Source: Hormiphora californensis (taxonomy: Eukaryota > Animalia > Ctenophora). Taken from it: a stretch of DNA of 25,742 nt. Location: assembly GCA_020137815.1 (NCBI GenBank), contig WFME01000023.1, positions 1 through 25,742 of the forward strand. The letters are read 5' to 3'. How positions within the stretch are numbered: position 1 is the first letter of the stretch; each line of letters opens with the position of its first letter. Below, piece by piece: positions 1 through 25,742 of this stretch. A program made the translations under genes and the position numbers. Under the pieces are notes generated by a model. It made no database searches and was not told the DNA's origin. It was given only the letters and a program-made list of their open reading frames with translations.

Positions 1-130
1 AGGGGCAAAAGAAGAAGAACGAAAGAAGAAAGAGAACAGGAAGAGGAGAGAAGAGGAAAGATGAGAGGGGAAGGAGAGAGAGAGAGAGAGAAGAGAGGAA
101 AGAGAGAGAGGGAGAGAGGGAGAGAGAGAA

Positions 131-171
<41 letters not shown>

Positions 172-190
172 AAGCAGAGAGAGAGAGAAT
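1..190. repeat. GA-rich / (GA)n low-complexity tract
   Basis: Almost pure purine run with long (GA)n stretches. Confidence 0.95.
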
Positions 191-378
191 AAAGATGGAA
201 TGATAGAGAATGGGAGGGCGATAAATTTTGTCTTGTAAAGACTCTCCGTCTTATTCTAACGTACTCCCTATACTATATTGTTTCCTTCTTACAAGCCGCT
301 CTAATATTACTCTCCCTCTTTTCATCTCTATCATTCTCCCTCTCTCCATCGTTCCATCGTTCTCTCCCTATCTGTTAC

Positions 379-473
379 CTGCACCTGGGGTTCTGTTAAT
401 TCTTGGGTAAAAACCATTGTGCCCGGGTCGTGGTGGTGGCTAGAATCTGCGGGGGTGTAGGCAGCTGTCCCAG
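379..473 (-). CDS. Possible isolated internal exon of an unidentified gene
   Basis: The minus strand has a poly-C tract plus TAG acceptor, then 95 nt of stop-free frame (GTAAYTPADSSHHHDPGTMVFTQELTEPQVQ), then a CAG|GTAACA donor. No recognisable homology. Confidence 0.35.
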
Positions 474-1086
474 CTAGGGGGGGGGGTCAAGACAACACCG
501 CCACGGTATAATAGAGAATAAGAGTAGCTATAAGGGAGAATGACTGATAGAGAGAGGGGGAAAGAGAGACAAAAGGGAGAGAGAACGTTAGTAAGATGTA
601 CTATCTATCTCGTACCCTATCTTTGTATTGTGTAAACGTTACAGAAAATAATATAGCCCCAAGAAAAGATAGAAGTGGGGAGCTAGAGGTCGATAGAAAG
701 GAGAATTAGTCTACATTTGTCTGGCGAACAGTGAAATTAAGGAGACATGTAGGAACACTGCAGCAGTACTATTCGTGTTCTTACACTATTCACTACCACT
801 GCATGCAACCATATGTATATTCGACCTATCACGTTTAATCTTGAACCAGTTACTGTAGTGAAATGAAAGAATGAAGTGAAATATCACTATTTTCTCCCCT
901 CCCCATCGGTTTCTAATCTCGTATTTTTCTTATTTGATACTATCCAAGCCCCCACACTGTAATAACCGTCTTATGATGTAACCGCATACTAGTAAGGTCT
1001 TATATTAGAAAAAGCATTCCCTGCTCTTGAGGACAGAATACTAAATCATGTAAATACAAGTCGCTAAATTGTAAAACAAGACCTAT

Positions 1087-1988
1087 TAGGGTGATTCATA
1101 ATGATTTTCGCTAGGTACTTCTGGATCGCTAGTGATGATAGAGACCAAAAATTTCTACAGGATCTTTTAGTTTGGACTATTTGTTAACCCTAAGACCATG
1201 TTTAAAGTTTTCAATGACAAAATTTTACCGGTGACGGACTATTTATGAAGTTCAGTTTTGTTCCGGTCTCACAACCCAAATTTCAGTCCTTGGTTTTAAC
1301 CCTGTAGAGGCCGTAAATTGATTCCAATGGATCCAGGACTTTTTATAGGGGAAGAAAGACATCTTTTTGGGACATTTGTGTAAAAATTAAATCTAAATCC
1401 AATTTTCACGTTTTATTTTGTGGGCTATTTTTAGAAATTGGTCAAAAACCCATTTTTTCATTTTAATAGGCTGTCACCACGGACCTGGTTGGTCTTTTGC
1501 CAAGATTGAAAGCTCAAATTGTAAATTAAGCTTAGCTCTACATGATCCTAAAGTTATTTGGCGGTTTTGGATGTCTTAGAAGGCCTAAAATTGAAGTTCA
1601 AAAATGTTGCCCGAAAACAGGTGATTTGAAATCACATTTTTTGCCACTTTTTGGGCGATTTTTAGCACCCTACTCCAATCCAGCAACTTTTTCGGCTCAA
1701 AATGGGTTGTTTCCGATGACAACTGATAGAATGGACTACCTTATGTGTGAAAACGGCTAATTCTCAAAAAATTTACTTGCATTTTGACCATATTTTGATA
1801 CGGGAGACGGCATAGTGGCCAACCACTAGAAAACGGGCTATAGCCTTTGGAAGAAAAATAGACTGGTCCCTAAAAATGGTGTCGTGAGATCAAAATTTCG
1901 TGCTGAACAAGTTCCTGTAAAAAATTTAGGGCTCGGATGAACGAAACCCCGAAAAAATAGCTAGCGAAAATCATTATGAATCACTCTA
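1087..1988. mobile_element. Non-autonomous DNA transposon (~900 bp) with 28-bp TIRs
   Basis: TAGGGTGATTCATAATGATTTTCGCTAG (1087-1114) matches the reverse complement of 1961-1988 at 27/28 positions. The outer TA may be the TSD. No transposase ORF. Confidence 0.85.
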
Positions 1989-2792
1989 GTAATTCTGACG
2001 TTATTGTGACAGCGGCACACATGTTTATTAGGCACGGCCCCCTTACAGCACTATAATGTTTCAAGCCCTCTATTCACATTTTATTCACTCACCTCTCGCC
2101 CCCATCTAGGTCATTCTAAACGGGGAACACGCATAAAGATAAACAAATTGCTGATAACGACCACCAAAAATTGAATTTATAAACGTACCACTAGAAGCTC
2201 CTCCCTGCTTGTTGAATACCTTTTGTCACACAAACAAAACGAGTAGAAAGCATTCCACAAATTGCTAAAAGGGAGGGGTAAACATTGAAACAAGGTAATG
2301 GAATTAGTAAACTATTTGATTGGGATATATCATATAACCTATAATATTGGAATGAAGATCATTGGATCAAAAAGCATAGCTAATTGACTAATAATAGTTT
2401 GTAAGGTGAGCAAGTGAAGTGTCTAGACATGTTGTCAATAATGGATTCGATAATTACCATGATTACATGATTGTCAATAGTTGATCTAACAATGGATTAT
2501 GAGACACTGCAAGTTCATATATATTGCAATTAAACTCAGTTAATATTTAACCCGGTCATGAATTTTAGGCAACGATTATAGTATGCAAATGGGTTGGTGA
2601 TGCAGTCACCCCTCCACTAACAGCCGCGTGACAAACGAAGCCCGCTTTAATAGGCCAATAGGGGATGGTATCAGCAAGCAAATTGGGAGGCCGAGGGGTT
2701 CTATGAGGAACTTGATTACGAAGTCACTCATTTGTAAAGCTTGCACGGAGGGGTAATTTCATTACCAAATAAGGAACTGACATTTGTGCTAA

Positions 2793-3305
2793 AAACTTCA
2801 TAAACTTCATAAACTTCATAAATAACTTCAATGAAAAACACAAGGTGTCAGTGTCCTTTAACACATCCCCCTCTCGGCTCTCACTTCCAGCACCCAATCC
2901 AGGATTGAATTAGTGTTCTGAGTAGGATACCCAGTCACGGGCGGACAGTCCGGGAACTGGTCGAGCCATCGTCCCAGCAGAATCTTGAACTGATCCAGGT
3001 CATCTGCTGTGTTAACCTTCTTAGGCAATGTATTCCATAGCCTCGCAGCTTTAACAGCGAAGGAGTCGAAGAACTTAGTTTTTACTGTCCCTCTGGCACC
3101 GCTGAATAGAGATGGTACTTCAGCTTTAACTCCTGTCCTATCATTCATGTAGAATCGTGTGTTGGTACTGTTGGGTGCAACTTCGTTATACATTTTCCAC
3201 ATGTGAATGATGGTGTATCTCTCTCTTCTTCGTTGCAGAGACATAAGGTTCAGCTTTTTCAGGCGGTCCCAATAGCTGTACTGCTTCATATTATCGACCC
3301 GACGT
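2793..3305 (-). mobile_element. 5'-truncated CR1/L2-group LINE: C-terminal part of ORF2 plus 3' tail
   Basis: ORF 2858-3337 has LINE post-RT motifs (LMSLQRRRERY, SFAVKAARLWNTLP). The 3' end is a tandem 9-mer, (AAACTTCAT)3 on the + strand. Confidence 0.85.
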
Positions 3306-3566
3306 GTAAAACAATTAAAAGTTACACCCAATACCATATCTCAGCTGTTTATCAAGAGACTTGTCTCATGAGGAGTTTGGAGAAACTAATTTGTGCGTAG
3401 TGGGCAGTGGCTTTATGAATAATAATAATAATAATAAAAATGACAGTTTATATCCCGCACTGACACAGTTTGTATACAGACAACTCGTTTTCCTTAATTT
3501 GAAAGGGACTGCAGTAGACTGCCTGCTCCTAGCACGGTTCTCTGATAACGGTGAGTTAGTGGGGAA

Positions 3567-4523
3567 CTATCCCACTTGGATAAGATTATTACGGATGAAG
3601 TAGCAGCCGTCAGGATCTTCTGATCGTATCCGCTTCAAAGTGGACCTTAGAGCTTTTTGCTCTTTCAGTTCAGAGGGCGTAAGATCCGGAGAGAGATAAA
3701 CAGCCGAAAACTGTTTGGAGTCTTTGAGGTTTCGTGCCTTTCTGAGGAGTGCGAGGAGAGTCGCTCTCTTCTCCAGGGATACTAAGAGCGGTCTAGGGCG
3801 CTTCTCATTTCTTTCGCCGATGCGTTTCATCGTAGTCACTTTCGGTTTCTCATTTAATTCCTCAAAAAGTTCGTCTAAAGTAGTTTTAGCTACTCTATCG
3901 GTTGTTTCTGGGAGACCAAACACAACCATGTTCTTCTCTCTTCCGGGCTGTTGGACGGGAGTAGGATGATTCACTGGTAGTGGTTTTCCCACTTTGGGGG
4001 AGGTTGCAGCACAATTCTGTGCTAGCACAGTAGAGTAGGCTTTCACCTTCTGCACCGATGCTGTCACTGTACTGAGTTGTTGCTTCTGGTGGTTGATAAC
4101 CGTTTGCTGAAGCTCGATTACGTTAACCCGATGGCGGTCAAGTTCTTCTTTACATTCACGCAGCTGTTTCTCGAGGTTTTCCACACTGATAACCGTTTCA
4201 AAATTGTTCATTGTTGCTCGGGCAAGTTTCATACTGGAGAGAAAAATACGCGAAGTAGCCTCGATTATTTCACTCGTAGTTCGGTCCTTGAGACAATGTC
4301 TAAAGTACGAACCCCAGTGCTTGCTAGGCGAAGCTAAGCTGTCGTTGGTTAACATTGAATCGGGTGCAGCTTGAATCGATCTATAACATTGAGTAAACTC
4401 ATCTGGTTTGATGCTCGTCGTGTTGTCCGAATTCAACAGGTAAACTTCAGAAACAAAGTCATCCACCGTCTCTTCTAATCGTTTTATCATAGGGTTATCG
4501 CCCTCGTACTTCGCTTCCGACAT
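3567..4523 (-). CDS. LINE ORF1-like protein (coiled coil + RRM + CTD; L1/Transposase_22-like), 318 aa from first ATG
   Basis: Coiled coil LEKQLRECKEEL...LQQTV. Motifs REKNMVVFGLPE, RIG...RPRPLLVSL and VYLSPDLT..E....KALR are typical of LINE ORF1. Confidence 0.85.
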   Translation of the reverse strand: MSEAKYEGDNPMIKRLEETVDDFVSEVYLLNSDNTTSIKPDEFTQCYRSIQAAPDSMLTNDSLASPSKHWGSYFRHCLKDRTTSEIIEATSRIFLSSMKLARATMNNFETVISVENLEKQLRECKEELDRHRVNVIELQQTVINHQKQQLSTVTASVQKVKAYSTVLAQNCAATSPKVGKPLPVNHPTPVQQPGREKNMVVFGLPETTDRVAKTTLDELFEELNEKPKVTTMKRIGERNEKRPRPLLVSLEKRATLLALLRKARNLKDSKQFSAVYLSPDLTPSELKEQKALRSTLKRIRSEDPDGCYFIRNNLIQVG

Positions 4524-4572
4524 TATCAACGTTTCGTTTTTCTGCCCTTCGGGGCTGTTACATCGGATTCAT

Positions 4573-4610
4573 CTCAATAAATAGTTTTACGTTGTAGTTG
4601 ATGAAAGTTT
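4573..4610 (-). other. Spliced-leader-like sequence at 5' end of left arm
   Basis: AAACTTTCATCAACTACAACGTAAAACTATTTATTGAG on the minus strand. It shares the CAAACTTT...CTAC...TTGAG layout of the SL at 12562. Confidence 0.7.
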
Positions 4611-4649
4611 CAAACTTTCATCAACTACAACGTAAAACTATTTATTGAG
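4607..4649 (+). other. Spliced-leader-like sequence at 5' end of right arm
   Basis: GTTTCAAACTTTCATCAACTACAACGTAAAACTATTTATTGAG. The arms are identical up to TTGAG and differ immediately after it. Confidence 0.7.
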
Positions 4650-5807
4650 CAGGAAGATGAATCCGATGTAACAGCCCCGAAGGGCAGAAAAACGAAACGT
4701 TGATAATGTCGGAAGCGAAGTACGAGGGCGATAACCCTATGATAAAACGATTAGAAGAGACGGTGGATGACTTTGTTTCTGAAGTTTACCTGTTGAATTC
4801 GGACAACACGACGAGCATCACACCAGATGAGTTTACTCAATGTTATAGATCGATTCAAGCTGCACCCGATTCAATGTTAACCAACGACAGCTTAGCTTCG
4901 CCTAGCAAGCACTGGGGTTCGTACTTTAGACATTGTCTCAAGGACCGAACTACGAGTGAAATAATCGAGGCTACCTCGCGTATTTTTCTCTCCAGTATGA
5001 AACTTGCCCGAGCAACAATGAACAATTTTGAAACGGTTATCAGTGTGGAAAACCTCGAGAAACAGCTGCGTGAATGTAAAGAAGAACTTGACCGCCATCG
5101 GGTTAACGTAATCGAGCTTCAGCAAACGGTTATCAACCACCAGAAGCAACAACTCAGTACAGTGACAGCATCGGTGCAGAAGGTGAAAGCCTACTCTACT
5201 GTGCTAGCACAGAATTGTGCTGCAACCTCCCCCAAAGTGGGAAAACCACTACCAGTGAATCATCCTACTCCCGTCCAACAGCCCGGAAGAGAGAAGAACA
5301 TGGTTGTGTTTGGTCTCCCAGAAACAACCGATAGAGTAGCTAAAACTACTTTAGACGAACTTTTTGAGGAATTAAATGAGAAACCGAAAGTGACTACGAT
5401 GAAACGCATCGGCGAAAGAAATGAGAAGCGCCCTAGACCGCTCTTAGTATCCCTGGAGAAGAGAGCGACTCTCCTCGCACTCCTCAGAAAGGCACGAAAC
5501 CTCAAAGACTCCAAACAGTTTTCGGCTGTTTATCTCTCTCCGGATCTTACGCCCACTGAACTGAAAGAGCAAAAAGCTCTAAGGTCCACTTTGAAGCGGA
5601 TACGATCAGAAGATCCTGACGGCTGCTACTTCATCCGTAATAATCTTATCCAAGTGGGATAGTTCCCCACTAACTCACCGTTATCAGAGAACCGTGCTAG
5701 GAGCAGGCAGTCTACTGCAGTCCCTTTCAAATTAAGGAAAACGAGTTGTCTGTATACAAACTGTGTCAGTGCGGGATATAAACTGTCATTTTTATTATTA
5801 TTATTAT
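4612..5807 (+). mobile_element. ORF1-only non-autonomous LINE-like retroelement, right arm of head-to-head pair
   Basis: Inverted near-identical copy of 3418-4610. It has 7 extra nt (CAGGAAG, 4650-4656), at least 3 substitutions and a (TTA)n tail. Confidence 0.8.
4706..5662 (+). CDS. LINE ORF1-like protein (coiled coil + RRM + CTD), 318 aa from first ATG
   Basis: Same protein as the minus-strand copy except K/T and S/T changes. An in-frame TGA at 4658 and the ATG at 4706 define the start. Confidence 0.85.
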   Translation: MSEAKYEGDNPMIKRLEETVDDFVSEVYLLNSDNTTSITPDEFTQCYRSIQAAPDSMLTNDSLASPSKHWGSYFRHCLKDRTTSEIIEATSRIFLSSMKLARATMNNFETVISVENLEKQLRECKEELDRHRVNVIELQQTVINHQKQQLSTVTASVQKVKAYSTVLAQNCAATSPKVGKPLPVNHPTPVQQPGREKNMVVFGLPETTDRVAKTTLDELFEELNEKPKVTTMKRIGERNEKRPRPLLVSLEKRATLLALLRKARNLKDSKQFSAVYLSPDLTPTELKEQKALRSTLKRIRSEDPDGCYFIRNNLIQVG

Positions 5808-5834
5808 AAACGGTAACTGATAGAGAATCGATAG

Positions 5835-5892
5835 CCCTAACCGATAACCCCAAACCAAACCCTAACCAGACCCTAACGGATAGCCCTAACCC
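5835..5892. repeat. Degenerate telomere-like (CCCTAA) cluster
   Basis: Four perfect CCCTAA hexamers (5835, 5860, 5871, 5884) plus CCCCAA/CCAAA variants. Confidence 0.65.
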
Positions 5893-6419
5893 GTCGCGCG
5901 CGCTAAAACTACGAATTGTTAGCAATGAAAGGCACCCAGATTTTAACGTTTTCCATTGAAAAGCGCTGCCTTATCCCGCGCTGCAACGTTTGCCAAAGGC
6001 ATGAATGATGACCCTGAGAACCAGAACAGTTCGGTGCGAAGATCAAAACGGAGGCAAGTTCCTAACTCGAAGTATGTCGATGTCCCTATGTCAAATACTC
6101 CTTCATCTAACTCCAAACCAACGCCTCCAACCTCTTCCACTCATCTTCACACGTACCTAACGATCAACCACAAGTAACAAATCCATCGGACCCCACTGCA
6201 AATGAACTATGTAAAACTTGTAACAAGGATTTTGATCCCATCACTTCGTACCCATCACTGTTCTGTAACTCTTGTAATCTATGGTATCATTACACCTGTG
6301 CCAATATGTCTGAATCAGAGTATGAAACGGCTGCTACTGACCAGGAAGCAGAGTGGTTTTGTCATAACTGCTCAGGAATTCCTGATTATATTCCAGCGGC
6401 ACCACTTACTTCTACATGG

Positions 6420-6568
6420 GGTGGTATATCCGGGCAAACAATCATGAGCGACCTTTCTTCAGCATATTCTGAGGTTGTCGGATGGCGGCCAAAGTTTGGC
6501 CGCCATCCGACAACCTCAGAATATGCTGAAGAAAGGTCGCTCATGATTGTTTGCCCGGATATACCACC
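6420..6568. repeat. Perfect 149-bp palindrome (74-bp arms, 1-nt centre) at the MITE left junction
   Basis: 6420-6493 is the exact reverse complement of 6495-6568. The centre reads GGCCAAA-G-TTTGGCC. Confidence 0.95.
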
Positions 6569-7912
6569 GAACCGGGTTTTTTTCCACCGAACCGAACCGA
6601 ATCGAATTTGAAAAACTTTTTTACCGAACCGAACCGAACCGAACCGAACCGAATTTCGGTAATCGAACCGAACCGAACCATACAAAACTTTTTCTGTATA
6701 AATGTTTCTCTAAAAAGTCATGGAGAGCACCAATCAAGGTATTGAGAATCATTCTCTGAAATTTTGTTAAAAAATGTTTGAAAAAATTTCAAAGTCAATT
6801 TTGTGAAAAAATTTTCAAAGTCAATTTTATCGTAAATTTTCTATGTCAATTTATGCGTACGAATCGTGTTTCGAATCGGCAATGCTATACGGGAATGGTA
6901 TTGCTAATTAGCAGGATTAAACGAACCATGACTCGTGTCTCTCTAAATTTCCTAATTAGATTTGATGGGGAATCACGTATCAGCACAATCCATCTCGGAC
7001 CCACTAATTACCAACATCACTCCCGTTTAGCATTGTCGATTAGAAACACGATTCGTATACCATAATTTACTTAAAATATTTTTCACAAAAAAAATTTCAC
7101 AAAATTTCAGGTAATGATTCTCAATACCTTGATCGATGCTCTCCATGATTTTTTAGAGAAACATTTAATTTTGTGAAAAAAACTTTGTAAAATATTTCAA
7201 AGTCAATTTCGGAAAAAAAATTCTATGTCAATTTTGCCGTACGAATCGTGTTGCGAATTGGTGATGCTATGCGGCAGTGCTCTCGCTAATTAGCAGGATT
7301 TATTGAAACATGAATCGTTTCCCCTAAACTTCCTAATTAGATTTGATGGGGGATCACGTATCAGCATAATCCATCTCGGACCCACTAATTAAGCAACATC
7401 ACTCCCGCTTAGCAATACCGATTCGAAACACGATTCGTACGCAAAAATTGACATAGAAAATTTTCCATAAAATTGACTTTGAAATATTTTCCAAACTTTT
7501 TTACAAAATTTCAGAGAATGATTCTTAACACCTTGATCGGTGCTCTCCATGAATTTTTTGAAAAAAAAAGTAATTTCTGAATTTGTTGACCCTCTCATGA
7601 GGACACGATTCGACGGGAAGTCAGGTATCAAATCAATCCATATCGAACCCGCTAACTAGCGAAATCATTTCCACATAGCACCACCGATTCGAAATAGGGT
7701 TAATACGGCGAAATTGACATTGAAATCCATACAATTTTCGTGAAATAATTGGAAAATTTTGCATGAAAAAGCCCGATTTCTGGGCATTTTTTGACCAAAA
7801 AATTCGGTGGTTCGGCCAAAATTTCCTACCGAACCGAACCGAACCGAACCGCCCAAAAAACACCGAATTTCCGAACCGAACCGAACCGAACCGAATATTC
7901 GGTCGCTTCCTG
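6566..7912. mobile_element. Non-autonomous hAT-like element with (CCGAA)n subterminal repeats; left tip missing
   Basis: Right end ...TTCGGTCGCTTCCTG is followed by the 8-bp target GGCCAAAC (7913-7920), 7 nt of which recur at 6487-6493. CCGAA arrays lie at both ends. The interior has inverted (6700-6775 vs 7095-7166 and 7500-7560) and direct (6850-7060 vs 7230-7440) blocks. Confidence 0.85.
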
Positions 7913-9564
7913 GGCCAAACCTTTTCAAGTTACCAAAAGGTGCTGCCGGACAAGCTTTTGTTTCTGAAGTAAACCGTCTAATCAATGCCTGGACTATCAA
8001 ATCTGACCTTGAACAGGTGGCAATATTGGCGGTAAACACTATCGGCGCCCTTGTTCTCCAAAAACCTGGAAAAAGGTCGACCCCCAAAGAGCACACCACC
8101 GCTCTTACTAGGAGACTTGAACTCTGGAAAAACGGACAGTTCTTAGATCTATTGTCTGAGGCCAGAGCTATACAAAAACAAATTCGATCGAGTACCCAGA
8201 GTAGCGAAAGTACTAGCAAAGGGTTTGCACGCCTAATGCTCGCCGGAAAGGTGAATAAAGCCATGCGTCTTCTCTGCACATCTCACGCCGCCCCGCTCGA
8301 AGTAACACCTGACCTAATCAAGGACCTCGAGAAGAAACACCCTCCAGATGCTCCTCTAAACAGAACCCACCTTGTGTCATCTCTACCTGCACCGGGTTTT
8401 GAGAGAGTAATCTTCGACAGCATCGACGGTCTCATGATTAAGAAAGCTGCCAAATCCACCGGTGGCGGCTGTGGTCCTAGTGGGATGTCCTCTGAGCTAT
8501 GGTCCCGTATGTTGTGCTCCAAGGCATTTACCAAAGAAGGGGACAACCTAATTTCTTGTCTGGCCCGATTAACTAGAAGACTCTGCACAGAGCTGGTGGA
8601 TCCGTCACCTTTATCATCGCTTTTGGCATGTAGGTTAGTTGGACTGAGTAAAAACCAAGGAACTGGGGTTAGACCCATCGGAATAGGGGAAGTTTTGCGG
8701 CGGATAATCGGTAGAGCGGTCACCCAACATCTCAGACAAGATATTATCCAATCAGCGGGCCCGCTACAGCTGGCAGCCGGCCAGGAGGGCGGATGTGAAG
8801 CTTCTGTACATGCTATGAACGATTATTTTTCGAGAGACAATACCGAGGGTATTCTGTGTGCTGATGCTTCTAATGCATTCAATATTTTAAATCGTAAAAC
8901 TGCTTTAGTCAATATGCGTTATTTATGTCCAGTTTTTTCCGTTTTTTTTTGATTAATTTTTATCGCTCACACACCAAACTCTTCCTATACAATGGCGAAT
9001 ATATTATGTCGTGTGAAGGTACCACCCAAGGAGACAACGCTGCTTCTCCTTTCTATTCCATCTCCCTGTATCCCCTGATGAACGACCTATCGGACTGTAC
9101 GGACTTTCAATTGTTTTACGCTGACGATGGGGCTTCAGCTGGGAAACTCCATAACATCAAGAGGTGGTGGGATGAACTCTGTGAGCGTGGTCCAGGATAT
9201 GGGTATTACCCTAACGGATCAAAGTCAGTTCTCCTGGTGAAGGAGCAGTATGCCCGCGAAGCTAGAGATCTTTTTGCGGGCACAGGAGTAGTTATCACGA
9301 CAGAAGGAGTCAGGTATCTGGGATCACCTATCGGAACTGACGAATTTAAGAACAACTTCGTATCCGAAAAGGTGGAGGATTGGGTGAACCAAGTACGAAC
9401 ACTGTCTCAAATAGCTGCAACCGAACCACAGTGTGCCTACAGCGGGTATACCTTCGGTCTGTCCAAGAAATGGCTTTTTCTGATGCGGACAACAGAGGGG
9501 ATTGAAGAACAGTTTGCACCTCTTGAGAACATCATCAAGTCATCTTTCATTCCAGCTCTTATGG

Positions 9565-9648
9565 TTGGTGATGACATCCCCTATTATCTTCGCCGGCTTC
9601 GTTGCCGCGCTTCGCGCGGCCCTAGTGGAGGGGGGACCGCGTCACCAA
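9565..9648. mobile_element. 84-bp micro-insertion with short TIRs and TSD, in frame within the RT ORF
   Basis: CTCTTATGG is duplicated at 9556-9564 and 9649-9657. The ends are TTGGTGA...TCACCAA. Removal restores FIPALMGSNTPSHLRYIAALPARDGGL. Confidence 0.8.
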
Positions 9649-10981
9649 CTCTTATGGGTTCCAACACCCCTAGCCATCTGAGGTATATTGCTGCCCTACC
9701 TGCTCGAGACGGCGGTCTAGCTATCCCCATCCCGACTACACAGGCTAGTGCTGAATTTGCGAACTCTACACAGGCTACAGAACCACTGAAACAGCTGATC
9801 CTTGAACAATCTCTTCTTATCAGTGAAAAACGTGCTGAATCATGCCTTTGGGAAGCGAAAGGAGCGAAGGGGAATGTACTAAAACTAAAACGAACTATTC
9901 AAAATGCCGAAAAACAACAGGCGTGTTCACTTCTGTCCGGTACTGACAGGCGTCTATTCGACGAAATATCGTCTAGGGGAGCTTCAAGCTGGTTAACAGC
10001 TCTGCCTTTGAAAGAGCACGGTTTCGTCCTCAACAAACAGCAATACCGGGACGCCATCTTGCTGCGATACAACCTTCCCCTCGAAGATGTGCCTGTTGCA
10101 TGTGCATGTGGCAAGGCGAACACTCTCGAGCACTGTCTTTCGTGTGCCCTCGGAGGATACGTGTATTTAAGGCACAACAATATCCGTGACCTTACAGCTA
10201 ACATCCTCGTGGAAGCCGGCTGTAAAGATGTCCGCATTGAGCCGCAGCTCCTACCCATAACTGGTGAAACATTCCAATACCGTTCTACTAACACTGCTAA
10301 CAGTGCCCGTTTGGATGTTTCTGCCCGTAATGTGTGGAGTGACTTGGACAAAGTTTACACTGACATCCGTGTATTCAACAGTCTCGCGCCAACCAACATC
10401 GGCAAGTCCCTCCAGGACACTATGAGGAGACACGAGAGGGAAAAGGTATTGAATTACAACGACAGAGTCCTTCAGGTCGAGAAGGCAACTTTCACACCTC
10501 TAGTCTTCTCAACAACTGGGGTTATGGGCCCCCAAGCGGAGCTGAGGTGTTCTACAAGAAGGTTGCTAAACTTCTATCTGACAAAACGGGACACACCTAC
10601 AACGATGCCATCCGGTACATTCGTCTCCGTCTGTCTTTCTCGCTGTTGAAGACCATTCTCATCGCCATCAGGGGGTACAGGGGCAATAAATGGACACACT
10701 TTTGTAGCAAAACATACGATTTTCATCTTATTATCTGATTTATTTATACTTAACTTATTACACCCGTAAGAGTAAATTTTATTTTTATACCTTTTCATGT
10801 AAATAATATTGTACTGACATATATTCTATTTGAACCGGTACCCCGGCCTTCGCAAAAAAAAGTTTTGACAAGTTTTGAAAAGCACTGCCTTATCCCGCGC
10901 TGCGGGGCCAGTTGAAAAGTGCTGCCTTATCCCTGCTATCGGGGGCCAGCTACGTTTGCTAATGACAAGTTTTAAAATAAA

Positions 10982-11083
10982 TCAGGGCTTCAGCCGCTTT
11001 AGAAGCGGCGTCCTCCTAGCACTAACAATGCATAGGCCCAAAAGCGGGATATAAATTATAATTGTATTTGTATTTGTATTTGG
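10982..11083 (+). mobile_element. Short 3'-terminal fragment of an L2/CR1-group LINE or SINE
   Basis: Hairpin GCCGCTT-TAG-AAGCGGC, then AAAAGCGGGATATAAAT and a (TATTTG)3 tail. Confidence 0.6.
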
Positions 11084-11130
11084 GTCACCCATCCCCGAAG
11101 TGAACCATAATAAAGTTCAAGAGTGCACCC

Positions 11131-11460
11131 CATCCAAGAGCGCACCACCTCCAGAAGACACCACTCTAAGAGCACACCACATCAAAGAGAGCTCCCCATC
11201 CAGAAGATACCATGGGCGCAGGGGACACCACATGCAGAAGAGATCACACACGCAAGTACAACGCTGCGCTGGTCTCTTCTGCGCGTGGTGTCCCCTGCGT
11301 GTTATGTGGTATCTTCTGGATGGGGAGCTCTCTTTGATGTGGTGCGCTCTCGGAGTGGTGTCTTCTGGATGTGGTACGCTCTTGGAGTGGTGTCTTCTGG
11401 AGGTGGTGCGCTCTTGGATGTGGTCTCTTTTGGGTGTGGTGCGCTCTCAGGTGTGCTCTC
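11131..11460. repeat. Foldback of ~16-bp subrepeats
   Basis: 11131-11245 (..AGAGCGCACCACCTCC..) is inverted at 11272-11420 around a ~26-nt loop. The right arm has extra units. Confidence 0.8.
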
Positions 11461-12088
11461 TCTTCGATGGATAGTACTGGGAGGTAGGGAGAGATGGAGG
11501 GTAGAGGGGCAGTGACTGTGATGTGGGTGGTAGGGATGCCAGATGTGGGAACATGAGTGTACGGGTAGTGGGGGAGGTGCTGGGAGAGGAGGGTGAAGCA
11601 TGGGCGTGACAAGGCCTGAAGAGACAGTGGTGGCAAGAGGAAATCGGAGGAAGATCGCCAACCTAGCCTGTACTGAGCTAGTTACGTGAACGGTGAAGTG
11701 AATAAGAAGAGGATAAGAAGAATTATCAAGACCATGAATTAATTTATTTATTCCGTTTTTCTTAGCTTTCTAAATTTTTTAACCTTTTTTACGTTTCTAA
11801 CTCCGGTTTTTACCTGACGAGATAGCGACTTCATCCCGAGTGCATTTAGGTCTTAAATCCATCGTTCCAATGTACCCGGAATGAAGTTTTTTTATCAGGA
11901 ACCAGAGATATCGCAGAAACAAACTTTGCGAAAACGGGGGGGGGGGGGGGGGGGCAAGGAAAGTTACACCGAAACCATCCTCCATCCGTGAGAAGACTCA
12001 GTCTACTCAGAGCAACACTTGTTGGCTGGTGATCAATGCCCCTGAGGTGCCCTCCTAGTACATCCTCGATCGAGTTTACGATAAATGT

Positions 12089-12530
12089 ATTTCGAAGTTA
12101 GGAAGGCCAAGGCTTGGGGTACCCTAAATAAGATGAACAGAGTCTGGAATAGAAAAAAAAAATAGATGTCTAGAAAGATGAAAGTGAGGTTGTTCAGATC
12201 CACTGTTGAGACCATCTTACATCTTTCTCTACGGTCTACGGATCTGAAACGTGGACAATAACCAAGAGCCTAGGCAAGAAGATTGATGGGTATTACTCGA
12301 GGATGTTGAGGGCAGCACTGAACATCAGGTGTGCGGACAGGGTGTCAAATGCCGTGGTTTTCCAAGATATCCCTCGTGTAACTGAGAAGATAAGAAGCCA
12401 GAGACTGAGAATGGCGGGGCACCTTGCAAGACACGATGGCCTAGTGGGACATGACTGATGAACTACTTATGTGGATTGTGGAAACCAGCTCATGGCCAGG
12501 CGCGGCGTAGCAGCCCGTTACTAACATTCA
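12089..12530 (+). mobile_element. Degenerate RTE-clade LINE, C-terminal fragment, left part
   Basis: With frameshifts it translates to RKAKAWGTLNKMNRVW..KVRLFRSTVETIL..YGSETWT..RMLRAALNI..RLRMAGHLARH..PAHGQARRSSPLLTF. Confidence 0.8.
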
Positions 12531-12561
12531 AACTTTTCAACACTACAGCCCGTTACTAACA

Positions 12562-12601
12562 TTCAAACTTTTCAACACTACTTTAAACAAATTAATTTGA
12601 G
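12562..12601 (+). other. Ctenophore spliced-leader sequence forming the 5' end of the full-length LINE
   Basis: TTCAAACTTTTCAACACTACTTTAAACAAATTAATTTGAG matches, from memory, the major Pleurobrachia/Hormiphora SL. It lies exactly at the insertion junction and is followed by GC rather than a GT donor, so it is not an SL RNA gene. Confidence 0.85.
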
Positions 12602-12630
12602 GCTTGGCCTCTAGGTCCCGATGAAATAGA

Positions 12631-14430
12631 ATGGGCTCGAGGATGACTGGGGAGATAACGATAAGGCACGACAACCTTGAGAGGACGCTCCTCGAGATAT
12701 CTACTACAGACTCTGTGGTCGTGAGTAGGGACGACCTTGAACTCTTAGTTACCAGGGCATTAAATAAAACCCCTCCCCCAATCCCCACCCGGACAATTAA
12801 AAACGGCCTTGCAGTGCTTTATTCCAGTTTTATAGACTCTTTCTCAGCTGAGTCATTATTGGGTGAGCTGAACCTTCCTCCCCGGGTATCTAGAGGCAAT
12901 AGGTTCGCCTGGTATTCTGAGACTGGGGTTACATACGGCTGGGGCAACATCTCTCTTAGGCCGTCCCCCCTTCCCGTCCCCCTGTCAGCCCTCCTACAGC
13001 GAGTAAACAGGACCTTTAAAACAAAGTTTAATGGGTGCCTTATGATACGCTACATGAACGGTGATGAGAATCTACCCCTCCACCAGGATAGAGAGGATAT
13101 GAATGACCCGTCTTCCCCCATCTTTACAATATCTCTTGGGGCAACACGTTTCCTTGACTTTCTAGATGGCAGATACAGATCAGAGAGCAGTTTTGAGGGT
13201 AGTCTCACCCTGCACAATGGTGACGGAGTCATGTTTATGCCAGAGTGTCAAGACCAACTCTGGCATGGGTGTCCAAAGTACCCAGGTCAGTCAGGTGAGA
13301 GGGTGGCTCTGTCCTTCCGAAGAGTCAAGGTACCGGATAATCACTCACCCCTCAACTCCACGCCCGACCGATCGCACCAATCCCCGGCTCCGACTCCGCC
13401 GACTCTACCCGAAACTCCTGTACATACTTTACAGTCTGTTTCCTCAAACCAGCCTGAAATGTCCTCCCCGCCTCGCTACCTCCCAGACACAACTATTGTC
13501 TCCCACACTTCACCACTGACTGACCCACCGGTCTCTGAGGCACTACAATCCTCACCTCCATTCCCAGTACCAGTCTCTGAAATCGTACCAGTCTCTGAAA
13601 TCGCCCCGGTGGTCTCTGAAACCCCATCACCACCTCTCAACTCCAACACTCCACCGGTCTCAGGCATCGCCCCAGTGGGCTCTGGTCCCCCACCAGTGGG
13701 CTCTGGTCCACCACCTCTCAACTCCAACACTCCACCGGTCTCAGGCATCGCCCCAGTGGGCTCTGGTCCCCCACCTAACTCCTCCACCACCCCACCATCC
13801 TCTGCGACCCCACCGGCCGTCTCTTCCGGGCTTCCTGTCTTGCACCCTTCTCGAACTCCGGCTGAGCCACGCCACCCCACACGCCACCTCATCATCGGCG
13901 ACTCCATGGTCAGGGGTCTCAAGCTGAACTTCAACCAACACCAAGCTCAAGTTCATGCAATGGGGGGTGCCACTATCCCTGACTTGATTAGAGTGTGCAG
14001 TTCTTGGACTCGAGATTTGGACATTGATTCCATCAGTATACTAGTGGGCACCAATGACATATCTTCTCCTCATGGCATCTTAGATATATGTCATATGTAT
14101 TTGGGTCTCATTGATTTACTTAGTTACCGTTTTCCGCGTGCATCAATAAACTGTCTAAGCGTTCTACCGAGACTGGACCGTCCTGAGTTAGCCCCCCGTA
14201 TTATCAGATTTAACCAAACAATGAGGGGTGTCATTGATGACTATTTCGGGAGTAATGGTGAAATGTGTGTTGGCTGGCTTGACTGCTTTGATGATTTCTT
14301 GGAGCACTGTGGGTGCTGTGTTAATCGCTCATTGTTTGGACGAGGTATGCTCCACCCCAGTGCTCTTGGTAAGAGGCATTTAGTCAATATTTTTAAGTAT
14401 CTCTTGAGTCCGTATAATAGAGCCAGCTAG
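12631..14430 (+). CDS. LINE ORF1: AlkB-family 2OG-Fe(II) dioxygenase + Pro/Ser/Thr-rich linker + SGNH/GDSL esterase (599 aa)
   Basis: AlkB motifs: FNGCLMIRY, HQD (13081), ISLGATR, LHNGD, WHG (13264), RVALSFR. SGNH blocks: IIGDS (13897), GGAT, VGTND, LHP. Confidence 0.88.
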   Translation: MGSRMTGEITIRHDNLERTLLEISTTDSVVVSRDDLELLVTRALNKTPPPIPTRTIKNGLAVLYSSFIDSFSAESLLGELNLPPRVSRGNRFAWYSETGVTYGWGNISLRPSPLPVPLSALLQRVNRTFKTKFNGCLMIRYMNGDENLPLHQDREDMNDPSSPIFTISLGATRFLDFLDGRYRSESSFEGSLTLHNGDGVMFMPECQDQLWHGCPKYPGQSGERVALSFRRVKVPDNHSPLNSTPDRSHQSPAPTPPTLPETPVHTLQSVSSNQPEMSSPPRYLPDTTIVSHTSPLTDPPVSEALQSSPPFPVPVSEIVPVSEIAPVVSETPSPPLNSNTPPVSGIAPVGSGPPPVGSGPPPLNSNTPPVSGIAPVGSGPPPNSSTTPPSSATPPAVSSGLPVLHPSRTPAEPRHPTRHLIIGDSMVRGLKLNFNQHQAQVHAMGGATIPDLIRVCSSWTRDLDIDSISILVGTNDISSPHGILDICHMYLGLIDLLSYRFPRASINCLSVLPRLDRPELAPRIIRFNQTMRGVIDDYFGSNGEMCVGWLDCFDDFLEHCGCCVNRSLFGRGMLHPSALGKRHLVNIFKYLLSPYNRAS

Positions 14431-14521
14431 TTCTTAATCCTCATATATAGTTCAATAGGGAGTCTAGTGAAATCTCCCCAGTCATACCAACAAATTTAGT
14501 TAAGCTTACTTAAAATCGACA

Positions 14522-17500
14522 ATGATCGATTTACAACTCTATAGATTCAGAGTCGGATGCTTCCAATCTATCAAAGTACACTCTCTCTCGAAGAAGCACC
14601 GATCTCAACCATTTCCTCACTCTATTGAGGAAACGAGCAGCCGCACAGATGATCCACAACCACAACCCCCACAAAACACTCGTTCATGTCTAAAAACTAT
14701 AATCTTTCTAACAGCACTGTCTCTCTGTATCCTATTAAACTCTCTGGTTGTTTACCACCTACAGTCGCATTCAATCTCTGCTTCATCCTCCCCGTCATTA
14801 AATCTGTCCTCCCAAATACCAAGTACGCTCTTCCCTAAATACCTATTAATTACATACATTGCCTCTATCTATCCTAAAAATACATTAGTCAACAACCGTG
14901 GTCTCTATTTTATTGCTGGTCTGGCTCTCCTTCTCCTCGTTCAATGTAACCCAGGTATTAAAAACCCTGGCCCCGATAGAATTAAAATAGTATATTGTAA
15001 TGCACAGGGCCTCATACATATGAATAGCATTGGTGGCGACTGCCCTATTTTCCAAACTAAAAAACTCCTTGATCTCCAGGCATACTTGTACACACATGAA
15101 CCTGACATAGTTATAGTTAATGAAACCTGGCTCAACTCCTATGTAGGCAATAATGAAATTGTATCTGACTCTCTCTACACCATATTTAGAAAAGATAGAA
15201 GTGATATCGACAAAAACAAGTATGGTAAAAAAGGGGGCGGTGGAGTAATGATATTATGTAAAAACCATAGTGATATACAGTACTCTGCTATTATGGAGCA
15301 AACTGACCTACCAATAGTTAGTATTCTAGTTAAGCCTAAGAAAGGACCTAAGTTATGCATCTCGACCTATTACAGATACGACTACTCCGACTGTGAATCC
15401 AACAGTCAAGCTGAAAAGTATTATAAAGTTCTCTCGAAGCGATATAATTCCCTTACAATAATAGGCGACCTCAATCTTAGCTCTATAAAAAACTGGGATT
15501 TGCCTTCATCCAATGTTGGGAGACACTCTAGTTTCCTTGAAATCGTAAGTAACCTTGGTATGGTATCCCTGATAAACTCTCCTACGCATCGTTCAGGAAA
15601 TATCCTAGACCTCATTCTAACAAATAGACCTAGCATATATAATCAAGTTAAAGTTGAACAGGATCTATTAGTTAAATCTGATCATAGCACAATTAAATGT
15701 ACCATCAATTTAGGAGTCTCCATGAAAAATACTGCCAAGTTTAGAAAATTTGCATATAAGAAAGCAAACTGGGATCGGATTAACCAAGATCTGAACTCAT
15801 GTAATTGGAATGCTCTTTTTGTAGGCCTTAATGCTCGAGAATGTGTATCCTGTCTCAAATCAAAACTAGACATTATCCTAAAAAGGTACGTTCCTATGGT
15901 CACTGTTAAACCCTCCTCTCGTCCACCCTGGTTCGATGATGACCTAAAAGCTCTCCGAAAATCTGTAGAAAGAGCCCGCAAGCTTCATCTTAAGCACCCT
16001 GACGATATCACCTTAAACGACGAATACGTATCCCTGGCTGACAATTACAAACTCTCTGTAGAAGACAAAAGAGCTAGTTACTATACAGACGAGGAAATGA
16101 ACGACAATAATACTATAACTAAAAAGTTCTACAAGTATCTTAAATCTTTAGTAGGGAGCACTAGAATTCCCGATTCTGTTAGTGACAATAACAACTCTTC
16201 CTGTAGAACTTCTGAAAAATGTAACATGTTCAACAACTTCTTCTGTGCTCAATTTTCTGATATTAGTAGTTACAATACAGTAATCGATCCTAACAGGAAC
16301 CACGTAAATGACTGTAATAATCTTCTATTTAGAGAGGAGGATGTTCAAAAAATCCTCAAGGACATAAACCCCTCCAAAGCAACTGGTCCTGACAATATAG
16401 ACGGTATTGTTCTTAAAAAATGTTCTTCAGTCCTAGCTCGCCCTCTTGCATACATCTATAATCTCTCATACCATTCCAGTTATTTGCCATCAGAATGGAA
16501 AGAGGCAAATGTAGTGCCAGTCCACAAGAAAGGGGACAAGTCTCTAGTTAAAAATTATCGGCCTATATCTCTAACCTGCCTAGTAATGAAGGTATTTGAA
16601 AGACTCATTAGGGACAAGCTCTTCCTTATTTGCCAAGATAAAATTTCTCCTCATCAACATGGCTTCGTACCTAATAAATCATGCTGTACCCAGATGATTG
16701 AATTCACTGACAGCCTCGCCTACAATATAAATAACCATCTTCAGACTGATATCGTATATTTTGATTTTGCTAAGGCCTTTGATAGTGTTAATCATGATGT
16801 AATTATAGATAAGCTCCGAGATCATTACAATATTAATGGGAAAATGTTAAGTTTCATTATAGAATATCTTAGGGATAGAAAACAGCGGGTAGTTATAGAT
16901 AGTATATCCTCTGAATGGGCACCAGTACATTCTGGGGTGCCTCAAGGATCCATTTTAGGACCACTTCTTTTTGTCTTATTTATTAATGATATCACTAGTG
17001 TAATCAATCAGGGTACCAATAGTAGGCTATATGCTGATGATCTCAAAATATGGAAAAGTGTACACTCTCCCTCAGATAGCCTACAACCTGATATCGACAA
17101 CCTTCACAAATGGTCTATAGAAAACCGCATCTCCTTCCACCCAGCTAAATGTAAATTAATAAGGCTTAATCTAAATAGACGTGAAATAGCTCATTCTTAC
17201 ACTCTTGCAGGGGAATTAATTGTTTCAGTTTCCTCTGAGAAAGACCTCGGCGTTCTTATTAGTAACCGTTTGAGTTATGAGGAGCACAGGAATTCTATTC
17301 TTGCTTCCCAGAGGCAAAAGTTAGGGCTATTAAAGAGGCACAGTAAATTAGCTAGGACACCACCTGAACGGAAGACCCTATACTTGTCTCTTGTGCGGTC
17401 CTTACTAGAACATTGCTCACAAATCTGGAGACCAACTAGTACAGCTGGGATTGAAAAGTTAGAAAAACTCCAGAAGCGAGCGATAAAATGGATACTAGAT

Positions 17501-17899
17501 GAAGAAAATTCTAGCTACTCTGAGGTAGAATATTTTTCCAAGCTTGCCAACCTCAACATACCTCCTATTCGTAATAAATTCGAGCTTAATGATTTAATGT
17601 TTCTGCACAAAATAATATATGGTACCTCCCCAATCGATCTCCCTCCTTATCTCTCGTTCTTTACCCCGTCTCAGATAGTAATAAACACTAGGGCCCAATC
17701 CAATATGGATTCACTCCACCTGATGACGTCCGAGGTTCCTAGAGTTAACATATTTGAAAATTCCTTCTTCTACCGTGCCCACAAGCTCTGGAACCTTCTT
17801 CCGCTTTCCCTGAGAGCTACTTCTGATCCCATAATTTTCTCTTCTCAATTAAAAAGACATCTTTGGGATAGTTCTGGGACTGATCAGGGTGTCACTTAG
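14522..17899 (+). CDS. LINE ORF2: hydrophobic leader + APE endonuclease + reverse transcriptase (1125 aa)
   Basis: APE: NETWL, GDLN, LDL, SDH. RT: YRPISL, QHGF, DFAKAFDSV, GVPQGSILGPLLF, YADD, KDLGV. Confidence 0.96.
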   Translation: MIDLQLYRFRVGCFQSIKVHSLSKKHRSQPFPHSIEETSSRTDDPQPQPPQNTRSCLKTIIFLTALSLCILLNSLVVYHLQSHSISASSSPSLNLSSQIPSTLFPKYLLITYIASIYPKNTLVNNRGLYFIAGLALLLLVQCNPGIKNPGPDRIKIVYCNAQGLIHMNSIGGDCPIFQTKKLLDLQAYLYTHEPDIVIVNETWLNSYVGNNEIVSDSLYTIFRKDRSDIDKNKYGKKGGGGVMILCKNHSDIQYSAIMEQTDLPIVSILVKPKKGPKLCISTYYRYDYSDCESNSQAEKYYKVLSKRYNSLTIIGDLNLSSIKNWDLPSSNVGRHSSFLEIVSNLGMVSLINSPTHRSGNILDLILTNRPSIYNQVKVEQDLLVKSDHSTIKCTINLGVSMKNTAKFRKFAYKKANWDRINQDLNSCNWNALFVGLNARECVSCLKSKLDIILKRYVPMVTVKPSSRPPWFDDDLKALRKSVERARKLHLKHPDDITLNDEYVSLADNYKLSVEDKRASYYTDEEMNDNNTITKKFYKYLKSLVGSTRIPDSVSDNNNSSCRTSEKCNMFNNFFCAQFSDISSYNTVIDPNRNHVNDCNNLLFREEDVQKILKDINPSKATGPDNIDGIVLKKCSSVLARPLAYIYNLSYHSSYLPSEWKEANVVPVHKKGDKSLVKNYRPISLTCLVMKVFERLIRDKLFLICQDKISPHQHGFVPNKSCCTQMIEFTDSLAYNINNHLQTDIVYFDFAKAFDSVNHDVIIDKLRDHYNINGKMLSFIIEYLRDRKQRVVIDSISSEWAPVHSGVPQGSILGPLLFVLFINDITSVINQGTNSRLYADDLKIWKSVHSPSDSLQPDIDNLHKWSIENRISFHPAKCKLIRLNLNRREIAHSYTLAGELIVSVSSEKDLGVLISNRLSYEEHRNSILASQRQKLGLLKRHSKLARTPPERKTLYLSLVRSLLEHCSQIWRPTSTAGIEKLEKLQKRAIKWILDEENSSYSEVEYFSKLANLNIPPIRNKFELNDLMFLHKIIYGTSPIDLPPYLSFFTPSQIVINTRAQSNMDSLHLMTSEVPRVNIFENSFFYRAHKLWNLLPLSLRATSDPIIFSSQLKRHLWDSSGTDQGVT

Positions 17900-18082
17900 G
17901 TAGTCACCAAATGGGTCTTCTTTTATAGTTCTCATAATATCGAAAGTGTTTCACTTCAGCATTTAACTCGTGCTCTCTACTCCATTTTGGCGCGGTTTAA
18001 CCGTTTTTATGTATCCTGTCAAGTATCTCTCCTATTGTTCCCATGTGTATCTCTCAGTCAGTTCATTTCTCTCTTTCTCTTT

Positions 18083-18183
<101 letters not shown>

Positions 18184-18628
18184 ATTGTCTAACTACTCTT
18201 TCAGTTCCTAACTGCTCTCTAATTATTGGCTTGTGTTGAACATGTGATCTCTCCACCATTAGCCAATAGCGCTCTCGTGTCATTTACTCTCTCTTGGTCT
18301 TGGAAATATTCCAATCATAGCAGAAGCACCATCATAACATTATTACTCATGTTGATCATTATCATCAGTCGGCTGCTCATGCTCAAATCTAAATAAAATT
18401 AATATCTATTTAATAACTATGATAATACTATAAATATCATATTCTCATATATTCTATAAATTGATTTAATATCTCTCTTGATAGGTGTAAGCGCTGTCTA
18501 CAGCCCTCCGCTATCTGGCTCTATTGTACAGGGAAATTTATCTTTATATCTATATTATGTGTGTCTATATCTACGCGTGTTTGTGTCCCTGTATTGTAGA
18601 CCTTTTAGTTTGAAAATCAAATCAAAAT

Positions 18629-18766
18629 CAGATGTCCTATTACAAGACCTGGACGATGTGTGTGATAATAGTAACGAAATGCTTGAACTTATGTGCAACC
18701 GGGATAACTGGAAATCGTTCATTACTACTCGTCCTCTCCGGTCGCCATAAGTCAAGTAAGTCAGTC
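18629..18766 (+). mobile_element. RTE-clade LINE fragment, right part with 3' tail
   Basis: DVLLQDLDDVCDNSNEMLELMCNRDNWKSFI..* continues the 12089-12530 fragment. The tail is AAGTCAAGTAAGTCAGTC. Confidence 0.78.
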
Positions 18767-19227
18767 ATATAAAACTTGGCTCTCACGCCTTTGTTTTAGT
18801 GAGGGAGTCAGATTTTTGACTCCCTGTGGCAGCCTAGGGCCTAATCTCAGGGAGGAGGGTGCTGCAGGTCCTTCACAGAAAGGATCCGGGGAGGGAGGTA
18901 TCTCTGGGGAAAGGCCAGGAATAATGGATATGTCCCGTAGCCGCTATCCTGGGGGCCTGATGGATCAAACAGTGTGGTCAACTGCAACATATTGGTAAAC
19001 TAGATTTGGGAGAATCCTGCGACCTATACGACAACATTATCCCTCTCTCGAGAGGGGAAGTTGTCTGAAGGCCTGGAGGACACTTCTTACAGTGGAGGGA
19101 GTGATAGGATGTATCGCCTGCTAAACAGCGGGGCTTACAAACATGGAGGGTGGCTCTTTTTTAACAAGAAATACAAAGCACTCTTTTTAAGTTATGCAGA
19201 AAACATGTTAAAACATAATTCCACTAT

Positions 19228-19425
19228 TTATCCTTTGATGTCTTTGAAGCCAAACTCTGCCTCGCCAGCTCCCTCTTCCAGAACGGCAGGAGCAGCCTCA
19301 GCGCCAGATCCTAGCTCCGCAGTTAGGGCGCTCAGAGACAGTCCTTCAGCAGCCACCTTCTCCTCATCAATGGGGGCAGCGGCTACAAGTCCGGCAACAA
19401 GGAATAGCACAAAAAACTTGAACAT
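19228..19425 (-). CDS. Small secreted peptide precursor (65 aa), candidate amidated peptide
   Basis: Signal peptide MFKFFVLFLVAGLVAA, acidic Ala/Glu pro-region, C-terminal FGFKDIK-G-stop. CAACATG start context. Confidence 0.7.
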   Translation of the reverse strand: MFKFFVLFLVAGLVAAAPIDEEKVAAEGLSLSALTAELGSGAEAAPAVLEEGAGEAEFGFKDIKG

Positions 19426-19471
19426 GTTGGGAGAGGTACAAAGTTGGTGGAATACTATTGATGGTTTGAAA

Positions 19472-19498
19472 AAGTGAGCAAAACAGGCGGTACTTATA
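19472..19498 (-). promoter_or_regulatory. Putative TATA box and initiator for the peptide gene
   Basis: Minus-strand TATAAGTA (19498-19491) is followed about 23 nt later by TCACTT, roughly 50 nt before the ATG. Confidence 0.35.
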
Positions 19499-19510
19499 GT
19501 GCCATTCCCC

Positions 19511-19575
19511 CTCTCTCTCTTTCTCTATCTCTTTCTCTTTCTCTCTTTCTCTCTCTCTCACTCTCTCTCTCTCTC

Positions 19576-19640
<65 letters not shown>
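19511..19640. repeat. (CT)n microsatellite
   Basis: Imperfect then perfect CT run. Confidence 0.95.
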
Positions 19641-19641
<1 letters not shown>

Positions 19642-20034
19642 ACGTTGACCACATGGTGCCAGACTAAGTTTAAGTCTCCTGCATTATCATACTGGGTACT
19701 CACATTTTACACCCCATTTTGCTTTAATATCTCCCTTTATTTCTCTCTCTATCTTGTTCAATATTCTTCCATTTCTTTCAGCACTCTTATTTCCCACTAT
19801 GCCACTGGTCACTAAATCATCACAAAAACAAACAAATAAAATTATGACGTACGGTTTCCCCAATAGATTTAGAGGTGGAGAGGGGAACACCCTCCCGCGG
19901 CCCGCCACTGCCCGGTTTGAAAATATACTATAATGCAAATCTAAATATTTATATATAGATAGGAATCTTTAAAACACGAGTAAATATAGCCCCAAACCAA
20001 TAACTCCCTCTCAACTAGCATCCCGCATGTCCGA

Positions 20035-20154
20035 ATGGCGGGTTTTGCTCGATGTTGTGCCGTTGGGACTCTGTTGGCTGGACTTGTTGTACTGATAGTC
20101 ACCATATCAGGCCGTAATCCTCTACTGAATTTCATAAACGACTCAATCAAACAG
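20035..20154 (+). CDS. CD36: CD36/SCARB (scavenger receptor class B) family gene, coding exon 1
   Basis: N-terminal TM helix (AVGTLLAGLVVLIVTI). 120 nt ending CAG|GTACAA, phase 0. The symbol is family-level only. Confidence 0.82.
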
Positions 20155-20159
20155 GTACA

Positions 20160-20695
20160 AGGTTTGGCATGGTTGGGACTTTGGTTCGGTTTGAAGGTTG
20201 GTTTGGAGGTTGATTTGGAGGTTGGTTTGGTTTGGTTTGGTTTGGTTTGGTTTGGTTTGGTTTGGTTTGGTTTGGTTTGGTTTGGTTTGGTTTGGTTTGG
20301 TTTGGTTTGGTTTGGTTTGGTTTGGTTTGGTTAGTTTTGGACTTTGGTTTGGTTTGGTTTGGTTTGGTTTGGTTTGGTTAGTTTTGGACTTTGGTTTGGT
20401 TTGGTTTGGTTTGGTTTGGTTTGGTTTGGTTTGGTTTGGTTTGGTTTGGTTTGGTTTGGTTTGGTTTGGTTTGGTTAGTTTTGGACTTTGGTTTGGTTTG
20501 GTTTGGTTTGGTTTGGTTTGGTTAGTTTTGGACTTTGGTTTGGTTTGGTTTGGTTTGGTTTGGTTTGGTTTGGTTTGGTTTGGTTTGGTTTGGTTTGGTT
20601 TGGTTTGGTTTGGTTAGTTTTGGACTTTGGTTTGGTTTGGTTAGTTTTGGACTTTGGTTTGGTTTGGTTTGGTTAGTTTTGGACTTTGGTTTGGA
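20160..20695. repeat. (TTTGG)n pentamer satellite filling intron 1
   Basis: Long TTTGG runs punctuated by a recurring TTAGTTTTGGAC variant. Confidence 0.97.
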
Positions 20696-20736
20696 GTTTT
20701 GAGTTTGATATTTCCTTATCCCTTCTCTCTTTCCAG

Positions 20737-20894
20737 CAAGTTCAGGTTCTACCCGGTTCTGTTACCTATGACAGTTGGAAAAATCCACCAGTGCCCGTAC
20801 TGGATAATATCTACCTGTTTAATATATCCAATGTAGCAGAATTTAATTCTGGGCAGAAGGCCATTTTAGAACGTATCGGACCTTTTGTTTACAG
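20737..20894 (+). CDS. CD36: CD36/SCARB family gene, coding exon 2
   Basis: TTCCAG| acceptor. QVQVLPGSVTYDSWKNPPVPVLDNIYLFNISNVAEFNSGQKAILERIGPFVYR fits the CD36 W..PP...YLFN.SN...GP.VY signature. AG|GTATTT donor, phase 2. Confidence 0.92.
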
Positions 20895-20904
20895 GTATTT
20901 GTAA

Positions 20905-20964
20905 CCACGATTTACCGGGCAAAACCCTTTCCCCCGAGCATCCCGGTAAATCGGGGTCCGACTG
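20905..20964. mobile_element. Truncated Tc1/mariner(pogo)-type MITE end
   Basis: Ends AAATCGGGGTCCGACTG|TA, the same terminus as 23278-23448. Confidence 0.75.
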
Positions 20965-21282
20965 TACTATATTTTTTGACGACATTGGTTGATCCAGGTT
21001 GGTACGGTTAGCATGTTAGTTAAATATCAACACAAGGGCGAAGGGGCCCCGGGGCAGGTTGCTTGGTTTTCACGTGTTTGAACTGAATGTGTTCTCGATT
21101 TGAGAAGAGTGTACGTTTATCTCAGCTGCTGCTCATACTATATTTTTAGTTACGAGACAGTCTGAACTATAACCAACCTCAGGCAATAGAACTCACCATG
21201 GTCTGATGAAATTATTCTTAGTTATATATCTGAGTTACATTGTAGTGACTAAGGGGTGAAAGATGAATCTGATGATTTTGTC

Positions 21283-21862
21283 GGGGGGGTTATCATGGTG
21301 ACAAATGGTGACAAATGGTGACATATGGTGACTCATCTGACCATTTAGGGTATGTCACCATCACCATTTGTCACCATTTGTCACCATTTATCTCCATTTG
21401 TCACCATTTGTCTCCATTTGTCTCCATTTTTTGACGAAATATGCGGATTTCGGCAGAATTTTTTAAAATTTTTAAAGAATTTAATAAAATTTTTTTAATT
21501 TCTTTAGACCGATATATTTGTTTATAAGTTGTTACATGGCCATTCCGGATCGGCTAGTAGTGTTTTGGACGCTAAAACTTCCCGAAAGTCACGTTGAGGG
21601 TGACCTCCCTCGCACAACACAAAAGCGCAATTAACTACCTGTGACCCCTTAATTACATCCAATCGACTTGAAACTTGGTAGAAGTGTCCCCAGTGTCCCA
21701 TAACATATATTAGTCCCATAACACATCATATTATGCCTGTAGGAAGCTCCAGACAGAATGGTGACAAATGGTGACTCATCTCAAAATTTTGGTCATGTCA
21801 CCATCACCATTTGTCACCATATGTCACCATTTGTCACCATTTGTCACCATGATTACCCCCCC
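21283..21862. mobile_element. 580-bp MITE with G7-initiated TIRs and 8-bp TSD
   Basis: ATTTTGTC is duplicated at 21275-21282 and 21863-21870. The TIRs are GGGGGGGT(T/A)ATCATGGTGACAAATGG with (GGTGACAAAT)n subrepeats. Superfamily uncertain (Merlin- or MULE-like). Confidence 0.9.
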
Positions 21863-21907
21863 ATTTTGTCTGGAGATTGAGCTTCTTTGAATTGGTCAGT
21901 GCACGTG

Positions 21908-22725
21908 TCAGTCACTAGTCCGTACATCAGTCGTATAAAACCTACCACTATTCCAAACAGTTAAGCTACACTCTGCAACCAACACGTGATAGTTAGAACT
22001 CCATCCAGCCATAGCGAATTTCCCTGTACTGCTCTCCACGCGTATCTGGCTGCCTGAGACCTGACACGGCCAGCTGTATGTCTGTCCCTCTGCACTAACA
22101 TCATCTAGATTTAGTTGCACAATTCCGCACTGGTGTTTCTTCTCGGCACTGTCTACTACATACACCACTGCGCCTTCGTTCAACTGAGCCCAATTCCTGA
22201 CATTGTTTTCAATTAACTCTTGAAAAAAATATTATTGTTATCAAAGTCTGACTTAATATACTCACAAACACACACACGAATATATACCACCGAACTATAC
22301 CTGATATCTTCTTCACTTTTCCCTGTATCAGTGTTAAAGAGTACCAAAGTCACCTCAGCAACAATGACATCTTCGTTAGAGAATGTCATCAGGAGCCACG
22401 AGGCAGTGTCATCCGGATCTGCATCTGCATAGGTTGTTGGGTCGTTGTCAATGCTGAGATGAGCTGGATGGTACTCATTATTTCGATTGTATGTACTGCT
22501 GAGAGTAGCATTGAAGGGCCTGATCACTGAGAAAAAGTTAGAGGTTACTCATTGCCGAACCCTAAAATACCTAGTGAGAGTAATACACAAGTTACACACA
22601 ATCATTGTTTCATGAAATCCCTCATCCCTGCTGCAATAGCAATTACCTGTGCTTCTGGTATCTCCATGTTGGACAAGCAGACAAATCAGGATGAGAGGAA
22701 TGTTGGTATTTCTCCTTACCATCAT
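21908..22725 (-). CDS. Nested antisense 3-exon gene (22725-22647, 22526-22301, 22196-21908), ~197-aa secreted protein with F5/8 type C / galactose-binding-like fold
   Basis: Canonical GT-AG junctions with compatible phases (1, 2). Signal-like MMVRRNTNIPLILICLLVQHG. ATLSSTY...SIDNDPTTYA...SWL...VAEVTL resembles discoidin/F-lectin domains. Confidence 0.75.
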
Positions 22726-23277
22726 TATACCCTGTCAGCTACTGCAATGCTAGCTGCCAGGTGTACCACGATATCAAACTACTCAATCACACATTGCTAT
22801 GAGATGTTTCAGAAGTTTTATAATTGAATAAAAACATACCAAAATAACGGAGATCATCTGATATGTATGAAAGTCAAATGTCGAACTAACTAAACTACTG
22901 ATCACATTAACAAACATACAGATAAACAGATACATATCAGATACATATAAACTTGCTGAAAAACAGTGGTAGGCAAAGAACTATTGAAGGGGAGGGAGAG
23001 AAAGAAATGGGATAAAAAGAGCAGTCTGCCTGGTCAAAAGGAATTAAAATCGTTCTATTGTATTGCTTGATGTAGATCGGTATACAACTATAGGTACAGC
23101 AACAGTTGTTCTGACCCTCCTTTACATGCTAGCGAAACGAGTCTAGCTAGGCAACTTAGTGTATAGTACTACTAGAACAACTGATTATTCAGCGAGAGGA
23201 CGCGTGATCCGAGAGCCGAGAGGACGTGATCTGAGAGGACGTGATCCAAGAGGACGTGATCTAGTACTATGTAATTA

Positions 23278-23448
23278 CAGTCGGACCCCGATTTAACGGC
23301 ACCCTCGGGGGAAGGGTTTTGTCCGTTAAATCGGGGTGTCCGCTAAATCGGGGTCAAATACTGTTAATTTCCTATATCGGGGGAAGATTATCCTGCCGTT
23401 AAATCGGGGTGCCGTTAAATCGGGGGCCGTTAAATCGGGGTCCGACTG
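23278..23448. mobile_element. 171-bp Tc1/mariner(pogo)-type MITE
   Basis: TA|CAGTCGGACCCCGATTTAACGG...CCGTTAAATCGGGGTCCGACTG|TA: perfect TIRs and TA TSD. Confidence 0.93.
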
Positions 23449-23953
23449 TATATGTCTTTGTTCTTCGCTTTGTAGTAACAATGCGTGGATAGGTCATAGG
23501 GATTAGGGAGCTAGGTAGAGAGAGAGAGAGAGAGAGAGGGGAGAGGGGGGAGAGAGTCAGACAGACAGAAATAAAAAGAGAGAGGGGGGGGGGAGTCAGA
23601 GGCAGATAGCCCTGTTAGATATTTCTCTTTCTCTCCCTCTCTATTATTTCATCTCTCTCTCTTTCACGATATATTTGGACCGGTGTTGACTGTTGAACAC
23701 AGGAAATGGGGCAATAACAACGGCAGCTCAGTGTGGGAAATGTTTTATATATTTCCCCACTACGCCAAGAAAAATAAAAAAAGAAAAGCGACCTGGATAA
23801 ACCAAATATCGGGGTGCTGATATCGCTCTTTTTGCCATAGTCCTTCATTGCCTTACTCGACCCTATTCCCCTGTAAAGGAGGGTTAGAACAATCGACACA
23901 ATAAGATTGCGTTCTACGCAAAGCACAGAAATCAACATCTTGCTGAAAGCTTA

Positions 23954-24326
23954 TATTTTTCGATTTTCTTCCCTATTTAATTCTTGCTCTGAACTCATTA
24001 TTCAGAATACTAATTAATCTCTCTTAACCGAGTTCTGCCCGTGTATGTGTGAGATTCCCCATTAAACTGTTGTACAGAGGGCGTGTGTGTGTGTGATCAC
24101 CAGAAGGAGATATCAAATTACTTCCCTTATCACATGGTGTCTAAGGCAGGAGCTTGAATATAGAGCGATGAAATGCGATCAGTACATAGGGTTTGGTAGC
24201 TTAGTGGTTTATTATAGCTCCGAGCATGTCTCTCTGGAGGTCCCTGGTTTAATTCCCGGTCAAACCCAGTATTTTTCGATTTTCTTCCCTATTTAATTCT
24301 TGCTCTGAACTCATTATTCAGAATAT
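23954..24326 (+). mobile_element. ~370-bp insertion with 56-bp terminal direct repeats, ~11-bp TSD and internal tRNA-like module
   Basis: TGAAAGCTTAT at 23944-23954 and 24327-24337. 23954-24009 is identical to 24270-24325. Confidence 0.75.
24189..24267 (+). pseudogene. tRNA-like sequence (Pol III A/B boxes), SINE-type or pseudo-tRNA
   Basis: GGGTTTG/CAAACCC acceptor-like stem, A box TAGCTTAGTGG, B-box-like GGTTTAATTCC, and a T5 run just downstream. No clean anticodon arm. Confidence 0.6.
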
Positions 24327-24352
24327 TGAAAGCTTATTGTTATTATGTATTT

Positions 24353-24457
24353 CAGGAACCGACAGAACAAGAAAAAAAACCAATCAGAACTCGTTATTAG
24401 GTCACGTGACTGGTTATCAGCCAATCAGGGACCAGTATTCATATTGTTGGTTTCCAG
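24353..24457. mobile_element. Degenerate ~105-bp MITE with CAGGAACCGAC terminus abutting exon 3
   Basis: The left end CAGGAACCGACAGAA resembles the hAT-like TIR CAGGAAGCGACCGAA inferred at 7912. The right end GTTGGTTTCCAG is a decayed inverse. Confidence 0.6.
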
Positions 24458-24536
24458 GAAACATGAGGAGAAGCGTTCAGTTAACTTTACTGGTGATCTC
24501 AGCAAAGCCATGTTCTATGATTACGAAGACTTTCAG
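24458..24536 (+). CDS. CD36: CD36/SCARB family gene, coding exon 3
   Basis: TTCCAG|G completes the phase-2 Arg codon. Reads KHEEKRSVNFTGDLSKAMFYDYEDFQ. CAG|GTGAAA donor. Confidence 0.75.
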
Positions 24537-24874
24537 GTGAAAATATTACTTTTTATTTTTATTACTTCTTTGTTTTACAATTTGCTTGTGCGATTAACCG
24601 GACTCCTCGGGGGAATGATAAATACACAGTGTATTGAAATTCACAGTATATCATAGAGGTTTTATTTCACAAGTTAGAGGAAACCTATCCGTTCTATAAC
24701 TTGAGGGGTCTAGTAAATCAAGGTTGGATTGTACTATATAACACATAACTCTCTCCCTTGCGTGCAGATAATCAATAGACGCACTGTAGAGGTTGACCTT
24801 TATAAAATACAAAGTTATTCAGCTGTAGACGGAGTATAATATGTACTTGAAACAAGTGTAACATGATATTTCAG

Positions 24875-25021
24875 TTTGATGAGCTAGAGACACAGAGACT
24901 TAACAGAAGGTGGAGTTGGGAGACCGTGTGTTCATCCCAAATGTTACCATTGATAGCGGCTGTCTCCCAGATTGAAAACACAACACTTTCGCTGAGACAG
25001 TGAAAGAAAGAATAATAATCG
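24875..25021 (+). CDS. CD36: CD36/SCARB family gene, probable coding exon 4 with apparent single-base indels
   Basis: TTTCAG| acceptor, phase 0. The segments FDELETQRL / KVELGDRVFIPNV / PLIAAVSQIENTTLS / ETVKERIII need three frame changes. G|GTGAGC donor. Confidence 0.55.
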
Positions 25022-25742
25022 GTGAGCAGACTTGACAGACATATAATAATCGGTGAGCAGACTTGACAGACATATAATAATCGGTGAGCAGACTTGACAG
25101 AAAAATAATAATCGGTGAGCAGACTTGACAGACATATAATAATCGGTGAGCAACGCATTGACAGCAACATAAAAATCGGTGAGCAGACTTGACAGACATA
25201 TAATATCGGTGAGCAGACTTGACAGACATAAAATCGCGTGAGCAGACTTGACAGACATATAATAATCGGTGAGCAGACTTGACAGACATATAATAATCGG
25301 TGAGCAGACTTGACAGACAATAATAATCGGTGAGCAGACTTGACAGACATATAATAACGGTGAGCAGACATTGACAGACATATAATAATCGGTGAGCAGA
25401 CTTGATAGAATAGAATAATCGGTGAGCAGACTTGACAGACATATATAATCGGCGAGCAGACTTGACAGACACTAATAATCGGTGAGCAGAATGCAGACAT
25501 ATAATAATCGGTGAGCAGACTCTGACAGACACATAATAATCGGTGAGCAGACTTGACAGACACATAATAATCGGATGAGCAGACTTGACAGACATATAAT
25601 AATTGTGAGCAGACTTGACAGACATATAATAATCGGTGAGCAGACTGCAGACATATAATAATCGCGGAGCAGACTTGACAGACATATAATAATCGGTGAG
25701 GCAGACTTGACAGACATATAATAATCGGTGAGCAGAATGGAC
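25012..25742. repeat. 31-bp minisatellite, ~23 copies, running off the window
   Basis: Unit ATAATAATCGGTGAGCAGACTTGACAGACAT with scattered indels. Confidence 0.97.

Follow-up and report, generated by a model that had tools for sequence, protein, structure and literature searches.

In L1 twin priming, both 3' ends of the target DNA act as primers and the two cDNAs are joined via microhomology at an inverted junction; the process uses one RNA, involves internal priming, and leaves non-overlapping segments with one tail. Joints between two insertions have already been described for L1 in human tumours as 'synchronous double insertions' (bioRxiv 10.1101/2024.08.27.596794), in which two independent retrotranspositions lie inverted to each other, each with its own tail, meet in a 5'-end joint and need not have adjoining flanks. 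The tumour L1 copies are 5'-truncated and are joined at arbitrary points. DNA copies that retain a trans-spliced leader are known from dinoflagellates, where relict leaders in retrogenes prove that mature RNA was retroposed and that splicing took place in repeated rounds (PMC5585692, PMC6050394). Those retrogenes are host genes of a protist, and head-to-head dimers are not described for them. HAL1-type derivatives of LINEs encode an ORF1p-like protein alone in about 1.2 kb, with a LINE-type tail, target-site duplications (TSDs) and 5' truncation.

Here we compare these systems with a locus of the ctenophore Hormiphora californensis. The window, by which we mean the whole stretch of 25,742 nucleotides that was analysed, is one entire unplaced contig (25.7 kb) and contains two copies of a leader-bearing retroposon arranged head to head. 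The element resembles HAL1-type derivatives in all the features just listed, except that its 5' end comes from host trans-splicing and not from an internal promoter region. It shares the retained leader with the dinoflagellate retrogenes but is a LINE-type element in an animal, and here the insertion is shaped by the palindrome at the leader's own 5' end. As in the tumour joints, the elements are inverted, have their own tails, meet at their 5' ends and would derive from different RNAs; in contrast to those joints, the ctenophore pair belongs to a germline genome, concerns an ORF1-only retroposon and consists of full-length copies with one fixed join set by the palindromic terminus of the leader. 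The original prediction that the arrangement differs from L1 twin priming was borne out: classical twin priming is ruled out because both arms are full length and overlapping, each with its own tail, and carry variants specific to different source lineages. The mechanism of the palindrome is the new part of the finding.

Geometry of the palindrome

Alignment within the window placed the centre of the inverted arms at C4611, with the left arm at 3420-4610 on the minus strand and the right arm at 4612-5807 on the plus strand. A repeat search of the window called an inverted repeat of 1153 nt (3422-4574 against 4655-5807), and alignment carried outward from C4611 paired 1189 nt on the left (minus) with 1196 nt on the right (plus). 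The arms differ by exactly three substitutions, at 4408/4821, 4254/4975 and 3674/5555, and by a single indel, the 7-nt CAGGAAG at 4650-4656 of the plus strand, which is present in the right arm only and ends in AG. Each arm has an outward-facing tail, (TTA)6 at 3420-3437 read on the minus strand and (TTA)5 at 5792-5806, and similarity between the arms ends at these tails, with different flanks beyond. The inverted repeat is therefore as originally predicted from the sequence, with two arms, their own (TTA)n tails, three substitutions and the CAGGAAG difference all confirmed by alignment, and it cannot be put down to chance.

Each arm is a full-length copy of the same ~1.2-kb ORF1-only retroposon. 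In the right arm the main ORF occupies 4706-5662 and is preceded by an upstream ORF of five codons at 4657-4671, and in the left arm the main ORF runs from 4523 down to 3567. Comparison of leaders identified a 43-nt SL-A leader at the head of each arm, at 4573-4615 on the minus strand and 4607-4649 on the plus strand. The two leaders share 9 nt at 4607-4615, GTTTCAAAC, which form the near-palindrome at the leader's 5' terminus with C4611 in the middle, and the centre as a whole reads GAAAGTTT-C-AAACTTTC. Position 5 of the left leader coincides with the shared centre base and therefore reads G where C would otherwise stand. The left leader is joined straight to ATGAATCC, with CAGGAAG missing, and the CAGGAAG of the right arm is read as the probable product of an upstream trans-splice acceptor.

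The flanks are repeats unrelated to each other. On the right, positions 5807-5955 (plus strand) are the 3' 148 nt of a dispersed repeat of ~273 nt, 'T', which contains degenerate CCCTAA motifs and is severed exactly at the tail; nine other T copies extend further upstream than this one. The left flank (2792-3421, minus strand) consists of a 3' fragment of another LINE, with the C-terminus of its ORF2 and a 9-nt tandem tail near 2795-2830, and a second repeat piece at 3307-3421. A search of the assembly for an allelic copy of the left flank (2760-3421) returned repeat pieces alone. No TSD or empty site for the palindrome is readable in the assembly, given that the two sides belong to different repeats and the one on the right breaks off at the tail. 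The proposal that the two cDNAs started from the two ends of one break is thus not shown by these flanks, and the empty allele or TSD that could have spoken to it did not appear in the assembly.

The retroposon family and the host leader

At least 42 copies of the family were found in the genome, the majority full length and the remainder 5'-truncated at starting positions 113-399. All carry (TTA)n tails and at least 37 carry a leader head, either SL-A or SL-B. Dispersed copies have TSDs, such as TTAATCA (copy L009) and TTATTGT (L010). The element has a single main ORF and encodes no reverse transcriptase. The 318-aa product comprises a coiled coil, an RRM and a C-terminal domain, an L1 ORF1p-like arrangement. 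A Pfam search with this ORF matched no family, and a sequence search of the PDB together with a protein atlas returned only hypothetical proteins of ctenophores. The best matches of its predicted structure were the human L1 ORF1p trimer entries 2ykp, 2ykq and 2yko (E 2e-5 to 1e-4, with 2e-5 for 2ykp), and the model, at a moderate-confidence pLDDT of 68, suggests a fold resembling that of L1 ORF1p. The element is a non-autonomous LINE-type retroposon that encodes an L1-ORF1p-like protein alone. The neighbouring LINE in the window was considered as its autonomous partner and rejected, as the two do not share a 3' end.

The leader on the arms is the host's own. SL-B is the published H. californensis leader, carried by 56% of Iso-Seq reads, and is identical to it except for the first two letters (PMC8527503). 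SL-A occurs at 179 genomic sites with many different bodies attached, has a GTAAG donor site behind it both in unitigs and at a single assembled locus, and is swapped with SL-B on the same body among family copies with 1-3 nt of difference. The SL RNA gene is placed at C13:2741215. Five full-length heads, independent of one another and with differing upstream DNA, all begin with GTTTC, and therefore the two leaders at the palindrome centre overlap by 9 nt. The published leader prints GA ahead of GTTTC (PMC8527503), and AA precedes 12 of 25 SL-A heads, which leaves 2 nt of uncertainty about where the leader really begins. About a fifth of leader heads are complete, and inverted stubs of 1-23 nt stand ahead of many (for example L054). 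That most of the 'leader loci', of which hundreds have been reported in the genome, are heads of retrocopies is supported by the finding. The published count of leader copies is 718 (PMC8527503).

Recurrence of the leader centre

A genome search with RAAAGTTTSAAACTTTY matched 46 sites, compared to none for the reversed control. Eight of these centres are SL-A/SL-A and at least 14 are SL-B/SL-B, the latter as viewed within 12 nt on each side, and identical centres are present on chromosome-scale contigs. A second element has the same centre between two arms of ~150 nt (L037), and its palindrome forms a 323-nt unit with fixed borders at nine or more loci (76-100% identity). Many of the recurring sites are copies of this one amplified unit and are not independent of each other. 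The original prediction had placed the join at the leaders' 5' ends, which agrees with their overlap by GTTTCAAAC and with the recurrence of the same centre elsewhere; the search it proposed for other leader-centred palindromes in the genome led to the 46 sites and the second element, many of these sites being copies of one unit. A hammerhead ribozyme in the second palindromic element was rejected, as Rfam gave only sub-threshold hairpin look-alikes, and an Rfam search of the window found no family at gathering score.

No mixed SL-A/SL-B centre was found among the genome centres, which is unexpected if arms are drawn randomly from the RNA pool. This absence may simply have arisen because a few founder palindromes were amplified. 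We initially took it as a strong case against independent arms and downgraded it to a weak one, since many of the centres represent one amplified unit.

Origin of the two arms

Variants that separate the arms are found in other members of the family. The A at 4408 in the left arm also occurs in copy L002 and the C at 4975 in the right arm in copy L004, which makes two of the three arm substitutions common to other copies; private changes number 0 and 1, and the two arms are equally young. The 7-nt gap falls exactly at the leader/body join. Among 37 genomic heads the join reads CAGGAAG in 32, GAAG in three (3 nt shorter, starting after CAG), AGGAAG in one and none of these letters in one, so that the short form in the left arm is a singleton. 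Two other element families have additional pieces of 6 and 13 nt at the join, both ending in AG, and the junction extras as a group (CAG, CAGGAAG, TTTCAG and the 13-nt piece) all end in AG, the exception among junction variants being a single-C difference in L002. In metagenomes the long join was seen once, in a relative of ~85% identity with an SL-B head (L061), and a search for the direct join of the short form returned nothing; RNA with this join was likewise absent from the short unitigs and the metagenome matches. Tails of unequal repeat number (6 versus 5) were also counted in favour of two RNAs. Because variants are shared with L002 and L004 and the gap at the leader/body join ends in AG, with similar variants elsewhere, the sequences support the original claim that the arms probably come from two different RNAs.

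Our best reading, to which we assign a probability of about 0.58, is that two target-primed cDNAs of two leader-bearing RNAs annealed by their 3' ends. It builds on the observed structure, the 9-nt overlap, the differing lineages of the arms, the host leader and the recurring centre. Each arm would have been copied into DNA from a mature trans-spliced RNA, made up of leader, short upstream ORF, L1-ORF1p-like ORF and (TTA)n tail. The source copies of the two RNAs would differ slightly, and the acceptors used in splicing them would lie 7 nt from each other. Reverse transcription would be primed from two DNA 3' ends facing each other, which need not share one break, because the flanks are unrelated repeats. 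Both cDNAs would extend to the extreme 5' end of the leader, and each would therefore end in the complement of GTTTCAAAC, a sequence that is its own reverse complement save for the middle base. The cDNA ends could then anneal over the 9 nt at 4607-4615, with 4+4 base pairs flanking one G:G mismatch, after which each end would be extended on its partner and the mismatch fixed as C on the plus strand, leaving a head-to-head dimer with two outward tails. The two events were presumably simultaneous, and the enzyme would be the reverse transcriptase of the element's partner or a host repair polymerase. Against this reading stand the singleton status of the short join and its absence from the RNA seen, unitigs none of which spans the structure, the unrelated flanks, the lack of a TSD or empty site, a recurrence that is in large part non-independent, the missing mixed centres and the 2-nt uncertainty at the start of the leader.

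An identical final structure could come from two sequential insertions, if a later copy started reverse transcription in the opposite orientation at some distance upstream and its completed cDNA end met the 9-nt microhomology at the leader head of a resident copy and the intervening target was deleted. Arms of different lineage are equally expected in that case, the unrelated flanks and truncated T repeat fit insertion with target deletion, leader heads are common (179 SL-A sites and 718 leader copies; PMC8527503), and family copies do enter the same repeats (L003, L015). However, a 5'-complete head would have to lie inverted nearby when about a fifth of heads are complete, a sizeable deletion would be needed in addition, in at least three element/leader combinations, and the arms are equally young, so we regard this course of events as unlikely. 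Derivation from a single RNA, by snap-back of a cDNA on its palindromic 3' end or by priming twice on the same RNA, with differences acquired later and the gap produced by an AG-microhomology deletion, is more doubtful still. The inverted stubs before many heads do suggest snap-back or templated extension, every centre joins leaders of the same type and the short join is unique, but other copies already possess two of the three differences and a random deletion would have ~3 chances in 1189 of falling exactly at the leader/body join. Snap-back of one cDNA would moreover give both arms an equal tail length and lead into the same flank, whereas the tails are 6 and 5 repeats and the flanks unrelated, and a 1-nt loop cannot form within a single molecule.

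The small size and unplaced status of the 25.7-kb contig raise the question of an artefact, in the form of a false join or of a long read that is chimeric or palindromic, as does the 2.7-kb average length of the assembly reads (PMC8527503). The available Logan unitigs (~80-160 nt, all below 200 nt) are too short to resolve the arms and none bridges a flank/tail junction; the bin at the left junction (3344-3440) is barely covered, which in itself proves nothing. Random chimeras, on the other hand, would not land precisely where two leaders begin, with 9 nt shared between them, the arms hold distinct genuine variants, and identical centres lie on chromosome-scale contigs. Palindromic reads from a missed adapter have identical arms that extend to the read end, and this origin was rejected for arms that are not identical and stop at their own tails. 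We therefore consider an artefact very improbable. Fold-back inversions are known to be seeded by short inverted repeats, and the centre is such a repeat, so a DNA-level duplication after a single insertion, through replication template switching or break repair, was also weighed. It would have duplicated the flank past the tail, whereas each arm here ends exactly with its own tail next to a different flank; with the arm differences also matched in other copies, we find it scarcely credible.

If the reading of two annealed cDNAs is correct, the palindrome is a natural record of events at the 5' end of target-primed reverse transcription, which is the step of LINE integration that is understood least. 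The join can be read at one exact position because every element receives an identical self-complementary terminus from the host leader. The arms retain the marks of two RNAs in acceptor choice and source-copy variants, which makes the pair a clean parallel, in a germline genome, to the 'synchronous double insertion' bridges that were recently inferred for human tumours. A broader and much more speculative idea, which we hold to be rather doubtful, is that the ctenophore spliced leader, through the near-palindrome of its first 9-13 bases, offers completed cDNAs a built-in site for dimerisation and priming, in which case leader-capped retroelements might regularly yield inverted stubs and head-to-head dimers, some of them, such as the 323-nt unit, spreading as fold-back-type repeats or serving as sources of hairpin RNA against their own family. 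The locus indicates that the DNA products of mobile elements can be shaped by a signal of host RNA processing, and that these products include perfect inverted repeats of kilobase length that arise de novo, are fragile and can form hairpin RNA. It thereby points to an unusual but explicable route from retrotransposition to a long DNA palindrome.

An inverted pair of ORF1-only retroposons

The inverted repeat is genuine, and the original prediction described it accurately, including the arms, the substitutions between them, the CAGGAAG gap and the separate outward-facing tails. A repeat finder placed the inverted-repeat arms at 3422-4574 and 4655-5807, and alignment outward from the central base C4611 paired 1189 nt on the left (- strand) with 1196 nt on the right (+ strand). 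In this alignment the arms differ by exactly three substitutions (4408/4821, 4254/4975 and 3674/5555) and a single indel, CAGGAAG, found only in the right arm at 4650-4656. Each arm is closed by its own (TTA)n run, (TTA)6 at 3420-3437 and (TTA)5 at 5792-5806, past which the two sides are unrelated.

The arm is a dispersed repeat with at least 42 matching copies in the same genome, the majority complete from their first base, the remainder 5'-truncated at positions 113-399. Copies carry (TTA)n tails and, where these can be read, target-site duplications such as TTAATCA (L009) and TTATTGT (L010). The sole long ORF of the right arm (4706-5662, + strand, 318 aa) had no match in Pfam, and in several other families the leader is followed by homologues with 26-47% identity. 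In its AlphaFold model (pLDDT 68) an alpha/beta domain follows a long coiled coil, and the top structural matches were the L1 ORF1p RRM and the trimer of human L1 ORF1p (2ykp and its relatives, E 2e-5 to 1e-4). The dispersed, tailed and truncated copies, their target-site duplications and the ORF1p-like model thus identify the arm as a non-autonomous, ORF1-only LINE-type retroposon.

Several otherwise diverged ORF1-type families share a small conserved hairpin motif, GCCC-N3-5-GGGCAG, 15-30 nt past the leader join (window 4672-4690; heads in L029, L034, L036, L042, L045 and L050). An environmental JGI contig, Ga0123365_1315991 (L061), starts within the second leader, SL-B, joined to CAGGAAG and a ~85% relative of the ORF1-only element, so the same join is kept in a diverged relative. 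Elsewhere in the window, two long ORFs of 381 and 574 aa overlap each other (7807-10649, + strand), and neither had a Pfam match.

Host spliced leaders at the arm heads

When the genome (110.7 Mb, 45 contigs) was searched with the 28-mer that heads each arm, 179 sites were found, compared to 0 for the reversed control. The bodies joined to it are many and unrelated, and PHD and CCHC fingers occur in the ORF1 types that several of them encode. In the family of the arm itself, one and the same body is headed by either of two leaders, SL-A (43 nt; window 4607-4649) or SL-B (42 nt; seen 5'-shortened at window 12562-12601). Copies whose bodies are only 1-3 nt apart bear different leaders, and the shared variants of the family, ordered as a ladder, show several changes of leader type, which argues that the leader is added anew to transcripts and not simply inherited.

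SL-B is identical, letter for letter, to the published H. californensis leader, barring two extra 5' letters (GA) there; that leader was reported on 56% of Iso-Seq reads and in 718 genomic copies, in a 110-Mb assembly whose 44 scaffolds include 31 that are unplaced and <50 kb (PMC8527503). For SL-A, unitigs from the organism's own runs read through the leader into GTAAGCTGATTATCC, a donor site, and the assembly holds one such locus. Seven SL-B heads share the upstream letters TTCAAAAA (G000 C1:4554475, C2:7432239, C3:787804, C3:5360518, C7:6141304, C9:5245808 and C12:156533) and could be either SL-B RNA genes or members of a single repeat family. The window also holds a full-length SL-B-headed LINE, its leader 5'-shortened by 2 nt (12562-17899, + strand), in which ORF1 (12631-14430) encodes an AlkB-like 2OG-Fe(II) oxygenase domain and a GDSL/SGNH esterase, and ORF2 (14522-17899) an APE endonuclease and reverse transcriptase.

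Origin and joining of the two arms

Young copies of the arm family form a star around the consensus. From that consensus the left arm departs only by A at 4408, common to copy L002, and the right arm by C at 4975, common to copy L004, and one private change at 5555. L002 is not a descendant of the left arm because it retains AGGAAG at its join, so at least the left-arm variant is older than this locus, and the shared variants indicate that the arms descend from different source copies. The 7-nt difference sits exactly at the leader/body join. Family joins genome-wide comprise 32 with CAGGAAG, three with GAAG, one with AGGAAG and one, the left arm, with none. In two other families the difference within pairs is TTTCAG or a 13-nt piece with a terminal AG, and in four of the five junction variants the removed piece ends in AG, as expected of alternative trans-splice acceptors. 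On re-transcription, the pyrimidine-rich 3' end of the leader followed by GAG, CAG and AAG could offer three closely spaced acceptors. The shared variants, junction forms and unequal tails point to two RNAs, in agreement with the original prediction. Origin from one RNA, either as a single cDNA copying itself or as one RNA used twice, would fit the form lacking all seven bases being a singleton among family joins, but does not explain those three features.

GTTTC is the start of five full-length heads that are independent and have unrelated DNA upstream (L006, L012, L015, L018 and L041), and most other heads lack 1-7 nt. Taking GTTTC as the start, the window's two 43-nt leaders share nine bases, GTTTCAAAC (4607-4615), which equal their own reverse complement save for the middle base. 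Two cDNAs reaching the leader end would each terminate in the complement of GTTTCAAAC, could anneal through 4+4 bases flanking a single mismatch, and could each prime on the other. The expected product would have a single central base matching one arm and not the other, as is seen (C, matching the right). Many SL-A heads have 1 to 23 preceding bases that prolong the mirror image, with AA alone before 12 of 25. This AA, before about half of 5'-complete SL-A heads, lengthens the palindrome to 13 nt (for example in L006, L034 and L049), and SL-A gene-like unitigs have GC instead. Either some SL-A RNA begins two bases earlier, or the palindromic end is commonly given a short templated extension.

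An assembly artefact is very improbable. This is a small, unplaced contig of an assembly made from reads averaging 2.7 kb (PMC8527503), but a chance misjoin would not be expected to land on the first bases of two leaders or to carry different genuine variants in each arm, and identical centres are present on chromosome-scale contigs.

The flanks did not bear out the prediction that the two cDNAs were primed from the two ends of one break. On the right, the flank (5807-5955) consists of the final 148 nt of a ~273-nt repeat that runs on upstream in nine other copies (...GAGTAAACT before AAACGG), and its missing part is nowhere within the window. The left flank comprises the 3' end of another LINE (- strand) and a further repeat piece (3307-3421). 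With a cut repeat on one side, unrelated sequence on the other, no allelic copy of the left flank in the assembly to serve as the empty allele, and no target-site duplication around the palindrome, there is no sign of a single break. The flanks fit better with a deletion or with two breaks that were bridged, and in this they resemble those of human tumour L1 bridges, in which two synchronous insertions are joined at their 5' ends (bioRxiv 10.1101/2024.08.27.596794). The ~273-nt dispersed repeat carries degenerate CCCTAA (telomere-like) motifs (other copies in L004, L009, L015, L025, L030, L031, L041, L052 and L057) and is often broken by other insertions, several near the same internal position; three ORF1-only family copies lie within or adjoining it.

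Recurrence of leader-centred palindromes

The suggested search for further leader-centred palindromes was productive, as the pattern RAAAGTTTSAAACTTTY occurred at 46 genome sites and at none for the reversed control, although not all are independent. Eight sites place SL-A against SL-A, five of them with two complete leaders, and at least 14 place SL-B against SL-B. No mixed SL-A/SL-B centre occurred among the 46, which we treat as unexplained and not as evidence. At the L037 centre, two ~150-nt copies of another short element headed by SL-A meet, and the centre at L054 has an inverted stub of only 23 nt. The palindrome at L037 forms a unit of 323 nt (146 + 176 nt; L037:1393-1715 = G000 C1:3717001-3717323) with the same borders at this and at least eight other loci (76-100% identity), so it apparently spreads as a whole and its centres are not independent events. 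We count at least three independent origins: the arm family, the second element and SL-B.

Without its leader, the body of the short SL-A-headed element is also found in direct-repeat pairs, spaced 1.3-4.7 kb and mostly ~3.3 kb apart. Two copies of the element face each other 2.3 kb apart (L043/L044; G000 C1:9076953 and 9079299), and since their upstream flanks are identical, with target-site duplication CAATTCGAA, they represent an inverted segmental duplication.

Trans-spliced transposable element transcripts are known in Hydra (PMC12220107) and leader-bearing retrogenes in dinoflagellates (PMC5585692, PMC6050394), while inverted joints are known from double L1 insertions (bioRxiv 10.1101/2024.08.27.596794) and from twin priming. 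Our literature search found no description of a head-to-head dimer whose joint is set by a palindromic spliced-leader terminus. The novelty of the present case lies in two full-length copies joined head to head, in the germline genome of a ctenophore, at a joint that would be set by the palindromic terminus of the spliced leader.

Follow-up and report, generated by a model that had tools for sequence, protein, structure and literature searches.

The window, a 25,742-nt stretch of the Hormiphora californensis genome, contains an intact LINE that lies within a copy of an RTE element and begins with a DNA copy of a host spliced leader (SL). This leader is termed SL-A, and a second leader found elsewhere in the window SL-B. 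The features of the LINE and its flanks are as follows.

12512–12546 (+): unit 1 of a 35-bp tandem duplication, read directly, comprising 15 nt of RTE target (AGCCCGTTACTAACA) and SL-A nt 4–23
12547–12561 (+): RTE target flank in duplication unit 2, the last RTE bases before the insertion
12562–18627 (+): the LINE, intact, 6.07 kb, with APE and RT, inserted in the RTE copy
12562–12601 (+): DNA copy of SL-A, nt 4–43 of the 43-nt exon, its first 3 nt (TTC) maybe target microhomology; identified by an exact unique match, the published leader, SL RNA genes and RNA contigs
12602–12630 (+): 5′ UTR of 29 nt, whose start GCTTGGCCTCTAGGT is common to other SL-headed groups
12631–14430 (+): ORF1, 599 aa, intact, with a 2OG-Fe(II) oxygenase (AlkB-like) and a weak GDSL/SGNH esterase match
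14522–17899 (+): ORF2, 1125 aa, intact, with an APE-type endonuclease and a reverse transcriptase
17900–18627 (+): 3′ UTR with an internal (CT)n run at ~18090–18180 and a short tail ...GAAAATCAAATCAAAA(T), its end set by the alignment ends of the copies on contigs 3 and 5 (C3 and C5)
18628–18750 (+): resumed RTE (CAGATGTCCTATTACAAGACCTGGAC...), the C-terminal part of the interrupted RTE frame

ORF2 combines an apurinic-like endonuclease (PF03372, 1.5e-6) with a reverse transcriptase (PF00078, 4.2e-27), the pairing by which APE-type LINEs are recognized. ORF1 matches PF13532 at 7.6e-15 and PF13472 at 1.5e-4, the latter under the Pfam cut-off; an esterase in ORF1 is a trait of CR1/L2-type LINEs. 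At the 3′ end, the C3 and C5 copies align through window positions 18624–18625 and then enter their own flanks, and the (CT)n-bearing 3′ UTR is followed by a short tail, ...AATCAAATCAAAA. The predicted spacing of 29 nt between the SL and ORF1 is exact, with the ATG at 12631.

The 5′ junction had been considered pinned by the interrupted RTE frame. Intact RTE copies, which run through the site without a break, bear this out, with the precise start blurred by a shared TTC. Uninterrupted copies read ACTAAC-CTTCC-CAGATG (consensus ...CGCCCGTTACTAAC-CTTCC-CAGATG). Where the intact element has CGTTACTAAC-CTTCC-CAGATGTCC, the left side of the insertion in the window is CGTTACTAAC-A-TTCAAAC and its right side ...ATCAAAA-T-CAGATGTCC; the left RTE part ends ...ACTAACA before TTCAAAC, and the RTE restarts at 18628 as (T)CAGATGTCC. 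Both the RTE target (CTTCC) and the SL (TTTCAAAC) contain TTC, and because of this microhomology the inserted SL could start anywhere from nt 4 to nt 7. Compared in this way, the 6.07-kb LINE fills the RTE gap exactly, with little or no target duplication. A 35-bp tandem duplication absent from the earlier description (12512–12546 and 12547–12581) spans the RTE/SL junction and therefore arose at or after integration; it leaves the reading of an SL-headed LINE unchanged.

The 40 nt at 12562–12601 match SL-A with 0 mismatches and occur once in the window, against a chance expectation of 0. They correspond to nt 4–43, without the initial AGT, of the 43-nt SL-A exon, whose bounds were set by true SL RNA genes, and to nt 5–44 of the published 44-nt H. 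californensis leader (PMC8527503). In that source, the leader is printed as GAGTTTCAAACTTTTCAACACTACTTTAAACAAATTAATTTGAG and placed on 56% of Iso-Seq reads, and 718 leader sequences are counted in the 110-Mb assembly (PMC8527503). The identification of the 40-mer as the host SL is thus confirmed by an exact match to the published leader, by the SL RNA genes and by many RNAs. The RNA data were contigs of four runs, three of them marine meta-runs and the fourth a small one labelled with the species name. In the species-label run, hundreds of contigs cover the SL stretch and diverge right after 12601–12611, and the marine metatranscriptomes display the same pattern of leader followed by divergence; since so many contigs share the stretch and then diverge, the window 40-mer is a genuine leader carried by many RNAs. 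Its absence from RNAs had been named as grounds for abandoning the idea, and the stretch is found on many different RNA contigs. The LINE body itself is covered by sparse low-depth contigs, which may be DNA and one of which is a 171-nt perfect match in an oligo-dT metatranscriptome; no contig bridging SL and LINE was present in the public RNA runs searched.

True SL-A RNA genes were recognized by a GTAAG donor directly after the SL, an intron that is predicted to form stem-loops and includes a putative Sm-like site, and a conserved block upstream. C5, C9 and C11 carry head-to-head pairs of them and C13 an array; in total they number ~12–16, of which ~12 are exact and a few, in the C13 array, have indels. 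They read ...cagc / CTCCATCAGC followed by AGTTTCAAAC...TTTGAG / AATTTGAG and then GTAAGCTGAG, with the block ...GGGAGG..GTCC..CTCCATCAGC kept directly before nt 1. Within the intron lies CCUUUUGG, a putative Sm-like site that is partly paired in the predicted structure, and the 129-nt RNA has three predicted stem-loops (z = −4.6). Among 84 exact places in the genome where the leader is followed by GT, only those then reading GTAAGCTGAG are genes. For SL-B (AGTTTCAAACTTTCATCAACTACAACGTAAAACTATTTATTGAG), one copy continues into GTAAGCTGA and represents a candidate SL-B gene. The window leader was rejected as an SL RNA gene: downstream it has GCTTGG and ORF1 with neither a GT donor nor an intron, and upstream it has RTE coding sequence without the conserved promoter block.

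The genome searched was one individual's haplotype assembly (110.7 Mb, 45 contigs), in which the window belongs to contig 15 (C15). With ≤2 mismatches, the SL-A 40-mer has 484 genomic matches, and the SL-B 35-mer has 165 occurrences. Sequence was fetched for 86 loci, and the other heads were typed by short patterns with 18 upstream bases. SL RNA genes are absent (0/30) from the first 30 exact SL-A copies, all on contig 1; these copies fall into 21 sequence groups, and most have a long ORF beginning 10–70 nt past the leader. Pfam searches of the contig 1 leader loci identified a reverse transcriptase in one, an ORF1 with AlkB and GDSL domains in another and a PHD finger in a third, and no domain in most; LINE ORF1s commonly have no Pfam match. 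The leader is letter-perfect in copies whose bodies differ by 5–11%, the transposable-element copies have no conserved upstream block of the kind seen in true SL genes, and tandem SL–SL junctions are absent from the genome at ≤2 mismatches. Judged from these sequences, most leader copies in the genome are repeat heads and not leader genes. SL-heading had been proposed as a general feature, and in this genome it does hold for dozens of retroelement families. The "leader loci" described for H. californensis, as far as the available text of the source goes, are the same sequences, and SL RNA genes are pooled there with other copies (PMC8527503); here, by comparison, ~12–16 SL-A loci have donor, intron and promoter block, and the sampled rest are repeat heads.

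The family of the window LINE comprises ~8 copies differing by ~4%: three full-length, a 5′ fragment on C12 and four 5′-truncated copies with the 3′ part only. In addition, a fifth SL-headed head lies on C7, counted by the head alone. The C3 and C5 copies are 94–99% identical to the window copy by segment; both ORFs are open in the window and C3 copies, and ORF2 is shortened in the C5 copy. SL-A joined to GCTTGGCCTCTAGGTC is found in the copies on C15, C3, C5, C12 and C7. Like other LINEs, in which 5′ truncation is usual, the family has dispersed copies, variable target site duplications (TSDs), frequent 5′ truncation and a common 3′ end (18624–18627). TSDs are GAGAGAGGCTATG on C3 (13 bp), ACACCC on C5 (6 bp) and ~0 bp in the window, and the flanks of the SL-headed copies are unrelated to each other. 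In four copies with fetched flanks, the leader starts at nt 4, ~nt 10 (after nine odd bases), nt 4 and nt 5.

Tabulating 5′ junctions, as had been suggested, gave an SL head at every place with this UTR start. The start GCTTGGCCTCTAGGT occurs at nine genomic places, all SL-headed with the same junction (five SL-A, three SL-B and one decayed SL-B-like). The three SL-B places share the 15-nt UTR start and differ at the next base; they were missed by a DNA search with 12602–13300 and so represent a diverged group. A second UTR start, GCGTGAGCCTCTAGGT, is SL-headed at 11/11 genomic places, nine with SL-A and two with SL-B at an identical boundary. No copy of this LINE in the assembly has a longer 5′ UTR or outron upstream of GCTTGGCC, and the alternative that most copies carry a longer, promoter-bearing 5′ UTR or outron finds no example there. 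The copies are independent target-primed insertions of RNA that already carried the leader. The original prediction that the retrotransposed RNA was SL trans-spliced is supported by this anatomy: the exon only, an exact boundary, neither SL intron nor SL-gene promoter, and flanks and TSDs that vary.

A second SL-headed element lies elsewhere in the window.

3422–5807 (no strand assigned): head-to-head pair of the second SL-headed element, with arms 3422–4574 and 4655–5807 that are 100% complementary
4607–4649 (+): SL-B, heading the right arm of the palindrome, which belongs to an unrelated repeat family

It had been claimed that a second, unrelated element shares the feature of the LINE. The element is indeed SL-headed; its leader is SL-B, different from the 40-mer. 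SL-B at 4607–4649 is joined to CAGGAAGATGAATCC..., the right arm reading SL-B joined to CAGGAAGATG and the left arm SL-B joined to ATGAATCC. All 38 5′-complete copies of this second family are SL-headed, 27 with SL-A and 11 with SL-B. With the slash marking the junction, the SL-A heads are SL-A/CAGGAAG (24 copies) and SL-A/GAAG (three), and the SL-B heads are SL-B/CAGGAAG (nine), SL-B/AGGAAG (one) and SL-B joined to ATGAATCC (one, the palindrome left arm), giving four junction types at alternative AGs: SL/CAGGAAG, SL/GAAG, SL/ATG and SL/AGGAAG. Both leaders are found at every level of identity to the window copy: 8 SL-A and 4 SL-B heads at ~100%, 3 and 3 at 99%, and 7 and 3 at 88–90%. In a five-copy alignment, the window SL-B copy and one SL-A copy differ at 4 of ~1140 sites (99.65% identical), and SL-A copies differ mutually by 5–11%; across the family, both leaders occur in alternation among copies with ≥99.5% identity. 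At least five more families include SL-B heads, with the same junctions as SL-A. The leader type in the second family thus changes often and recently, with the junction sometimes moving to the next AG. Near-identical copies with different leaders, together with junctions displaced to downstream AGs, indicate that trans-splicing recurs. The two leaders offer a built-in marker for tracing individual retrotransposition cycles.

These observations suggest a cycle in which LINE RNA is trans-spliced to the host SL, the exon being joined 29 nt before ORF1, and the leader is re-spliced at the integrated SL; for this explanation as a whole we estimate a probability of roughly two in three. Host SL trans-splicing would make the 5′ end of the LINE RNA 29 nt before ORF1, and target-primed reverse transcription would then proceed nearly to the 5′ end of this capped, SL-bearing RNA, placing the leader at the start of the insertion. 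The integrated leader, which is AT-rich, ends in AG and has no 5′ splice site upstream, probably provides the acceptor region. Transcripts running in from upstream, with transcription presumably driven from outside the element, would be trans-spliced again at the same boundary, and their 5′ ends rebuilt with whichever leader was used, SL-A or SL-B. The earlier proposal that the terminal AG of the integrated SL serves as acceptor is favored by elimination, as none of the three UTR-start groups or the 38 copies has a non-SL upstream context. With the integrated leader the sole acceptor context in every copy, the AG at its end is the most economical and likeliest acceptor. The lack of tandem SL–SL relics is expected if only this terminal AG is used, and it also removes one possible positive signature. 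By analogy with the second family, re-splicing in every cycle may be extended to the window LINE's own family. The five close copies of the window LINE all carry SL-A at one junction, an outcome expected about one time in four if leaders are drawn from a roughly 3:1 SL-A:SL-B pool.

The same five copies, with their shared leader and junction, are also what would be seen if an ancestor had been trans-spliced only once and the leader had since been inherited within the 5′ UTR, with an internal promoter starting transcription at the first bases of the leader. Internal promoters are common in LINEs, 5′ ends here cluster at SL nt 4–10 as a precise internal promoter would give, and in a nematode SL RNA gene the leader is reportedly an intragenic promoter element; an internal promoter in the SL or in ORF1 is possible. 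Inheritance, however, yields neither leaders that alternate among such closely related copies nor junctions that shift to downstream AGs. Groups with the same UTR start carry SL-A or SL-B at an identical boundary, the leader stays letter-perfect while the bodies diverge, and the upstream block of true SL genes is missing from the transposable-element copies, all of which makes a one-off capture unlikely. Slightly less likely still is that the SL-headed copies are sterile products of promoter- or outron-bearing masters that are absent from the assembly because they reside on the other haplotype, were left unassembled or have been lost. The search of a single haplotype, the small size and ~4% spread of the family, and RNA runs without demonstrated transcription of SL-headed copies are compatible with such dead ends. 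Against them, none of the 9, 11 and 38 5′-complete copies in the three groups stands in a non-SL upstream context, both ORFs remain open in two copies, and hidden masters would be needed in dozens of unrelated families.

Junction anatomy also led us to reject two further routes. In template switching, the LINE reverse transcriptase would have jumped from the element RNA to an SL RNA or SL-bearing mRNA, as in U6/L1 chimeras. LINE enzymes are known to make such chimeras; the junction here, however, is always the exact 3′ end of the SL exon joined to a fixed position after an element AG, and SL intron sequence is never present, leaving this route very improbable. Insertion into SL RNA genes, as in SLACS/CZAR/CRE and NeSL-1, would make the leader target DNA and is the classic link between non-LTR elements and leaders. 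It is the least probable of the explanations considered: the copies lie in an RTE and in other, unrelated sequences and have TSDs of their own, neither an SL-gene promoter block precedes the leader nor a GTAAG intron follows it, and the endonuclease is APE-type. A hammerhead ribozyme was also considered, as CUGAUGA...GAAAC-like strings follow the leader in loci L002, L003, L009 and L012, and the idea was dropped without Rfam support: no Rfam family reached its gathering score in the window and five loci, and none was found at E up to 1 on L003.

Recurrent trans-splicing of leader-headed elements can be set beside several known systems. SLACS, CZAR and CRE of trypanosomatids and NeSL-1 of C. 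elegans reside inside SL RNA genes, use a restriction-like endonuclease and borrow the gene promoter. They are likewise non-LTR elements linked to SL sequence. The window LINE, by contrast, has an APE-type endonuclease, belongs to a dispersed family with TSDs, contains just the SL exon and is distant from any SL gene. In dinoflagellates, trans-spliced cDNAs are recycled as SL-tagged retrogenes through repeated rounds of splicing and retroposition (PMC12014239), and these retrocopies, like the window LINE, have a DNA-encoded leader at the 5′ end (PMC12014239). The dinoflagellate carriers are host genes with truncated leader relics in tandem, in which an AG inside or upstream of the relic is reused (PMC12014239); the ctenophore carriers are, by contrast, autonomous and non-autonomous retroelements with exact replacement at the terminal AG and no tandem relics. 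In Hydra, the available passages report that ~30% of transposable-element Iso-Seq reads carry the host SL (PMC12220107). Host trans-splicing is likewise used there, as a transcript-level observation, and these passages make no claim of leader-headed genomic copies or of leader renewal (PMC12220107). In R2, RTE and L1Tc, an HDV-like ribozyme cuts the element RNA from a longer co-transcript (PMC4035085, PMC3383444), and the 5′ end is likewise defined without a precise start site of the element's own (PMC4035085, PMC3383444). There the element itself encodes the processing activity, and the resulting end is uncapped, whereas the ctenophore LINE would receive a capped leader through the host spliceosome. 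The ctenophore case is akin both to SL-tagged retrocopies and to co-transcript-processed LINEs, and would bring together, in autonomous LINEs, processing out of a co-transcript and a capped end supplied by the host. No description of leader-headed LINE families was found in the literature searched, subscription journals lying largely outside its coverage.

More broadly, and at somewhat less than even odds, the SL may serve dozens of retroelement families as a portable 5′ module provided by the host, with the integrated leader as acceptor and no need for a promoter within the elements. If true, this would constitute a LINE life cycle not described so far and would explain why most ctenophore "leader loci" are not leader genes. 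LINEs lose 5′ ends in copying and, to persist, need a self-cleaving ribozyme or an internal promoter. Host trans-splicing would offer a third solution by excising the element from any transcript and capping it with the leader, a distinct host–parasite relationship in which retroelement spread would be linked with how SL trans-splicing evolved in an animal lineage that branched early. For annotation, most of the ~500–700 "leader loci" in this genome are retroelement heads; SL gene numbers are overestimated as a result, and gene models are misled, as Iso-Seq leaders are mapped to the nearest retroelement-head copy.

Short motifs recur close behind the leader, the genomic copy of either host spliced leader (SL-A or SL-B), in elements that start with such a copy (SL-headed elements). 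A hairpin-like motif, GCCC-N4-GGGCAG, lies just 3' of the leader and is common to many otherwise dissimilar SL-headed families:

Window 4664-4690: GCCC-N4-GGGCAG
Genomic loci L001, L007, L015, L017, L019, L023, L025 and L026: GCCC-N4-GGGCAG, 20-45 nt behind the leader

Another string, GC(T/G)TG(A)GCCTCTAGGT, follows the leader directly and forms the start of three otherwise non-alignable groups (window 12602-12616, in the 5' UTR of the window LINE, and further genomic places); it may be a conserved signal adjoining the trans-splice site. Strings resembling a hammerhead core (CUGAUGA...GAAAC) were also seen immediately 3' of the leader at L002, L003, L009 and L012. Because searches against Rfam returned no match for them, either at the gathering score (window and five loci) or at E up to 1 (L003), these strings may reflect chance or a split motif.

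In head-to-head dimers of SL-headed elements, the junction falls inside the leader itself, within its near-palindromic 5' end, AGTTTCAAACT (window 4575-4650), and inverted leader pairs spaced 42-56 nt apart are found at many places across the genome, for example:

Contig C2, 8210001/8210057: inverted leader pair
Contig C3, 400014/400064: inverted leader pair
Contig C1, 3717109/3717151: inverted leader pair
Contig C8, 5352568/5352610: inverted leader pair

Together, the leader-internal junctions and the many close inverted pairs suggest that a hairpin or microhomology acts as primer during second-strand synthesis. True SL-A RNA genes occur as head-to-head pairs, ~600 bp apart (L083, L084 and L085, on C5, C9 and C11). 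They also form a tandem array that repeats every ~750 bp (L086, C13:3189000-3196500), several members of which carry small indels.

ORF1 of the window LINE (12631-14430) contains both a 2OG-Fe(II)/AlkB-like oxygenase domain and a part weakly resembling GDSL/SGNH esterases, and the same pair is present in an unrelated second SL-headed family, L061/L073 (L061:1583-3025). A tandem duplication with a 35-bp unit spans the RTE/leader junction of this LINE (12512-12581); it could have originated by replication slippage, as an integration by-product or through assembly error. Elsewhere in the window, (CCGAA)n runs (6574-6682 and 7816-7895) flank a region with 380-bp direct repeats (6769-7725). Of two satellite-like arrays (20200-20700 and 24970-25740), one repeats every 10 bp and is strongly GC-skewed, and the other has a 31-bp period (GTGAGCAGACTTGACAGACATATAATAATCG).

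What the first reader, a model, noticed from the sequence alone, without database searches (positions are those of the whole stretch)
12850..14430. LINE ORF1 fuses an AlkB-family dioxygenase to an SGNH esterase
Seen: an intact HxD...H iron triad (HQD, WHG) and R-x5-R (RVALSFR) in an ALKBH2/3-like context, then a repeat-containing Pro/Ser/Thr linker and a GDS/GTND/H esterase. Known: esterase ORF1s occur in CR1/L2-group LINEs, and AlkB domains occur in plant RNA virus replicases where they demethylate RNA. I do not know AlkB as a standard LINE ORF1 module. Inference: the element may erase m1A/m3C/m6A from its own RNA or cDNA, for repair or counter-defence. Caveats: the NxY Asn appears to be Ile (MIRY), and the esterase DxxH Asp is missing (GMLH).
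Basis: partly seen in the sequence, partly recalled or inferred. Interest (0 to 1): 0.85.

Follow-up and report, generated by a model that had tools for sequence, protein, structure and literature searches.

The report
LINE ORF1 carrying AlkB demethylase plus esterase
An intact jumping gene (LINE) in a comb-jelly genome makes a first protein that joins an ALKBH2/3-like nucleic-acid demethylase to the lipid esterase already known from such elements; the design is conserved and under selection in many ctenophore LINE lineages, and I found no paper describing it.

Summary
Window 12631-14430 (+) is ORF1 (599 aa) of a full-length APE+RT LINE (12562-18180).

ORF1 has four parts:
- a short helical N-terminus;
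- an AlkB dioxygenase (Pfam PF13532, E 7.6e-15; AlphaFold/Foldseek TM 0.82 to human ALKBH2);
- a 180-aa disordered Pro/Ser/Thr linker with tandem repeats;
- an SGNH esterase.

The HxD...H and RxxxxxR motifs are intact.

The fusion is not confined to this copy:
- Two 92%-identical intact copies lie on other chromosomes.
- At least four families in the same genome, 25-35% identical, carry AlkB+SGNH ORF1s followed by APE ORF2s.
- A profile search found 507 protein clusters at E<=1e-30. Of the best 150, 143 have both domains in the same order.
- Named members come only from ctenophores (Pleurobrachia, Mnemiopsis).

The catalytic residues are about 99% conserved, and AlkB dN/dS is about 0.2.

The most likely function is oxidative removal of RT-blocking base methylation (m1A/m3C type) from the element's RNA or cDNA. 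This is inferred, not shown.

Seven searches of the paper library found only an orchid Gypsy ALKBH5-like ORF as precedent. This scan had already noted the same architecture on other pieces of this genome (s1-872969 and others).

The parts
12562..18180 (+). Full-length LINE element (about 5.6 kb)
   Evidence: The 5' boundary is shared by three copies with unrelated upstream flanks (alignment A3). The 3' end is a (CT)44 microsatellite.
12562..12601 (+).
   Evidence: In two runs of the organism this segment has word depth about 100 times that of the rest and is joined to many different sequences. Earlier finding s1-874968 covers it. It is not part of this finding.
12631..14430 (+). ORF1, 599 aa
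12667..12762 (+). N-terminal helices (aa 13-25 and 33-44); possible oligomerisation region
   Evidence: AlphaFold2 model, pLDDT 61-67. dN/dS is 0.04-0.09 between subfamilies. The role is inferred.
12778..13335 (+). AlkB-type Fe(II)/2OG dioxygenase domain (aa 50-235)
   Evidence: PF13532 E 7.6e-15. pLDDT 85-98. Foldseek ALKBH2 3rzl_D E 3.7e-15, TM 0.82, rmsd 2.5 A. Family profile against PDB: ALKBH3 6.7e-23, ALKBH2 2.8e-22.
13045..13047 (+). Ile139 at the NxY Asn position (MIRY)
   Evidence: Across 158 family domains this position is T 61, S 48, N 15, Q 8, A 7, I 5, V 4.
13081..13089 (+). H151-Q-D153, the first two iron ligands
   Evidence: H in 156 and D in 155 of 158 domains.
13264..13266 (+). 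H212, the third iron ligand
   Evidence: 156 of 158 domains.
13300..13320 (+). R224-VALSF-R230, the 2-oxoglutarate-binding arginines
   Evidence: R224 in 156 and R230 in 155 of 158 domains. The Asn of the canonical RxNxTxR is Ala here and S/C/A across the family.
13336..13872 (+). Disordered Pro/Ser/Thr-rich linker (aa 236-414) with tandem repeats at 13567-13603 and 13624-13791
   Evidence: pLDDT 40-53. P+S+T make up 53%. TRF rows. dN/dS is about 0.63, with indels between copies.
13873..14427 (+). SGNH/GDSL esterase domain (aa 415-599): GDS 13897-13905, GTND 14047-14058, GMLH 14344-14355
   Evidence: PF13472 22.7 bits, below the cut-off. pLDDT above 90. Foldseek 2hsj TM 0.70 and 3dt8. Profile hit to ZfL2-1 ORF1p esterase 4c1b, E 8.5e-4. 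Family tallies.
14431..14521 (+). 91-nt spacer between ORF1 and ORF2
14522..17899 (+). ORF2, 1125 aa: APE endonuclease (aa 182-388, nt 15065-15685) and reverse transcriptase (aa 668-880, nt 16523-17161)
   Evidence: PF03372 E 1.5e-6 and PF00078 E 4.2e-27.
14954..14974 (+). 2A-like motif GIKNPGP just upstream of the APE domain
   Evidence: NPGP sits at the same position in the ORF2 of every AlkB-LINE family sampled. This position is known for CR1, L2, Rex1, Crack and Ingi clades (PMC3708506).
18092..18180 (+). (CT)44 microsatellite 3' tail

Best explanation
The region is ORF1 of an intact, recently active APE-type LINE of the esterase-ORF1 kind (CR1-group-like). Its ORF1 protein has four parts: a short helical N-terminus, an ALKBH2/3-like Fe(II)/2-oxoglutarate dioxygenase, a long disordered Pro/Ser/Thr linker, and an SGNH esterase.

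Proposed mechanism: ORF1p is translated from the LINE RNA and stays with it. The AlkB domain oxidatively removes base methylation that breaks Watson-Crick pairing and stalls reverse transcriptase (m1A/m3C type) from the template RNA, and possibly from single-stranded cDNA. This would raise the yield of full-length copies. The esterase does what it does in CR1/L2 ORF1 proteins, namely lipid or membrane association.

Shown here: domain identities and folds, intact catalytic residues, LINE context, multi-lineage conservation, and purifying selection.

Inferred: enzymatic activity, substrate, and benefit. The architecture itself is about 0.97 certain. The confidence figure below is for the mechanism.
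For: - Domains: PF13532 above its cut-off, plus a GDSL match.
- Model: two confident domains separated by a disordered linker.
- Fold: ALKBH2 TM 0.82, then ALKBH3, AlkB and ALKBH6; the SGNH part matches PAF-AH.
- Subfamily: the family profile hits ALKBH3 at 6.7e-23 and ALKBH2 at 2.8e-22, against 1e-6 for E. coli AlkB. No ALKBH1, ALKBH5, ALKBH8 or FTO hit at E<=0.01.
- Residues: iron ligands and 2OG arginines are kept in 155-156 of 158 domains from clusters less than 50% identical to each other. HxD-[N/D]-E is kept in most.
- Selection: AlkB dN/dS is 0.21 (window against L002, 8 nonsynonymous and 11 synonymous changes, binomial P 0.0013) and 0.14-0.29 in the 503-aa family in pairs with enough changes. 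This is similar to the SGNH domain, while the linker is at about 0.63.
- LINE context: ORF2 with APE+RT lies 91 nt downstream. An APE-bearing ORF follows the AlkB ORF1 in other families. A 1443-aa member (P0172) of the cluster represented by the Mnemiopsis protein reads AlkB-AlkB-SGNH-APE-RT.
- Co-divergence: pairwise identities of AlkB and SGNH correlate, r 0.79, Mantel 0 of 500.
- Precedent for the logic: plant-virus AlkB domains repair m1A/m3C and prefer RNA (PMC2553587).
Against: - No biochemical data exist.
- The Asn of NxY is Ile in this copy, and the Asn of RxNxTxR is Ala. Both Asn normally hydrogen-bond 2OG (my own knowledge of AlkB structures). The family mostly has T/S and S/C at these sites, so cofactor binding is remodelled and could be weaker here.
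- The residue after HxD is Arg here, where most relatives have N or D.
- The AlkB domains are not notably basic, median pI 6.7.
- Transcription was not shown. The runs laid were contigs of uncertain library type.
Confidence: 0.5

Rival explanations
1. Epitranscriptomic counter-defence. The AlkB domain erases a regulated mark (m6A or similar) that the host writes on LINE RNA to mark it for decay or silencing. This was proposed for the ALKBH5-like ORF of orchid Gypsy elements.
For: A TE-borne AlkB with proven m6A demethylase activity exists (PMC9289625). The conserved catalytic residues fit any demethylase role.
Against: The domain is ALKBH2/3-like. No ALKBH5 or FTO match appears at E<=0.01 in the profile-against-PDB search, and Foldseek ranks ALKBH2 and ALKBH3 first. 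In mammals m6A has been reported to promote L1, with ALKBH5 suppressing it (PMC7873242 abstract), so erasure is not obviously useful.
Confidence: 0.2
2. The AlkB domain is mainly a non-catalytic nucleic-acid-binding module. It would supply the RNA grip that esterase-type ORF1 proteins lack.
For: The ZfL2-1 esterase does not bind oligo(A) RNA (PMC3905857), so an RNA-binding partner domain would be useful. This copy has lost both 2OG-stabilising Asn residues.
Against: Iron ligands and 2OG arginines are kept in about 99% of 158 highly diverged domains, which a pure binding role would not require. The domains are not basic, median pI 6.7.
Confidence: 0.1
3. The dioxygenase acts on something other than the element's nucleic acid. 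Candidates are a host protein, host tRNA, or target-site DNA.
For: Some AlkB homologues act on proteins or tRNA (general knowledge). Tandem AlkB-AlkB-SGNH forms with two different active-site variants suggest more than one substrate.
Against: The closest solved relatives are the DNA/RNA repair enzymes ALKBH2 and ALKBH3 across the whole domain, including the substrate lid (TM 0.82 over 197 columns).
Confidence: 0.1
4. It is not part of a transposon. It would be a host AlkB-esterase gene that happens to lie next to a LINE, or an assembly artefact.
For: None beyond the general possibility.
Against: Three copies on different chromosomes share an exact 5' boundary with unrelated flanks. The ORF1-ORF2 arrangement recurs in several families. 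There are at least 27 long-ORF AlkB loci in a 110-Mb genome. Independent runs hold the sequence.
Confidence: 0.01

Closest known systems
Esterase-type (type IV) ORF1 proteins of CR1/L2/RTEX LINEs, e.g. zebrafish ZfL2-1 ORF1p (PDB 4c1b; PMC3905857)
   Same: An SGNH esterase forms the C-terminal part of a LINE ORF1, upstream of an APE+RT ORF2. The catalytic Ser, Asn and His are kept. The family's SGNH domains are basic (median pI 9.0), like the positively charged ZfL2-1 surface. The profile hits 4c1b at E 8.5e-4 over the whole domain.
   Different: ZfL2-1 has a coiled coil in front of the esterase and no enzyme there. Here an AlkB dioxygenase and a 180-aa disordered linker precede it. Similarity to 4c1b is weak. 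This copy lacks the DxxH Asp.
Human ALKBH2 and ALKBH3 (m1A/m3C repair dioxygenases)
   Same: Same fold (TM 0.82 and about 0.7), HxD...H, RxxxxxR, the Tyr of NxY, and the HxD-x-E acid. They are the best sequence and profile matches.
   Different: Identity is only 23-26%. Both 2OG-stabilising Asn residues are replaced family-wide (T/S and S/C/A; here I and A). No RKK loop is seen in the alignment. The domain is part of a transposon protein, not a host repair gene.
AlkB domains in replicases of plant RNA viruses (Flexiviridae; PMC2553587)
   Same: A selfish RNA-templated replicon carries its own AlkB domain fused into a multidomain protein. The proposed logic is the same: keep the RNA template free of methyl lesions.
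   Different: The host kingdom, replicon type (RNA virus against LINE) and fusion partner differ. The viral domains are a recent, horizontally spread acquisition. The ctenophore LINE domain is deeply diverged within the element family (mean pairwise identity 32%).
ALKBH5-like ORF of Phalaenopsis Ty3/Gypsy elements (PMC9289625)
   Same: It is the only retrotransposon-borne AlkB I found in the paper library, and its iron triad is intact.
   Different: It is an LTR element in plants, a separate extra ORF, of the ALKBH5 (m6A) subfamily, and a recent acquisition in one lineage. Here it is a LINE ORF1 domain, ALKBH2/3-like, and widespread across ctenophore LINE lineages.

Membership tests
AlkB family of Fe(II)/2OG dioxygenases (Pfam PF13532), ALKBH2/3 branch | Score above Pfam's gathering threshold | tested here: met
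   56.1 bits against 31.2, E 7.6e-15.
AlkB family of Fe(II)/2OG dioxygenases (Pfam PF13532), ALKBH2/3 branch | Double-stranded beta-helix fold with the N-terminal substrate lid | tested here: met
   AF2 pLDDT 85-98. Foldseek ALKBH2 3rzl_D TM 0.82, rmsd 2.5 A, 197 of 199 columns.
AlkB family of Fe(II)/2OG dioxygenases (Pfam PF13532), ALKBH2/3 branch | HxD...H iron triad | tested here: met
   H151, D153 and H212 are present, and invariant in 155-156 of 158 relatives.
AlkB family of Fe(II)/2OG dioxygenases (Pfam PF13532), ALKBH2/3 branch | RxxxxxR 2OG-binding arginines | tested here: met
   R224 and R230.
AlkB family of Fe(II)/2OG dioxygenases (Pfam PF13532), ALKBH2/3 branch | Asn of NxY and Asn of RxNxTxR, which stabilise 2OG | tested here: not met
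   Ile139 and Ala226 in this copy. The family has T/S (109 of 158) and S/C/A (150 of 158) at these sites. Tyr141 is kept.
AlkB family of Fe(II)/2OG dioxygenases (Pfam PF13532), ALKBH2/3 branch | 2OG-dependent oxidative demethylation of nucleic acid | not testable with these tools
   Needs an enzyme assay.
SGNH/GDSL hydrolases; LINE esterase-type ORF1 | Block I Ser (GDS), block III Asn (GxND), block V His | tested here: met
   S425, N475 and H575. Family tallies: 119 of 119, 143 of 144, and 136 of 136 aligned.
SGNH/GDSL hydrolases; LINE esterase-type ORF1 | Asp of DxxH (third member of the triad) | tested here: not met
   Gly572 (GMLH) in this family. Asp is present in 95 of 137 relatives.
SGNH/GDSL hydrolases; LINE esterase-type ORF1 | Pfam gathering threshold for Lipase_GDSL_2 | tested here: not met
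   22.7 against 32.9 bits for this copy. Met by sister families at 33.6-46.5 bits.
SGNH/GDSL hydrolases; LINE esterase-type ORF1 | SGNH flavodoxin-like fold and homology to a solved LINE esterase | tested here: met
   Foldseek 2hsj TM 0.70 and 3dt8 0.66. Profile against 4c1b (ZfL2-1 ORF1p) E 8.5e-4.
APE-type LINE of the CR1 group (CR1/L2/Rex1; RTEX not excluded) | ORF2 with an APE endonuclease followed by an RT, and ORF1 just upstream on the same strand | tested here: met
APE-type LINE of the CR1 group (CR1/L2/Rex1; RTEX not excluded) | Dispersed copies with a common 5' end and unrelated flanks | tested here: met
   Copies on C3 and C5. Alignment A3.
APE-type LINE of the CR1 group (CR1/L2/Rex1; RTEX not excluded) | Microsatellite rather than poly(A) 3' tail | tested here: met
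   (CT)44 at 18092-18180. The 3' end of other copies was not fetched.
APE-type LINE of the CR1 group (CR1/L2/Rex1; RTEX not excluded) | RT phylogeny placing it inside a named clade | not tested
   No reference LINE RT set (Repbase/RTclass1) was available. The 2A-like motif before APE is circumstantial support.
APE-type LINE of the CR1 group (CR1/L2/Rex1; RTEX not excluded) | Target-site duplications | tested here: inconclusive
   No clear duplication is seen by eye around 12562 and 18180. A 35-nt tandem duplication at 12511-12581 complicates the 5' junction.

The most novel reading that the evidence does not exclude
Ctenophore LINEs carry their own nucleic-acid demethylase as a standing part of ORF1. 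Some lineages have two differently tuned AlkB domains in tandem. This would mean that base methylation of RNA or cDNA (damage, or a host-imposed mark) is a major barrier to reverse transcription in these animals, and that LINEs answered it with a built-in eraser. It would be a LINE counterpart of viral AlkB, an example of convergent evolution across plant RNA viruses, plant LTR elements and animal LINEs.
Probability: 0.4. Interest if true: 0.8.

Novelty: new variant of a known kind. Interest (0 to 1): 0.66.

Why it matters
LINE ORF1 proteins are known as RNA chaperones (RRM, CCHC), or as esterase or PHD modules. An enzyme that edits nucleic-acid bases is not among the described types (PMC4120745 and PMC13343379 were retrieved with no occurrence of the term AlkB; PMC13343379 also holds no 'dioxygenase', '2OG' or 'oxygenase').

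A conserved, selected AlkB domain in hundreds of ctenophore LINE lineages suggests that RNA or cDNA methylation limits retrotransposition in an early-branching animal phylum. It also offers a compact natural ALKBH2/3-like enzyme with a remodelled 2OG site for biochemistry.

It makes one question directly testable: does template methylation restrict LINEs?

It also extends a pattern of independent AlkB capture by selfish RNA-templated replicons: flexiviruses, orchid Gypsy elements, and now LINEs.

Tried and rejected
- The search for homologous proteins: with the whole ORF1, with the AlkB region, and with the 113-row alignment, it returned at most one hit (P0001). The low-complexity linker took the word budget, so these blanks say nothing. 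The all-against-all HMMER search gave the real picture.
I could not fetch full elements of other families, the loci with a GDSL match but no AlkB match, or the probable host AlkB gene (C5:6329263). No AlkB tree against host genes was built.
- Expression: the look-up of sequencing runs and read laying gave only Logan contigs of uncertain library type. Near-identical sequence is present in six listed runs of the organism (two were laid) and partly in marine metagenome runs. This is not proof of transcription.
- RT clade assignment was not possible without reference LINE RTs.
- The idea that the AlkB domain is a basic RNA-coating module was rejected as the main role (median pI 6.7).
- Host gene or artefact was rejected.
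- Pfam found nothing in the neighbouring ORFs 3567-4529, 4700-5662 and 7807-8952, nor in the 79-aa translation of 12213-12449, nor in 8925-10649.
Full report
**What is there**

The window holds one complete LINE on the + strand.
- ORF1 runs 12631-14430 (599 aa). ORF2 runs 14522-17899 (1125 aa), after a 91-nt spacer.
- ORF2 has an Exo_endo_phos (APE) domain at aa 182-388 and RVT_1 at aa 668-880.
- The element ends in (CT)44 at 18092-18180.
- Two other copies, on contigs C3 and C5, align with the window copy. Similarity starts abruptly at window 12562-12567, and the three upstream flanks are unrelated. So the element is full length, about 5.6 kb, and has inserted at least three times.
- The C3 and C5 copies are almost identical to each other (ORF1 dS 0.005), so transposition was recent. 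The window copy belongs to a subfamily that differs at dS 0.13.

**ORF1 anatomy**

- Pfam gives 2OG-FeII_Oxy_2 (the AlkB family model) at aa 90-230, E 7.6e-15, well over the curated cut-off. It gives Lipase_GDSL_2 at aa 437-582 below the cut-off.
- The AlphaFold2 model was built on a 113-row alignment. It has two confident globular domains, aa ~50-235 (pLDDT 85-98) and aa ~415-597 (above 90). Between them lies a 180-residue stretch with pLDDT 40-53. Two lower-confidence helices sit at aa 13-44.
- Foldseek against the PDB puts human ALKBH2 first (E 3.7e-15, TM 0.82 on the target, rmsd 2.5 A, essentially the whole chain). ALKBH3, E. coli AlkB and ALKBH6 follow. The second domain matches PAF-acetylhydrolase-type SGNH hydrolases.
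- A profile of the ctenophore family hits ALKBH3 (6.7e-23) and ALKBH2 (2.8e-22) far better than bacterial AlkB (1e-6). It does not hit ALKBH1, ALKBH5, ALKBH8 or FTO at E<=0.01. It also hits the solved zebrafish LINE esterase ZfL2-1 ORF1p, 4c1b, at 8.5e-4.
- The linker is 53% Pro/Ser/Thr. It holds 18-, 21- and 81-nt tandem repeats and differs by indels between copies.

The two caveats are also correct.
- The NxY Asn is Ile139.
- The DxxH Asp is Gly572.
- In addition, the Asn of the canonical RxNxTxR motif is Ala226, and the residue after HxD is Arg.

In family context these are minority states.
- Over 158 AlkB domains from 150 clusters, the first Asn site is T 61, S 48, N 15, Q 8, A 7, I 5, V 4.
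- The second Asn site is S 99, C 34, A 17.
- The post-HxD site is N 68, D 53.

So the whole transposon family has a remodelled 2OG pocket, mostly Ser/Thr in place of the two Asn. This particular subfamily has gone further, to hydrophobic residues. That both Asn normally contact 2OG is my own recollection of the AlkB and ALKBH2 structures, not a tool result.

**Not a one-off**

- A six-frame search of the 110.7-Mb assembly gave 45 matches to ORF1.
- Besides the 92%-identical copies there are families at 25-35% identity with open frames of 461, 473, 503 and 517 aa. These have up to six or seven copies each. All have PF13532 plus Lipase_GDSL_2 above its cut-off. Each is followed about 100 nt downstream by an ORF, and two of the three downstream ORFs scanned hit the APE model, one above and one below its cut-off.
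- PF13532 alone rings at 35 places, a lower bound. At least 27 of these lie in 300-600-aa open frames.
- About half of the 37 GDSL matches sit just downstream of an AlkB match. The rest include probable host genes and long ORFs without a detectable AlkB. So esterase ORFs without a detectable AlkB, possibly AlkB-less LINE ORF1s, also exist in this genome.

**Beyond this genome**

- An HMMER search of 1.84 billion representative proteins with the family profile found 507 clusters at E<=1e-30.
- Of the best 150, 143 have AlkB then SGNH in that order.
- Nine are AlkB-AlkB-SGNH. Eight of these keep the iron triad and arginines in both AlkB copies; the ninth (P0112) has a degenerate first copy. In those eight the first copy has the canonical Asn and the second has T/S or another residue.
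- Only a few members carry organism names: Pleurobrachia bachei (EukProt) and Mnemiopsis leidyi KAL5265523.1. The ESM Atlas clusters with this domain pair are labelled Eukaryota, commonest Ctenophora.
- A 1443-aa member (P0172) of the cluster represented by the Mnemiopsis protein reads straight through AlkB-AlkB-SGNH-APE-RT. So the module is LINE-borne there too.
- The other members come from ENA, Logan and JGI marine assemblies. JGI calls them 'alkylated DNA repair dioxygenase AlkB'.
- I found no evidence for the fusion outside ctenophores, but the tools could not test other animal genomes directly.

**Selection**

- Between the window copy and L002, the AlkB domain has 8 nonsynonymous and 11 synonymous differences. 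That gives dN/dS 0.21, and a binomial P of 0.0013 against neutrality.
- The 503-aa family gives 0.14-0.29 in pairs with enough changes.
- The SGNH domain behaves alike. The linker is at about 0.63.
- The iron ligands and 2OG arginines are kept in 155-156 of 158 domains whose mean pairwise identity is 32%.
- Pairwise identities of the AlkB and SGNH domains across 135 proteins correlate at r 0.79, with 0 of 500 Mantel permutations reaching that value. This fits one old fusion followed by joint divergence. Related sequences inflate such a statistic, so it is support rather than proof.

**Mechanism**

- Shown: an ALKBH2/3-type catalytic core is kept under purifying selection inside a LINE ORF1.
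- Inferred: it is an active oxidative demethylase working on the element's own RNA or cDNA.
- The ALKBH2/3 affinity points to N1-methyladenine and N3-methylcytosine-type lesions. These block base pairing and stall reverse transcriptases (established knowledge). Plant-virus AlkB domains remove exactly these lesions and prefer RNA (PMC2553587).
- Rival: m6A erasure, as shown for the ALKBH5-like ORF of orchid Gypsy elements (PMC9289625). It is less likely given the subfamily.
- Rival: a binding-only role. It is hard to square with the conserved metal and cofactor ligands, and the domains are not basic (median pI 6.7, against 9.0 for the SGNH domains).
- The esterase presumably keeps the lipid or membrane role proposed for ZfL2-1 (PMC3905857).

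**Expression**

Logan contigs from two runs of the organism cover ORF1 and ORF2 at 90-100% identity. Two marine runs were also laid: the metagenome run X7 covers the 3' end of ORF1 and parts of ORF2 at 95-100%, and X9, recorded as metagenomic RNA-Seq, holds only the 40-nt head and part of ORF2. The library kinds are guesses and contigs cannot show transcripts, so transcription is not established.

**Novelty**

- Seven full-text searches found no AlkB or 2OG dioxygenase in any LINE.
- The searches retrieved two ORF1 surveys. The Jockey-superfamily survey (PMC4120745) had no occurrence of 'AlkB'. The 2026 CR1-group survey (PMC13343379) had none either, and holds no 'dioxygenase', '2OG' or 'oxygenase'.
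- Repbase and Dfam could not be searched.
- This scan had already reported the same architecture on other pieces of this genome (s1-872969, s1-871067, s1-870278, s1-875065). My results agree with the follow-up on s1-872969.
- New here are the family-wide residue tallies, the selection tests, the structure, the ALKBH2/3 assignment, the remodelled 2OG site, the tandem-AlkB forms and the domain co-divergence.

**Limits**

- The word-indexed protein search was blinded by the low-complexity linker.
- The LINE clade (CR1/L2 against RTEX) is unresolved. The microsatellite tail, the esterase ORF1 and a 2A-like NPGP motif before the APE domain (PMC3708506) point to the CR1 group.

Noticed in passing
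window 14954-14974 (ORF2 aa 145-151); also L013, L015, L017-L020, L023-L025, L027, L028: A 2A-like motif ([HN]P[DGN][IV]xNPGP) is conserved about 150-210 aa into ORF2, directly before the APE domain, in every AlkB-LINE family sampled. The key Glu of D(V/I)ExNPGP is replaced (K, I or L), as in Nematostella CR1 elements judged inactive in PMC3708506. The roughly 150 aa in front of it contain hydrophobic stretches.
   Followed up: partly
window 12562-12601 and 12511-12581: The first 40 nt of the element have word depth about 100 times the rest in two runs of the organism, and are joined to many different sequences on either side. This fits the spliced-leader reading of earlier finding s1-874968. 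A perfect 35-nt tandem duplication spans the junction and repeats the first 19-20 nt of the element plus 15-16 nt of flank.
   Followed up: partly
P0018, P0034, P0053, P0068, P0071, P0075, P0077, P0112, P0114 (P0018 named Mnemiopsis leidyi; the others unnamed ENA/Logan assemblies): These ORF1 proteins have two AlkB domains in tandem before the esterase. The first copy keeps the canonical NxY Asn and the HxD-x-E Glu. The second has T/S/other at the Asn site and a variable residue at the Glu site. In eight of the nine, both copies keep the iron triad and arginines (P0112 has a degenerate first copy). This hints at two substrate specificities.
   Followed up: partly
window 12140-12450: A decayed 3' fragment of a different LINE lies directly upstream. 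Reading the DNA by eye gives '...YGSETWT...' and '...RMAGHLARHD'-type reverse-transcriptase C-terminal motifs, with frameshifts. Pfam gave no hit on the 79-aa piece.
   Followed up: no
window 7807-10649: Two consecutive + strand ORFs (381 and 574 aa) have no Pfam match. The second contains an 'FYADDGA' stretch that resembles the RT YxDD motif, so this may be an unclassified retroelement.
   Followed up: no
window 17934-18100: Word depth rises 4- to 5-fold over the last roughly 170 nt before the (CT)n tail in both runs of the organism. This would be expected if the 3' end is shared with other, perhaps non-autonomous, elements.
   Followed up: no
G000 C4:49995, C9:90969, C10:4460925, C11:4306829, C7:4181881 and others: GDSL esterase matches lie in long open frames (569-1231 aa) with no PF13532 match nearby. 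These are candidate LINE families with an esterase but without AlkB, or with one too diverged to detect. They could not be fetched.
   Followed up: no
G000 C5:6329263-6329670: This is the best PF13532 match in the genome (106 bits). It sits in a 231-aa open frame and is only 26% identical to the LINE domain. It is probably a host AlkB homologue and the natural outgroup for dating the capture.
   Followed up: no
window 12621-12629: A two-codon upstream ORF (ATG AAA TAG) ends one base before the ORF1 start codon and is present in all three copies.
   Followed up: no
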